In this document: piece by piece, positions 1-64,000 of the stretch
Numbering within the stretch: position 1 is the stretch's first letter
Layout of the letters: each line of letters begins with the position of its first letter
DNA from: Methanoregula sp.
Lineage (GTDB): Archaea > Halobacteriota > Methanomicrobia > Methanomicrobiales > Methanospirillaceae
Direction of reading: 5' to 3'
DNA: 64,000 nucleotides
NCBI GenBank assembly: GCA_039698055.1
Contig: JBDKTL010000007.1
Span: 53,884-117,883 of the forward strand
Notes under the pieces: generated by a model
Databases searched by the model: none
What the model was told of the DNA's origin: nothing
Seen by the model: only the letters and a program-made list of their open reading frames with translations
Translations under genes and position numbers: made by a program

Positions 1-2
1 TC

Positions 3-107
3 GCAAAAGATGTAAACGGGGATATCATCGGCCTTGGAGACCAGCGGTATGTTGTCCTTACACCAATGTCGGTGAAGATCTCGCGCGACAAGATCGGTGG
101 GGCATAA
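3..107 (+). CDS. sepF: Cell division protein SepF, C-terminal part (runs off window start)
   Basis: Frame 3 reads AKDVNGDIIGLGDQRYVVLTPMSVKISRDKIGGA*, matching the archaeal SepF C-terminus (GDI..lg...v.lTP..vki); directly precedes the ZPR1 gene. Confidence 0.75.
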   Translation, partial: AKDVNGDIIGLGDQRYVVLTPMSVKISRDKIGGA

Positions 108-629
108 GTGCGACAGATCGTACCAGGTCCGTGTCCATCCTGCAATACTGAAATAGAATATCTGTATCAGACGGAAAATATTCCTTTTTTTTCAGACATT
201 CTTATAATTTCTGCCATCTGCCCGTGCTGCGGTTATCGGTATGCGGATACCCAGCTCCTGAAACAGGCCGATCCTGCACGATACACCCTGGCAATCGAGA
301 CGGTGGATGACCTCTCGGTCCGCGTGGTGCGGAGTATGAGCGCGGCCATTGAGATCCCGGAACTGGGGACCCGGATCGACCCGGGGCCCTCATGTCAGGG
401 ATTCGTATCCAATGTGGAGGGAGTACTCGACCGTATAGAAACGGTCGTGAAGGGCGCCCTGCAGTGGGGTAACGATGTCGAGAAGGAGAATGCGGCGGCA
501 CTTCTTGTGGATATCGCTAAGGTAAAGGCCGGGGCGTTTCCCATCACGTTGATTCTGGAGGACCCGAACGGAAACAGCGGGATCATCGCAGATACCGCGG
601 TGAAATCCGCATACGTACCGGAAGAGTGA
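108..629 (+). CDS. ZPR1-type zinc finger protein
   Basis: CPSC...IPFF...CPCCGYR zinc finger, IPELG..IDPG, NVEG and C-terminal LEDPNGNS motifs; GTG start. Confidence 0.9.
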   Translation: MRQIVPGPCPSCNTEIEYLYQTENIPFFSDILIISAICPCCGYRYADTQLLKQADPARYTLAIETVDDLSVRVVRSMSAAIEIPELGTRIDPGPSCQGFVSNVEGVLDRIETVVKGALQWGNDVEKENAAALLVDIAKVKAGAFPITLILEDPNGNSGIIADTAVKSAYVPEE

Positions 630-744
630 GTCCGGTTCAATTTCCAGCCCTTATTTTCTCTCAACAATTTTCATTTCCTGATGCCGCAGGATCACAAGAA
701 AAAGAAGAAAGAGTTTATTACGCCCTGCTTTCAGTGATCACACG

Positions 745-822
745 ATGAAGATCCTTGGCATTGCATCCAGCCCGCGAAAAGGCGGAAACAGCCAGATGCT
801 TGTTGAACACATTCTTTCCGGT
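745..822 (+). pseudogene. Truncated N-terminus of flavodoxin family / iron-sulfur flavoprotein
   Basis: MKILGIASSPRKGGNSQMLVEHILSG is the FMN-binding start shared with intact paralogs at 14955, 15578 and 47120; similarity stops after ~26 codons, just before a repeat cluster. Confidence 0.7.
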
Positions 823-843
823 AATACGGTATCGCCCACAGAG

Positions 844-1067
844 TGTACCCATGCGACCCCTTCAAACCCACAATCCCCTTCACACTGCATTTTTCGTCGA
901 AATTTTTCAGAAAATAAGGGCTTTCCGGAAAACCTGATGGGGGGGTCGCATGGGTACAAACTGTTTTCACGCGAGTCAGAGACCCGGTGAATTGGCAGAA
1001 AAATACGACGGAAATTCCCTGCCGGCGCCTGCCCGGCAGGATACCGGTCTGTACCCATGCGACCCCC
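844..1067. repeat. Three copies (+,-,+) of 17-bp motif TGTACCCATGCGACCCC
   Basis: Exact copies at 844-860 (+), 942-958 (-) and 1050-1066 (+). Confidence 0.9.
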
Positions 1068-1191
1068 AACTTCACGTCAGATCCCGTACGTTCATAATAG
1101 CGAACAGTTCCGGCACTCGCATGCAGGGGCAATTTGTAAAATTTTTTTCCGGAATGAAAAGAAAAAAGAGAACTTAAAAAAAATTGTCTGG

Positions 1192-2184
1192 TTATGTTAT
1201 CTCCATCTCGCCGAGCCATGCCCCCGGCTCCTTCACAACTTCCCCAACAACCTGCGCTCCGGGGACCATCTTCAGCACGCAGGTCACGCTTGATTTCGGT
1301 ACGACATACGCATAGCCCATACCCATGTTGAAGGTGCGATACATCTCTTCAGCGGTGATGTCGCCGGCCTTCTGGATCCAGCCGAAGATGTCGGGCGGGG
1401 CGATGGGGGTGTCGAACCGGAACCCGTACTTGCTCAGGCGGTTAAAGTTCAGGAGACCCCCACCGGTGACATGGCACATGCCATGCACCGTGCAGGATGC
1501 GGCAACCTTCAGGCTCTCGTGGTAGATCCGGGTAGGCGTGATGAGTTCCTGCCCGAACGTCTTTTTGCCCTTGAACTTCTTGTCGTAACCCGCGTACTTC
1601 TCGACAACTCGGCGGGCGAGCGAGAGGCCGTTGCTGTGGACACCGGTCGAGGGGACGCCCATGATCTTCTCGCCCGGCTTGATCTTGTCACCGGCAATGA
1701 TCTTGTCCTTCTTCTGAATCCCGAGGCAGGTGCCAGCGAGATCGAGGCCGTTCACCAGCCCGCGAAGCGAGGCGGTTTCACCACCAACAATATCGATATT
1801 TGCCTGCCGGGCGCCTTCGTTGAGCCCGATACCGATCTGGGCCATCTTGTCAATCGAGAGCTTGTCGGTGGCAATGTAATCGACAAACGCAATTGGCTCC
1901 ACATTCATAACGTAGAGATCGTTGACATTCATCGCGATGCAGTCAATCCCAACCGTGCTCCAGTCCTCCTGCTGGTCGGCAACAAGCATTTTTGTGCCGA
2001 CGCCATCGGTCGTGAGGGCAAGCACCTGTTCCCCGAAATCAATAAGACCGGCAAAATGCCCGACATTCCCGAGCATCGTATGCTTCCCTCTCCGCCGGTA
2101 ACCCAAGTTTTTTATCAGCGATTTTATTGCGGTTGCTTCAAGGTCAATATCAACCCCTGCATCCCGGTAGGCATTTTCAGTCAT
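1192..2184 (-). CDS. purM: Phosphoribosylformylglycinamidine cyclo-ligase (AIR synthetase)
   Basis: YRDAGVD, TDGVGTK, DCIAMNVND, GGETA, HSNG, HVTGGG and TFNMGMG motifs; start reassigned to MTENAY. Confidence 0.97.
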   Translation of the reverse strand: MTENAYRDAGVDIDLEATAIKSLIKNLGYRRRGKHTMLGNVGHFAGLIDFGEQVLALTTDGVGTKMLVADQQEDWSTVGIDCIAMNVNDLYVMNVEPIAFVDYIATDKLSIDKMAQIGIGLNEGARQANIDIVGGETASLRGLVNGLDLAGTCLGIQKKDKIIAGDKIKPGEKIMGVPSTGVHSNGLSLARRVVEKYAGYDKKFKGKKTFGQELITPTRIYHESLKVAASCTVHGMCHVTGGGLLNFNRLSKYGFRFDTPIAPPDIFGWIQKAGDITAEEMYRTFNMGMGYAYVVPKSSVTCVLKMVPGAQVVGEVVKEPGAWLGEMEIT

Positions 2185-3577
2185 TACATTCCTCTGAGAG
2201 ACGGAACTCATCGTGGAGCACCCGCACTGCACGGGGACCATCCTCTTGTTTTACGACAAACGAGATGTTGGCCTCACTTGACCCCTGCGATATCATCATC
2301 ACGTTTACCCCTTCACGGCCAAGAGCGGTAAAGATCCGTCCTCCCGTCCCGGCTGCACCGGCCATACCGGCACCCACAACTGCCACCGCACAGACATCAT
2401 GGTTATGCGTCACCTCGCGCACAATACCCTGTTCGACAAGGAATGCCAGTGCGTTCACTGCGGCGGAGAGGTGGGACTCATCAACGATAAGCGAGATGTT
2501 GGCCTCACTTGACCCCTGCGATATCATCATCACGTTCACTTCGTTGTCGGCAAGTGCTGAAAAGATGGCTTTTGCTACACCGGGCCTGCCGATCATCTGG
2601 GCGCCATTGATATTGATGGAGCCAACTTTCTCAATATACGTAAGGGCCTTGACCACCCGGCTGTCGCGATGGCCGTTCCTGACAATTTTTGTTCCGGGGT
2701 GCGAGGGATTGAATGTATTTTTTACCCGGACAAGGATGTTTTTTCTCATCGCCGGATCGATCGAGCGGGGGTGCATGACTTTTGCGCCAAAGTAGGAGAG
2801 TTCCATTACCTCGATGTACGAGAGACTTTTCATTACCCGCGCATCACTGATCACCCGGGGATCGGAGGTCATAATGCCATCCACATCTGTCCAGATCCAG
2901 ATCTCATCTGCGTCGATGCCGGCACCAATAATCGATGCGGAATAGTCCGACCCGCTTCGTCCAAGAGTGGTGACAATGCCCTCGCATGTGCAGCCCATGA
3001 AGCCCATGATAACCGGTACTTCTTTATTCAGGAGTTCCCCGACCCGTTTTTTAATGAGCGCATCACTTTCCGGGAGAGCAGTGGATTCTCCATGCTGGGG
3101 GGTGGTAAGGATACCGGCTTCGCACCCGTCCATTACGGTAGAGGGGATGCCCTGCTGGCGGAGAGCAGCACTAACGATTGGTGCAAGGATACGCTCACCG
3201 TAAGAGATAATGTAATCTCTGGAGCGGGGGGTGAGCTCCCGCAAATTGTACACGGCGTAAAGGATACTCTGGAGGCTGATGAGTCGTTCGTCGATGACAG
3301 ATCCAACTTCTGCAACATAATCGGGTGCCGCACCTTCAAGTGTGGTCATATGCCGTTTTCCCAGGGACTGGATCAGGGGTGCAATCGCCGAACTGTCCTT
3401 TGCGGTTGGAAGGGTGCCGGCAATTTCAATGAGCTGATCCGTCACACCCCGCTGTGCAGAAACGACAACTGCCATTTCGTCGCCAGCCTCACGGTGTTTT
3501 TTAAGAATATCAACGACCCTTTTGATACACTGCGCATCAGCAACTGATGTTCCGCCGAATTTCATCAACAATCTCAT
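2177..3577 (-). CDS. lysC: Aspartate kinase with two ACT domains
   Basis: MKFGGTSV, TLGRSGSDYSA, WTDVDG and GAKVMHP motifs; two ACT repeats (NVMMISQGSSEANIS). Confidence 0.96.
   Translation of the reverse strand: MRLLMKFGGTSVADAQCIKRVVDILKKHREAGDEMAVVVSAQRGVTDQLIEIAGTLPTAKDSSAIAPLIQSLGKRHMTTLEGAAPDYVAEVGSVIDERLISLQSILYAVYNLRELTPRSRDYIISYGERILAPIVSAALRQQGIPSTVMDGCEAGILTTPQHGESTALPESDALIKKRVGELLNKEVPVIMGFMGCTCEGIVTTLGRSGSDYSASIIGAGIDADEIWIWTDVDGIMTSDPRVISDARVMKSLSYIEVMELSYFGAKVMHPRSIDPAMRKNILVRVKNTFNPSHPGTKIVRNGHRDSRVVKALTYIEKVGSININGAQMIGRPGVAKAIFSALADNEVNVMMISQGSSEANISLIVDESHLSAAVNALAFLVEQGIVREVTHNHDVCAVAVVGAGMAGAAGTGGRIFTALGREGVNVMMISQGSSEANISFVVKQEDGPRAVRVLHDEFRLSEECND
2261..2536. repeat. 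Identical 45-bp direct repeat inside lysC ACT domains
   Basis: CGAGATGTTGGCCTCACTTGACCCCTGCGATATCATCATCACGTT at 2261-2305 and 2492-2536. Confidence 0.9.
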
Positions 3578-3640
3578 TTGTGTTCCCACACTTGCACGTA
3601 CCATTTATTTATGTAACTATACGACGCACAGAATAATAAG

Positions 3641-5269
3641 ATGCATGCAGAAGACGTGGTTGACTGCCACGTGCTGGTTATCGGGAGCGGTGGGGCAGGA
3701 GTGCGTGCGGCTATCGAGGCTTCAGGCTATGGGAACACCGTGCTCATCTCAAAAACGATCGTGGGAAAAGGTGGCTGTACCACGATGGCTGAGGGGGGGT
3801 TAAATGCAGTCCTGCGCAAAGAGGATTCATGTGAGATTCATTTTGAGGATACGCTCAAAGGCGGAGCATACCTCAACGAACCTGAACTGGTAAAAATTCT
3901 GGTGCATGAATCTCCCCAACGGATGAACGATCTTATCCAGTGGGGTGCCGTTTTTGATTTTACTGACAACGACGAAGTTGCCCAGCGTCCCTTTGGCGGC
4001 CAGAGATTTCCCAGAACCTGCTATGCGGGAGACCGCACCGGTCATGAGATGATGACCACGCTTGTCGAGCGTCTTGATGCCTGTGGCATAACGACTCTTC
4101 AGGAAATGACCGTCATCGATCTCCTGAAAGAGGGCAACCGGGTGATCGGAGCGATGGCTCTTGATGAGAAAGGCGCAATGATCCTTTTAAAAGCGGACAG
4201 CACCATCCTCGCAACCGGTGGAGGAACAAAAGTCTATGATATCTCCACAAACTCTTCCAGCGGTACCGGGGACGGGTACGCGATTGGGTACCGTGCCGGC
4301 GCTGAACTTATCGATATGGAACTGGTGCAGTTCCACCCGACCGGCGCAGTATTCCCCTATGATGCACGGGGCAGGCTGGTAACAGAAGCCGTGCGGGGAG
4401 AGGGGGGGATCCTGAAAAATTCTCTTGGAGAGCGGTTCATGAAACGATATGACCCCGACCGGATGGAGCTCTCCACCCGTGATGTTGTTGCCCGTGCGAT
4501 TGCCACGGAGATCCTCAAGGGAAGAGGAACAGAACATGATGGGGTGTACCTTGATGTCACGCACCTCCCGCGTGAACAGATCGAGTCCCGGCTTCCGGTC
4601 ATGCTCGAACAGTTCCTCAAATTCGGTGTAGACATCCGGGAAAAAGCGATGGAAGTGGCGCCGACCGCACACCACATTATGGGAGGTCTGCGGATCACAC
4701 CGGAATGCAGGACGACCATTCCGGGATTATTTGCATGCGGTGAGGTCTCCGGTGGGGTGCATGGCGCCAACCGGCTTGGGGGAAACGCCCTCGCTGAAAC
4801 ACAGGTGTTTGGCAAACGCGCTGGTGAATATGCAGGAAAATCTGAGAGAACGCAGACAAAAATCGATCCTGTGCAGGTTGAAACGGCGCAACGGAATCTC
4901 GGTGCATTCCTCAAGGGAACAGAAAACCCGGCACGGGTTAGAAAAGAACTTGAACTGGCAATGTGGCACGGTGCCGGGATATTCCGGAACGAGACCGATA
5001 TCAAAAAGACTCTTGATACCGTCAATCGTCTCTCCCTGATGTCACTCCAGGCAAAATCCCCACAAAATCTTGCGGATTGCGCCATACTCAGGAATATGTG
5101 CCTGACTGCATCGCTGATCTGCCGGTGTGCGCTGCTGCGCCCTGAATCCCGTGGTGCCCACGTCCGGGTTGACATCAGCCAGGAATGGGACGCCCTGCAT
5201 TCCCCCTACAGTCATACTTACATCTCGCAACACCGTGAAGGCATCCAGAAGATGGAGGGCAGATTATGA
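3641..5269 (+). CDS. tfrA: Thiol:fumarate reductase (CoM/CoB) flavoprotein subunit A
   Basis: GSGGAG FAD motif, QFHPT, TEAVRGEG, HHIMGG, HGANRLGGN and ESRGAH; followed by a CCG-domain Fe-S subunit. Confidence 0.92.
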   Translation: MHAEDVVDCHVLVIGSGGAGVRAAIEASGYGNTVLISKTIVGKGGCTTMAEGGLNAVLRKEDSCEIHFEDTLKGGAYLNEPELVKILVHESPQRMNDLIQWGAVFDFTDNDEVAQRPFGGQRFPRTCYAGDRTGHEMMTTLVERLDACGITTLQEMTVIDLLKEGNRVIGAMALDEKGAMILLKADSTILATGGGTKVYDISTNSSSGTGDGYAIGYRAGAELIDMELVQFHPTGAVFPYDARGRLVTEAVRGEGGILKNSLGERFMKRYDPDRMELSTRDVVARAIATEILKGRGTEHDGVYLDVTHLPREQIESRLPVMLEQFLKFGVDIREKAMEVAPTAHHIMGGLRITPECRTTIPGLFACGEVSGGVHGANRLGGNALAETQVFGKRAGEYAGKSERTQTKIDPVQVETAQRNLGAFLKGTENPARVRKELELAMWHGAGIFRNETDIKKTLDTVNRLSLMSLQAKSPQNLADCAILRNMCLTASLICRCALLRPESRGAHVRVDISQEWDALHSPYSHTYISQHREGIQKMEGRL

Positions 5270-6735
5270 ATGAAATAACGGTAAAGGTGCGGAGATTCGA
5301 TCCTGAACATGATACCACCTCACGTTTGGAAACCTATACCGTGCAGGTGCATGACGGCGCCCGTGTGCTCCATGTACTTCATGCCATTCACAACGAATGC
5401 GATCCAACGCTTTCCTACCGGTATTGTTGTGGGTCCGGGCAGTGCGGGAGCTGTGCCGTCCGGGTGAACGGTGAACCGGTGCTCGCATGTATGGAAGAGG
5501 CGAAAAATAACATTATCATCGAACCGCTGAACCTCCCGGTCAAAAAAGACCTCGTCGTTGACCTTCTGCCAAAACTCGCGACCATCGCCGCTTTACAACC
5601 GTGTCAGGAATGCATCATCCCCAAAAAAGCAGAGATCGATTTGATAAAGCCGTTGAGAGACTGCATCGAATGTCTTGCCTGCGTATCCGTTTGTCCCGCG
5701 ATGGATGTGACATCGTTTATCGGTCCTACGGCCATGCGCCAGGAAATGCGCCTTGCTCTTGACCCCCGGGATTGCGCTGACCGTGTACCGGACGCAATAA
5801 GAGATGGGCTTTTTACCTGTACATCATGCCAAGCATGCGCAAAAGTCTGCCCGAAGCATATCGAGATCCCCGGTAAGGCAATAGAGAAACTCCGGGCACT
5901 TGCTAACAAGCGCGGGTTCACGCTCCCCCGGCACCAGGAAGTCGCAGCGCTGGTAAAAGCTACCGGCAGAAGTGTCACCCGTATTGAACCCACGTTCCTT
6001 GAACAAGTCGGGGATGTGCTGGAGCCCTATGGACCGGTCAAAGCCACGGTAGGATTCTTTGTTGGGTGCATGTACAATATGCGCCTGCCTCAAACTGCCT
6101 TGGACGCGATGGAAGTACTGAGACGCAATGGTATCCGGGTTATTATCCCGCACGATCAGGTCTGTTGCGGTTCTCCCCTTATCCGGACCGGGCAGATCGC
6201 ATTTCTGGACACGCTGAAATCCAAGAACATTGAGGTATTCTGTTCCCGTGGAATAGATACGGTCATGACCATGTGCGCAGGATGTGGCTCCACGCTGAAA
6301 AATGATTACACAACCCCCTTTGCAATCATGGACATCAATGAGGTGCTCACAAAATACGGGATCGAACCTCCGGCCCGACTACCGTTAAAAGCCACCTATC
6401 ATGATCCCTGCCACCTGTTACGGGGTCAGGGCATTCGTGAACCCCCCCGGGAGCTGATCCGCCAGGTTGTCGATCTTGTTGAGATGCCGTCCATATGCTG
6501 CGGGTCCGGTGGGGGAGTGAAAGCTGGAGTGCCGGATGAAGCAGCAGCGCTTGGAAAACGTCGGGGTGAAGAGATCCGGAAAACCGGTGCCGAACTGGTA
6601 ATTTCATCCTGCCCGTTCTGCGAATTCCATATTGCCGGGCATACGGATAAACCCGTTAAAAATATCACGACAGTTCTTCTTGAAGGGTACCAGGAAAAGG
6701 ACAGAAAAAAGAATGCCCCGCCTCAAACCTGGTAG
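5266..6735 (+). CDS. tfrB: Thiol:fumarate reductase subunit B (2Fe-2S + 4Fe-4S + HdrD-like CCG domains)
   Basis: CGSGQCGSC, CIECLACVSVCP, CTSCQACAKVCP, two CCG motifs and YHDPCH; ATGA overlap with tfrA. Confidence 0.92.
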   Translation: MNEITVKVRRFDPEHDTTSRLETYTVQVHDGARVLHVLHAIHNECDPTLSYRYCCGSGQCGSCAVRVNGEPVLACMEEAKNNIIIEPLNLPVKKDLVVDLLPKLATIAALQPCQECIIPKKAEIDLIKPLRDCIECLACVSVCPAMDVTSFIGPTAMRQEMRLALDPRDCADRVPDAIRDGLFTCTSCQACAKVCPKHIEIPGKAIEKLRALANKRGFTLPRHQEVAALVKATGRSVTRIEPTFLEQVGDVLEPYGPVKATVGFFVGCMYNMRLPQTALDAMEVLRRNGIRVIIPHDQVCCGSPLIRTGQIAFLDTLKSKNIEVFCSRGIDTVMTMCAGCGSTLKNDYTTPFAIMDINEVLTKYGIEPPARLPLKATYHDPCHLLRGQGIREPPRELIRQVVDLVEMPSICCGSGGGVKAGVPDEAAALGKRRGEEIRKTGAELVISSCPFCEFHIAGHTDKPVKNITTVLLEGYQEKDRKKNAPPQTW

Positions 6736-6780
6736 TGGCGACACGCATCACATTTTTCCTGGCATATGAAATGAAACGCT

Positions 6781-7932
6781 CTATTGCTGCGTGAGGTACT
6801 CATATGCTTCCAGCGCGGCTTTTGCCCCGTCACCGGACGCGATGATGATCTGTTTGCTTTTTACTGACGTGACATCTCCGGCCGCGAAAATACCCTCCGT
6901 GCTCGTATGGCAGTTGAGATCTATAATAATCTCTTTTTTATCGTTCAACTCAACAAGACCATCCAGCATTGTCGTATTTGGGAGCCATCCAATCTCGATG
7001 AACACACCCTCAACATCAAGATTCTGCTCCGCACCGTCATCACTTTTTAAGGTAATGCCGGAAAGGAATTTGTCACCGTGAAGTGCCGTGATGTGCGAAT
7101 GCAGGTGGACGGTAATATTTTTCTTTGCCTCAAGGTTTTTCAGGTACACGGGATCTGCTCGTATCGTGGAACGGACAATAAGGCTTACGGATTCTGCAAT
7201 AGCGCTCATTTCCACCGCCGTCTGGAGCGCCGAATTTCCTCCCCCGACAATAGCAATTCTCTTGCCTTTGTACAGCGGGCCGTCACAGGTAGAACAGATC
7301 GAGAGGCCGCGACCAAGGAACTCCTCTTCCTTTGGCACGCCGAGCCTACGCGGCTGTTTACCCTGCGTCAGGATCAGGCTTTTTGAGGTAAGAGTGAGAT
7401 CGGAAGCCGTCTTTACAACAAAGAGGCCGGCTTCTTTTGCAATACCGGTAACCTGATCCAGTTCAAGCCGGATATCGAGTGTCTGAACCTGTTCCTCAAA
7501 TTTTTTCATCAGATCTTCACCCGTAACCATCCGGTATCCCATATAATTTTCAATTGCCCATGATTCAGTTGCCTGGCCACCGATGTTTTCACTGACAATG
7601 ATCGTTTTAAGCAGTTTCCGTGCGCAGTAGACCCCCGCCGTAAGCCCGGCTGGCCCGGCACCGACAATGATGACATCATACTGTTCATCGGATGAAGTGG
7701 TCCCAAACAGTTCATTGAGCCGGTGGGAATCAAACCCGACAATGACTTCATCGTCAACCACGATAACCGGGACGCCCCGTTGGCCGGAAAGTGCAATCAT
7801 TTTTTGTGCCGCACCAGAATCTTCACCGACATCGATGCTCTCGTACACAACACCCTGCTTATCCAAAAACGCCTTGGCCATACGGCAGTAGGGACAATTT
7901 TTTGTTGAATATACGGTGACTTTACTCATCAT
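6781..7932 (-). CDS. Glutaredoxin-thioredoxin reductase fusion
   Basis: N-terminal CPYC/GVP glutaredoxin domain; then GAGPAG, CSTCDG, GGGNSA and FAAGD of the TrxR family. Confidence 0.9.
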   Translation of the reverse strand: MMSKVTVYSTKNCPYCRMAKAFLDKQGVVYESIDVGEDSGAAQKMIALSGQRGVPVIVVDDEVIVGFDSHRLNELFGTTSSDEQYDVIIVGAGPAGLTAGVYCARKLLKTIIVSENIGGQATESWAIENYMGYRMVTGEDLMKKFEEQVQTLDIRLELDQVTGIAKEAGLFVVKTASDLTLTSKSLILTQGKQPRRLGVPKEEEFLGRGLSICSTCDGPLYKGKRIAIVGGGNSALQTAVEMSAIAESVSLIVRSTIRADPVYLKNLEAKKNITVHLHSHITALHGDKFLSGITLKSDDGAEQNLDVEGVFIEIGWLPNTTMLDGLVELNDKKEIIIDLNCHTSTEGIFAAGDVTSVKSKQIIIASGDGAKAALEAYEYLTQQ

Positions 7933-8064
7933 TTCGAAAAGGATTTAGCGTACTATAAAGGTATGTGATTATCATCACACATGGAACATATTCATCGCAA
8001 CTTTCTTTTTAGCCAAGACCACATACACCATTAGCAAAGAAGGAAAAAGGACAGGATCCCCATC

Positions 8065-9384
8065 ATGGATACACACGCTGGATGGTACATAACCTTAAGA
8101 GGTTGTTTTGCATTGCTGATCCTTGTCACGGGCGTTTTTGCAGGCCCTGTTACCACAGCCGGTTCGGCTGATCCCGTCATGTATCTCAATTTCAATGAAG
8201 GGAGTGGCATTTACGCACTTGATGCATCTGGCCATGGGAGCACCGGCACCATATATGGCGCCACCCGCATCGATAACGGGGGCTGCGGCAGAGCACTTTC
8301 ATTGAACGGTATTGACAATTACGTGGAGATCCCTTATAGTTCGAATAATCACCCGGAAAAGGAGATCACGGTTTCCTGCTGGTTTTATGTAAATTCTTAC
8401 GATCCGCAAGTGCTCGTATCCAGCTATCATGACGGAGGTTACCGGCTCGCATTTGCTGACGGCCAGGACCTGTGGTGGACAATCAATCTTGACGAAACCG
8501 GAGATGTATCCCTCCCAATCCGGCACGACAGCATTTCACTGAAGAAATGGCATTACCTGACCGGATCCTACGATGGGACAACATCCAAGATCTATCTCGA
8601 TGGGATTTTACTTGCCCAGCAGAATACGACCGGCACAATACGATATAGTACACAAAATTACGTGATGCTCGGTGCAGATGCAGGAGATGCGACAAAACCC
8701 TCTCCCGTGTGCCCGGAATATCTTTCAGGAGGACTTGATGAAGTCAGGATTTACAACCGCGCGCTGACGTATGGTGAAGTGCTTGACGATAAGTTACGCT
8801 GCCCAACCGAGCCGGGCGTCCCGGAGAAGGCCACACGAGCAGTCGCAACGCCCGAAGTATGTATGCCATTATCCGGGACAGTGACGCTTGACAGCGGCCA
8901 TCAGGAAACATGGGATGTTCGTTTTATGAACATAACGGATGAGTCCGTCTGGCAGGTGCATGTTCCGCAAGGCTCTACGCTCACGGTCAGTGCAGCTGAT
9001 GCCTACTCGCAGGATTTGCCGGATGCCTGGTATGTGGAGATCGCTGAGGGAAACCAGAAGATTGCAAGAACAGTTGCATTCCCAAATGTCTTCAACTCGC
9101 CGTCACGAGGTGTTGTCCAAAATGGAAATGCAACTGTGCGCGTGCATTATTTTGACGGCCCGGGCAGGTTCCCGGCACAGGTAAATGTCCTGTTTGAGTC
9201 CAGCGTAACCCCGACCGCACCTCTCATCCCTAAGGCGATCCTTGAAAATCCCATTATTGTCATTTATTCGGCGTCATGGGCAACCCTGATCGCTATCGTC
9301 ATCGTGATCTTCTGGCTTCACAGGCGAAGAAAGAACAGGATGAGTGAGTCCAAAGACCAGAAAGAAGAAAAGATTATAGAGTGA
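8065..9384 (+). CDS. Secreted LamG/concanavalin A-like domain protein with C-terminal TM anchor
   Basis: Signal peptide; WHYLTGSYDG..KIYLDG and GGLDEVRIYNRAL LamG signatures; hydrophobic C-terminus followed by RRRK. Confidence 0.85.
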   Translation: MDTHAGWYITLRGCFALLILVTGVFAGPVTTAGSADPVMYLNFNEGSGIYALDASGHGSTGTIYGATRIDNGGCGRALSLNGIDNYVEIPYSSNNHPEKEITVSCWFYVNSYDPQVLVSSYHDGGYRLAFADGQDLWWTINLDETGDVSLPIRHDSISLKKWHYLTGSYDGTTSKIYLDGILLAQQNTTGTIRYSTQNYVMLGADAGDATKPSPVCPEYLSGGLDEVRIYNRALTYGEVLDDKLRCPTEPGVPEKATRAVATPEVCMPLSGTVTLDSGHQETWDVRFMNITDESVWQVHVPQGSTLTVSAADAYSQDLPDAWYVEIAEGNQKIARTVAFPNVFNSPSRGVVQNGNATVRVHYFDGPGRFPAQVNVLFESSVTPTAPLIPKAILENPIIVIYSASWATLIAIVIVIFWLHRRRKNRMSESKDQKEEKIIE

Positions 9385-9877
9385 TTTCCCGGAACTGTTT
9401 CCCGAAAACACCACATATCGGACATTTTTCCGGCACAATACCGATCTCAATGTTACCGCATACCGGGCAAAGGAATATTTTTTCCCGTCCCAGATCGTGT
9501 CCTGCTTTTAAAGCGGCAAGTGCCTTTTTGTAGTGGTTTGCATGGACCTGCTCGGCTTTCATCGCAAATGTAAACACAAGAACTGCATCGCTCTTGCTTT
9601 CTTTTTCTGCCTGCTTGACAAAATCCGGGTACATCGAAGTGTATTCGTGTGTTTCACCCTCGATGCTGGTCTCGAGATTGTTCTCCGTCGGGCCAATCGC
9701 GGCAAGTATCTTCAGGAGTTTTTTTGCATGGATCGCTTCTGCTTCCGAAGCTGCTTTGTAAAGCGTCGCAATATTTTTGAACCCCTCTTCGGCTGCTTTA
9801 TCGGAAAACGCCTGATATTTCCTGTTTGCCTGGGATTCCCCGGCAAATGCTTCTATCGCATTCTCTTTGGTTGCCAT
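9374..9877 (-). CDS. rbr: Rubrerythrin
   Basis: AFAGESQANRKY, EAIHA, ETHE..MYP and EQVH diiron motifs; C-terminal CPVCG...CPICG rubredoxin domain; start MATKEN. Confidence 0.93.
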   Translation of the reverse strand: MATKENAIEAFAGESQANRKYQAFSDKAAEEGFKNIATLYKAASEAEAIHAKKLLKILAAIGPTENNLETSIEGETHEYTSMYPDFVKQAEKESKSDAVLVFTFAMKAEQVHANHYKKALAALKAGHDLGREKIFLCPVCGNIEIGIVPEKCPICGVFGKQFREITL

Positions 9878-10026
9878 GAGAGATGATTTGGAAAGGGGGT
9901 TACTTAAAGATTCTTCATGCGGCAGGAAGATCTGCCAACATAAAAAGCAAGAGTTTATCGATGCCTCAATACCCACGCATACGTACGCATTCCGTTTTTT
10001 GTACGGTAATGATACCAGAGTCTGCC

Positions 10027-10692
10027 ATGAAAAAAATGAAAGAAGTCCCTGAACTGGACCGGCCCAGGGAAAAAATTGCCGTTAAAGGAGCTCGGGCACT
10101 TTCCGACACCGAGCTTATCGAGGCCATCATCGGGAGGGGTGTAAAAAACAAGGATGTCCGGGAGATCGCCCGGGATATCTCGCATATCCTCAAGCTTAAA
10201 AAAACCGGGATCCGATATGAGGATTTGCAGGAAATTGAAGGCATTGGTCCGACAAAGGCGTCCCAGATCATGGCATGTTTTGAACTGGGACGCCGGTATT
10301 TCAAGACGGATGATGCACCGGTAAAGATCTTAAAACCTGAAGATATCATTCCGGTGGTGGCCTGGCTTCGGGACCGACACCAGGAGCATTTTGTCTGCAT
10401 CACGCTCAATGGTGCAGGGGAAATGCTCAACAGCCGTACTGTAACGGTCGGTCTGTTAAATCACAGCCTTGTACACCCAAGGGAGGTGTACGCTGATGCC
10501 ATCACCGACAGGGCTGCATCGATCATCTGTGTCCACAACCATCCTTCAGGTTCCCTTGACCCAAGCAGCCAGGATATCGCCATCACCCGCCAGATCCAGG
10601 AGGCCGGCACCCTGCTTGGCATCCAGTTGCTGGACCATATCATCATCACAAAAAAAGGATTTTCAAGTATGAAAGAGCGCGGACAGCTCTGA
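10027..10692 (+). CDS. radC: RadC family JAB-domain protein
   Basis: RPREK, HhH GIGPTKA, VHPREV, HNHPSG and LLDHIII motifs. Confidence 0.93.
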   Translation: MKKMKEVPELDRPREKIAVKGARALSDTELIEAIIGRGVKNKDVREIARDISHILKLKKTGIRYEDLQEIEGIGPTKASQIMACFELGRRYFKTDDAPVKILKPEDIIPVVAWLRDRHQEHFVCITLNGAGEMLNSRTVTVGLLNHSLVHPREVYADAITDRAASIICVHNHPSGSLDPSSQDIAITRQIQEAGTLLGIQLLDHIIITKKGFSSMKERGQL

Positions 10693-10757
10693 CAAGGGAT
10701 GCACGATGACCTCCCCGAATTTTTAAGGGTAACGGATCCCTGATTCAGGCAGGAAAA

Positions 10758-11372
10758 CTATTCTGTCGGTTTGTGCGGCGCTGCATCAAACGTTTTTCCC
10801 AGCAAATACCCTTTTTTATATGCCGCATCAAGAAGGTCTGGCTGTGTTTTGATTTCCCGGATAGAGTCCATATCGCTAATCAGCAATTCGTCATGATACT
10901 GGCAGTCTATGATATCAAAAAACGCCCTCACGGCCATTTTTGCGCCGACAAAAACCTCGGGGATATCCATGCCTGATATGCAGATAAAAAGACCTTTTCT
11001 CTCCATTTGCCGTTTTTTATTAAAAAAAGGCTTGTTCCGGACGTATTTTGCCATAAAAAAAACCTGGAACCGGTCCATGAACGATTTGAGCCTGCCAGGA
11101 ATGCCCATCGTCATGACCGGCGTGGCAATGATGATGCCGTCCATTTCCCTGAATTTCTGGTACATCTGCTGCATGTCGTCGTCTATAATGCAGGTTTCAT
11201 GATCCCTGCAGAACATCATCTCCATACATCCCTGGAAGTCCAGGCTGTTGACAGAGATTTTTTCGACGGTGCAACCGGCATCTGATGCTCCTTTGAGAGC
11301 CATATCGAGCAACTGTGCTGTATTTCCCTCAGAAACGGGGCTCCCGAGTAGCCCGATAACCATTTTGGTCAT
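10758..11372 (-). CDS. Flavodoxin family / iron-sulfur flavoprotein (Isf-like), atypical Cys motif
   Basis: GSP..GNT, ATPV and LKSFMDR; Cys motif reads CxxMxxCx5C. Confidence 0.85.
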   Translation of the reverse strand: MTKMVIGLLGSPVSEGNTAQLLDMALKGASDAGCTVEKISVNSLDFQGCMEMMFCRDHETCIIDDDMQQMYQKFREMDGIIIATPVMTMGIPGRLKSFMDRFQVFFMAKYVRNKPFFNKKRQMERKGLFICISGMDIPEVFVGAKMAVRAFFDIIDCQYHDELLISDMDSIREIKTQPDLLDAAYKKGYLLGKTFDAAPHKPTE

Positions 11373-11484
11373 AGTAGGACTTGGGTAAAAGCCGCATTAT
11401 AGCTTTTGCAAACATGGGTATGAAAGGGAGAATAATCGCCGGAAATGTGTGCATCAACACAACTGATAAATATCTTTGACGTAG

Positions 11485-11736
11485 ATGAGAAGTTTGGTGA
11501 TTTTTCTGACCGAACAAAAGACATATTCAGCAGGACAGAAGGTTGGCCCGGGAAAATACGTCTGTATTGACTGCGGCAAGGAATATACCCTTGACAAGAG
11601 CGAGCAGGATCTCCGGAAATGCCCGTCCTGTTCCTGCGAAGAATACCAGTGCTTTCCCATGACTCACATCCGCCCGGATATCAAGACACCCGAAGACGCC
11701 AGAAATCCGCCAAAACGCGGGAAAAGCAACCAGTAA
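11485..11736 (+). CDS. Small zinc-ribbon protein
   Basis: YSAGQKVGPGKYVCIDCG...CPSC; real start may be CTG at 11506 behind a GGTGA RBS. Confidence 0.75.
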   Translation: MRSLVIFLTEQKTYSAGQKVGPGKYVCIDCGKEYTLDKSEQDLRKCPSCSCEEYQCFPMTHIRPDIKTPEDARNPPKRGKSNQ

Positions 11737-11868
11737 CCACTTATTTTTTACCGGCCGTACTGCTATCTGAATGCTGGTGGGGCACGCCACAGGAATTCGT
11801 GCAATTGTCAACCGGCAGGAGGGGCCTTTACCATTCCGTTGCCGGTTCTTGAAGGGAACGTTTTCATC

Positions 11869-11997
11869 ATGGTTAACGTGTCAAAAGAAGGACAGGTCTT
11901 CAAATGCGAGATCTGTGGAAATGTTGTTATCGTGAAAGAAGCCGGAGGCGGGGAATTAATCTGCTGCGGCGAACCAATGCAACTGGAGAGTGATTGA
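11869..11997 (+). CDS. Stand-alone desulforedoxin (desulfoferrodoxin FeS4 domain), 42 aa; absent from ORF track
   Basis: [42 protein letters not shown], with the canonical CxxC-x15-CCG..M motif. Confidence 0.9.
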
Positions 11998-11999
11998 TT

Positions 12000-12389
12000 A
12001 TGGTAAAAAAAGTATCGGCTATTAAGAAAGTGACGGCAAAAAAGGATACGGCAAAAGACCTCAAAGACCTCGAGAAGAAGATCGGAAAAGTGCCGAAATT
12101 CTTCAAGGAACTGACCATTAAAGATCCCGATATGTACGAGATGGTAATGAAGTTTGAGAAGCATATCTGGGACGACGGGAAATTGTCACGGAAGACAAAG
12201 AAGCTGATCGCAATTGCCATCGCCGCTGCACTCCGTGACCAGCACGCGGTTCGTGCCCAGCTTGCCGGTGCAGCTAACCTTGGGGTTACCAAAGCAGAGA
12301 TCGAGGAAGCACTCCGTGTGACCTTCCTGCTCTCAGGTATGCCCGCATACGTGTACGGCAAGGCGCAGATGGATGATGTGATGAAGTAA
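12000..12389 (+). CDS. Carboxymuconolactone decarboxylase / AhpD-like protein (no cysteine)
   Basis: LSRKTKKLIAIAIA...A.NLGVTKAEIEEAL CMD-fold pattern. Confidence 0.82.
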   Translation: MVKKVSAIKKVTAKKDTAKDLKDLEKKIGKVPKFFKELTIKDPDMYEMVMKFEKHIWDDGKLSRKTKKLIAIAIAAALRDQHAVRAQLAGAANLGVTKAEIEEALRVTFLLSGMPAYVYGKAQMDDVMK

Positions 12390-12402
12390 CGGGGGAGACC
12401 CC

Positions 12403-13047
12403 ATGGAAGAAGAGACTTGTATCAGTTTCCCGGTGCTCGGAGAACCCGCACCGGACTTTGAAGCGGAGACAACGCAGGGTCCAATTAAACTTTCTGACCA
12501 GAAGGGAAAATGGGTGGTGCTTTTTTCGCATCCTGCCGATTTTACTCCCGTGTGTACTACCGAGTTCATGGCATTTGCCGCAATCCATGATGAGCTTGTA
12601 GCGCTCAATGTCAAACTGATTGGACTTTCAGTGGACAGTATATCGGCACATCTTGCCTGGCTGCACAACATCAAGGAGAAGATGGGGGTAACCGTTCCGT
12701 TTCCGGTTATTGCTGACCTGAATATGAAGGTAGCAAAAAAATACGGCATGATCCACCCGAGCCAGAGCTCGACAGCGGCAGTAAGATGTGTGTTCTTTAT
12801 CGATGATAAGGGGATTATGAGGGCGATGATCTACTACCCATTGCAAAACGGGCGGTTCATGCCTGAGATTATTCGTCTTGTCAAAGCACTCCAGATGACG
12901 GACAAGAATAAAGTGTCCACACCTGCCAACTGGCAGCCGGGCGATAAAGTAGTTGTGGCGCCCCCTAAAACCGCTGCCGAAATGGAGAAGCGCTTAAGTG
13001 AAGGGTACGAATGCAAAGACTGGTACCTGTGCTTTAAGAAAGTATAA
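12403..13047 (+). CDS. Peroxiredoxin (Prx6/archaeal TDXH type)
   Basis: FSHPADFTPVCTTE, TPANWQPG and C-terminal CKDWYLC. Confidence 0.94.
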   Translation: MEEETCISFPVLGEPAPDFEAETTQGPIKLSDQKGKWVVLFSHPADFTPVCTTEFMAFAAIHDELVALNVKLIGLSVDSISAHLAWLHNIKEKMGVTVPFPVIADLNMKVAKKYGMIHPSQSSTAAVRCVFFIDDKGIMRAMIYYPLQNGRFMPEIIRLVKALQMTDKNKVSTPANWQPGDKVVVAPPKTAAEMEKRLSEGYECKDWYLCFKKV

Positions 13048-13231
13048 GATGCCCGGGTTTATCTTCAGGAAAATCTCTTTTTCATATTTTTTTGCTCTCG
13101 TGAGAAGTTTTAAGGCTCCCGGGACCTCTTAAACCCCGATGCGATGAGAGGAGACATGTTGCCTGATGATAAATATAGCTTAAACCCTGTTTCTCCGGTA
13201 AAAAAACATGATGGATAAGAAATTTTTTTTT

Positions 13232-14719
13232 TTAAATTATTATTGGCCCCTCATCGTCGGGCTTGTCAAGATAATCCGGGTGGATCTCACTCTTTGCTAC
13301 GATTGCAAGGATGAGGATAACAATTCCAAGGACAAACGACAGAAGGAATGCAAAGTCAAAGCCGGCCGAGAGGACTTTGCGTTGAATATCGACCGGTGCT
13401 GACCGGGTAACATCATAATTTGCTGCAATGGTGGCAATTCCTTGGACAAAGATCAGGTTAAAGGCAGCAATACCGAGGGTAAGCGGTGCAAACCGTTCGA
13501 GACTTGTCAGGCTCGATATCATTCCCTGTTTTGATTTTGCGACTGAATTCATGATCATGTTTGAAACAGGAGTAATCATCAAGCCAAGACCAAAACCAAT
13601 GAGTACCAGGCTTGAAACAACGAATCCCGCTGATGTGTCGGTATGGAGCCGGGTCATCATGAAGTACCCAACCATCAGCGGAATGGCAGCCGATATGCAG
13701 AGTATCCGGGGACCCAGCCGGTTATACAATACCCCTGAAAGGATGCCGGCACCCATCATGGCAAACGAGAGGGAGGTCATGATCAGCCCTGCGGAGGAAG
13801 TGTCATAACTGCGGACATACTTGAGATAAAATGGCAGGAGATAGTTGATCCCAGAAAAGCTGAAAAAAACCAACGACAGAAGCAGGTTCGTCACAAGAAA
13901 ATTCCGGTTGTGGAAAAGGCTGAAATCGAGCAGTGGGTCAGCCGCATTTAATTCGTGCACGACGAACCATGCAAGGGTTACCACGGCAATGAAGGCGAGA
14001 CTCAAAATGGGCAGTGACAGCCAGCCAAGGGTTGCGCCTTCTGACACGACGAAGAGAAGCGAGGCCAGACCCACAAATACCAGGCCGGCGCCGATACGAT
14101 CAAACCCGGTCAGTTTCACCTGTCCAATTGATTCAGGGATGACTTTTGCGCCCAAAATGACCGCAAAAATACCTACGGGTACATTGATGAAGAATATCCA
14201 GTGCCATGAAAGATACTGGGTCAGGACACCGCCGATAGTCGGGCCAAGGGCTGTGCCGAGTGCAGCAAACGTCATGACAATGCCCATCGCCTTTCCTTTT
14301 TGTTTCATCGGGATATAGGCAGCAATCATGGCAGGGGCTATTGCCGTTATCATCGCCCCGCCAACGGCCTGGAGAACCCGTGAGCCGATAAGGGAGGGGA
14401 ACCCGCCGATAATTTCCGGTAAAAGGCCGCAGAAAAAAGAGCCAAGAGTGAAAATGGCAAAGCCGGAGAGGAATACTTTTTTGAACCCGATCATATCGGA
14501 TATCTTACCAAAGACAAGGACACAGCCGGCCATCACCAGCAGGTATGACGTGGCAACCCAGCTGACGGTGCTCGAAGAGAGGTTAAACGCTTCGGAGATA
14601 GTCGGGAGGGCAATATTGACGATCGTACCGTCAAGACCTGACATAAACGTGGCAAGCGAGATGGAGACGATGAGGAGCCCCAAACCAGCCCCCATGTTCC
14701 TGCAACCGGTATTTCCCAT
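13232..14719 (-). CDS. MFS transporter, DHA2 (EmrB/QacA) family
   Basis: LDGTIVNIALPTI, GKISDMIG and WIFFINVPVG; ~14 TM segments. Confidence 0.9.
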   Translation of the reverse strand: MGNTGCRNMGAGLGLLIVSISLATFMSGLDGTIVNIALPTISEAFNLSSSTVSWVATSYLLVMAGCVLVFGKISDMIGFKKVFLSGFAIFTLGSFFCGLLPEIIGGFPSLIGSRVLQAVGGAMITAIAPAMIAAYIPMKQKGKAMGIVMTFAALGTALGPTIGGVLTQYLSWHWIFFINVPVGIFAVILGAKVIPESIGQVKLTGFDRIGAGLVFVGLASLLFVVSEGATLGWLSLPILSLAFIAVVTLAWFVVHELNAADPLLDFSLFHNRNFLVTNLLLSLVFFSFSGINYLLPFYLKYVRSYDTSSAGLIMTSLSFAMMGAGILSGVLYNRLGPRILCISAAIPLMVGYFMMTRLHTDTSAGFVVSSLVLIGFGLGLMITPVSNMIMNSVAKSKQGMISSLTSLERFAPLTLGIAAFNLIFVQGIATIAANYDVTRSAPVDIQRKVLSAGFDFAFLLSFVLGIVILILAIVAKSEIHPDYLDKPDDEGPIII

Positions 14720-14735
14720 TGGTAAATATTACCAA
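14719..14735. promoter_or_regulatory. Palindromic operator candidate at MFS start
   Basis: TTGGTAA-ata-TTACCAA perfect 7-bp inverted repeat in the divergent intergenic region. Confidence 0.4.
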
Positions 14736-14954
14736 CTCTTCTTCATGAGAGTTGTGTTATGGAGACGACATTTAATCGGCAAAAATGCCGACATCCATTG
14801 TATGGTTGTAGGGAGCCTTCGGGAATACCGGTTCTTAAAAAAAAGATGCCGTCTGACAATTTGCATACGTCAAATGCCATTTACTGTAACCGGCTCTTTT
14901 TAATCCCTGCTCCCAATCCAATCTTTTTTCACCCCGTATCGCCAAGCATCATCT

Positions 14955-15581
14955 ATGCCTATTAAAGTCCTCGCGTTTGCAGGCAGCCCGCGCCGGCATG
15001 GCAATTCGGAGACACTTCTTGACTGGGTACTGGCCAGCATGAGCGGGGAGCCGGATGTCGTGGTGGAAAAAGTCGCCCTCACTCAGGCAGATATCAACCC
15101 CTGCCGAGGCTGTAACGCGTGCGAAAAGCTTAACAAATGCATCCAGCGCGACGGGATGGTCATCTACCATGACAAAATTGTCGAGGCGGACTGCATCGTG
15201 CTCTCATCACCAATTTTTTGTATGGGACTTGCATCGCAGGTAAAAGCACTTGTAGACCGGGCCCAGGTCTTCAGGTCCCGGAAATATGTGCTCAAACTCC
15301 CCATCGTCCCTCCCGAACGGAAAGGAAAGCGCCTCGGCGTGTTCCTTTCAACCGCAGGACAGGACTGGCCGAATGTTTTTGATGCGGCGGTCCCTTCGGT
15401 AAAATGCTTCTACCATGTGATCGACATAAAAGACGCAGATATCAGGTACCTGATGATCAACGGGGTGGATGAGAAAGGAGCAATCGATCGGCATCCCACT
15501 GCACAGGCAGATGCAGCAAAACTCGGGATAGCCGTGATTGCCGACCTCAGGGAACGGCTGGCTACAGGTGAGCAGGCATGA
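14955..15581 (+). CDS. Iron-sulfur flavoprotein (Isf-like, flavodoxin family)
   Basis: GSPRRHGNS, CRGCNACEKLNKC and KALVDR. Confidence 0.88.
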   Translation: MPIKVLAFAGSPRRHGNSETLLDWVLASMSGEPDVVVEKVALTQADINPCRGCNACEKLNKCIQRDGMVIYHDKIVEADCIVLSSPIFCMGLASQVKALVDRAQVFRSRKYVLKLPIVPPERKGKRLGVFLSTAGQDWPNVFDAAVPSVKCFYHVIDIKDADIRYLMINGVDEKGAIDRHPTAQADAAKLGIAVIADLRERLATGEQA

Positions 15582-16183
15582 CGGTCACCGTTCTTGGCAT
15601 CTCCGGGAGTCCTCACCGGCATGGGAATACGGAAACGCTGCTTGACAGTTTCCTTGACGGGGCGAGAGCGGCTGGTGCGACGGTTGAGAAAGTCGTGCTC
15701 AAGGAATTCCAGTATTCGCCCTGCCGGGGGTGCAACGCCTGCCATAAAACCGGTAAATGTGTTGTTAAGGACGACGCAGTTGCGATCTTTGATAAAATTC
15801 TTGCGGCAGACTGCCTTGCTGTCGCTTCTCCCATCTATAGCATGGGCATCACCGCTGAACTCAAAGGTCTTATCGACAGGGGACAATATCTCTGGGCACG
15901 CAAATTCATATTAAAAACCCTCTTCTTTACCGATGAACATATCAAACGCCACAAAGCACTGTTCATCTCTACCGCCGGCCAGTCATGGGATCATGTATTT
16001 GACGGGGCATTTCCCATGGTCACGGCACTTTTTAACGGCGTCGGGTTTGAATATTATGACAATATCATCGCCAACAACATGGACAAGTACGGCGGGATTA
16101 AAAACCACCCGACCGCGATAAAGGATGCATTCCTGAAAGGCCAGAAAGTCGTGCATGTGCTGGAAAAACTCCAGCAACAATAA
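15578..16183 (+). CDS. Iron-sulfur flavoprotein (Isf-like), tandem paralog
   Basis: GSPHRHGNT, CRGCNACHKTGKC, SPIY and KGLIDR; ATGA overlap. Confidence 0.88.
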   Translation: MTVTVLGISGSPHRHGNTETLLDSFLDGARAAGATVEKVVLKEFQYSPCRGCNACHKTGKCVVKDDAVAIFDKILAADCLAVASPIYSMGITAELKGLIDRGQYLWARKFILKTLFFTDEHIKRHKALFISTAGQSWDHVFDGAFPMVTALFNGVGFEYYDNIIANNMDKYGGIKNHPTAIKDAFLKGQKVVHVLEKLQQQ

Positions 16184-16248
16184 TTCCTGCACGAGTATCC
16201 AAAAATTGTATTTGTATAATGTCAAGCGGGACTATCCGATAAAAAAAA

Positions 16249-16905
16249 TTAGACGAAATAATAAAATGACGCGATCAGAACACCGAACGCTGCGACGATA
16301 AGGGTTACAAAGACCGGCACGTTCCAGGACAGTACTTTCCTCCCGTCCAGCACACTGACCGGCAACATATTGAACGCTGCAATCATCGCGTTGACCTGAA
16401 GCCCGATCATGCCGACCAGAGTTATGAGATTCGCGCCTGAACCACCAAACGTGACGCCGTAAAAGAACAGGCCGGCAAACGGGATGCAGAGAAGCAGGTT
16501 CGTGATCGGTCCTGCTGCAGAGATCTTTCCGTTCTCTTCCCGGCTGATTCCTCTTCCATCGGTTGGATTATTGTAGATGACGGTTGCTCCGGGCGCTGCA
16601 AAAACCACCCCGACAAGGGACGCAAGAGCAACAGCCACAAGCAGCATCATGTTGTCCTTGCGGAATTCCGCCCAGTACCCGAATTTTATCGCGGTAAACT
16701 TATGTGCCATCTCGTGAAGAATAAACCCGATACCGACGGTTACAAGGGAGATGCCAAAATAGATAAGTGCGGTCGCTGCAGTGACCCGGCCATTGAAATT
16801 GAGAATTCCGCCAGGGGAGATAAATATAATCGTAAACGAGAGGGCTATAGCCAGCCATGCAATAAAGAGGTCCGCTTCTTCGCGCCGGTGGATACGTTCT
16901 AGCAT
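16249..16905 (-). CDS. M50 family (site-2) intramembrane metalloprotease
   Basis: HEMAH, AGP.TN and FNMLP..LDG motifs. Confidence 0.9.
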   Translation of the reverse strand: MLERIHRREEADLFIAWLAIALSFTIIFISPGGILNFNGRVTAATALIYFGISLVTVGIGFILHEMAHKFTAIKFGYWAEFRKDNMMLLVAVALASLVGVVFAAPGATVIYNNPTDGRGISREENGKISAAGPITNLLLCIPFAGLFFYGVTFGGSGANLITLVGMIGLQVNAMIAAFNMLPVSVLDGRKVLSWNVPVFVTLIVAAFGVLIASFYYFV

Positions 16906-17004
16906 GAGATCACTGGATCAGATAGGGTGGTTCTTGCATATCTGTTTTTAGAGCAGCCATCCGGGTCATCATATTTATCCCTTGTTCCTGCCCATTACTT
17001 GCAT

Positions 17005-17304
17005 ATGTCTTTGGAGGAAGTCAGGGCGGAGATCACTCATATTGACGAGGAGATCATCCAGCTCATCGCACAGCGTCAGGCGCTTGCCGGAAAAATTGCA
17101 GCAATCAAGCAGGAGGCCAGTGTTTCGGTTCATGATCGCCAGAGAAAAAACGATGTTCTCGCATACGTCATGCAGGTTGCAAAGGAGAAAGGTATTGATC
17201 CCGCCCCGGTAAAAACCATCTTTGAAACACTGATCGCCATGAATGAAAAACAACAGCATGCCATCATAGGAAAGAAATCCCCGTCAGGAAAAACCAGCCG
17301 GTAA
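17005..17304 (+). CDS. Chorismate mutase (AroQ type)
   Basis: LEEVRAEITHIDEEIIQLIAQR...IAAIK...D..R pattern; start MSLEE. Confidence 0.85.
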   Translation: MSLEEVRAEITHIDEEIIQLIAQRQALAGKIAAIKQEASVSVHDRQRKNDVLAYVMQVAKEKGIDPAPVKTIFETLIAMNEKQQHAIIGKKSPSGKTSR

Positions 17305-17371
17305 TTACCTGAAATTTTTTTCTATACTTACTGTTCTTTTTTTTTAATGAGACGGGAATCTGTCCCGTCTT

Positions 17372-18852
17372 TTACAAAAACACCGGACTTGCGAGGATAA
17401 TGATACCGACAAGTATCATGGCAATACCGATTGCCAGCCGGAGCATCCGGCGGTTTTCCAGTCTCCACATATTCACCTGTTCAGGAGGTATACCAAACAC
17501 AACCAACAGCAGGATCAGGATCAAGGGCAGGATGAAGATAAAATTATACAGGACGAGATACGGCAATCCCTGTGAAAGCGTAAGGCTGTTGCTCATAAGC
17601 CCAAGTATTGCTAGGTAAATACCACCGGTACAGGGCAGTTCGAAGATCCCAACAAGGACACCCAGAACAAAAGCGGCGGGCAGGGTTGCCACTTTGATGT
17701 ACCGGTCGATTAACGGTTTTCTGGATTCCGGAATAGCAAGGATAAATCCCTGCTTGTGGCGGAGGGTATCGATGATATTCACGATCCCGAGGATGATGGA
17801 AAGGATCGCAGCTGCCGTCGCAATCAGGGACGATATGCCGGAGACATGGACAAAGGAAAATATCCCAATACCCGAGAGAAAGTAGAAGCAGAAGACGGCG
17901 ATAATATAGGTACTTCCCACCATCAGGACCTGTCGCCGGCTCTGGAGCGACACGATCGACAGGAGCAGGATGATCAGCACTGAGAAAGCACAGGGATTGA
18001 CGCTGTCGATCAGGGCACAGGAAATGATGAGCGGTAGTGTTAATGCAGTTGCTACTCCGGGACAATTACCCGACGCGGAAACATTTGACGGGCTGCCCGG
18101 CACCACTCCCTGCTGCTGTTCAAGAATTGCCTGCTCAAGATCCTCGCGGATCTGTCCTTCTCCGACAAGCGCATGTGAGCCGATAATAAGTGTGGGTACA
18201 CCGGGACTGGGGATGCCAAATGCCTGAATCATCCGGGAAAATGTTTGCTGGTTTGTACTGTTATGATATACTTCAAGCATCTGGAGATCAAGGAATGGGT
18301 AGCGGGACTGGACATCGGCAAGATATGGTTTAACGTTATCGCAATGGGCGCATCCATCGCCATAAAAAAAATACCCGGTGATCTGTTCGGATTGGTTTGC
18401 CCGGATTGCAGGAGAAAAAGAGGAGATGATTTGAGAGGGATCGGTCTCATTTATTTTTTTTTTAATTGTTCGAGAATCAGCCCCTCAAGTTTGTCGGGAA
18501 TGTCACGTTCACCAACAAGCACCGTCTTTCCGATGATCACTTCAGGAACACCCGGGGCTGAGATGCCTGCCTTGTTATTCATCTCAACATAGATCTCCTG
18601 ATTTGTCTGGTTATGCCAGGTTTCAAGGATCTGGAAATTGACATCAGGATATTTTTTTGTCAGGTTAAGAATAAACGGCATCACGACATGGCAATGCGAG
18701 CACTCCTCGCCATAAAAAAAATAGACGACCGGGTTTCCCGCAGTGATGGCGGTATCTTCAGCCGGGTGAAGGATACTCCCGGCAAATACTGCAAGACAAC
18801 CAATGATGACAACAATAACCAGAGCGACACAAATTTTCAGGATTTTATCCAT
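17372..18852 (-). CDS. Membrane-anchored Trx-Trx-CcdA/DsbD-like thiol-disulfide protein split by -1 frameshift at A10 run
   Basis: 18852-18451 encodes TM + Trx (YFFYGEECSHC); the -1 frame beyond the A10 run (18454-18463) is open without a start and encodes a second Trx (YFFYGDGCAHC) plus CcdA-like TM domain (DSVNPCAF, FELPCTG). Confidence 0.82.
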
Positions 18853-18912
18853 CTGGTACTCCTGTTCTTTTATTGAAAGTATATTCATTTAAAAGATTGG
18901 CAGGTAAAAAAA

Positions 18913-19788
18913 TTATTTCAGGGAGATCATCGTCCCGACACCATCATGGGTGAACAGCTCAAGGAGCAGGTTGTGCTCCACATTCCCGTTGATAATATGG
19001 GAATAAGGGACTCCATTTTCCACGGCTTTGATGACGGACTGGACTTTTGGGATCATTCCCTCCCCTATTTCCCCGGATTTGAACATTGAGTGCGCTTCCA
19101 CAATAGTCAGTTTCCTGTATACCTGGGTGCGTTTGGCATCCATAACACCATCCACATCGGTCATGTTGATCAGTTTGAACGCTTTAAGGGCAACCGCGAT
19201 ATCCCCTGCCGCCGTATCTGCATTGATATTCAGGATGCCTCCAAACCGATCGATGGCGATAGGGGATACGACAGGTATATAGTCCCGTTCGAGCAGTGTC
19301 GTGAGAAGAGCCGGATCAATCCACTCGATCTCGCCGACGTGACCGAGATCCACTTCCTTTTCCACACCCTTATCCGTCACTTTCTGGGGGTCCATCTTTC
19401 GGGCAATGATCATGTTCCCGTCGCTGCCAGACAGCCCGACACCCCGTGCACCACATTTTGCAATCAGGGATACGATGCCTTTATTGATCTTTCCCACGAG
19501 CACCATCTGGGCAATTTCGAGGGTCTCTGCATCAGTTACCCGCAGGCCTCCGACAAACACGGATTCCTTGCCAAGCGCTTTCATCTTCTCGGAGATTTCA
19601 GGCCCGCCTCCGTGAACGAGCACAACATGGATTCCCACGTAATGCAGGAGCACCGCGTCCCTGATGGCATTCTCAAGGACAACCGGGTCCACCATTGCAT
19701 GCCCGCCGAGTTTTATGACAATCGTCTTGCCATGGAACTGCTGGATATACGGGAGGGCTTCCATGAGGACGTCCTCGCGCTTCATCAT
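18913..19788 (-). CDS. argB: Acetylglutamate kinase
   Basis: [24 protein letters not shown] and GMIPKV. Confidence 0.96.
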
Positions 19789-20942
19789 GTGGTGTACCTC
19801 CCGTTGATCTCAACGTACTTTTCTGTCAGGTCGCAGCCCCATGCAGTTGCCTCGGCCTCCCCGGCTGCGAGGTCCAGATCGAAGATAACTTTTTTCCCGT
19901 GCATGGCCTCTTTTGCCTTTTTGAGGTCGGCAATAATCTCCCCGGATTTCACAAGGAGATACCGGTGGGTTCCATCGCCGATCCACAGGGAGCAGGCGTT
20001 TGGATCGAACTTTACGCCCGCACGCCCGGCTGCTGCCACGACCCGCCCCCAGTTGGGATCTTCACCATATACCGCAGTTTTCACAAGCGGTGATTCAATA
20101 ATTGTCCGTGCGACTTTAGCCGCTGCATCTTCTTTTGGCGCACCGCGAACCGTCATCTCGATCAGTTTCGTCGCACCTTCCCCGTCCATCGCTATCTGGA
20201 TGGCAAGGTTTTTACAGCATTCCTCAAGCGCCGCGGAAAATTCATCGGGGTTGACTCTGCCAGCCTCACCGGTTGCCGTACAGAGCGCAATATCATTGGT
20301 GCTGGTATCGCCATCAACGACAACCCGGTTAAATGAACGCTTTGTGGCCTGCTTCAGCGCGGCGGCAAGCGGTTTTGCCGCTATCTCTGCGTCCGTGTAG
20401 ACGAACGCAAGCATGGTTCCCATGTTTGGTGCGATCATACCGCTTCCCTTTGCAATACCCCCGATACTGAATGTTTCCCGCTGCACCAGCGCGTGTTTGG
20501 GAAACGTATCGGTCGTCATAATTGCTTTGGCGGTGAGTGCTTCAGTTTCTGCGGTGTGCCCGAGTTTTAAAGCGGTAGCGGCACACTGGCGGCGGATAAG
20601 CGGAAGATCGACAAAGCGTCCGATCACTCCGGTGCTTGCCACACCGACATGGGATGCCTCCACACCCAGCGCAGAACCGGCAAATTCTGTCATGGCAACA
20701 GCATCGTCATACCCTTTTTTCCCGGTATAGGCATTTGCACACCCGCTGTTTGCAATGACGGCATCGAGCGCTCCTTTTTTTATCTGCTTTCGCATCAGCT
20801 CAATGGGTGCCGCTCGTGCAAGATTTTCAGTAAATACACCAGCAGCTGTCCCGCTTGCCCGTATAAGGGCCAGCCCAAATTTTCCTTCCTTCACACCGTA
20901 GGCTGTTACACCCGGTATGGCACAGATGCTTTTCATCTTCAT
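19785..20942 (-). CDS. argJ: Ornithine acetyltransferase / N-acetylglutamate synthase
   Basis: [39 protein letters not shown] and PNWGR. Confidence 0.96.
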
Positions 20943-21436
20943 GTGTTCATTCCTTCGTTAGCCTTTGTGTAGGATGATCCCAGTGCCTGAATAATATCTG
21001 CCCTGGTAAGAATTCCCACGAGTTGTTTTCCCCTCACAACAGGGAGCCGGGTAATACCCTCTTTGAGCATCAGCGCCGCTGCTGCCTCGATATCCATATC
21101 CTCTGTTACTGTGATCACACGGTGCGTCATCACTTTCTTTACCGGTGTATCCCCAATATTGCGCAGGGCATGTTTGGTTTTTTCCCAGTTGACATATTCC
21201 CGGATCGGGACCTCGATAATCTCCAGCGGTGAAGGGAGCCAGAGATCATCAGATATCCGTTCTGTCTGGAGCTGCGCGATGACATCTGATTCCGTGAGAA
21301 TCCCTGCAAGTTCATCACCGTCCATCACCGGAAGCCCTCCGATATGGTGCAGCCGCAGCAGTCCGACTGCTTCACGGAGGGGTGTATTGAGTGTGCATGT
21401 GATTGGGGTTTTTGTCATGGTTTCAAAAACAAGCAT
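20939..21436 (-). CDS. CBS domain pair protein
   Basis: Two CBS repeats (GLPV..GILTESD; RLPV..GILTRAD). Confidence 0.88.
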   Translation of the reverse strand: MLVFETMTKTPITCTLNTPLREAVGLLRLHHIGGLPVMDGDELAGILTESDVIAQLQTERISDDLWLPSPLEIIEVPIREYVNWEKTKHALRNIGDTPVKKVMTHRVITVTEDMDIEAAAALMLKEGITRLPVVRGKQLVGILTRADIIQALGSSYTKANEGMNT

Positions 21437-21446
21437 ATCTGATCAC

Positions 21447-22433
21447 CTATGGTAGTATACCGGCAGCCATAAGACCGTCGGTTTCCTTAAACCCGCACAT
21501 CAGGTTCATGTTCTGGATCGCCTGCCCACTCGCACCTTTCACGAGATTATCAATTGCAGATATCGCAACAACCCGTAATCCTTCGCTTTCAACCATTATG
21601 TCGCAGAAGTTACTGCCGCGTACGGCAGAGAGCATGGGTTTCTGGTACCGGACAAAATATTCATTTTTGTAATAATCTTTGTACAGTTTTTCAACCTCTT
21701 TTGTGTCCATCGGCTCATTGAGCAGGATATGGGCGGTAGTCAGGATGCCCCGGTTTACGGGTACGAGATGGGGTGTGAAGTAACATCGTGCGGTTGAGCC
21801 TAATCCTGCAAGTTCCTGTTTCATCTCCGCAAGATGCCGGTGGGAGGTCAGTTTGTAGGCTCCGACATTGTCACCGACATTGGGGTAGTGGGTTGTCGCT
21901 GAAGGGTTGTCACCGGCACCACTCACACCTGTTTTTGAGTCGTAAATAACGGTATGGGCATATTTTGCAAGCGGAGCTGCAGCAAGCGTTGCGCCGGTGG
22001 GGAAACAGCCGGGATTTGCCACAAATTTCGCATTTATGCATTCTTTGCGGTGGATCTCAGGGATACCATACGGTGCTTTGAAATAATCAGTATGGGTGAC
22101 ACCGTATGTTTTTTCATAAATATCCTTTGGCAACCGGTAATCTGCGCTTAAATCGACGACTTTGATCCCCCGGGACAGAAGTGCGCCGGCATAGGTCATT
22201 GCAGCAGTATGCGGGACGGCAAGAAATGCAACGTCTGCATCGATCGAATCCGTCTGCGGGTTCTCAAACATGAGATTTGTGAACCCTTTCAGATGAGGAT
22301 GGATCTGATCAAGCGGTGTGCCTGCCAGTTTGCGTGACGTGGCAGTGACCACCTCCGCAGAAGAGTGCTGGTACAGGAGGCGGATCAGCTCCCCACCGGC
22401 ATACCCGGACGCTCCGATAATCGCAACTTTCAT
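21447..22433 (-). CDS. argC: N-acetyl-gamma-glutamyl-phosphate reductase
   Basis: GASGYAG, DLSADYR, NPGCFPT and [11 protein letters not shown]; start MKVAII. Confidence 0.96.
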
Positions 22434-22569
22434 AAAAGAATATCTGGTTGCCAAAACTTAACCTTTATTGGAAGAGAAGAGGAAAATTCTGGCAAAACCA
22501 GTTTATTTTTCGTGAAATCCGGAGTATAACAGATTCCGGGAATTGTTTTACACATGAAAAACAAGTGAT

Positions 22570-23484
22570 CTATTTCAGGTCAAGCTTTCGGTTGTAGATG
22601 CTGAACAGGCGCTGGGCAATAAGTTCAATCCTCTGCCGGTCTTCGAGACCATCAAGGAGATCGGCCGGAATTGCGCCCATACCTTTGCTCGCACCAAGGT
22701 ATGCTCCGCAGAGAAACGCGATGGTATCCGTGTTACCCCCGGTATTTGCCGCGACGGTCAGGAGATCGGCAGGCCGGGTATATCGCCGGATCAAAAAAAA
22801 GGTGATAGGAAGGGTCTGGAAAAGGGAGACATCGTTGCCTATTTTTAAAAGTGCGGTTTCTACATCCATCCCCTCTTTTTCAAGAATAAGGGCGTTATGT
22901 ATTCGGCCGCCAAGCACTTCATCTTCACATGAAGCTTTCTGCTGCGCCAGTTCAATGGGGTTTGGGCTGTCGTGCAGGGTATGATAGATCAGGGACACAA
23001 ACGTCGATACTGCGGCATGTGCAGCCGGGTGGGACTGGGTAACATTTGCGGCCCGGACTGCCCGTTCACACGCTTCATTAAGATCCGGGTAGGAAAGGGC
23101 AAACGGGATCGATACCGGCAGGCATCCGGCAGTTGTGGATTTTACCCCGCTTGGGCGGTGCACATCCTTTATGAGATGATCACACGCAACCGACACCGAG
23201 CTATCAGGGAAACGTATGACTTCACGAAGATAAAGCTCTTTTAATGCTTCGGCATACCGCTCATCGGTATACCGTCCATCGGCAAGAAGTGTTGCAATCA
23301 GGATCATTATCTGGGTATCATCAGTATACTGCCCGGCTTTTAACCCTTCATTTGGGTGACCCTTGTAGGCATTCCTGTACCCGTACCGCATTTTATTGAT
23401 ACTGGGCGTCGTACTTTCGTTTGGCATACCCAGTGCGTCCCCCACTGCAGCACCAAGCATACAACCCTTCATTTTATCCAGCAT
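22570..23484 (-). CDS. ADP-ribosylglycohydrolase (DraG/ARH family)
   Basis: GAAVGDALG, YTDDTQ, TQSH and GGNTDT motifs. Confidence 0.88.
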   Translation of the reverse strand: MLDKMKGCMLGAAVGDALGMPNESTTPSINKMRYGYRNAYKGHPNEGLKAGQYTDDTQIMILIATLLADGRYTDERYAEALKELYLREVIRFPDSSVSVACDHLIKDVHRPSGVKSTTAGCLPVSIPFALSYPDLNEACERAVRAANVTQSHPAAHAAVSTFVSLIYHTLHDSPNPIELAQQKASCEDEVLGGRIHNALILEKEGMDVETALLKIGNDVSLFQTLPITFFLIRRYTRPADLLTVAANTGGNTDTIAFLCGAYLGASKGMGAIPADLLDGLEDRQRIELIAQRLFSIYNRKLDLK

Positions 23485-23695
23485 TAATAGAGTATTGAAA
23501 TACACCGCTAGATAATTCTTCTTCTGATTTTTTGCTTTTTTTTAGAATCCGGTCGATATTGTGTATTTTTCCGCCAGAATACCACCCAGTCCAAATATCT
23601 TCTGAATTACGGGATATGATATCCTCTGATTTATTCAACCGCCCAAATTTAATATATAGTAATGCCATGATTAATAATGTAGAATCGGGGGAGGC

Positions 23696-25594
23696 ATGAC
23701 CGAAGACTTTGATGTCAGACTGGTTGAGAATGCAAAGTACTACACGCCAGGTGAGGAATACAAAAGGGATTCATGGATCGGCGATTACCAGAAAGCGTAT
23801 GACCGGTTCCTTGCAGATCCGGTTGCGTTCTGGAACGGAATTGCCCAGGATCTTGAATGGATTCAGCCGTGGGACAATGTCCGTGAATGGAATTACCCGT
23901 ACGCGAAATGGTTCGTAAACGCCAAACTCAACATCACTGCCAACTGCCTTGACCGGCATGTTAAAAACGGCAGGCGCAACAAAGTTGCCCTGATCTGGCG
24001 GGGTGAAGGCGGCGCAGAGCGGGTATATACCTACCAGCGGCTGTTAAGCGAAGTGATGCGTTTTGCCAACGGCCTTAAAAAACTGGGCGTAACAAAAGGC
24101 GATGTTGTCTGTATCTATATGCCCATGATTCCCGAGCAGATCATTGCAATGCTCGCATGCGCCCGAATTGGTGCAGTCCACAGCGTCGTATTTGCCGGAT
24201 TTGGTTCCACCGCACTCAATATGCGGATCCGTGATGCAGGGGCAAAAATTGTCATCACCTCGGATATCTCCATCCGGCGGGGAAAAGCGATACCCCTTAT
24301 CACCATTGTGCAGGAGGCAATCAACAACACGCCGACTGTAGAGCATGTCATTATCCACAGCAGGCGCAGGGAACCGCCGGTCAATATCCACCCGGATTTT
24401 GAGCTGGATTTCTACGAGATCATGGAGGGTATTGACCGGGAATGCCCGCCGGAAGTTATGGATGCAGAAGACCCGCTCTTTATTCTCTACACCAGCGGTT
24501 CTACCGGTACCCCCAAAGGAGTTGTCCACACGTGCGCCGGTTACATGGTGGGAACGTATTATACCTGCAAAGCAGTCTTTGACATCAAGGATGAGGATAT
24601 TTACTGGTGCACTGCAGATCCCGGCTGGATCACCGGTCACAGCTACCTTATCTATGGACCGCTGGCAGCCGGTGCCACGGTATTTGTGACAGAAATGACC
24701 GCCGATTTCCCGGATCCGGGGAGCTGGTGGAAACTGATCGAGGAGCAGCAGATCAATATCTTCTACACCGCCCCAACCGCGATCAGGATGTTCATGAAAC
24801 TGGGTGATCAGTGGCCAAAAAAATATGATCTCAGTTCGCTGCGTATTATCGGATCTGTCGGGGAGCCCCTGAATCCTGAAGCGTTTGAATGGTATTACAA
24901 AGTGATCGGAATGGAGCGGTGTCCCGTAGTGGATACGTGGTGGCAGACGGAAACCGGCATGCAGATGATCACGACAATTCTCGGAGAGCGGATGCGGCCG
25001 GGGTTTGCCGGAAAAGCAATCCCGGGTGTGATAGCAGATGTTGTGAATAAAACAGGTACACCGGTTCCAACGGGAACCATGGGATTCCTTGTCATCAAAG
25101 AACCGTGGCCGTCAATGTTTCGCACGGTTTACAAAAACGATGAGCGATACCGGAATTACTGGTATACAATCAAGGACTGCTACATGGCCGGAGATCTCGC
25201 GGTTAAAGGCAACGACGGGTATATTATGGTGCTCGGGAGATCGGACGATATCATCATCGTATCCGGGCACAACATCGGAACTGCCGAAGTGGAAAGCGCT
25301 CTCGTATCCCATCATGCAGTCGCCGAATCGGCAGTGATTGGGAAACCCGATCCCCTCAAAGGCAACTCGATTAAGGCGTTCGTAATCCTGAAACTGGGGA
25401 ACCAGCCAAGTGAAAAACTCACCAAAGACCTGATCTATCATGTTCGCATGACCCTTGGCCCCATCGCAGTGCCGCATGAGATAGAGTACGTGGATAAACT
25501 TCCCAAAACAAGAAGCGGGAAGATCATGCGGCGGGTGCTTAAGGCAAAAGAGATGGGTATCGATCCCGGTGACACCTCAACGCTGGATGAATAA
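23696..25594 (+). CDS. acs: AMP-forming acetyl-CoA synthetase
   Basis: [32 protein letters not shown] and [11 protein letters not shown]. Confidence 0.96.
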
Positions 25595-25662
25595 TCACCA
25601 TTTTCACGTTTGATGGTAGCAACTCCTGAACAAATCCCAACAAAAATCTTTTGAGGAAATAC

Positions 25663-26922
25663 ATGAGCGAAATGGTTATAGAAAAAATATTCGGCATGGA
25701 ACCTGAAACCGGGCGATGGACAATGGTCATACTCGGTATGATCATCAACCTGTGTCTTGGCGCTATTTATTCCTGGAGCGTCTTTGTCCAGCCGCTCACA
25801 GACTACTTTACCAAAACACTGGGCCAGCAGGTAACCGCAAGCGAGATCCTTCTTCCGTTCTCCGTCTTTCTCGCATTCTTTGCCATAGCGATGCCATTCA
25901 CCGGTAAATACATAGACCGGTTCGGACCACGAAATGTGATCATCGTCGGGGGAATCCTGACGGGGCTTGGCTGGCTGCTCGCATCTTTTGCACAGTCGGT
26001 GCCGATGCTGTACGTGATGTATGGTGTAATCGGAGGGGTTGGCGTCGGGATTGCATATGGTGTGCCGGTGGCAGTCTCTGCCCGGTGGTTTCCTGACAAG
26101 CGAGGGCTCGCAGTCGGGCTCACGGTGCTCGGTTTCGGATTCTCTGCATTCCTGACTGCAAACATTGCGGGACTGTTTATCTCCTCGTATGGGGTGATGA
26201 ACACCTTCAGGATATTTGGCATTGCATTTGTTGTTCTTACGATACTGCTCGCACTGCCTTTGAAATTCCCCCCCGTGGGCTGGGTTCCAAAAGGATGGGC
26301 TCCCCCTGCACTTAAACCGGGCGAGCAGAGGGGTTGTGAGATGAACCGGGCGCAGATGCTTAAAACAACTTCATTCTACGGGCTCTGGTGCTGCTATTTC
26401 ATCGGGTGTCTTGCCGGCCTTACGGCAATTTCTATCGCAAAACCCGTCGGAACAGAGGTTGTGCACATCGGAGCAGGACTTGCCATATTCCTTGTCGGGT
26501 TCTTTGCTATATTTAATGGGGGCGGACGACCGGTTTTTGGTGCGTTCACGGACCGGTTTACTCCACGGAACACAGCTATCCTCTCGTTTATCCTCATCGC
26601 ATTTGCTTCACTCATCATGTGGCAAATCCCGAAAGAACCGGTGTACATCCTTGCCTTTGCACTGCTCTGGGGCTGCCTCGGGGGCTGGCTTGCAATCGCC
26701 CCAGCAACCTGTGGCAGTTATTTTGGCACCTGCGATTATCCTAGATGTTACGGAATTCTCTTCCTTGCCTATGGGGCAGGGGCCATTGCAGGGCCGCAGC
26801 TTGCAGGATTTATCAAAACGTCAAGCGGTTCGTACCTGGGTGTGTTTCCCTGTGTGCTTGCCCTCGCCATCATCGGTATCGGTATTGCCGCATTCACCCT
26901 GAAACCACCAAGGGCATTATAA
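25663..26922 (+). CDS. MFS transporter, oxalate/formate antiporter (monocarboxylate) family
   Basis: YSWSVF, RWFPDKRGLAVG and FNGGGR..G..TDR; ~12 TM segments. Confidence 0.87.
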   Translation: MSEMVIEKIFGMEPETGRWTMVILGMIINLCLGAIYSWSVFVQPLTDYFTKTLGQQVTASEILLPFSVFLAFFAIAMPFTGKYIDRFGPRNVIIVGGILTGLGWLLASFAQSVPMLYVMYGVIGGVGVGIAYGVPVAVSARWFPDKRGLAVGLTVLGFGFSAFLTANIAGLFISSYGVMNTFRIFGIAFVVLTILLALPLKFPPVGWVPKGWAPPALKPGEQRGCEMNRAQMLKTTSFYGLWCCYFIGCLAGLTAISIAKPVGTEVVHIGAGLAIFLVGFFAIFNGGGRPVFGAFTDRFTPRNTAILSFILIAFASLIMWQIPKEPVYILAFALLWGCLGGWLAIAPATCGSYFGTCDYPRCYGILFLAYGAGAIAGPQLAGFIKTSSGSYLGVFPCVLALAIIGIGIAAFTLKPPRAL

Positions 26923-26950
26923 AAAGGATTTTTTTATTTTTTAGATTCGT

Positions 26951-28066
26951 TCATGTGATGCACATACCAGGATGGCAGATTGTCTTTCGTTGTGCAATCC
27001 GGTACCCTGATATTACCAGTATACTCTCCCCAAATGCTGCGTCAAGAATTGGATCGCCGGTATCTACATAGAGCAGCGGGGTGTCCCGCAGTTTGTGTGG
27101 TGTCGCAACAACGATGATACCGCATACACCGACTTTTCTAAGCACCTCTGCACTAATCTGCTGGTTTCCCCTCCCAAAAACAAATCCCTGTGCACCGATA
27201 GGACTGACAATAATCCGGACGTCTTTTTCTTTTTCGATGAGATTGATAAGGCTTTTTTCATTGACATCACGGGCGACAAGCTTTCCATTTTGTATCACAT
27301 CGACGCCCAGAAGAGTTTTGCCAACACCCAGACTGCGTGCGATGGCTTCCGTGGTTGTCCCGGCACCAATGATACACAGGGTATCCGGCTTGATCACTTC
27401 GCCCATGAACCTCGCAATCTCATTCTTGGCACGCTCTTCGTCCTCCTCTTCAAAAACCTGCTTTGCGTGCTGCATTGTTCCCGGAAGTGACGGAACCCGG
27501 GCAATGCCATAAAGCCGTGTCTTTAATTCCCCGGCACGATACGCATCCTCATCGACATCCATGATCTCAGCATCCCGCAGAACGATTGATGTATCGTCCT
27601 TTACCAGCTCTGCGGCAGTTGCCGGGTTGACGGCAAACACCGCAGAATACATCTTCACTCCTGCAGGGATGCCCAGCAGGGGAACCCTTCTCTTTACTCT
27701 ATCAAAAATATCACGGGCTGTGCCATCACCGCCGCAGAACAGGATCAGGTCACAGCCTTGTTCCACGATAATCTGCGCTGCCCTTTGTGTGTCCTGTGCG
27801 GAACTTTCGCCCTTGTATTCATACACCACCCGATAATCGGTGATCCCAACCTCTTTGAGAGTATCTTCTCCCATTGCACCGGAGCAGGTTAAAAAACACA
27901 GGTCGCCGGTGTTCTTTACGTGTTCAAGTGTAGTTTTTGCCCGCGTGGGAGATCGCGGCACGGCCCCCCGCTGGCGCGCTTTTTCTGATGCCCCATCGGT
28001 ACCTTTGAGTCCGACGGATCCTCCCATTCCGGCGATGGGATTAACGATCAGACCAACACGCTTCAT
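26951..28066 (-). CDS. ATP-NAD kinase / AcoX-like family protein
   Basis: NPIAGMGG.VGLKGTDG, GGDGTARD, PAGVKMYS and GRGNQQ. Confidence 0.85.
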   Translation of the reverse strand: MKRVGLIVNPIAGMGGSVGLKGTDGASEKARQRGAVPRSPTRAKTTLEHVKNTGDLCFLTCSGAMGEDTLKEVGITDYRVVYEYKGESSAQDTQRAAQIIVEQGCDLILFCGGDGTARDIFDRVKRRVPLLGIPAGVKMYSAVFAVNPATAAELVKDDTSIVLRDAEIMDVDEDAYRAGELKTRLYGIARVPSLPGTMQHAKQVFEEEDEERAKNEIARFMGEVIKPDTLCIIGAGTTTEAIARSLGVGKTLLGVDVIQNGKLVARDVNEKSLINLIEKEKDVRIIVSPIGAQGFVFGRGNQQISAEVLRKVGVCGIIVVATPHKLRDTPLLYVDTGDPILDAAFGESILVISGYRIAQRKTICHPGMCIT

Positions 28067-28077
28067 GAAAAACGGTT

Positions 28078-29436
28078 TTATGGTATTGCCGGCAGGCGGG
28101 CAAGTGCTTCCTGTACCAGTTCTGCCGGGTATTCATAGTCCACCAGTTTCCCCTGGTAGAACGCATCGTACGAGCTCATGTCGAAGTTGCCGTGGCCGGA
28201 GTTATTGAAGAGGATCGTCTTTGCTTCACCGGTCTTTTTGCAGATGAGCGCCTCATCAATCGCCGCTTTGACGGCATGGGCAGATTCCGGCGCGACAATA
28301 ATTCCCTCAGTCCGGGCAAACGTCTGGGCGGCCTCAAAGACTTCATTCTGGTGGTACGCAACGGCCTCCATCACCCCTTCATGGACAAGTTTTGAGACGA
28401 TCGGGGAATCACCATGGTAGCGGAGCCCTCCGGCGTGGATTGCCGCCGGGATAAAATCGTGGCCAAGCGTAAACATCTTCATCAGGGGAGTTAATCCTGC
28501 CACATCGCCGAAATCATACGCGTATAGCCCTTTGGTAAGGCTCGGGCAGGCAGCAGGTTCGGCACCGACAATCCGGACATCGGGATGTTTTCCGGTTATT
28601 TTGTCCCCGGCAAACGGGAACGAGATCCCGGCAAAATTAGATCCACCACCCACGCACCCGATCACGACATCCGGGTATTCCTCAACCATGGCAAGCTGCT
28701 CTTTTGCTTCGAGTCCGATGATCGTCTGGTGGAGACAGACATGGTTCAGCACGGAGCCAAGCGAGTAATGAGTGTTGTCATGCGTCGCGGCATCCTCTAC
28801 CGCTTCAGAGATCGCAATGCCGAGGCTGCCGGGAGTATCCGGGTCTTTTTCGAGCATCGCTCTCCCGGATTGTGTTCGTGCCGTCGGGCTCGGGAGGCAC
28901 TCCGCCCCGTATACCTGCATCATAATCTTCCGGTACGGTTTCTGTTCGTAACTCGACCTGACCATGTATACCGTGCAGTCAAGATCAAAAATTTTCGTGG
29001 CAAATGAGAGCGCCGAGCCCCATTGGCCGGCCCCGGTTTCTGTGGCAATGCGCTCAATGCCTTCTTTCATATTGTAGTATGCCTGTGGCACAGAGGTATT
29101 TGTCTTGTGGCTGCCGGAAGGACTGCCCCCTTCCCACTTGTAGTAAATCTTTGCCGGGGTCTTTAAGAATTTCTCCAGCCTGTGCGCCCGGAACAGCGGG
29201 CTTGGCCGGAACAGCCGCAGGATATCCCTCACGTCCTCTGGTATGTCGATATACCGGTCACGGGAAACCTCCTGTTTGATCAACTCCAAGGGAAAGATAG
29301 GGGCGAGATCCGCAGGCACCACCGGTTTTTTTGTCTGTGGGTGAAGCGGGGGATCGAGAGGTGTCGCCAAATCTGCCTGGATGTTATACCATTTTTTTGG
29401 CATCTGCACCTCATCGAGGAGAATTTTTGTTTGCAT
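28078..29436 (-). CDS. trpB2: TrpB2-type tryptophan synthase beta-like PLP enzyme
   Basis: [30 protein letters not shown] and HAGGLRYHG; start MQTKIL. Confidence 0.93.
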
Positions 29437-29507
29437 ATACAACCATTGGTGTGTATAAATATATACATTATGGAACAATTTTGTGTAATAATGGTATAAA
29501 ATATACA
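29436..29507. promoter_or_regulatory. Cluster of TGTATA/TATACA half-sites upstream of trpB2
   Basis: TATACA 29436-41, TGTATA 29452-57, TATACA 29462-67, GTATA 29494-98, TATACA 29502-07. Confidence 0.4.
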
Positions 29508-29743
29508 TTTTAATGAAAGCACTACGTTTGCCGGATTCTGCAAGTACTGGTAAAGACCGCCCAAGAAGAATGCAGGCAGGAAATATGCCCGTCATCCATG
29601 AAATAACCAAAGAAAATTGTGGTTCATTGTGTGTTTTTATGGAATTTTCACTCAAAAACATATTATGAACGTATTGATAAAACATATTGAGTTTTAAAAA
29701 TCAAAATGCCGATTGAGATCAATATCTTATGTGAGGATATAGG

Positions 29744-30412
29744 ATGGACAATTCGATTCTGGATATTCTGATAAACCCTGATTCATTCTTTGGGAAACGT
29801 GTAGCCGATAAGGAGAACCTGAAAACACCCGCACTCATCGTACTTGCCGGGGCAATCATCGGAGCGATATACGGGTATATGGTCAGCGGGCTGACCGGTC
29901 GTATGCTTGCAGGACTCATGCCCGGCATGGAGACCATCATTATAATCGCAACAATTGCCGGTGCTTTGATTGGATCTTTTCTGTTCTGGGCTATCTGGGC
30001 AGGAGTGTTCTATGTCATCTCCAAGGCCTTCAAAGGAACCGGCACGTATAAACGATCTCTTGAAGTTGTTGGTTACGGTTTCCTGCCACAAATCATTGGT
30101 TCGCTTATAACACTGATCGTTTCGCTCCAGTACATCCCGAAGGTCGTTGTGCCCCAACTAACATCCGCAGCCCTTCAGGATCCTACGGCAATAACAGAAG
30201 CCACAAAGGCCCTGATGCACGATCCCGCCATGATGGAACTGACCCAGATTGCTTCTGTCATCGCGATCGTGTTTCTTCTCTGGAGCGCGAACTGCTGGAT
30301 TTTTGGAATGAAACACGCCCGTACGCTCTCCATGCGGGATGCCGCCATTTGTGTCGGCGCACCGGTGTTTGTGTACGTGCTCTACATCGTATATTCGATG
30401 GCTGGAGTCTGA
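29744..30412 (+). CDS. Yip1 family membrane protein
   Basis: ILINPDSFF start, G.Y.R.L..VGY...P pattern, ~5 TM segments. Confidence 0.85.
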   Translation: MDNSILDILINPDSFFGKRVADKENLKTPALIVLAGAIIGAIYGYMVSGLTGRMLAGLMPGMETIIIIATIAGALIGSFLFWAIWAGVFYVISKAFKGTGTYKRSLEVVGYGFLPQIIGSLITLIVSLQYIPKVVVPQLTSAALQDPTAITEATKALMHDPAMMELTQIASVIAIVFLLWSANCWIFGMKHARTLSMRDAAICVGAPVFVYVLYIVYSMAGV

Positions 30413-31573
30413 ATGAAGACTATACTCTTGATTAGTCTGGTCACCATCTGCCTGCTGGCAGGGATGGGAGCTGTCAGCGCATATACCACCCCCGAATCAA
30501 TCGTTGCCTCCGGGAAAGTGTATGTGTCAGGTATAACCTATGACCCTGCGGCATTTTTTTCCGGCGATACCGGCACGGTTGCATTTGACGTAACCAACGG
30601 CAATACCGACCAGGGCATTGTCATCAATCATGCGACATTCGCCGATCAACTCTCAGATTTCAAGTTGTTGAGCGGTACCTACGATTACTCCGCAACGGTT
30701 GGCCCGGGAAAAACACAGACGTTTACGTTCAATATCAAAGCCGATGCATCCGACGGAACGTATTATCCCATGTTCTCCATAAGTTTCCGGGATGCGGATA
30801 GCCTGTGGGAAAAAACCATGGTAAAAATCGACAACACGCCCCTCATCCTGACCGTTATCGATAAACCCGACGCGTTCACGGAAGGGCGCAAGAAAACCAT
30901 TACGGTCCAGGTGGCAAACCCAAGGAACAATGACGTGAAAAATGTTATCCTTGAAGCAACCGGTCCCGGCATCACCGCCACACCATCAAAGTATTTCATC
31001 GGGAATATGGCTTCGGGCGGCAACCAGTCCATCGATGTTGCAATTACACCGGACCGGGCATCCACCCTGACCCTTTCGCTCCAGTACAACAACGGCGACA
31101 ACCTCCACACCGTCACCACGGACCTGCCCCTGAACTTTGGTACCGATAAAAAAGAGGCTAACCCGATTGTCAGCAATATCATCGTGAAAACCGAAAACGG
31201 ACTCTATCATGTTACGGGGGATGTGACAAATGCCGGCCTGGAAACTGCCAACTCGGTTACGGTCACTTCCCTTGACCCGGCTGTCCCGCAGGACCCCTAC
31301 CGGAATTATGTTGTCGGGGCTCTCAAACCGGATGATTTCGGCAGCTTTGAAGTGACATTCTCTGCGACAAATGCAACAAAAGTCCCGCTCCAGATGTCAT
31401 TTAAAGACGCCGACGGCAACCTCATTTCCTCCGTATATGACGTAAAAATACCGTCACTGTCAGCAACTTCCCAGAACAGCGGTCTCCCGATCGTCCCCAT
31501 CATTGCAGTAATAATCATCCTTGCTGTCTTTGTCGGGGGCTGGTTCTGGTACCTGCACAGGAAAAAACAGTGA
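30413..31573 (+). CDS. COG1361-type S-layer-domain secreted protein with C-terminal TM anchor
   Basis: Signal peptide, repeated Ig-like beta strands (GDVTNAGLETA, VGALKPDDFGSFE), TM followed by HRKK. Confidence 0.75.
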   Translation: MKTILLISLVTICLLAGMGAVSAYTTPESIVASGKVYVSGITYDPAAFFSGDTGTVAFDVTNGNTDQGIVINHATFADQLSDFKLLSGTYDYSATVGPGKTQTFTFNIKADASDGTYYPMFSISFRDADSLWEKTMVKIDNTPLILTVIDKPDAFTEGRKKTITVQVANPRNNDVKNVILEATGPGITATPSKYFIGNMASGGNQSIDVAITPDRASTLTLSLQYNNGDNLHTVTTDLPLNFGTDKKEANPIVSNIIVKTENGLYHVTGDVTNAGLETANSVTVTSLDPAVPQDPYRNYVVGALKPDDFGSFEVTFSATNATKVPLQMSFKDADGNLISSVYDVKIPSLSATSQNSGLPIVPIIAVIIILAVFVGGWFWYLHRKKQ

Positions 31574-32259
31574 CCGGTACCATGGACGATACTCCCGTGA
31601 TGGTGTTCTCGAACGTCATCAAAGTTTATCCTCTCCCTGCCGGGGATGTCATCGCACTCAATAATGTGTCATTCCAGGTGAACCGGGGAGAGTTCATCTC
31701 CATCATGGGGCCATCGGGTTCGGGAAAATCCACGCTCCTGAACCTGATGGGGTGCCTGGACACCCAGACCTCGGGCGATATCCTCATAAGCGGGGAACAA
31801 ATCCGGAATATGTCCGATGAGGAATTGACCAATCTCCGCCGGGACCGGATCGGTTTTATCTTCCAGTACTTCAACCTCTTCCCGCTGTTAAACATCATCG
31901 AGAACGTGACATTTCCCATGATGCTCAAATCACAAAAGATGGTGGACCCGGAAAAAGGGCGTGCCGTACTCCGCGCAGTCCAACTGGAAGAGAATCTTTT
32001 CACCCATACCCCCATGGAGCTCTCCGGCGGGCAACAGCAGCGAGTTGCCATCGCCCGCGCGCTCGTGAACGATCCTGATATTCTTCTCTGCGATGAACCC
32101 ACAGGAAACCTCGACTCAAAAACAGGAGCCGGCATCATGGACCTGATGACCGAATTAAACCAGAAAGGAACGACAATCATCATGGTCACTCATGATCCCC
32201 ATATTGCCGAGTACTCACGGCGTACAATCCGGATCGCGGATGGGAGGATCGTGGAATGA
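31570..32259 (+). CDS. ABC transporter ATP-binding protein (LolD/MacB type)
   Basis: [32 protein letters not shown] and VTHD. Confidence 0.95.
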
Positions 32260-33440
32260 TCTTCTGGGAGATTGCAAAAAGGAATACCAAAATCCACATG
32301 CTCCGCTCGTTTCTTGCGATGCTTGGGATCGTTATCGGGGTAGTTGCAATTGCCACGATGGGCATTCTCGGGAACAGCATGGTGCTTGCGGTCACCGACA
32401 GTCTCCGGTCTGTTGGCGACAGCGTGATCGTAACCCCGCATGTCGGTGGTGGAAATGCATTTGGCGGTAGCGGGGTAAGTGCCGCAAACCTCAAAATTTC
32501 CGAACAGAATTTCGAGCAGATCAAACGTGCTTCCGCGCCAAATATAGCGATACCCGTTCTCCAGACGTCAGACCGGATGAAACTGGGTGTTGGGGGAGAT
32601 GATATTGTCGCTGCGGTCTATGGCATCAATCCCGAAGATGTGCCTGACCTCCTGAAGTTAAAAGAGGGGGGATACAGCCGGGCAAACTCCGGGTGCCTTG
32701 TCGGGGCAAAATTTGCCGATGACAACAATGTCAAGGTCGGCTCACGGATCTCTATTGGCCCCGACGGGGACAAGGGAACCCTGCGGGTGACCGGTATTAT
32801 CGAGGAGCGGGGAATGGCGTTTGACGTCAGCACCGATTCTGCGATTGTGGTGACCAAAGACTGGTTTGACAATGCATACAACCGCAATGATTACGACAAG
32901 GTAGTCGTGAAAGTGAATAACCTCGATGATCTCCCCGTGGTAAAGGTGGCGATTGAAAAACAGATGAACAAGCGCGACAAGATCGTCGATGTGATGGATA
33001 CCAGAAAGACCATGGAGACAATCTTCCAGACATTTGGCCAGATCACGACATTTGTCTCGGCTATCGGGGGGATTTCGATGATCGTCGCCGGTGTTTCCAT
33101 CCTCAATATCATGATGATGTCAGTCACCGAAAGGATCAAGGAGATCGGCATCATGCGCAGTATCGGGGCGCAGAAAAAAGAAGTGATGTCGATGTTCATC
33201 TACGAAGCATTGATTCTGGGTGTCGTGGGAAGCCTGATCGGCGGTTTATTGAGCCTGATCGGAGGATATGCGATCAGCAGCCTGCTTCTCCAGACAACAA
33301 AATACCTTTTTGTGCCGTCAAGCCTGGTCAGCATTGTGTATGGGGTGAGCTTTGGTATCATCGTCTCCCTTGTCTGCGGGCTCTACCCGGCGTGGCGTGC
33401 GGCGAACTTAAGCCCCATCGATGCCCTGCGACACGAATAA
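32256..33440 (+). CDS. ABC transporter permease (MacB/FtsX type)
   Basis: RSFLAMLGIVIGV, SVTERIKEIGIMRSIGA and YPAWRAA...PIDALR. Confidence 0.93.
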   Translation: MIFWEIAKRNTKIHMLRSFLAMLGIVIGVVAIATMGILGNSMVLAVTDSLRSVGDSVIVTPHVGGGNAFGGSGVSAANLKISEQNFEQIKRASAPNIAIPVLQTSDRMKLGVGGDDIVAAVYGINPEDVPDLLKLKEGGYSRANSGCLVGAKFADDNNVKVGSRISIGPDGDKGTLRVTGIIEERGMAFDVSTDSAIVVTKDWFDNAYNRNDYDKVVVKVNNLDDLPVVKVAIEKQMNKRDKIVDVMDTRKTMETIFQTFGQITTFVSAIGGISMIVAGVSILNIMMMSVTERIKEIGIMRSIGAQKKEVMSMFIYEALILGVVGSLIGGLLSLIGGYAISSLLLQTTKYLFVPSSLVSIVYGVSFGIIVSLVCGLYPAWRAANLSPIDALRHE

Positions 33441-33509
33441 TATCCATCCTTTTTTGCCCGAAGATGCTTTAGGGAAATAATTTAACCGGTACCGGAGATA
33501 CGTTATGCT

Positions 33510-34370
33510 ATGTGTCCTGCACCGCCGGTGACGGGTGAAGATATTGACTGGAATGAAGTCTGGAAAGCGCGGCAGATCCGGCACGAGTCCGCCCGGCTGT
33601 TTGATGATCCCTCCCATGACTGGAACAAGCGCGAGAACGCACAGCGGTATGATACCAGCGCAAAGAGCGAATTCGACGAACGGATTAAGACGACTATTGC
33701 CGGACTGGACATCTCGAAAAATTCCCGGGTCCTGGATATCGGTGCCGGGCCGGGCACGCTTGCCCTCCCGCTTTCACCGCTGGTAAAAGAAGTCACCGCG
33801 ATAGAACCCGGTGCCGGGATGATAGGTATCCTCAACGAGCATGTGGCAAAAAACCACATCGCGAACATCAGGACCATCCAGTCTCTGTGGGAAGATATCG
33901 AGCCTGCACGCGATCTTAAAGCCCCCTACGATATTGTGATCGCGTCGCTCTCGCTGACGATGGAGGATATCCGCGAATCTCTTACAAAGATGAACGCAGT
34001 TGCCAGCCAGTACGTGTACCTGTACTGGTTCATGGACTCGCCCTTCTGGGAGCGGATGTATGGCGATCTCTGGCAATCGCTGCACGGGAGCACGTATTAT
34101 CCCGGGCCAAAGGCTGACTGCCTGTGGAATGTTCTCTGCCAGATGGGGATTTATGCAAACGTCGAGATCCTGCCGCTCCGCAAAGAGTACCGGTTCTCCA
34201 CCCGTGAGGAAATGATTGAATTTTTCATGAAACGCTTCAACGCGAAAACTCCGGAACAGGAGCGGGGGCTGGTAAAATATATTACGCCGCTGATCCGGGA
34301 GGAGGGAAGTGAAGTCGTCATCTCCGGGGATTCAACGTTTGCGAAGGTGTGGTGGAAAAAGGAGCGATGA
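33510..34370 (+). CDS. Class I SAM-dependent methyltransferase
   Basis: VLDIGAGPG, VTAIEP and YDIVIAS motifs. Confidence 0.88.
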   Translation: MCPAPPVTGEDIDWNEVWKARQIRHESARLFDDPSHDWNKRENAQRYDTSAKSEFDERIKTTIAGLDISKNSRVLDIGAGPGTLALPLSPLVKEVTAIEPGAGMIGILNEHVAKNHIANIRTIQSLWEDIEPARDLKAPYDIVIASLSLTMEDIRESLTKMNAVASQYVYLYWFMDSPFWERMYGDLWQSLHGSTYYPGPKADCLWNVLCQMGIYANVEILPLRKEYRFSTREEMIEFFMKRFNAKTPEQERGLVKYITPLIREEGSEVVISGDSTFAKVWWKKER

Positions 34371-34422
34371 TGCATTACATCAGGCACGGTCGTTCGGGAG
34401 AGAATAAACAGATGATGTAAAA

Positions 34423-35172
34423 TCATACTGTTATTTCTGGCAATTTCATTACAGTTATTCCGCTGTTGAATTCAACCAATTTTTCCCAGTCGATCTGTCC
34501 GTTTACTTTACAAAAAATATCCGTGAATTGTCTGGAGAATCGATTGATAAGCATGGAATATTCGTTCATGAACTCTTCATTTTTCTCTTTTGCCTTGTGT
34601 CCAAGTGGTTCGATGATCTTCTTATAAAAGTCCGGATCTCCGGAAATAAATTCCCAGAACGATTGCCCACATTTTTTTATGTAATCTCCTTTATTCTCAC
34701 TCCTATCCCTTCCGTAACAACATCCATTCACACAAATAATGTTTCGATCTTTGAGGATTTTTCTAGCCTTTTTAAAGGCCGCCTTCATTTCTCTAATCTG
34801 ACCGCTGTTTCCCCAGTTGGGACCTGATTTAATGGAAACAAGATATCGAGATCCATCACGGGTGAAATCAAGATCAAGTCCTTCCCCCGGTGTTTTGGAA
34901 CCCCCATATGTTTTTTCACACACAAATTGGGCGAGATCTTCCAAAAAGTCGCCAAACATCGTTTCTTCCTGTGATGAGAGATACGCATCAACAATGCTTC
35001 TGATAAAAACCTCAGATGTAGTGATGTTCTTTGCTTTGAACAAGTAGGGATTTTTCCTTTTAAGCAATTGAGTTAGCTGAATTTTTTTGATGTTTTTTAA
35101 TTTCGTCTCATGAAATGAGCCGATATTTTCATCGACAAATTTTGTTATTTCGTTCAGTGTGAGAGTATTCAT
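34423..35172 (-). CDS. Type II restriction endonuclease (EcoO109I/PmeII-like PD-(D/E)XK family)
   Basis: KNPYLF, SSQEETMFG, GLDL...SIKSGPNWGN; 2 bp downstream of a DNA MTase; AT-rich. Confidence 0.8.
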   Translation of the reverse strand: MNTLTLNEITKFVDENIGSFHETKLKNIKKIQLTQLLKRKNPYLFKAKNITTSEVFIRSIVDAYLSSQEETMFGDFLEDLAQFVCEKTYGGSKTPGEGLDLDFTRDGSRYLVSIKSGPNWGNSGQIREMKAAFKKARKILKDRNIICVNGCCYGRDRSENKGDYIKKCGQSFWEFISGDPDFYKKIIEPLGHKAKEKNEEFMNEYSMLINRFSRQFTDIFCKVNGQIDWEKLVEFNSGITVMKLPEITV

Positions 35173-35174
35173 CG

Positions 35175-36065
35175 TTACTCCAAAAGTGAATCAACCCTTT
35201 CTTTTGCTAATTGACAATATTCGGGTTGCGTGTCGATACCGATGAAATGTCGATTATTTTTCTTTGATGCAACAGCTGTCGAACCTGATCCCATAAACGG
35301 ATCCAACACAACGTCATCCTTTGCAGTGAAGAGTTTGATGAACCATTCAGGTAAAGATTCAGGAAACGCGGCGCTGTGCTGCTTGTAACCGCACTCAGTA
35401 GCAATATTCAGTACATTTGTGGGATAAACCATTTCACGTCCAACCCAGTTTGCAATTTTTTTCCCAAAACCACTCTTGGTCTTGGACTCATCGCGGGTAA
35501 GATCAGTCTGATTAAGATTTTTTAAGCGTGATTTAGACCAGTCACCAACGGGTATCATCACGGCATCCTGAAACATCTTAAATTTTTTTGTTTTGTTAAA
35601 CTGTAGACAGCGTTCCCATGAATCGCGGAATCGATTCGGCCATTTTCCTGGATAGCAGTTCTTCTTTGACCAGATAAATTCCTCAGTCCAGAACCATCCC
35701 TGTTTTCGCAATTCAAGGATTAACTCCAGAACAAAGGTATGCCTCTCACCATCTACCACTCGTTCCTTGATGTTGAGGATAAAAGAGCCATCAGGTTTCA
35801 GCACTCGCAAGAACTCTTTACTTTTCGGTAAAAACCAATCCACGTACTGATCCGGATGTATCCCCCCGTAAGTCTTTTTCCTCTGATCCGCATAGGGAGG
35901 CGAGGTCACAATAAGATCAATACAATTATCAGGAAACGTCTTGAGAAGATCCTCACAATCTCCGCAAATGATTGTATCCAGTGGGAGTACATTGATTCGA
36001 TTCAGCACAGTATGTTGCTGATAAAAATCACTCAGTTTTACGATCTTAATCGAACCAGTACTCAT
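35175..36065 (-). CDS. Beta-class amino DNA methyltransferase (likely N4-cytosine, M.PvuII-like)
   Basis: DLIVTSPPY before H.A.FP and VLDPFMGSG (beta order); resembles M.PvuII (QRKK.YG...YVDWFL...LKPDGSF). Confidence 0.9.
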   Translation of the reverse strand: MSTGSIKIVKLSDFYQQHTVLNRINVLPLDTIICGDCEDLLKTFPDNCIDLIVTSPPYADQRKKTYGGIHPDQYVDWFLPKSKEFLRVLKPDGSFILNIKERVVDGERHTFVLELILELRKQGWFWTEEFIWSKKNCYPGKWPNRFRDSWERCLQFNKTKKFKMFQDAVMIPVGDWSKSRLKNLNQTDLTRDESKTKSGFGKKIANWVGREMVYPTNVLNIATECGYKQHSAAFPESLPEWFIKLFTAKDDVVLDPFMGSGSTAVASKKNNRHFIGIDTQPEYCQLAKERVDSLLE

Positions 36066-36217
36066 AGTCAATCTAATGTTACGATTCCTTATTAAAAAAG
36101 GTCGTTATGTGGGGGTTGAAAGTGCTATTCGTTTTGTCTTGACCCCACAAAACCTCAATCCCCATACACTCCATGTTCCCCAAAAAACTGGACGGTGATC
36201 TGTATCCCCCGTACCTC

Positions 36218-37354
36218 TTACTTCCCCAGTCTTCGAATCCTTCCCATCGCTTCTTTTAATTTCTCCATCGACGTCGCGTAGGAAAGCCGGATCCAGCCCG
36301 GTGCATAGAACGCACTGCCGGGCGTCCCTGCCACATGGCCCTGTTCAAGCCAGCGGGTGGCAATCTCCATATCGTCGCCATCTACTTTTACAAACGCGTA
36401 GAATGCCCCGTCTGCCGGTGCCGTCTGGTATCCCATCAGGGCAAGTTCAGAGATGATGTATTTTCGCCGGCGGTCAAACTCCAGCCGCATCTCTTCAACA
36501 CATCGCTGATCGCCTTTAAGTGCCGCGACAGCTCCCCACATCGCAAACGTTGTCGCCTGCGAAACCGAGTGCTGCTGCACCTTGGACATCTGCCGGATGA
36601 TCTCAACCGGTGCCACCGCATACCCAAGACGCCAGCCGGTCATTGCATATGCCTTTGAAAACCCGTTGATGGTGATCGTCCGCTGCGCCATATCGCCGAT
36701 ACTTGCAAGCGAGATAGGCTCTTTGCCATATACCATCTTTTCGTAAATCTCGTCGGACATCGCGTAGATATCGTAATCCTCGCAGAGATCCGCAACAAGT
36801 TTCATCGACTTGGCGTCAAAAACGGCACCCGTCGGATTTGACGGTGAATTGACAACGATCATCTTTGTCCGGGCGTTCACCCGGTCAAGCAGGGAATCGT
36901 CGAGCTGGAAGGTTTTCGGGTTGATTGCATGTTTTACGGTTTTTCCCCCGGCAATCTGCACGCACGGCTCATACGACACCCATGCCGGCGTGAGCATGAT
37001 CACCTCATCGCCCGGGTTGAGAACCGCCTCCATTCCCTCGTAAATCGCGTCCTTTGCGCCACAAGCGACAATCACCTGCTCGGGTTTGCAGGGGACATGG
37101 TTCTCTGTGGTGATCTTTTCGCTGATCGCCGACAGGAGTTCCGGGATACCGTTGCTTGGCGCATAGTGCGTCTCTCCCCGGTTCAGCGCATCAATACAGG
37201 CATCCGTGATATGCCGGGGTGTATTAAAATCCGGCTCGCCAATAGACAGGCTGATGACATCGATCCCCTCGCGCTGCATCCTTTTTGCCTTATCGGAAAT
37301 CGCAATGGTCGCCGAGGGAGCAACCGCCGCGATCTTCTCCGAAAGCGATCTCAT
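36218..37354 (-). CDS. Class I/II PLP aminotransferase (aspartate aminotransferase-like)
   Basis: [18 protein letters not shown] and [12 protein letters not shown]. Confidence 0.93.
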
Positions 37355-37770
37355 TTCAATCGCTGGACAAGTTTGATGGCTGATTCAACGGCACGTTTTG
37401 CGTAATCGATACGCTCGTTGGCTTCAAGGCGTGTCATGCCGGGTCCCGAGATGCCAAGCGTTACCGGTTTGCCATATTCAAGTGAAAGATCGATGATCTT
37501 CCGTGACGCGTGCTGCACGACAATTGCGTCATGACCGGTTGCGCCTTCAATCACGCAGCCGATAGTCACAACAGCGTCTACTTTCCCTGCGGCAAGCATC
37601 TTTTTTATCGCAAGCGGCATGTCGTACGCGCCCGGTACGTAGATGCATTCCGTCACTTCAGCACCAAGGAACGCGGCGTGTTCCCTGCCTTCAATCTCCA
37701 TCATATACGTGATGTCGCGGTTAAATTCAGCCACAACAAATCCCAGTTTTATCGGTTTAGTATCACACAT
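37351..37770 (-). CDS. ribH: 6,7-dimethyl-8-ribityllumazine synthase
   Basis: [22 protein letters not shown] and PVTLGI. Confidence 0.95.
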
Positions 37771-37820
37771 AATTGATCAACTCTTTTTTATCGATCCAGA
37801 TAAAGCCGTACGCTTGTTAC

Positions 37821-39409
<1,589 letters not shown>

Positions 39410-39463
39410 GTGGATCTGCCCATACTATATTTATATAGACAGGATATAAGTTTGGATGGCAAA

Positions 39464-39856
39464 ATGGCAGACGTAGCAATAATTTCAGGATCTGCATCCG
39501 ATGCAAAAATTACCGACAAGGTCAAAAAAGTACTTGACGAGAACAAGGTGTCATATGACGCCCAGGTAATATCCGCTCACCGCGACCCCGACAAGCTGGA
39601 GGCGTATATCAAGGCAAGCGACGCAAAAATTTTCATCGCGATTGCCGGCCTTTCCGCAGCCCTGCCGGGTGTCATTGCATCAAGGTCCGACAAACCGGTT
39701 ATTGGTGTCCCGGTGAGCGGGACGCTGAATGGCATGGATGCTCTCCTCTCAATCGCCCAGATGCCAAAAGGTGTTCCCGTGGCCTGCGTAGGAGTGGATA
39801 ATGGCGAGAATGCTGCGTGGCTGGCAGTCCGGATCCTGAAACTGATGAGATCGTAA
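39464..39856 (+). CDS. purE: AIR carboxylase / N5-CAIR mutase PurE
   Basis: [24 protein letters not shown] and QMPKGVPVA; start MADVAI. Confidence 0.95.
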
Positions 39857-39902
39857 TTCTCACAATCTTTTTTTCTATTCGATAATCAGAAAAACAATAT
39901 TT

Positions 39903-40628
39903 TCACTTATTGACAGTCCCCTTTCCGGACTTCCTTCCATGCGGGCAGATATACAGGCACAGGCCGCAGACAGCAACACCCTTGGATCTCTCGATTTCCT
40001 TAAAATACCGGTCACAGGCTGCCGCATCGAATCGTGCCTCCCGCGGTTCATTGGGATCGAACGGTCTGCCGGTAAACGCCTGTTTCGGGCAGATATCCAC
40101 GCACGCCGTGCATTGACCGCACCGGGATTCCATCGCGGAACCGGTCGGTGTAAGTGGGGCATCGGTAAGGATAGTGACCCAGCGGACACGGGACCCGTGA
40201 TCGGGTGTAACAAGCAGGCAACTCTTTCCGATCCAACCCATTCCCGCGAGGTGCGCGGCCAGTTTCTGGGAGAAGACACCGCTGATATGTTCATCGTCAG
40301 TCCGTTTGGATGCGGGGACACAGAACACTGAAAAGCCCTCCTTCTGGACTGCATTTGCCACCCGGAGCGCGATCTGGTCGAGGGCAAGATTAACGACATC
40401 ATATGCGGTGTGCCGGTACAGTATTGCCCCAGCCTTGTCCTTATCCGGCAGGAGGTTGACAATGCTGTCCTGCAAAACCATCCCGATCGCAATTGCCCTC
40501 GGGTAATGTGCGACCCGCTCTCCTCCCTGCGCACGGATGAACTCCTTAGCCAATGAAAGATCGGCTACGCCATAATAGTCCGCTCCAAGGGATCTGACAA
40601 GCGCGCTGACCCGTTTATCCAGATTCAT
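39903..40628 (-). CDS. QueG (epoxyqueuosine reductase)-like 4Fe-4S protein
   Basis: AAHLAGMGWIGKS.L.VTP..G, CGQCTACVDICP and CGLCLYICP. Confidence 0.8.
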   Translation of the reverse strand: MNLDKRVSALVRSLGADYYGVADLSLAKEFIRAQGGERVAHYPRAIAIGMVLQDSIVNLLPDKDKAGAILYRHTAYDVVNLALDQIALRVANAVQKEGFSVFCVPASKRTDDEHISGVFSQKLAAHLAGMGWIGKSCLLVTPDHGSRVRWVTILTDAPLTPTGSAMESRCGQCTACVDICPKQAFTGRPFDPNEPREARFDAAACDRYFKEIERSKGVAVCGLCLYICPHGRKSGKGTVNK

Positions 40629-40737
40629 ATTGATCGTTCATGTACCGGAAGCATGTCCGGCAATTTCTCAATTTCGGTCGGAGGGATGCTTAAGGGAGAG
40701 CGCATGCTCATCACGGATCAAAACCAACGTTTTTCCC

Positions 40738-42111
40738 ATGACCAGCCCGGGTGAGAAGCGAATCCTGCTGTTTGTCGCTTCACTCGCTTCATTTCTCGTC
40801 CCATACACGGTTTCATCGCTTACGGTCGCCCTTCCCGCGATCAGCACATCGTTTGGCCTCGATGCCGTTACCCTTGGCTGGGTCACGTCCGCATACCTTC
40901 TTACCGCCGCGATCTTTATTGTCCCGTTGGGAAAACTTGCCGATATATACGGGAGAAAACGGTTCTTTATCATCGGTAATGTTCTCTTTGCCGCAGGATC
41001 GTTTCTTGCTGCGGTTTCATGGTCGGGTTCCGTCATTATCACCGCCCGGGTCATCCAGGCGCTTGGTGGAGCGATGGTCTTCTCGACCTCGATTGCAATT
41101 GTAACTGCTGTCTTCCCGCACGGCGAGCGGGGAAAAGCAATCGGGATCGTCACCGCAACGGTCTACACCGGCCTTTCCCTCGGGCCATTCATCGGTGGCG
41201 TCCTTACCCAGAACATTGGCTGGCCAAGCATATTCCTCGTAAACATACCCCTCGCTATCATCGTCATCGTACTCACCCTCCTGTACATTCCTGAAGAATG
41301 GGCAGAGACCGGCAAATCCTGGTTCGACGTCCGAGGATCGATACTGTATGGCGTGATGCTCTTTGGAGCCATTTATGGCCTCACGCTTCTCCCCTCACTG
41401 GAGGGGGTTTGCTGGATGGTGTCCGGTCTTCTTCTGTTTGTCGCATTTGTATGGTGGGAACGCAGGGTAAAGGAGCCGATTATTGATCTCTCCCTCTTTA
41501 CAAAGAGACCGGTATTTCTCTTCTCAAATATCGCCGCCCTTATCAATTACGCGGTCGTCTTTGCCGTCGGGTTCCTCCTCAGCCTGTACCTCCAGTACAA
41601 CCGTGGCATCGACCCCCAGACGGTGGGACTGATCCTCATCGCCCAGCCGGTCGTGCAGATGATCATTTCACCGGTTGCCGGCCATGTATCCGACCGGATT
41701 GATCCCCGGATCCTCGCCACCGCCGGCATGGGATGTACGACGCTCGGCCTTGGGGTTCTCATGCTGGTCTCCCCCTCGACATCAATCATCATCATCATTA
41801 TCGGTCTCCTGATCCTCGGGTTTGGGTATGGCCTCTTCTCCTCTCCGAACACCAACGCGATCATGAGCTCGGTCGAGGCAAAGCATCTCGGGATAGCCTC
41901 CGGAATGGTTGCAACCATGCGGGCAATCGGCCAGATGCTCAGCCTTGCCATCGTGATGCTGGTCTTTTCAGCGGTTATCGGGACGGTGCAGATCACGCCG
42001 GCCGTGTATCCCCAACTCCAGCAGAGCATGAACATCGCGTTTGCTGTCTTCTTCGCAATCGGGCTTGTCGGGATCTGGGCGTCCTATGCGAGAGGGAAGA
42101 CCCACGTCTGA
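40738..42111 (+). CDS. MFS transporter, DHA2-like
   Basis: VALPAI, GKLADIYGRKR, ERGKAIG and SSPNTNAIM; ~14 TM segments. Confidence 0.9.
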   Translation: MTSPGEKRILLFVASLASFLVPYTVSSLTVALPAISTSFGLDAVTLGWVTSAYLLTAAIFIVPLGKLADIYGRKRFFIIGNVLFAAGSFLAAVSWSGSVIITARVIQALGGAMVFSTSIAIVTAVFPHGERGKAIGIVTATVYTGLSLGPFIGGVLTQNIGWPSIFLVNIPLAIIVIVLTLLYIPEEWAETGKSWFDVRGSILYGVMLFGAIYGLTLLPSLEGVCWMVSGLLLFVAFVWWERRVKEPIIDLSLFTKRPVFLFSNIAALINYAVVFAVGFLLSLYLQYNRGIDPQTVGLILIAQPVVQMIISPVAGHVSDRIDPRILATAGMGCTTLGLGVLMLVSPSTSIIIIIIGLLILGFGYGLFSSPNTNAIMSSVEAKHLGIASGMVATMRAIGQMLSLAIVMLVFSAVIGTVQITPAVYPQLQQSMNIAFAVFFAIGLVGIWASYARGKTHV

Positions 42112-42219
42112 ACGCAGAAATAACAGACAAGTGTGGCACAGGAAGACCACCTTTTCCCGTATTACTTTCGCCCGGCGCACGCCCCGGTATTTATCCTGTC
42201 ATACTGAAGACACGGGATC

Positions 42220-42516
42220 ATGGCAGGAAAGATCGAGACCGTCTGCGGGTATTCGTGCAGCGACTGCGACCACCACGGGAACGAATGCCCCGGGTGCGAG
42301 GCCACGAAAGGAGCGCCGTTCTGGACTAAGTTTGCCAATGTCGGCTGCTGCCCGGTCTATGACTGTTGTGTGAATGAACGGAATCTTCCGCATTGCGGGG
42401 AATGCCCGGATCTGATGTGCGAGCGTTTCAGCCGGTTCAGGGATCCGGATATGAACGATGAGCAGGCTGCGGCAACACTTACTGCGATGGAACGGGAACT
42501 GCGGAGCAGGAGATAA
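42220..42516 (+). CDS. DUF3795-type Cys-rich small protein
   Basis: CG..C..C...CPGC...CPVYDCC...HCGECP..C pattern. Confidence 0.8.
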   Translation: MAGKIETVCGYSCSDCDHHGNECPGCEATKGAPFWTKFANVGCCPVYDCCVNERNLPHCGECPDLMCERFSRFRDPDMNDEQAAATLTAMERELRSRR

Positions 42517-42565
42517 CCAAAGGGTATAAGCAAGATTTTGTACCTTCCAGCCGAATGAAGGTACC

Positions 42566-42997
42566 ATGCCAGTACTGCACGAGCCGGTTGTCAGTCTTGA
42601 AGATCTCAGGATTAAATCTCACTCCGTCTCATCTGTGGATCTTGAAGTAATGATCCGGGTGCAGAACATTAACCCCATCGGGGTGACCCTCCGGGAGCTG
42701 CCTTTTGTCGTGCTGTGCCGGGGGGAATTGACAGCCCGGCAGATCGCAACCGGGAATACAGGAAAGGCTGTGATCCCGGCAAAGGATTGCGCCCTGCTTA
42801 ACGTCCCGGTCAGATCGGAGAAGACCGAACTCATCGGTGCGTTTGCAGATTTTGTTACCTGTGGTTCCGCAGAGGTAACGATCCAGGGGCTTGCGGTCAT
42901 CGACTGCATGTTGTTTGGGTGGTCTGTTCCCTTTACAAAAACGATGCCGGTAACGATGGACCAGATCATTGCCGGTGCGATTTTTCCCTCGGAATAA
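42566..42997 (+). CDS. LEA type 2 / WHy domain protein
   Basis: P.VS...I.VQNINPIGVTL...IATG...IPA beta-sandwich pattern. Confidence 0.75.
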   Translation: MPVLHEPVVSLEDLRIKSHSVSSVDLEVMIRVQNINPIGVTLRELPFVVLCRGELTARQIATGNTGKAVIPAKDCALLNVPVRSEKTELIGAFADFVTCGSAEVTIQGLAVIDCMLFGWSVPFTKTMPVTMDQIIAGAIFPSE

Positions 42998-43076
42998 GTA
43001 ACGCCGGGCAAATCAAACCCTGCCCAACTTACGGGGGGTCCCATGGATTAAAAACGGTGTGACGGATGGTGAAGTT

Positions 43077-43290
43077 TTACTTCTCCCCTTTCTTCCTCTC
43101 ACCAAACAGCTCGTTTACCATCTTCACCGCTCGAGAGATCCCCGCACATCGAGCAGGTCTCCGTCTCCCCGTCCCGCTCGTGGATCTTCTTTGCGTGTCC
43201 GCCATACAACGCACGCCGGAACTGTTCGTCCCAGTCCAGCCGGTGCCGGGCATCCGCCATCTGCACCTCGCGTTCCATCCGGTAGCCCTC
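43077..43290 (-). pseudogene. Displaced, frameshifted duplicate of the thiC 3' end
   Basis: 43105-43280 matches 44783-44957 with 3 substitutions and 1 indel; ends ...ELFGERKKGEK* in the original frame. Confidence 0.9.
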
Positions 43291-43317
43291 TTTTTTCATG
43301 CAGTTGTCACATCATAA

Positions 43318-43343
43318 TGCACAATTTTATCTATTATTGTGCA
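43318..43343. promoter_or_regulatory. Inverted repeat in AAA ATPase promoter
   Basis: TGCACAAT-N10-ATTGTGCA around an AT-rich spacer, 24 bp before the ATG. Confidence 0.45.
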
Positions 43344-43367
43344 CTTTAATGATTCTAAGGAGAGCAT

Positions 43368-44642
43368 ATGGCAGTAACCGATGTACTGATCACCCAGCGG
43401 CGCGAGATCGAGAGCAGGCTCAAAGAACAGTACATAGAGCGGGATGCAGAGATTAGCAGGAAATCGGGCAACTTGATCCGGGTGATCTCAGGGCCACGAA
43501 GGGCAGGAAAATCATTTTTCGCAATGCACCAGCTGCCTCCGGATGGAAAATTCGGTTACGTGAACTTCGATGACGAACGGCTTGCAGCACGGGAGGGCGA
43601 CGAGATCATCGCAGCAGTAAAAGAGGTGTTCGGCGCACCGGAAGTTCTCTTCCTTGACGAAATCCAGAACCTGCCAAACTGGGAACTCTTCGTCAACCGG
43701 CTCCAGCGGGAGGGTTACCATCTCCTTCTCACCGGCAGCAACTCCCAACTCCTCAGCTCGGAACTTGCTACGCACCTGACCGGGCGATACCTCCAGACCA
43801 CGCTCTTTCCTTTTTCGTTTAAGGAAGTCCTGCGCACCCGTGGCGAACTCGTCACGACTATGGAAAAACAGGCGATGCTCGCCCAGTACGTGAAAAATGG
43901 TGGATTTCCCGAAGTGATCCTGAAAGATATCGGAGGAAAAGAATACCTCTCCACCCTTTTTGACGCCATCGTTTACAAGGATATCGTAAAACGGTACCGC
44001 ATCCGCTCCATCCCCGCTATCGAAGATCTGGCAATATATCTCATTTCCAATGCCGCAAGCGAATATTCCTACACTACACTTGCAAAGATCACCCGCAGCC
44101 GGAGCGTCCATACTGTCAAAAAATACCTGGGCTACCTTGAACAGACATTCCTCTTTTTCTCAGTCCCGAGGTTCTCGTTCAAGGTAAAAGAGCAGATCAC
44201 GGCAAACAGGAAATGTTACTGTATCGATAACGGGTTCATTCAGGCAAAAACTGCAAACTTCTCAGAGAATCACGGGCGGCTCTATGAAAACCTTGTTGCA
44301 ATCACCCTGAAACGACATGAGATGAATGGCGCTCTTACCTGCTATACCTGGAAAAATGTGCAACAGGAAGAAGTGGATTTTGTGATCCAAAAAGAGAACC
44401 GGATCGCGGAGCTCATTCAGGTCTGCACGGATATCACATCCCCGGCCACAAAAGACCGGGAAATCAGGGCACTCATCAAAGCGGGACACGAGCTCCGGTG
44501 CAACCAGCTCCGTGTCCTGACTGAAACGGAAGAGCGGGTAGCAGAAGAGGACTGGTTTGGCAATACAGGCACCATCATCTACGAGCCTCTCTGGAAATGG
44601 CTGGAGAGAGACAGCCCGGGAGACTACAAAACACCCGAATAA
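43368..44642 (+). CDS. AAA+ ATPase (AAA_14 + DUF4143, COG1373-like)
   Basis: GPRRAGKS Walker A, FLDEIQ Walker B, TGSNS, GGFPE, K.Y.IDNG and C-terminal EVDFV...IQV. Confidence 0.9.
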   Translation: MAVTDVLITQRREIESRLKEQYIERDAEISRKSGNLIRVISGPRRAGKSFFAMHQLPPDGKFGYVNFDDERLAAREGDEIIAAVKEVFGAPEVLFLDEIQNLPNWELFVNRLQREGYHLLLTGSNSQLLSSELATHLTGRYLQTTLFPFSFKEVLRTRGELVTTMEKQAMLAQYVKNGGFPEVILKDIGGKEYLSTLFDAIVYKDIVKRYRIRSIPAIEDLAIYLISNAASEYSYTTLAKITRSRSVHTVKKYLGYLEQTFLFFSVPRFSFKVKEQITANRKCYCIDNGFIQAKTANFSENHGRLYENLVAITLKRHEMNGALTCYTWKNVQQEEVDFVIQKENRIAELIQVCTDITSPATKDREIRALIKAGHELRCNQLRVLTETEERVAEEDWFGNTGTIIYEPLWKWLERDSPGDYKTPE

Positions 44643-44700
44643 TTCAACATTAATCCTTAAACATCAAAAAAGGCGGGTTCTAGCCTAAACAACACAAACA

Positions 44701-46038
44701 TTATTTCTTTCTTGTTCCCTTTCCCATCTGTGCCGGCTTCTTCACCAGATTCTTTGCCTTCTTTTCCGGCGTCCCGGTCCCGAACAGCTCGTTTACCATC
44801 TTGACCGCACAGAGATCCCCGCACATCGAGCAGGTCTCCGTCTCCCCGTCCCGCTCATGGATCTTCTTTGCGTGTCCGCCATACAACGCACGCCGGAACT
44901 GTTCGTCCCAGTCCAGCCGGTGCCGGGCATCCGCCATCTGCACCTCGCGTTCCATCCTGAACCCCTCCGGGCGCCTGACGGTATCGCCAACATGCGCCGC
45001 GATCTTTGCAACCCGGGTCCCCTCGATGATATCATCGACGTCCGGGAGCGCAAGGTGCTCGCTTGGCGAAACCATGCAAAGGAAATCCGCGCCGTTCTGG
45101 CAGGCGGTCGCCCCGCCGATTGCCGCGACGACATGATCGTAGCCCGGGGCGATATCGGTGACAATCGGCCCGAGCAGGTAGAGCGGTGCATGGTCGGTGA
45201 TCTCCTTGATCATCCGCACGTTATACCCGACCTGATCGAGTGGCATATGGCCCGGACCTTCGATCATCCGCTGGACACCCTTTTCATGTGCCCGTTTGGC
45301 AAGTGTCCCAAGCGTCATGTACTCGACCGACTTTGCGAGTTTCTCTGCGTCCTGCAGGCAGCCCGGGCGCATCCCGTCCCCGAGGCTGATGGTAACGTCG
45401 TGTTCTGCAAGGATTTCCATCAGGTAATCAAACTCGGCATAGAGCGGGTTTTCCTCTTCCCGCTTCATCATCATCGCACAGTGGAACGACCCGCCCCGGC
45501 TGACAACGCCCATAAGTCGCGGATCGGCCCTGAGCGCCGCCAGCGCCTGCAGGTTCACGCCGCAGTGAAGGGTCAGGAAATCCACACCCTGCCCGCAATG
45601 CTCCCGGATCACGCGGAATAACAGATCTGCATCCACATCGATCGCGTTCCCTGCCCTTCTGACTGCTTCATAGACGGGAACTGTCCCGACCGTCGTGTCA
45701 AGCGACAGGATGTTCCTGCGTATCGCGACCAGATCCCCGCCGGTTGAGAGGTCCATGAGGGCATCGGCACCGTTTGTCAGCGCCGCTTTTCCTTTCTCCA
45801 TCTCGAGCGCCGGATCGCACCGGGTGCCGGAAGTCCCGATATTTACGTTGATTTTAACAAGACATCCCTCGCCGACCGCACTGAGCACGTGCGACCGCTT
45901 CGGGTTTGCCGGGATCACTATTCTTCCGGCCGCAATTCCCCGGGCAATTTGTGCCGGGTCCATGCCTTCCGCCCGTGCCACTGTTTTTACTTCTTCCGGT
46001 ACCATACCGGCGGCGCACCTGCGGATAAGCAAATCCAT
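44701..46038 (-). CDS. thiC: Phosphomethylpyrimidine synthase (ThiC family radical SAM; BzaF-like role not excluded)
   Basis: KINVNIGTS, MDLSTGG, VSRGGS, SLGDGMRPG, EGPGH, DIAPGYDH, EHLALP and CSMCGDLC; start may be 46047. Confidence 0.9.
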   Translation of the reverse strand: MDLLIRRCAAGMVPEEVKTVARAEGMDPAQIARGIAAGRIVIPANPKRSHVLSAVGEGCLVKINVNIGTSGTRCDPALEMEKGKAALTNGADALMDLSTGGDLVAIRRNILSLDTTVGTVPVYEAVRRAGNAIDVDADLLFRVIREHCGQGVDFLTLHCGVNLQALAALRADPRLMGVVSRGGSFHCAMMMKREEENPLYAEFDYLMEILAEHDVTISLGDGMRPGCLQDAEKLAKSVEYMTLGTLAKRAHEKGVQRMIEGPGHMPLDQVGYNVRMIKEITDHAPLYLLGPIVTDIAPGYDHVVAAIGGATACQNGADFLCMVSPSEHLALPDVDDIIEGTRVAKIAAHVGDTVRRPEGFRMEREVQMADARHRLDWDEQFRRALYGGHAKKIHERDGETETCSMCGDLCAVKMVNELFGTGTPEKKAKNLVKKPAQMGKGTRKK

Positions 46039-46072
46039 AAGAAACATCTGTCGGGATGCCTTATTAGTGTGC

Positions 46073-46675
46073 ATGAAGGTCAGGTGGATTCCCGAACAGG
46101 CAGCTTTTGCGAACTCCTATATTTTCGGTACTGTTCTTGTCGATGCGGGAGTCACGCCGATGACAATTATACCATATAAGGACACCATCGATACCATCGT
46201 CCTTACCCACTGCCACTTTGATCACACGGCTCACGTAAAAGAGATCGCGCATATGTGCCGGGCAAAAGTCGCCATCCACAAGGATGACGCTTCCGGGCTC
46301 ATCGATGATGCCCTGAGTCTTTCGATGCATTTTGGTGCCCGTTCCCCCGGGATTGTCCCTGATATTATCCTGAATGACGGCGATATGATCGGAGGGCTTA
46401 AGGTGCTGCACACGCCGGGCCATACTCTGGGAAGTTGCTGCCTGTTCTCAGAACCGGACAAAGTGCTGATCAGCGGGGACACGGTTTTTGCCGACGGTTG
46501 TTTCGGGCGCTACGATTTCCCCGGGGGAAGCCGGCAGGCACTTGCAAAGTCCCTTGACCAGCTCGGGGCACTTGACATCGAAGAACTCTATCCCGGTCAC
46601 GGGGCGCCGGTCGAACGCGGGGGAAAGCGCCACATCGCCGCAGCCCGGGAACTCATGAAGAGCGGGTATGGATAA
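46073..46675 (+). CDS. Metallo-beta-lactamase fold hydrolase (glyoxalase II-like)
   Basis: THCHFDH, HTPGHT, SGDT and PGHG; start MKVRWI. Confidence 0.9.
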   Translation: MKVRWIPEQAAFANSYIFGTVLVDAGVTPMTIIPYKDTIDTIVLTHCHFDHTAHVKEIAHMCRAKVAIHKDDASGLIDDALSLSMHFGARSPGIVPDIILNDGDMIGGLKVLHTPGHTLGSCCLFSEPDKVLISGDTVFADGCFGRYDFPGGSRQALAKSLDQLGALDIEELYPGHGAPVERGGKRHIAAARELMKSGYG

Positions 46676-47123
46676 AGGAATTTATTGTCTCGTATTCAGA
46701 AATTTGGCCTGCACCGCCACAATCGGAGCGCTCGGATCATTGCCGTTTGCAGCCGGATGGCACGGTTATGTTGGTTCAGCACTTGGCAGCGGGGGGCTTG
46801 CACGGCTCACGCGCCACTGCCGGCTTGCGACTGAGCGCAACAAACGACCGAAGTGGCATGTGGATTATCTCCTTACCGATCCGCGCTTTATCCTTGCATA
46901 TAGCGTAAGCGCCCCCACCACGGATCGGCTCGAATGCCGGCTTGCCTCAACGCTGGACGGTAAAGGAGTTCCCCATTTTGGCTGTAGTGACTGCTCCTGC
47001 GACACTCATCTGCTGCACTGGCGCTACGATCCGAAGCGTGGGATTATCGCTGCGTTTGAATCGCTGGGCCTTGTCCCGGTCATCAAAACGCTCATTATCC
47101 CGGACGTAAAGGGTAACATATGA
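46668..47123 (+). CDS. DUF123 / GIY-YIG (Uri) nuclease family protein
   Basis: KGIYCL, YVGSA, WHVDYL and FGCSDC.C.THL. Confidence 0.85.
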   Translation: MDKGIYCLVFRNLACTATIGALGSLPFAAGWHGYVGSALGSGGLARLTRHCRLATERNKRPKWHVDYLLTDPRFILAYSVSAPTTDRLECRLASTLDGKGVPHFGCSDCSCDTHLLHWRYDPKRGIIAAFESLGLVPVIKTLIIPDVKGNI

Positions 47124-47674
47124 AGGTGCTCGGATTATCAGGAAGCATGCGGAAGAATGGCAATACGGCTCAGCTTATCAGGGTTATCCTCAAGCGCTGC
47201 GAGGATGCCGGCATTGAAACTGAATTTATCTCCCTTGCCGGAAAGAAGATCTCGCCCTGTACCGGTTGCGAGAAATGCAAGGAGAAAAAGTGGTGCGTGA
47301 TAGAGAACGATGACTGGGGCGACGTTATCCAAAACGTACTGGATTCCGAAGTGCTTGTCATAGGTTCGCCAACCTATTACTACGATATATGCGGGCACCT
47401 GAAAAACTTCATCGACCGCACCTACTCGCTCTACCATGACCGGAAGTTATCAGGGCGAAAAGGGATCGCTGTTGCGGTGAATGCCGAGAAAGGTGCAAGC
47501 AGGACCATCCAGACCATCGAGGGCTTTTTGAGCACGCACGAGTTTGCTTCACTGGGATCGGTCAAAGGCAGAGGATATGAGGAAGGATCGGTCCTCGATG
47601 ATACCGAGGCTGTAGAAAAGGCGCAGAAGATTGGCGATAAAATCGTGCGCCTGCTCAAACCGCATCACGACTGA
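47120..47674 (+). CDS. Iron-sulfur flavoprotein (Isf-like)
   Basis: GSMRKNGNT, CTGCEKCKEKKWC, GSPTY and KNFIDR. Confidence 0.88.
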   Translation: MKVLGLSGSMRKNGNTAQLIRVILKRCEDAGIETEFISLAGKKISPCTGCEKCKEKKWCVIENDDWGDVIQNVLDSEVLVIGSPTYYYDICGHLKNFIDRTYSLYHDRKLSGRKGIAVAVNAEKGASRTIQTIEGFLSTHEFASLGSVKGRGYEEGSVLDDTEAVEKAQKIGDKIVRLLKPHHD

Positions 47675-48141
47675 TGGGGCTTGTCGTACCCATACTTTTT
47701 TCCGGTCATATCTTCGATATCAATCCGGATAATACAGACGCTGGCAAGTTCCGGCTCTGAAAATTCGTATGACGGGCTCCCATAATGGCTGATAATGCTG
47801 GCAAGGGCGATTCGTTTTTCATGTGCGTCCTCAACAAACCGGGCTTTTCCCGTGCAGATTACGCTTTTATACCGCATCTCCCATTTACACGGGCTTTCTG
47901 CTTTTATGACATCTTCGACCAGATCGACCTCGACACAGCAGGACGGGTTCTTTTTAAGGCACTCGATCTTTTTCCCACCTTTTCCTGAGTGGATATACAG
48001 GGCATTGTTCATGTACCCATAACAGACCGGGACAACGTAGGGTACATTATTGTCTGTACAGGCAAGATGGCAAACAACGGCGTTCTGCAGAAGGGATTCC
48101 ATTTCGGCGTGGTCCGTAATCTCGCGGTCTTTTCGTCTCAT
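47665..48141 (-). CDS. Pyridoxamine 5'-phosphate oxidase / NimA-like flavin-binding protein
   Basis: MRRKDREI, PYVVPV, YIHS..G.K and Y.SVI..G. Confidence 0.85.
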   Translation of the reverse strand: MRRKDREITDHAEMESLLQNAVVCHLACTDNNVPYVVPVCYGYMNNALYIHSGKGGKKIECLKKNPSCCVEVDLVEDVIKAESPCKWEMRYKSVICTGKARFVEDAHEKRIALASIISHYGSPSYEFSEPELASVCIIRIDIEDMTGKKYGYDKPHQS

Positions 48142-48192
48142 GGTACACGGATTTGGAAGTGGTGTCCTATTAACCATTTCAACAAAAAAACA

Positions 48193-49281
48193 TCAGCACA
48201 GGTCGTACAGCGTTGTCCGGCGCTGCAATGTCCTGCCACAGTCTTCAGCCACGCGCTGCATCTCTGCCGGATCGAGGTAATCGGTGTTGGTCGCACCCGC
48301 TCCTTTCGAGATGCTCTCCTCAAACATCGTGCCCCCGAGGTCATTGGCACCGGCAAGGAGCCCCAGCTGTGCCATCTTGATCCCCTCTTTGACCCACGAG
48401 ACCTGGATATTTTTAAAATTGTCCAGAAAGAGGCGGGCAACAGCGACCATCAGAAGGTCCTCTCTGCCCGTCGCCCCTGCCCGCGCCTTCCCACTCTTAT
48501 AAATCGGGGTATTCATGTGGATGAACGAGAGCGGCACGAACTCGGTAAATCCATGAGTTTCATCCTGGATATCCCGGAGAATGGCAAGATGTCGGACCCG
48601 GTCGGCATCACTCTCACAGTGCCCGTACATAATCGTCGCAGTCGACGGGATGCCCAGATGGTGCGCCTCGGTGATGATCCGCACCCATTCATCTGTTGTG
48701 ATCTTCTGGGGGCAGATGATGTTCCTGACCGGATCGACAAGGATCTCTGCTGCCGTGCCACAGAGCGAGCGGAGCCCGGCATCTTTCATCGCGACAAGGA
48801 CATCCCGGGTGGATAAGCCGCTTTTTCTGGCGCCATATGCGACTTCCATGGGATTGCTGGCATGAAGATGAACTCCCGGCGCCGCTTCGGTAATCCACCG
48901 ATAGATGTCGATATATGACCGGGCGGTGAAATCCGGGTGAAGCCCGCTGACCGTGCAGATCTCAGAAACCCCCCGGGATTTTGCAAGCGCCGCTTTTTGC
49001 CGGATTGTATCCTGGTTATGGAAATAGATCCCTTCATCACCGGGCTTTTTTGAAAAACCACAGAACCCGCAAGTGTTGACGCACAAGTTGGTAACGTTGA
49101 TGTTCTGGTTGCGGACGTATGTCACCGCGTTCCCTGCCACACGTTCCCGTTGTTCGTCTGCGGCAGCAGCAATATCCCAGACGGCCCGGTCTTTTGTTTT
49201 AAAGAGACCGAGCGCCTCGGCTTCACTGAGCCGGTGACCTTCTTTGACATCTGATAACAGGGAGCGTAATGAGGATTTCAT
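48193..49281 (-). CDS. cofH: FO synthase subunit CofH (paralog 1)
   Basis: NINVTNLCVNTCGFCGF, GTAAEIL, TIMYGH, QVSWVK and ANDLGGT. Confidence 0.9.
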   Translation of the reverse strand: MKSSLRSLLSDVKEGHRLSEAEALGLFKTKDRAVWDIAAAADEQRERVAGNAVTYVRNQNINVTNLCVNTCGFCGFSKKPGDEGIYFHNQDTIRQKAALAKSRGVSEICTVSGLHPDFTARSYIDIYRWITEAAPGVHLHASNPMEVAYGARKSGLSTRDVLVAMKDAGLRSLCGTAAEILVDPVRNIICPQKITTDEWVRIITEAHHLGIPSTATIMYGHCESDADRVRHLAILRDIQDETHGFTEFVPLSFIHMNTPIYKSGKARAGATGREDLLMVAVARLFLDNFKNIQVSWVKEGIKMAQLGLLAGANDLGGTMFEESISKGAGATNTDYLDPAEMQRVAEDCGRTLQRRTTLYDLC

Positions 49282-49400
49282 GATGGATATCAGCTACGAT
49301 CTCACCGTGCTATGGTGTGTCATGCTCAACGTAAACCTATCGACTCGATACCCCACATGATTATTACACTCCTGCACCAACAATCTCATTAAGGAGATTT

Positions 49401-49700
49401 ATGGAGCAGGTCACCGTCAGACTGACAAATAAGGATGCAAAGGGATATGTCATACCGCTCGGCCCGGCAAATCTGGTTGCCGTGATTACCGATATCGGCA
49501 TGGTAGGATGCGGCGCTTTTGACGTGGCGGCGCTGGATTCATTCAGTTTTCCCGCCGCAAAGGTCCGGCCTTCACTAGGTCCATCGATAGTCGATGTTGA
49601 TGATATCCTCAAAGGAATCGTAAAGGAGGCCAACCGTTCAGCAATCGGACGCGGGATCAAGACGGGCATGACCGGGCGACAGGCGCTGGACCGGATGTGA
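49401..49700 (+). CDS. YunC / DUF1805 family protein
   Basis: G.VGCGAFD...AAKV...GIKTGMTG..AL pattern. Confidence 0.75.
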   Translation: MEQVTVRLTNKDAKGYVIPLGPANLVAVITDIGMVGCGAFDVAALDSFSFPAAKVRPSLGPSIVDVDDILKGIVKEANRSAIGRGIKTGMTGRQALDRM

Positions 49701-49886
49701 TTTTTTTTAAAGAATACAGGGATAATGCTGATCCTTTTCTTTAATAATACACAATTGACCTGTTCTTCCTGCATACGAACAACCATTATCGATTCTTAAA
49801 AACCCAAGGTAAGCACCAGATGTCCCGGCCCGCTCCGTCCGGTTTTTGTTCGCGGACATCATAGGTGACCCCTCCGGCACTGACAG

Positions 49887-50340
49887 GGTACCTCCTTTTC
49901 CATGAGGTACCCCCGGGGGGTCTGTCATACTCAGGCAGGTACCCCCCCAGACCCATCCCTCCCCCTTTTGCATATCCATTGCCTACGTTTCGTGTGGAGT
50001 CTCTGACGATATTTATTGCACACTTATAGTTCCGGAAAGGGAGGGGTCCTGGCAACCCACCCCTCACTGATCATGAGGTACCCCCCATAGGGGGTGGGTC
50101 GTACTGATGCAGGTACCCTCCCAAGGGGGTACCTCTTGTACTGCCAGGGACTTCCCCCACCCACCACTCATCGCGAGGGATCCCGTTTCTTTCCGTGCCC
50201 GATTTCACGACGAAAGTGTCCACCAAAGCCGGATTTTTAACAGGGGGTGTCAGCGTCCCTACCTCACCCTGATCATGGGGTACCCCCCTTGGGGGGTCTG
50301 TCGTACTAAGGGAGGTACCCCTCCCGGGGGGTACCTCTTG
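49887..50340. repeat. Three degenerate palindromic repeat units rich in GGTACC
   Basis: Units begin CATGRGGTACCCCC at 49901 (partial), 50072 and 50274; nine GGTACC in ~450 bp; terminal hairpins AGGTACCC...GGGTACCT. Confidence 0.85.
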
Positions 50341-50411
50341 TTGAGAAAAATCTGGAGGGGGAAACTAATTTTTTAGAGATTTATTTTTTTTTAATCGCTA
50401 CGATCCGCCCC

Positions 50412-51503
50412 TCACACCATCTCGTAAACCGTCGTCCGCTGCCTCAGTTTCCGCCCCAAATCCGACACCATCCGCTCCATAACCACCGGGTCAAGGAAAC
50501 TTGCATCGCTCGCCCCTGCATCAACGGACACGTCATCGGTATACATCGTGCCGGCGAGATCGTTGCCCCCGCACAGGAGCGCAAGCTGGGTCATTTTCAG
50601 CCCGAGTTTTCCCCACGATACCTGGATATGGTTGAAATTGTCAAGATACAGCCGGGAGACGGCAATCATCAGGAGATCCTCCCGGCCCGTTGCCCCCGCC
50701 CGTCCTATTCCTTTCTGGTACAGGGGAGTATTCGTATGAATATACGACATCGGGATGAATTCAGTAAAACCGTGGGTCTCGTCCTGCAATGCCCGGATAA
50801 TAGACAGGTGTTCAACCTGGTCCCGGGCGGTTTCAAGTGAGCCGTACATGATGGTTGCAGAAGTGAGAATTCCCATCCGGTGCGCTGTTTTGATAATGCT
50901 CACCCATTCAGCTGTTGGAAGTTTTCTGGGGCAGATAACTTTGCGCACCGAATCAACGAGGATTTCAGCGGCGGTTCCCTGGAGGGTGCCAAGCCCGGCA
51001 TCCCGCAGGCGCGACAGGACTTCTTCGGGAGTGATATGGCTCTGTGCGGCGGCATAGGAGATCTCATCCGGGCTGAATGCATGCAGGTGGATCTCCGGCG
51101 CAACCTCGTGTACGCAGGTCAGTAGATCCACGTACGTATCTACGGTAAACCGGGGATGGACACCACTTAAAAAACAGATCTCGGTCACACCCCGGGATTT
51201 CGCCAGCCGTGCACCGGCCCGGGTCGTTTCGAGATCATTGCAGTACGCCCCCTCTTCACCCTCCCGCTTGCCAAACCCGCAGAACCCGCAGAGGTTCTTG
51301 CAGATATTGGTCACGTGCAGGTTCTGGTTCTTCACGTAGGTGACAATATCCCCGACCTTTCTTTCCCGCATTTCATCAGCCGCAGATGCAATCAGAAAAA
51401 CATCACGGTCTTTGACGTTCATCAGGGAGACTGCCTCTTCATCCGTCAGCCGGTGGCCGTTTTTCACGTCGTCCAGAAGATTTGGCAGGTCTTTTACGGT
51501 CAT
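50412..51503 (-). CDS. cofH: FO synthase subunit CofH (paralog 2)
   Basis: NLHVTNICKNLCGFCGF, GTAAEIL, QVSWGK and NDLAGT; start MTVKDL overlaps the upstream stop (ATGA). Confidence 0.88.
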   Translation of the reverse strand: MTVKDLPNLLDDVKNGHRLTDEEAVSLMNVKDRDVFLIASAADEMRERKVGDIVTYVKNQNLHVTNICKNLCGFCGFGKREGEEGAYCNDLETTRAGARLAKSRGVTEICFLSGVHPRFTVDTYVDLLTCVHEVAPEIHLHAFSPDEISYAAAQSHITPEEVLSRLRDAGLGTLQGTAAEILVDSVRKVICPRKLPTAEWVSIIKTAHRMGILTSATIMYGSLETARDQVEHLSIIRALQDETHGFTEFIPMSYIHTNTPLYQKGIGRAGATGREDLLMIAVSRLYLDNFNHIQVSWGKLGLKMTQLALLCGGNDLAGTMYTDDVSVDAGASDASFLDPVVMERMVSDLGRKLRQRTTVYEMV

Positions 51504-52471
51504 TTGCCACGCCCTTTCTTCTTCTGGGGGGACATTTTTGAGGATTTCCCGGATTTTTTCCCGTTCTGCTCTGTTTTGCTGCGGGTGTACCACTCATAGA
51601 GCAGCATCACCACAACAAGGACAATGATTACTTCCCAGATATGGAGCGGTAACAGCCCCACCAGCGGTATGGTAAACAGCGCTTTGCCGATCACCCAGTC
51701 TTTCTGTGACGGCGTGATCTCTCCTGCATTGGCAACCGAGAGATATCCCTGGTCGCTTGCAGGATTGTTGTCACCCTTGGAGATATACCCGCCGTGAGGC
51801 GCAATCGTGTCGGTCATGCGGATATACCCGGTATCATTGGACATGTACACAGATGGCAGGATGTAGCTCTCACTTGCTGTCCTGAGGACTAGATCTTTTG
51901 GGGTTGTCGTCAGGTTACCGCTGGGGATTGTTGAACCGGTATAGAGGACACGGTACCCTTCAACGGTAATATTGCTGGTCCTGAGCGGGACATAATCGGT
52001 TGGCGTCATTGCCCCGCGGTACATATTCAGAAACGAGGGCTGCGGTTCCCCGGCATCCACCCAGATCATCGCCCGGTGAATGATTGGATGCTGGTTTGAA
52101 AGCGGGAGCACGCCAATCGACGCCCAGAAATCGGTGATGCCGTTCGGGCGATAGATGATCACATCGCCGTAATCCCCGAATTTCTTGTACCCGGAGATTT
52201 TTCCGTCCTCCCATGTCTGGAGCGGGCCGAACCGGTCTGGTGCCACGACCACAACAAGGTCCCCGATGTTCATGTGGGGCTCCATGCTGCCGGATTCGAT
52301 GGTGACAACCGCCGGCCAGGTGCCGCACAGGAGATACAGGGCGAGCGCGATTCCCCCGACCACCGCTACCATCCAGAGAATGTCCCGTGCAAGGGACACG
52401 GCCCAGTGCTCACTTGTCCTGAACCGGTTGACCAGTGTGCGGATGCTCCCGCCGGTGTTGTTATCAGCCAT
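51500..52471 (-). CDS. Signal peptidase I (S26, Sec11-like)
   Basis: TM followed by SGSMEP..GD, PIIHR and SKGDNN. Confidence 0.9.
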   Translation of the reverse strand: MADNNTGGSIRTLVNRFRTSEHWAVSLARDILWMVAVVGGIALALYLLCGTWPAVVTIESGSMEPHMNIGDLVVVVAPDRFGPLQTWEDGKISGYKKFGDYGDVIIYRPNGITDFWASIGVLPLSNQHPIIHRAMIWVDAGEPQPSFLNMYRGAMTPTDYVPLRTSNITVEGYRVLYTGSTIPSGNLTTTPKDLVLRTASESYILPSVYMSNDTGYIRMTDTIAPHGGYISKGDNNPASDQGYLSVANAGEITPSQKDWVIGKALFTIPLVGLLPLHIWEVIIVLVVVMLLYEWYTRSKTEQNGKKSGKSSKMSPQKKKGRGK

Positions 52472-52612
52472 CGTTTACCGCGCTCTTTTATTGGATTTTT
52501 AAGTATAGTCTTTAATCGTTCATAATTAACCATGTGGTGCGATGCGTAATGCAGAAACAAGGAAAAAAGATCGGGACCAGACATTCATCGGTAATACCCA
52601 AATGTTCCCGGA

Positions 52613-53233
52613 TCAGTGCGACAGGAACACACCAAACAGGTAGTACGCGCCAAATAATACGAGAAAAATCCCGCATGCACCCATCACCCACCGGTACGTC
52701 CTGTCAGAAAGAACCGTCCGGCCCCGTGAAATCCCCGTTGATACAACCGTATACCACCCGAGATCCGCGCACCAGTGTCCTGCCATAAAGACCCCGGCAA
52801 GCACAAGGCCACCCTCTAAGCCGGCGATCACCATTGCACTGCCAATCGTCAGCCACCAGATCCAGAAATACGGGTTAGCCGCGCTCGTGACAAGGCCGGC
52901 AAGATACGGGTTGCCCCCAGCCGGTGCTCCCGGGTTCTGGAGCGTTGCATGCCGTAGTCCGGAGAGAGTCAGCATCCCAAACAGGATGAGCGATATTCCC
53001 CCGATAACGGCAACCGCCGTCATGTAGGGAAGGGCAATTGCGGCAAGGCCAAGGACAATCAGGAAAAAGATGACCGTTTCTGCGACCATGTGGCCGAGCA
53101 TAATTTTCGGGCCGCTTGTCCACCCACCTGAAAGGGATGAGTTGATAGTCGCCACAAGAGTCGGACCCGGTGCAAGAGCGCCGGTCAGCCCGATGATCAG
53201 GCCAAGGATGAACATCTGGAGGATATCGTACAT
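52613..53233 (-). CDS. LysE family translocator
   Basis: APGP, GH..AE and NPYFWIWW; ~6 TM segments. Confidence 0.88.
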   Translation of the reverse strand: MYDILQMFILGLIIGLTGALAPGPTLVATINSSLSGGWTSGPKIMLGHMVAETVIFFLIVLGLAAIALPYMTAVAVIGGISLILFGMLTLSGLRHATLQNPGAPAGGNPYLAGLVTSAANPYFWIWWLTIGSAMVIAGLEGGLVLAGVFMAGHWCADLGWYTVVSTGISRGRTVLSDRTYRWVMGACGIFLVLFGAYYLFGVFLSH

Positions 53234-53417
53234 TTTGTGTATTCCTTTTAAAAATCCGGGATTGCGGGATTTTTCGTATGCACGTTCGTGACTAGGTAAT
53301 TATTCTCCCCCAAACCATAAACACCAGTCATGGGTTCGTTCACACTATTTTTATGCCGGTTTTGTGTGACAGGATAATATCCTATATTTTCCTCAAGAAC
53401 ACCACATTATACGTACT

Positions 53418-54815
53418 ATGCTTGATGCACGGCAGATCACGCTCCGGTTTTTAGAGACGAAGCTGCAGGTGCATCCCGATGTGGTCCGGTATATCCAGGA
53501 ACAGGATAATCTGGATTTGGTTGACCGGATTATTGAGAACGTTCCTGATCACACCATTGTCGTTTCCGCAAAACACATTCCGGGCATGAACGTGACCCGG
53601 GACGGCATGCGATTCCTGACCGACCCGACCGTGGAGATCGTCAGCGGCAGCCCGGGGACATCCGGGTGCGTGAACGGGACGGCGGATTATCTCTACTATT
53701 TCCGGGACCGTTTCAGCCGGCTGGGGAATATGATCCGGAACCGGTGCGGGCCTATCCCTATTGAAGCGCTCACCCGTTCGCCCCGCTACCGGCAGGAGGA
53801 GTGCACGGTTATCGGGATGGTCACGGAAGTAAAAGCCACAAAAAACGACCACCGTATCGCCGAACTCGAAGACCTCTCCGCCAACATTTCAGTTCTGTTC
53901 CGCAAAGACCGCCCGATCTTTGAAGATGCTAAACGCCTTATCCCGGACGAGGTCATCGGGGTAAAAGGCAAACTCTCAAACGACGGACGGCTCTTTTTTG
54001 CCGACCAGATGTACCGCCCGGATATCCGGGTTGATAATACCCCATTTAAAAGCGAAACTCCGGGAAAAGCCGTGTTCATCTCGGACGTGCATGTAGGAAG
54101 CAATACTTTCCTTGAAGAGTGCTGGAACCGGTTTGCAGACTGGCTGGCAGACTCCGGTGCCTCATACCTCCTGATCGCCGGTGATCTGGTGGATGGGATC
54201 GGCATTTTCCCGGGACAGGAGCAGGAACTCACGATCAAGAACATCTACGAACAGTACGATGTCTTTGGCGAAATGATCAGTAAACTTCCGCACCGGATAA
54301 AGATCATCGTCTCACCGGGAAACCACGATGTGGTAAGGGGCGCCGAACCCCAGCCGGTGATCCCGGAAGCCTTCACCAAAAAGTTCCCCGAGAACTGTGT
54401 GCTGGTTGAGAACCCGGCGCTTGTGAACCTGCAGGGCGTCCGGGTCCTGATGTATCACGGGCGCTCGATCGACGACATGATCGGGCTGATACCGGGTGCT
54501 TCCTATGACCAGAGCGGCCTGATGATGCAGGAAATGCTCCAGCGCCGGCACCTTGCACCGGCGTACGGGAGAAGGACCCCTATTGCCGCAGGGAAAATCG
54601 ACCGGCTTATTATCGATCCCATTCCGGAGATCCTGCATACCGGCCACGTGCATATCCGGGGACTGACCCAGTACCGGGGGGTGCTTGGGATCAATGCCGG
54701 TACCTGGCAGTCCCAGACCGCTTTCCAGAAGCAGATGAACGTCAATCCGACTCCTGCACAAGCGGTGATGGTCGATCTCCAGACGCTCGTGCCGGAAACG
54801 TTTACGTTTCTTTAA
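53418..54815 (+). CDS. polB: DNA polymerase D small (exonuclease) subunit DP1
   Basis: OB fold; SDVHVGS, AGDLVDG, PGNHD, YHG, RRHLAP, GHVH and WQSQT phosphoesterase motifs. Confidence 0.95.
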   Translation: MLDARQITLRFLETKLQVHPDVVRYIQEQDNLDLVDRIIENVPDHTIVVSAKHIPGMNVTRDGMRFLTDPTVEIVSGSPGTSGCVNGTADYLYYFRDRFSRLGNMIRNRCGPIPIEALTRSPRYRQEECTVIGMVTEVKATKNDHRIAELEDLSANISVLFRKDRPIFEDAKRLIPDEVIGVKGKLSNDGRLFFADQMYRPDIRVDNTPFKSETPGKAVFISDVHVGSNTFLEECWNRFADWLADSGASYLLIAGDLVDGIGIFPGQEQELTIKNIYEQYDVFGEMISKLPHRIKIIVSPGNHDVVRGAEPQPVIPEAFTKKFPENCVLVENPALVNLQGVRVLMYHGRSIDDMIGLIPGASYDQSGLMMQEMLQRRHLAPAYGRRTPIAAGKIDRLIIDPIPEILHTGHVHIRGLTQYRGVLGINAGTWQSQTAFQKQMNVNPTPAQAVMVDLQTLVPETFTFL

Positions 54816-54831
54816 AAAAAAGATTTGAATT

Positions 54832-55233
54832 TTATTCGTTTGCCGGCTGTGCTGCATCAGGTGCCGCAGGGGCTGGTTCCCTTTTCTTTGGCCCTGCAAC
54901 CGTCACCTTATAGACACCACCGCGTACCGTCAGTGCCTGCGGGTAGGCCGGATCCATGCTGAGGCATTTTGTCGGGCAGATATCGCCGCACGCGTTGCAG
55001 ATCACGCACCGCATCCTGTCGATCTGCCATGTCTTTTCCTTGACATCCACACATATTGCCCCGGTCGGGCACTTGCGCTGGCAGGAACGGCAGGTGATAC
55101 ATCGTTCCGGGTCGATCACGATATGCCCCCGGGTCGCCGGCGTCCGTTTTGCCGGACGGACCGGATACATCAGGGTTGCCGGCGTGGAGAACACACTTTT
55201 TATGACCGTTACCGCCATCTTAAGAATTGCCAT
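54832..55233 (-). CDS. echF: Ech hydrogenase subunit F (2x4Fe-4S)
   Basis: PATLMYP, CITCRSCQRKCP and CVICNACGDICP; start MAILK. Confidence 0.92.
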   Translation of the reverse strand: MAILKMAVTVIKSVFSTPATLMYPVRPAKRTPATRGHIVIDPERCITCRSCQRKCPTGAICVDVKEKTWQIDRMRCVICNACGDICPTKCLSMDPAYPQALTVRGGVYKVTVAGPKKREPAPAAPDAAQPANE

Positions 55234-55240
55234 GTGCACA

Positions 55241-56320
55241 TCACCTCTCCGTGCAGCTGATACAGGGGTCAATGGACAATACAATAATGGGGACATCGGC
55301 AAGCTGGCAACCGGCGAGCATTTTCACCAGTGGTGGAATGTTGGTAAACGTCGGTGTCCGAACCCGTGAACGCACAAGGTTCTTCTTCCCGTTACCCTTG
55401 ACATAATGGACTACTTCTCCCCGGGGCTGCTCGGCCCGCGAGAAGTACTCGCCGTTGGGAGCACCCGTGAATTTGACCTCGATGGGACCTTCAGGGATCT
55501 TCTTTGCTGCCTGCTCGATGAGATCAATAGAGGTGAAGAGCTCCTGGATCCTCACGTCACAGCGGGAATAACAGTCGCCTCCATAAGCCACCGCGGGTTT
55601 GAAATTGAGTTTGCCATATGCCGCATATCCGGTTTCCCGAGCGTCAATAGCGACCCCGCTTCCTCTCAGGGTTGGTCCGACAGCACCGAGATCATAGGCA
55701 TCTGCCTTTGAAAGCACCCCCACGTTCTTCAACCGGTGTTTGACTGAACTGTCCTCAAGGAAAACGCTGGTAATGTTACGCAGGTCTTTTTTGATATCCT
55801 GGATGCGGGTTATCATCCCCTCCAGTTGTTCGCCGGAAATATCTTTCCTGACACCTCCGACCTTGCAGGCGCTCTGGATTACCCGGCCACCGGTGGTCGC
55901 TTCCAGCTCGTCGAGGATATGCTCACGGATCCTCCACGAGTTCATGAAGAGGTTCTCAAATCCCATGCCATCGGCAAAACACCCAAGCCAGAGCAGGTGG
56001 GAATGAAGTCGTGAATATTCAGACCAGATCGTCCGCAGGTAATGCGCCCGTTCCGGTACCTCGATTCCCATGATCTGCTCAACACCCTGCACATACGTAA
56101 GGCTGTGGATAAAACTGCAGATACCGCAGATGCGTTCGGCAATGAAAGTATATTCAGTAAATTCCCGTTTTTCAACGAGTTTTTCAAGACCACGGTGCAC
56201 GTAGCCGATTGAGGGGAGTGCCTCGACAACCGTCTCATCTTCAAGCACGAGATCAAGGTGGATCGGTTCCGGAAGCACCGGGTGCTGGGGGCCAAACGGG
56301 ACAATTATTTGTTTTGACAT
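55241..56320 (-). CDS. echE: Ech hydrogenase large [NiFe] subunit E
   Basis: GPQHP, ERICGICS and terminal DPCISCTER with no C-terminal extension. Confidence 0.96.
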   Translation of the reverse strand: MSKQIIVPFGPQHPVLPEPIHLDLVLEDETVVEALPSIGYVHRGLEKLVEKREFTEYTFIAERICGICSFIHSLTYVQGVEQIMGIEVPERAHYLRTIWSEYSRLHSHLLWLGCFADGMGFENLFMNSWRIREHILDELEATTGGRVIQSACKVGGVRKDISGEQLEGMITRIQDIKKDLRNITSVFLEDSSVKHRLKNVGVLSKADAYDLGAVGPTLRGSGVAIDARETGYAAYGKLNFKPAVAYGGDCYSRCDVRIQELFTSIDLIEQAAKKIPEGPIEVKFTGAPNGEYFSRAEQPRGEVVHYVKGNGKKNLVRSRVRTPTFTNIPPLVKMLAGCQLADVPIIVLSIDPCISCTER

Positions 56321-56685
56321 GGGTTGTCCTCCTTGAATGTCGGGACCGAGAACGGGTACTTGACCATTGTCGTGTACAGCGTTCCTTTGAAATCGATATT
56401 CATCCCTTCAACCGTGATCCCGAACAGGTCATGGATTTCATTTTCATAGATGAATGCACCCCAGTAGACGCCGCTGATGCTGGGCACAACGGTATCCTGT
56501 TTGACCACTATCCGCAGGTTCTGGAATTTGTAGTCTTTATCAAAGGAATAATTGATCTCGTAGCCTTCTTCAATACCCGTGCACCCGATCTGGACCAGCC
56601 GGTTTCCTTCATTTTTCATCATCTGGACCCGGGAAACAAGCTCGGTTATTTCGATGGGGATGGTAGTCTGCTCCTCGATTGTCAC
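56305..56685 (-). CDS. echD: Ech hydrogenase subunit D
   Basis: RLVQI, YSF and PSIS...AFIYENEIHDLFG (NuoC-like). Confidence 0.92.
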   Translation of the reverse strand: MTIEEQTTIPIEITELVSRVQMMKNEGNRLVQIGCTGIEEGYEINYSFDKDYKFQNLRIVVKQDTVVPSISGVYWGAFIYENEIHDLFGITVEGMNIDFKGTLYTTMVKYPFSVPTFKEDNPCQNK

Positions 56686-57158
56686 TGTGCCTCACCTCCT
56701 TTGGAAACTTCTGCCGGTTGTTCTGCCACGACCGATGACCGTCCCAACCGTTTTTCTTCAAGAATGCCAAGGGCCGTTACAATGCCATCGATGATTGATT
56801 CGGGGCGTGCTGCACACCCGGGGACATACACATCGACCGGTATTACTTTGTCAATCCCGCCCATCACGTTATAGCATTCGCGGAATACGCCCCCTGAACA
56901 TGCGCAGATACCGACAGCAACCACAACCTTGGGGTTGGGCATCTGTTCATAGAGGTTCCGGACTACCTCCCTGTTCTGCTCGTTTACCGAGCCGGTGATA
57001 ACAAAGATATCTGCGTGTTTTGGGTTGCCGGTATTGAGGATCCCAAACCGCTCGACATCGTACATCGGCGTCAGGCTGGCAAGCACTTCAATATCACAAC
57101 CATTGCAGCTCGTCGCATCGTAGTGAAGGATCCATGGAGATTTTGAAAGATAGGTCAT
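56682..57158 (-). CDS. echC: Ech hydrogenase small subunit C
   Basis: SCNGCDIE, GICACSGG and YVPGCAARPE; start MTYLSK. Confidence 0.94.
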   Translation of the reverse strand: MTYLSKSPWILHYDATSCNGCDIEVLASLTPMYDVERFGILNTGNPKHADIFVITGSVNEQNREVVRNLYEQMPNPKVVVAVGICACSGGVFRECYNVMGGIDKVIPVDVYVPGCAARPESIIDGIVTALGILEEKRLGRSSVVAEQPAEVSKGGEAQ

Positions 57159-57159
57159 G

Positions 57160-58017
57160 TTACACCACCCCCAGGTAATAGAGGGCAGCAAGATTTACGA
57201 TACCCATGATTGCGGCAATAATCCACGAAGTCTTCATGACTAACTGCCACTTCACCCGTGCGCTCGCATTGTCGATGAGCAGTTCAAGCAGGTAGACGAG
57301 GATGACAGCGACAACACCAATCAACGGGTTGAACGCGAAGAACAGGTACACAAACCCGAGCAGGAACACCACTTCGTACCAGTGAGTGACCTCGATAAGC
57401 CCCAGTGTCGGACCCGAAAATTCCGTTGTCACGCCTTTGACAATCTCCTGGTGGGCATGGTGGGACGTCGAAATATCAAACGGTGATTTGCGGAGTTTGA
57501 TCGTCAGGATGTAAATGAACCCGGCGAAAATGCCCGGTATGAACAGGACGAGGGGCTGGGTAAATCCGGCAATTGTCCCCACGGAGAAACTTTTTGTGAC
57601 AACATACATGCCCGCTGCGGCAATAATGACCATCGGTTCATACGCCATGATCTGGATCAGTTCCCGTTCTGCGCCGATGTGGCTATAGGGAGAGTTTGCC
57701 GAGTACGCACCAAGGACAAGGAATACCTGCGCCAAAGTGAGGGCGAAGATCACAAGCAGGATATCCCCACCGGCAAAGAAGAGCGCCCCGGTAAAGATCA
57801 TGAAGACAAAGTAGCTGATCACGTAGAAGATCTGCGTTTCATTTGCCACGGTCCGTTCTTTCTCAAAGAGTTTTCCCACATCGTAGAATGGCTGGAGTAC
57901 TGGCGGCCCGACCCTGCCCTGCATGTGAGCGGAGATCTTCCGGTCAATACCGGCAACAAGCCCACCGATAACCGGTGCAAGCAGAATAAATACGGCCGCG
58001 TTGACAAGAGATATCAC
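57160..58017 (-). CDS. echB: Ech hydrogenase membrane subunit B
   Basis: DRKISAHMQGRVGPP.LQPFYD and KSPFD..HHAHQE (NuoH-like). Confidence 0.94.
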   Translation of the reverse strand: MISLVNAAVFILLAPVIGGLVAGIDRKISAHMQGRVGPPVLQPFYDVGKLFEKERTVANETQIFYVISYFVFMIFTGALFFAGGDILLVIFALTLAQVFLVLGAYSANSPYSHIGAERELIQIMAYEPMVIIAAAGMYVVTKSFSVGTIAGFTQPLVLFIPGIFAGFIYILTIKLRKSPFDISTSHHAHQEIVKGVTTEFSGPTLGLIEVTHWYEVVFLLGFVYLFFAFNPLIGVVAVILVYLLELLIDNASARVKWQLVMKTSWIIAAIMGIVNLAALYYLGVV

Positions 58018-59918
58018 AGGATCACCCCTGTAAATGTCCCCGCCACAAACATGACTGCGATGAGTCCGGTACAGACATACACACCTAAGGTCTGGAGTTT
58101 GACCTCCCCAAACCAGGATGTAAGGTAATAGTTGGAGAGTTTTGAATCACGTTTCAGGCCGATCGCTCCTGAATAAGACTGGTCCGCATTGGTGGTCATT
58201 CCGCACATGTAGGGTGACAGCTGCTTATGCTTCCGCTGGGGCAGGAGGATGCTCAAGGGGAGGATAACGATCAAAAAGAGCATCATCACCATGATGGTGA
58301 TATTGTCCTGTGAAAGGCGTGTCACCGAGCCGTAATTAGCAAGCAGGAACGGTTCGATCAGTTTTACCGAGATCAACGGGAAGATGAAACAGGTAACAAC
58401 TGTCAGGCCTGCGAGCGAGATCAGCGCTGTCCAGATAGTGGCATCAATATTCTTCTCGAGGTCTTCCTGAGGCCGGGTGACGGCAATCAGCCGGCCCATC
58501 CACTTTGCCCAGAAGAAGAGGGTGAGTGCACTGCCAAACGCGAGAATAATGACAAAGACAAACCCGAATGGTGCGTCGATGAATGCCTGGATGGCTGCCC
58601 ATTTGGAGATCAGCATACCAAACGGGGCAAGGAACATGCCGGCAATACCGATAACGATCATCGCAGCAACCTTTGGCATGCGGACGATAAGCCCGTTCAT
58701 GTCCTCGATATCGCGGCTCTTGATCTTGTGCTCCACAGTACCCACTGCGAGGAAGAGGAGTGACTTTGAAATCGCATGGAAGATGATCAGCAGGATTGCT
58801 GCCCAGATCGCTTCATAGGTTCCGATACCCGCACAGGCAACGACAAGACCGAGGTTTGCAATCGTGGAATATGCGAGCACTTTTTTCGCGTTGCTTTGCG
58901 AAATGGCAATCCCCGATGCAATGAGGAAGGTGAGTGCGCCAACCATCGCCAGCAGGTAACCGGTTAAGGTCATGGCAAAGACCGGTGCAAGGCGGACGAG
59001 GATATAGACACCCGCCTTGACCATGGTGCTTGAATGAAGGAGTGCAGATACAGGTGTCGGTGCCACCATCGCCCCGACCAGCCATGAGGAAAACGGCATC
59101 TGTGCAGATTTTGTCAGTCCCGCAAAGCCGATCAGGGTCGCCGGGATAAGGACGAGTGCCTGCCCGGATGCAAGTACCTGGTCAAGTCCCAGTACCCCGC
59201 CGGCCTGTGATGCAAGGTAAACAAGTGCAATGGCAAACGCGATGCCGCCCAGCAGGTTCATCCAGAGTGCGGTGAACGCGTTTTTTGTTGCCTCCTGGGT
59301 CTTTGTGTACCCGATCAGGAGGAACGAACACAGGGTCGTGACTTCCCAGAAAAAGTACACCCAGAGCAGGTTGTTTGAAAATACCAGCCCAAACATCGCG
59401 GAGATGAATACAAACATGACGAAAAAAAAGATATTGCGATTATCTTTCATCTCCTTGTGATGTGCATGGAAATCTTTCATGTACCCGAGGGAATACACGC
59501 AGATCAGGCACCCGATAATGCCGATGATGAGTGCCATGATGATCGAGAGCGGGTCGATAAAAAGGGGAAATGTCACATCCGCCGCATGGGCATATGCAGT
59601 TTCAAACCAGACCATCACTGCAGACTGCACAAGTATCAGCGCAACAACAAGGTAATTCCGGTATTTTATCCCCAGGTACAGGATAAAGACTGCAATCACA
59701 ATCTCGATACAGAACATGAGAAGGCTTACAGGCTCTGCGGCGAGAGAATAATAGATTGTCCCCTTGTCGAACAGGCTTACCAGGAGCAAAACCGTAACCG
59801 CACCTATACCCAGTGCGGACAGTTTTACGATCCAGTTGCGCTCCAGATCACTTCGCACAAGAAGCATGAAAAGTGCGCAGATGAGTGGAAACAATATGAG
59901 AAATAGTAAAAGCTGCAC
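58014..59918 (-). CDS. echA: Ech hydrogenase antiporter-like subunit A
   Basis: FWE, KSAQMPFSSWL.GAMVAPTPVSALLHSSTMVKAG (NuoL/MrpA-like); GTG start. Confidence 0.94.
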   Translation of the reverse strand: MQLLLFLILFPLICALFMLLVRSDLERNWIVKLSALGIGAVTVLLLVSLFDKGTIYYSLAAEPVSLLMFCIEIVIAVFILYLGIKYRNYLVVALILVQSAVMVWFETAYAHAADVTFPLFIDPLSIIMALIIGIIGCLICVYSLGYMKDFHAHHKEMKDNRNIFFFVMFVFISAMFGLVFSNNLLWVYFFWEVTTLCSFLLIGYTKTQEATKNAFTALWMNLLGGIAFAIALVYLASQAGGVLGLDQVLASGQALVLIPATLIGFAGLTKSAQMPFSSWLVGAMVAPTPVSALLHSSTMVKAGVYILVRLAPVFAMTLTGYLLAMVGALTFLIASGIAISQSNAKKVLAYSTIANLGLVVACAGIGTYEAIWAAILLIIFHAISKSLLFLAVGTVEHKIKSRDIEDMNGLIVRMPKVAAMIVIGIAGMFLAPFGMLISKWAAIQAFIDAPFGFVFVIILAFGSALTLFFWAKWMGRLIAVTRPQEDLEKNIDATIWTALISLAGLTVVTCFIFPLISVKLIEPFLLANYGSVTRLSQDNITIMVMMLFLIVILPLSILLPQRKHKQLSPYMCGMTTNADQSYSGAIGLKRDSKLSNYYLTSWFGEVKLQTLGVYVCTGLIAVMFVAGTFTGVIL

Positions 59919-60106
59919 TCGCTATCCTCCCTTTTTAGGGAATATGCGTATTTTTCATTATTAACCATATTGAATTGCACACGGATCTTCATTTCCCAAC
60001 TATCTTTTACCGGAGAGACTATCGCAATTCGCTGCAGGAATTTCCTGTTATGGTACTATTATCCCCTTAAAGGACTCTTTTTGCAGGCATCCGGTCATGC
60101 TAAATG

Positions 60107-60345
60107 TTTAATGGTTAAAAAATGCACTAATAATCTCTAGGGATGAGTTATGGACACGTGCGGGCAGTCATGCCCCGGAACCATGTGCGCCTCCCTGTGG
60201 GTCATATAAGCAGCACGCTGCTGACATGCCAATTGTTATACCTGATATGTCTGCTGTGGAACCCGTTTCAGCAGTACTGTTCGTGCGATCATAACGCACA
60301 AGGGACTGTATTTCGGATCCAAACAACATAGCAGGAGGTCTAGGA
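60107..60345 (+). promoter_or_regulatory. Putative promoter and long structured 5' leader of hppA
   Basis: TTTAAT at 60107, several GC-rich stems over 60138-60299, SD AGGAGG at 60333-60338. Confidence 0.5.
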
Positions 60346-62388
60346 ATGATTGAACTCGCAATAGTAGTTGTTGTAAGCGTTATCGCACTTATCCTCGCGG
60401 CAATTCTCGCCCGGAGTGTCCTCTCACAGGATGAAGGAACCCCAAAGATGCGCGAGGTTGCAGATGCCATTCGTGTGGGTGCGGAAGCATTCATCAAGCG
60501 ACAGTATTCGACCATCGCGATCCTGGCACTGGTGCTTGCCGTGGTAATCTTTGCTGTATACTTCTTTACCGGACAGCAGGGCCTTGCCATAGATACGGCA
60601 TTAGCGTACCTTGTCGGTGCGTTCTGTAGCGCCCTTGCCGGTGTGATTGGTATGTCAGTTGCCGTCCGCGCTAATGTCCGCACGGCAGCAGCTGCTCAGA
60701 CAAGCGCCGCAAAAGCACTGGACGTTTCGTTCCGTGGCGGCGCAGTCTCTGGCCTGATCATCACGGCTATGTCGCTCCTTGGGGTCTCGCTCACCTATTA
60801 TGCACTTGGCGCAGACCCGCATGTCACCCCGTTCATTATCGTCGGATTTGGTTTTGGTGCATCGTTTGTTGCACTCTTTGCCCAGCTGGGTGGCGGGATC
60901 TACACAAAGGCTGCAGATGTCGGTGCAGACCTTGTGGGTAAAGTCGAGGCAGGCATCCCCGAAGACGATGTCCGCAACCCGGCAACCATCGCTGACCTTG
61001 TTGGAGACAACGTCGGTGACTGTGCCGGTCGTGGCGCTGACCTGTTCGAATCGACCGCCGCAGAGAACATCGGGGCAATGATCCTCGGTGTTGCGATGTT
61101 CCCGGTCTTTGGTGTCAACGGTATCCTGTTCCCGCTCGTGATGTGTGCGTTCGGACTTCTCGCCAGCATGATTGGTATCCTGTCGGTTCGTGGAAAGGAA
61201 AATGCAGACCCGATGGACGCGCTGAACCGGGGATATTATATCACCGCGATCATTGCCGCTGTCCTCTTCTATATCGGCACGATGTGGCTGCTTGGCAATG
61301 TCTGGTTCTTCTACGCAGGACTCGTCGGTATCGTATTATCGGTGCTTTTCCTGCGGGTGACGATGTATTATACCGATCACCACTACCGCCCCGTGCAGGA
61401 AATCGCCAATGCTTCTGAAACAGGACCGGCAACAAACGTTATCACCGGTTTCTCGGTCGCCCTTGAAACCACTGCAATCCCGGCAATCCTGATCGGCATT
61501 TCCCTGCTTGTCTCGTACTGGTTTGGCACGATGAGCGGTGTCGCATTCGGCGGCCTCTATGGTACTGCCGCGGCAACTATCGGAATGCTCATGGTCTGTG
61601 CTTACGTCCTTGCGATGGATTCCTTTGGCCCCATCGCGGATAATGCCGGTGGGATCGTTGAGATGAGCCAGGCACCAGAATCAGTCCGCAAGAGGATGGA
61701 CGCCCTCGATTCGGCCGGCAACACCACAAAAGCGCTCACCAAGGGATATGCAATCGGCAGCGCCGCTCTCGCCGTCTTCCTGCTCTTCAATGCCTACATG
61801 AACGATATTTCACGGCTTATCGGCAAGACATTTGACGTTGTAAACATTGCAACGATACCGGTCTTTGTCGGTGCCTTGCTCGGCGCTATGCTGATCTTCC
61901 TGTTTGCAGGATTTGCTATCCGGGCAGTTTCCAAGACCGCTCAGTATGTTATTGAAGAAGTCCGCATCCAGTTCAAGGACCCGGCAATTATGGCGGGCAC
62001 CAAGAAACCTGATTACGCCCGCGTGATCGACATTACGACCCTTGGCGCACTTAAAAACATGGTCGTTCCCGGTGTTCTCGCAGTTGCGTTCCCGATCTTC
62101 ATTGGTGTAACCATGAAGTATGAGGCGCTCGCGGGATTCCTCCTTGTCGGGACCATTACCGGTATCCTGCTTGCCCTCATCTTAAACAACGGTGGCGGGG
62201 CATGGGATAATGCAAAGAAATACATCGAATCCGGTGCACACGGCGGTAAGGGGAGCGAAGCCCACAAGGCAGCCGTTATCGGCGACACGCTCGGCGATCC
62301 ATTCAAGGATACTGCAGGCCCGTCACTGCACGTGCTCATCAAGCTGCTGGCCACGCTTTCGCTTGTGCTCGCACCGCTGTTTATCTAA
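60346..62388 (+). CDS. hppA: Membrane-bound pyrophosphatase, predicted K+-independent H+-PPase
   Basis: GGGIYTKAADVGADLVGKVE, DNVGD, DNAGG and DPFKDT; GNTTK carries the Lys diagnostic of K+-independent enzymes. Confidence 0.95.
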   Translation: MIELAIVVVVSVIALILAAILARSVLSQDEGTPKMREVADAIRVGAEAFIKRQYSTIAILALVLAVVIFAVYFFTGQQGLAIDTALAYLVGAFCSALAGVIGMSVAVRANVRTAAAAQTSAAKALDVSFRGGAVSGLIITAMSLLGVSLTYYALGADPHVTPFIIVGFGFGASFVALFAQLGGGIYTKAADVGADLVGKVEAGIPEDDVRNPATIADLVGDNVGDCAGRGADLFESTAAENIGAMILGVAMFPVFGVNGILFPLVMCAFGLLASMIGILSVRGKENADPMDALNRGYYITAIIAAVLFYIGTMWLLGNVWFFYAGLVGIVLSVLFLRVTMYYTDHHYRPVQEIANASETGPATNVITGFSVALETTAIPAILIGISLLVSYWFGTMSGVAFGGLYGTAAATIGMLMVCAYVLAMDSFGPIADNAGGIVEMSQAPESVRKRMDALDSAGNTTKALTKGYAIGSAALAVFLLFNAYMNDISRLIGKTFDVVNIATIPVFVGALLGAMLIFLFAGFAIRAVSKTAQYVIEEVRIQFKDPAIMAGTKKPDYARVIDITTLGALKNMVVPGVLAVAFPIFIGVTMKYEALAGFLLVGTITGILLALILNNGGGAWDNAKKYIESGAHGGKGSEAHKAAVIGDTLGDPFKDTAGPSLHVLIKLLATLSLVLAPLFI

Positions 62389-62612
62389 AACAATTACATC
62401 ATCTCTTTCTTTTTTTACTGCCGTTTAACACCAGTCTGCATGGTTAAGGACAGGATGCGGACAGATGTAATAATCTGATAAATGAAGGAGACTATGTCAA
62501 TAAATCCAAAGAAAATATCCTGATCCCGTAAAAAAAATTGTGGATAAAAGTTGGAAATCCGGGATTATATACGGTTCGAATCAAAACCGACGTTTAATTG
62601 TAAGAACATGCC

Positions 62613-62795
62613 TCAGCACGATGATCCTAAGTCAATATTCATATCACATGCAAGCCGGGTATATCTCTTCGGGTTTTCATCGAATTGTTTTTTACAATAG
62701 TTGCAGCAGAAGTAGTAGTCGTGGTCCTGGTACGTGCTTTTAAACCGGGCAGTTTCCTCATCAACTATCGCAAAACAGACGGTATCGGTAGCCAT
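62613..62795 (-). CDS. YHS domain protein
   Basis: D.VC..IV...Y....YYFCC..CK..F..NP..Y pattern. Confidence 0.85.
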   Translation of the reverse strand: MATDTVCFAIVDEETARFKSTYQDHDYYFCCNYCKKQFDENPKRYTRLACDMNIDLGSSC

Positions 62796-62884
62796 TATTA
62801 AAAACTTCCATTCTCTTTTATTGACCTCGCATGTGCGGTCTCATATATCTTGTTACCGGTACATTAAAAAAAGTCAGGGACCGG

Positions 62885-64000
62885 TCAGGATACCTTCCTG
62901 AATATCCCTTTTGGAATATGAATTTCGAAACGTGCACCTTTGCCAGGTTCCCCTGTTTCCCGGATAGTCATGCCAGTCATTGCCAGTACTTCCGCGACAA
63001 AAAACAATCCAAGACCCGTATGGGTGCCAAAACCTTTCTCAAAAATTTTCTCTTTATCGGTGTAGGGAATCCCTTTGCCGTCGTCTTCGATAACGAGGAC
63101 AAATCCCGAAGGCGTCATCTCTCCACTGACATGTATCCGTATATCTTTTTTCCCGTGCATAACGGCATTTTCAAAGAGATTGTGCAGGACCATTTTAAAG
63201 AGCGGATCGGAAAAAATATCCATGCCGGTAAGGAGGGCATCGATCGTGACGTTCTGAAAACGTCCATCCCTGCACGCACTCCGTGCAGCAACACAGATGT
63301 TCTGCCAGCCCGGGTCCTCTATACCGATATCCTGGTACATCTGGGTAAACGAGATCTGGCTTTGAATGACTTTTCCGGTCTTTACTGCTTTTTTCAGGAG
63401 CGTTTTAACTTCAGGGTCGGTATTTTTTTCATCGATAAAATCGAGGTATGCCTGGAGGGCGGTCAGCTGGTTAAGGATATCATGGCGGGTGATACCGGAA
63501 AGAAGGTTAAGTTTTTTATTGGCTTCATGGAGTGCATGATCGGCGCGCCGGCGATCCGTAATATCCCTTCCAACGGACTGGTACTCGGTCACCGTACCTG
63601 TTGTATCAAAGATTGCCCGGTCAGACCACTGCTGCCACCTGATTTCACCATCCGGCATCCGGATGCGGTGTTCGATTGTATGTACAGGGTGATCCAAGGT
63701 TATGGCAGCAAAATGTGCACGGATTCGCGGGAGATCTTCCTTTGGAATATCCGGAATAAAGTGCTTGCCGATAATCTCGTCCCGCTGTTTTCCGAAGTAC
63801 CGGCAGTACGCCCCATTGACAAACCTGTGGGACCCATCGGGTGAAAAGCGGCAGATGAATTCGGTCTGGTCCTCGACCACATCCTCGTACCGCTCTTTAG
63901 TCTCGCGGAGCTCCTCCTGGCTTTTACTCAGCTCATCATAATTCTGCCGGAGTTCTTCTTCGGTTGCGGTGAGTTGCTCATACGCCGCATTCAGCTCTTC
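62885..64000 (-). CDS. PAS-domain sensor histidine kinase (5' part outside window)
   Basis: Frame open from 64000 (EELNAAYEQL...); PAS/PAC, TRHDILNQL H-box, NAVMHG, DDGKG and GLGL. Confidence 0.93.
   Translation of the reverse strand, partial: EELNAAYEQLTATEEELRQNYDELSKSQEELRETKERYEDVVEDQTEFICRFSPDGSHRFVNGAYCRYFGKQRDEIIGKHFIPDIPKEDLPRIRAHFAAITLDHPVHTIEHRIRMPDGEIRWQQWSDRAIFDTTGTVTEYQSVGRDITDRRRADHALHEANKKLNLLSGITRHDILNQLTALQAYLDFIDEKNTDPEVKTLLKKAVKTGKVIQSQISFTQMYQDIGIEDPGWQNICVAARSACRDGRFQNVTIDALLTGMDIFSDPLFKMVLHNLFENAVMHGKKDIRIHVSGEMTPSGFVLVIEDDGKGIPYTDKEKIFEKGFGTHTGLGLFFVAEVLAMTGMTIRETGEPGKGARFEIHIPKGIFRKVS

Follow-up and report, generated by a model that had tools for sequence, protein, structure and literature searches.

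The hppA mRNA of Methanoregula appears to begin with a genus-specific, cis-acting structured 5' leader, a reading that, together with the protection and clamp mechanism proposed for it below, is given a probability of about 0.55 on the basis of comparative sequence analysis and folding models. Such a leader would most likely control both the translation and the stability of the hppA message. The leader family is new and matches no family in Rfam. The leader was studied in a stretch of Methanoregula DNA of 64,000 nucleotides, called the window here, in which the gene and its start region are as follows:

60346-62388, plus strand: hppA, membrane-bound H+-pyrophosphatase of 680 aa (Pfam H_PPase PF03030, E 9.7e-252).
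60334-60348, plus strand: Shine-Dalgarno (SD) sequence GGAGG at 60334-60338, a spacer of 7 nt and the hppA ATG at 60346-60348.

In the hppA product the GNTTK motif has a lysine, a residue taken to mark the K+-independent proton pumps among the membrane pyrophosphatases. The gene was present in 41 of 41 relatives. SD-like motifs peak genome-wide at 9 to 14 nt ahead of ATGs. On the minus strand, a divergent gene (58014-59918), the listed open reading frame (ORF) of which lies 427 nt upstream of hppA, was syntenic with hppA in 36 of the 37 large loci. Its product matches Proton_antipo_M, and the adjoining gene matches NADHdh. The true start of the divergent gene probably lies downstream of the listed GTG, since the protein alignment begins at residue 18. 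The minus-strand region 57160-59918 has the layout of a divergent operon, the Proton_antipo_M/N and NADHdh matches of which correspond to subunits of an energy-converting hydrogenase or an Mrp-like complex. Downstream of hppA, the minus strand encodes a PAS-domain histidine kinase (62885-63880; PAS_4, PAS_3, HATPase_c); a plus-strand ORF that overlaps the kinase gene (62831-63844) has no Pfam match.

The element was sought with two covariance models, R1, made from eight close relatives with a hand-set structure, and R2, which was rebuilt from 77 hits. R1 found one copy in the own genome (E up to 10) and matched 73 of 108 genomes of the genus, with at most one copy in each. This model was too narrow and missed a divergent clade; 17 more genomes were added using R2 or an R1 search of the locus, 16 of which were also read by eye. 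A search with the hppA N-terminus gave a match in 98 of the 108 genomes. The element was present in 89 of the 89 Methanoregula genomes with an orthologous hppA 5' end, defined as at least 76% identity over 200 residues, always as one copy just upstream of the gene, and one further genome of the genus has it at a contig end. No model match was obtained in the nine genomes of the genus that have only another form of hppA (46-66% identity), and the six of these nine that were inspected lack the element. The loci L113-L117, which have only the 46-48% identical form of hppA, carry a different conserved block some 60-110 nt upstream of that gene, with an inverted repeat of the CCAG...CUGG type just before a TATA-like box and then a short leader. 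Judging from its letters, this block looks like a transcription-factor site.

Outside the genus the element was not encountered. Of 151 genomes sampled from the order, 10 matched, every one of them in the genus Methanoregula, and none of the 138 genomes from 32 other genera of the order contained it. Loci of hppA in other genera have short leaders that are unrelated to the Methanoregula leader; three genomes of other genera in the same family, with hppA 64-70% identical, also have short leaders without the element. One locus of another genus in the family (L130; hppA 70% identical) has a AUCAUACCU-like stretch about 20-40 nt before the hppA start, directly preceding the SD, AUCAUACCU being a motif of the Methanoregula domain. 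This stretch could hint at the ancestral state before insertion of the long leader, or it could be due to chance. An exact degenerate pattern run over 185,579 species yielded 46 loci. R2 recognised 37 of them as true elements, whose labels are without exception Methanoregula, Methanoregulaceae or Methanomicrobiales; the remaining nine were discarded as bacterial chance matches. A contig labelled 'uncultured proteobacterium' (L137) fitted the pattern over a span of 53 nt, like some Methanoregula loci, but has no covariance-model match and was put down to chance. A search of the literature library found no report on the Methanoregula hppA leader element.

In the loci of the genus the conserved block has sharp bounds. 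It runs from an A-rich stretch and TTTAAT over about 145 nt and is followed by about 75-95 nt that are unalignable and then by the SD-to-ATG block, which is near-invariant among 81 leaders. An hppA start was found downstream of the domain in 83 of 87 leaders, at a distance of 82-113 nt in 81 of them; two leaders, at an apparent 41 and 62 nt from hppA, were set aside as odd. No conservation was seen upstream of the TATA-like box. The following features belong to the start of the block:

60099-60114, plus strand: putative promoter, an A-rich BRE-like stretch and a TTTAAT(G) TATA-like box, kept in 18 of the first 18 genus loci.
60124-60138, plus strand: conserved block between the TATA box and the predicted start, with nine positions conserved at 90% or more.
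60137-60147, plus strand: 5' end of the hppA transcript, with the start predicted at 60137-60140 and RNA contigs from 60147.

The geometry of archaeal promoters is established knowledge and was the basis for predicting a start from the TATA box; it suggests that 60099-60114 acts as a promoter. The TTTAAT box lies at 60107-60112, where the original prediction had placed it, and from 60107 the geometry leads to a start at 60137-60140. In the genome as a whole, TATA-like motifs show a weak bump at 31-33 nt before ATGs, with counts of 11-14 over a background of about 5, in agreement with this prediction. A scan for sigma-70 promoters and intrinsic terminators, which is not designed for archaea, returned 0 sites.

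The block at 60124-60138 was 88-92% identical even between genomes with 46% identity at 4-fold sites. It lies outside every covarying helix and is more conserved than the RNA domain, which is 65% identical at such saturating divergence. From these patterns, it is most likely a promoter or operator signal at the DNA level rather than RNA. Possible roles are those of a promoter-proximal element, of an operator or, together with the A-rich box at 60115-60123, of a component of a second promoter.

Transcription of the leader was seen in contigs from four metatranscriptome runs, which come from one study and two samples and may contain DNA. In three of the four runs (X1, X2 and X4) the contigs share 60147 as their first position; one of them, of 2076 nt, runs from there on through hppA. 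Contig cover was absent over 59804-60146. Depths of these contigs are unsuited to ranking the leader against the hppA gene body. As the contigs extend from 60147 through hppA, the leader is co-transcribed with the gene, in agreement with the long leader originally proposed: about 200-210 nt are transcribed with hppA. The proposal had also depended on a transcript start at some distance from the ATG, and the contigs start at 60147.

The predicted start at 60137-60140 would put the first hairpin of the leader, P1, which begins at 60139, at the very 5' end, whereas the contigs, at contig resolution, start at 60147. That position is inside the 5' arm of P1, and the first base of one contig is unaligned. 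If 60147 were the true start, P1 could not form. Covariation speaks for the 5' arm of P1 being RNA; the contig ends at 60147 could represent end-loss in the libraries, a second start served by the A-rich box at 60115-60123, or processing.

An ORF overlaps the leader:

60143-60331, plus strand: ORF of 62 codons, a chance ORF and not a gene.

Its ATG is only a few bases from the predicted transcript start, which would allow the region to encode a small protein or leader peptide from a near-leaderless start, and in some relatives its end overlaps the hppA start as ATGA. The ATG was, however, found in only 52 of 81 leaders, the lengths vary from 1 to 70 codons with scattered ends, and indels shift the frame even against a relative with a 97% identical hppA. 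The peptides derive from the same conserved bases, read in frames that differ, and the 62-codon ORF has no Pfam match. A coding function for the region is barely credible on this record.

The 5' domain of the leader consists of three structures:

60139-60197, plus strand: P1, a long imperfect 5'-terminal hairpin (base-pair probability 0.989 in the window).
60198-60231, plus strand: P2 domain, with an outer helix UGG..CAU (60198-60205) pairing with AUG..CCA (60226-60231) and the hairpin P2 (60209-60213/60218-60222).
60235-60246, plus strand: P3, a weak 4-bp hairpin, paired in 91% of cells, mostly with wobble changes.

The single-sequence fold of 60130-60360 is not significantly more stable than shuffles (minimum free energy of -72.1 kcal/mol vs -68.0 +/- 4.9; z -0.84), and 39 of 200 shuffles fold as well as the real sequence. 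That the fold appears to be more than chance is owed to comparison and not to the sequence of the window alone. The comparison used alignment A6, with 87 hits on R2 in 86 distinct rows; four antisense hits were excluded, and L006, L103 and L111, which are true but weak hits, were left out. In A6, 87.5% of cells pair vs 42-52% with slid partners, 24 of 32 pairs are changed on both sides, and double-change cells number 115 vs 22-73 in the control. On all five measures, 0 of 500 shuffles equalled the observed value, counts that overstate the significance because the alignment was fitted to the model structure and the sequences are kin. The original prediction had hung on conservation and covariation among relatives, and the structure of the leader shows both. 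RNAalifold, applied to a plain MAFFT alignment of 18 leaders, recovered just 16 pairs because the inner stems were misaligned, and was superseded by the covariance models.

P1 has a purine-rich 5' arm, a pyrimidine-rich 3' arm, an inner AUGG/CCAU and an apical GGGCA/TGCCC (60162-60175). Both-side changes occur in 16 of 19 pairs of its helices 1-4, and its fifth base pair is U-A, C-G or G-C depending on the clade. The apical stem and the internal loops of P1 differ in length and sequence among relatives. In the outer helix of the P2 domain both-side changes were found in five of five pairs. The P2 hairpin is paired in 97.5% of cells; its stem GCAG/CUGC is near-invariant and its loop variable. 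P3, when forced in the window, costs 11.7 kcal/mol.

The stems listed in the original prediction are all present in the window: TAGGGA (60138-60143)/TCCCTG (60192-60197), CACGTG (60155-60160)/CATGTG (60182-60187), GGGCA (60162-60166)/TGCCC (60171-60175), AGCAG/CTGCT (60209-60222), CTGCTG/CAGCAG (60251-60274) and GTGCG/CGCAC (60283-60299). Among relatives, the outer stem of P1, the apical GGGCA/TGCCC and AGCAG/CTGCT, which is P2, turned out to be conserved. This was not so for CACGTG/CATGTG, in place of which relatives keep AUGG/CCAU (60150-60153/60181-60184).

Many G-U pairs, together with antisense scores of 14-17 bits against 75-133 bits, place the structure on the hppA (plus) strand. The weak antisense hits of R2 (L073, L078, L081 and L084; 14-17 bits) arise as artefacts from helices that are nearly palindromic. 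Identity was 65% in the 5' domain and 66% in the SD block at a divergence that leaves 46% identity at 4-fold sites. A K-turn or C/D-box in the P1 internal loop or the clamp was considered and rejected: by eye there is no tandem G.A with a 3-nt bulge, and the C-box-like bases are unconserved.

A further helix, which was absent from the original prediction and is called the clamp here, joins the 5' domain to the flank of the SD and encloses a variable insert:

60241-60250, plus strand: 5' strand of the clamp, with invariant CCUG, one unpaired A and UAUGU.
60326-60335, plus strand: 3' strand of the clamp, with ACAUA, an unpaired G and CAGG, covering the first two G of the SD (60334-60335).
60251-60325, plus strand: variable insert, constant in length, with hairpins at 60251-60274 and 60283-60299 in the window genome.

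In the window the clamp is thus made up of CCUG/CAGG and UAUGU/ACAUA, with one A.G mismatch between them. When 81 leaders were folded, the mean predicted pairing of the SD was 0.70, and the predicted partner of the SD flank was the CCUG of an invariant ACCUG. Of the SD pairing, the half with P2 and P3 took a predicted share of 0.34, the coding region 0.23, the insert 0.08 and the P1 half 0.06.

The clamp was examined in two ways. An alignment-free offset analysis made use of the 65 distinct leaders with both anchors (68 of 81); of the 13 leaders left out, 12 have no exact CAGG and one has no exact CCUG, and several of the 13 keep the clamp pairing via wobble or a shift of the helix. Pairing over offsets 2-9 amounts to 76.3% vs 22-59% at shifted registers; permuted partners average 68.7%, and 0 of 1000 permutations came up to the real figure. 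Several offsets show compensatory types, and 45 of 65 leaders have the A.G mismatch. In A7, a structure-blind MAFFT alignment of 81 leaders, 86.2% of clamp cells pair vs 26-54% when slid, with 60 double-change cells vs 11-42. On three of five measures 0 of 500 shuffles reached the observed value; on the other two, 108 and 46 of 500 did so. In the window itself the consensus register of the clamp has a predicted probability of 0.024, at a cost of 2.7 kcal/mol, and the energy model favours pairing of 60251-60257 with the SD flank, in a neighbouring register. P3 and the clamp are mutually exclusive because the 3' strand of P3 is shared with the clamp strand (60241-60246). Masking of the SD by the clamp is partial, since only its first two G are covered and the next two bases (A and G) are mostly unpaired in the window.

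Identity of the insert is 0.36-0.44 where that of 4-fold sites is 0.46-0.67, so it evolves at or above the neutral rate. It is also the most stable part of the leader: the mean z against shuffles is -1.26 for the whole leader, -0.88 for the 5' domain and -1.93 for the insert, with 95% of leaders below 0. The last two hairpins of the original prediction fall in this region, which does hold stable structure but is not conserved in sequence.

The original prediction had contained a different pairing of the SD. As it stated, GCCTCCCTGT at 60189-60198 can pair with the SD region GCAGGAGGT at 60331-60339, with one bulged C. On this basis a three-part switch can be drawn in which the 3' arm of P1 is an anti-SD that sequesters the SD whenever the 5' arm of P1, the anti-anti-SD, is displaced or absent, as it would be in a shorter transcript from 60147. 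The pairing joins CCUCC to GGAGG and UG to CA over one bulge and reaches 7 bp in many relatives; transcripts such as the RNA contigs from 60147 would lack the P1 5' arm, and a second start could be driven from the A-rich box at 60115-60123. The predicted partners of the SD nevertheless do not follow the anti-anti-SD/anti-SD/SD layout, the P1 half having a much lower share than the P2 and P3 half and the P1 3' arm itself a share of 0.03. Even without the P1 5' arm the share is just 0.13, exceeding 0.5 in 11% of leaders, and in the window the pairing has to be forced at a cost of 6.3 kcal/mol. The P1 5' arm covaries, which indicates that it is present in the functional RNA. The anti-SD pairing does not lend itself to a covariation test because the SD is near-invariant. 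All in all, the three-part switch is sterically possible but seems highly improbable. Pairing of the SD with the conserved bases just 5' of P1 was dropped as well, because these lie upstream of the predicted start.

As in a riboswitch, a conserved and covarying structured domain is located upstream of hppA, then comes a variable region and then the ribosome-binding site (RBS), which is the usual layout of aptamer and expression platform. P1-P2 would in that case be an aptamer for PPi, Pi, a cation or protons, and the ligand would shift the balance of P3 or an alternative fold against the clamp and thereby access to the RBS. Alternative structures are at hand in P3 and the clamp, which share a strand and exclude each other, and in a larger fold that joins the ACCUG region to the P1 5' arm and the outer strand of P2 to the inner strand of P1. 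This fold would expose the 3' arm of P1, rich in pyrimidines, in a loop. It pairs in 79.1% of cells but has no covariation beyond shuffles, since 108 to 391 of 500 shuffles are as good. It was therefore not retained.

Sensing of PPi/Pi, a cation or pH, as originally suggested, gained no positive evidence. The only unpaired positions of the RNA with at least 90% conservation are A-C-C at 60240-60242, which pair in the clamp; outside the clamp strand, such conservation of unpaired positions is confined to the pre-start block at 60124-60137. There is hence no sign of a ligand pocket, since no unpaired RNA position beyond the clamp strand is conserved at 90% or more. The P1 internal loops and apical part are variable, and the element is single-copy and restricted to one gene in one genus. 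Rfam covariance models gave no match in the leader at E up to 10 (window region 59800-60600) or at E 1 (12 relatives), the sole rows being at chance level with 12.6 and 18.1 bits, far below the gathering scores. The families without a match include Na+-I/DUF1646, Li+, c-di-AMP, PRPP/ppGpp, fluoride and TPP; the original prediction, in which no Rfam family had been recognised, agrees with these scans of the window and 12 relatives, and a riboswitch here would be a new class. A true riboswitch appears improbable, and there is only a slim chance that the leader is the first archaea-specific riboswitch-like class sensing a pyrophosphate, ion or pH state. The riboswitch reading is unproven and less likely than that of a cis-acting leader for translation and stability.

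In the mechanism proposed for such a leader, the 5' hairpin P1 would protect the message from decay that depends on the 5' end, and the clamp would anchor the RBS, partly masked, at the foot of a three-helix junction. Since the clamp would leave the RBS only partly masked, the rate of translation initiation would depend on how clamp and insert fold. A trans-acting factor may shift the balance, because P3 and the clamp share a strand and P2 is conserved in sequence and not merely in pairing; such a factor is more likely a protein than a metabolite.

The leader might also be purely constitutive, a 5' hairpin stabiliser or translation-context element of a highly expressed gene, with neither switching nor a trans-acting factor. 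The position of P1 at the predicted 5' end, the strong conservation of the promoter elements and the stability of the whole leader, the 5' domain and the insert, all above that of shuffles, fit this reading. Stabilising 5' UTRs have a precedent in methanogens in those of mtaA and mtaC, which are reported to stabilise transcripts (PMC5378194). The stems of a stabiliser should, however, drift by covariation, whereas three motifs have an unchanging sequence even at saturating divergence, namely the P2 stem, UCCU in P1 and CCUG/CAGG in the clamp. The clamp also retains one purine-purine mismatch (A.G, in 45 of 65 leaders). These fixed motifs and the retained mismatch hint at a sequence-specific partner, and a constitutive leader is accordingly regarded as possible but doubtful.

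Several known systems bear comparison with the hppA leader. In stabilisers of the Escherichia coli ompA type, a 5'-terminal stem-loop stabilises the mRNA of a membrane protein with a long leader. The hppA leader shares with these a stable hairpin at or near the 5' end, that of hppA being predicted; the two belong to different domains of life with different RNases, and the hppA leader adds sequence-invariant helices and a clamp on the SD flank, which a plain stabiliser of this type would not need. Leaders of ribosomal protein genes are restricted to lineages and single loci, have stems conserved in sequence and an RBS that adjoins the structure. Like such autoregulatory leaders that bind protein, the hppA leader has stem sequences conserved beyond pairing and an RBS beside the structure. 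The hppA product is a membrane enzyme for which we know of no RNA-binding activity, and a protein binding the leader is only hypothetical.

Closer to Methanoregula, long 5' UTRs, stem-loops that mask the RBS and UTR-dependent stability have been reported in methanoarchaea, so that the kind of leader is already known (PMC5378194). Of the 5' UTRs of Methanolobus psychrophilus, 24% are longer than 150 nt, and RBS-masking stem-loops were predicted (PMC5378194). The long 5' UTRs of Methanosarcina mazei and M. psychrophilus precede membrane or energy genes, as does the hppA leader, and share with it a predicted stem-loop touching the RBS and a proposed role in stability or translation (PMC5378194). 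They were defined by mapping of start sites in single species, whereas the hppA leader was defined by covariation in about 90 species. In contrast to these UTRs, the hppA leader has a specific predicted architecture of three helices and a clamp.

The Na+-I riboswitch (DUF1646 motif) also has a conserved hairpin domain, a variable region and an RBS before the gene of an ion-translocating membrane protein (PMC9337991). It is bacterial, occurs with many genes in several phyla and carries clusters of conserved nucleotides both at the P1 base and in the P2 loop (PMC9337991). The word pyrophosphatase is absent from the main text of that paper (PMC9337991). Unlike Na+-I, the hppA leader lacks a cluster of conserved unpaired nucleotides, has no Rfam match and occurs at a single gene of a single genus.

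In conclusion, few cis-regulatory RNAs are known in archaea, and the hppA leader has comparative support from about 90 species. It combines a defined architecture with a clear target gene in an environmentally dominant methane-producing genus of peat and wastewater. The analysis also carries a caution, in that riboswitch-like layouts derived from one sequence need comparative tests. If it merely stabilises the message or tunes its translation, the hppA leader would still be useful for catalogues of RNA families. If the riboswitch reading were true, the P1-P2 junction would bind a signal and, through the balance of P3 or the alternative fold with the clamp, set the amount of the Methanoregula proton-pumping pyrophosphatase. 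The leader raises the question of how methanogens that live at the thermodynamic limit regulate a pump that recycles the energy of pyrophosphate.
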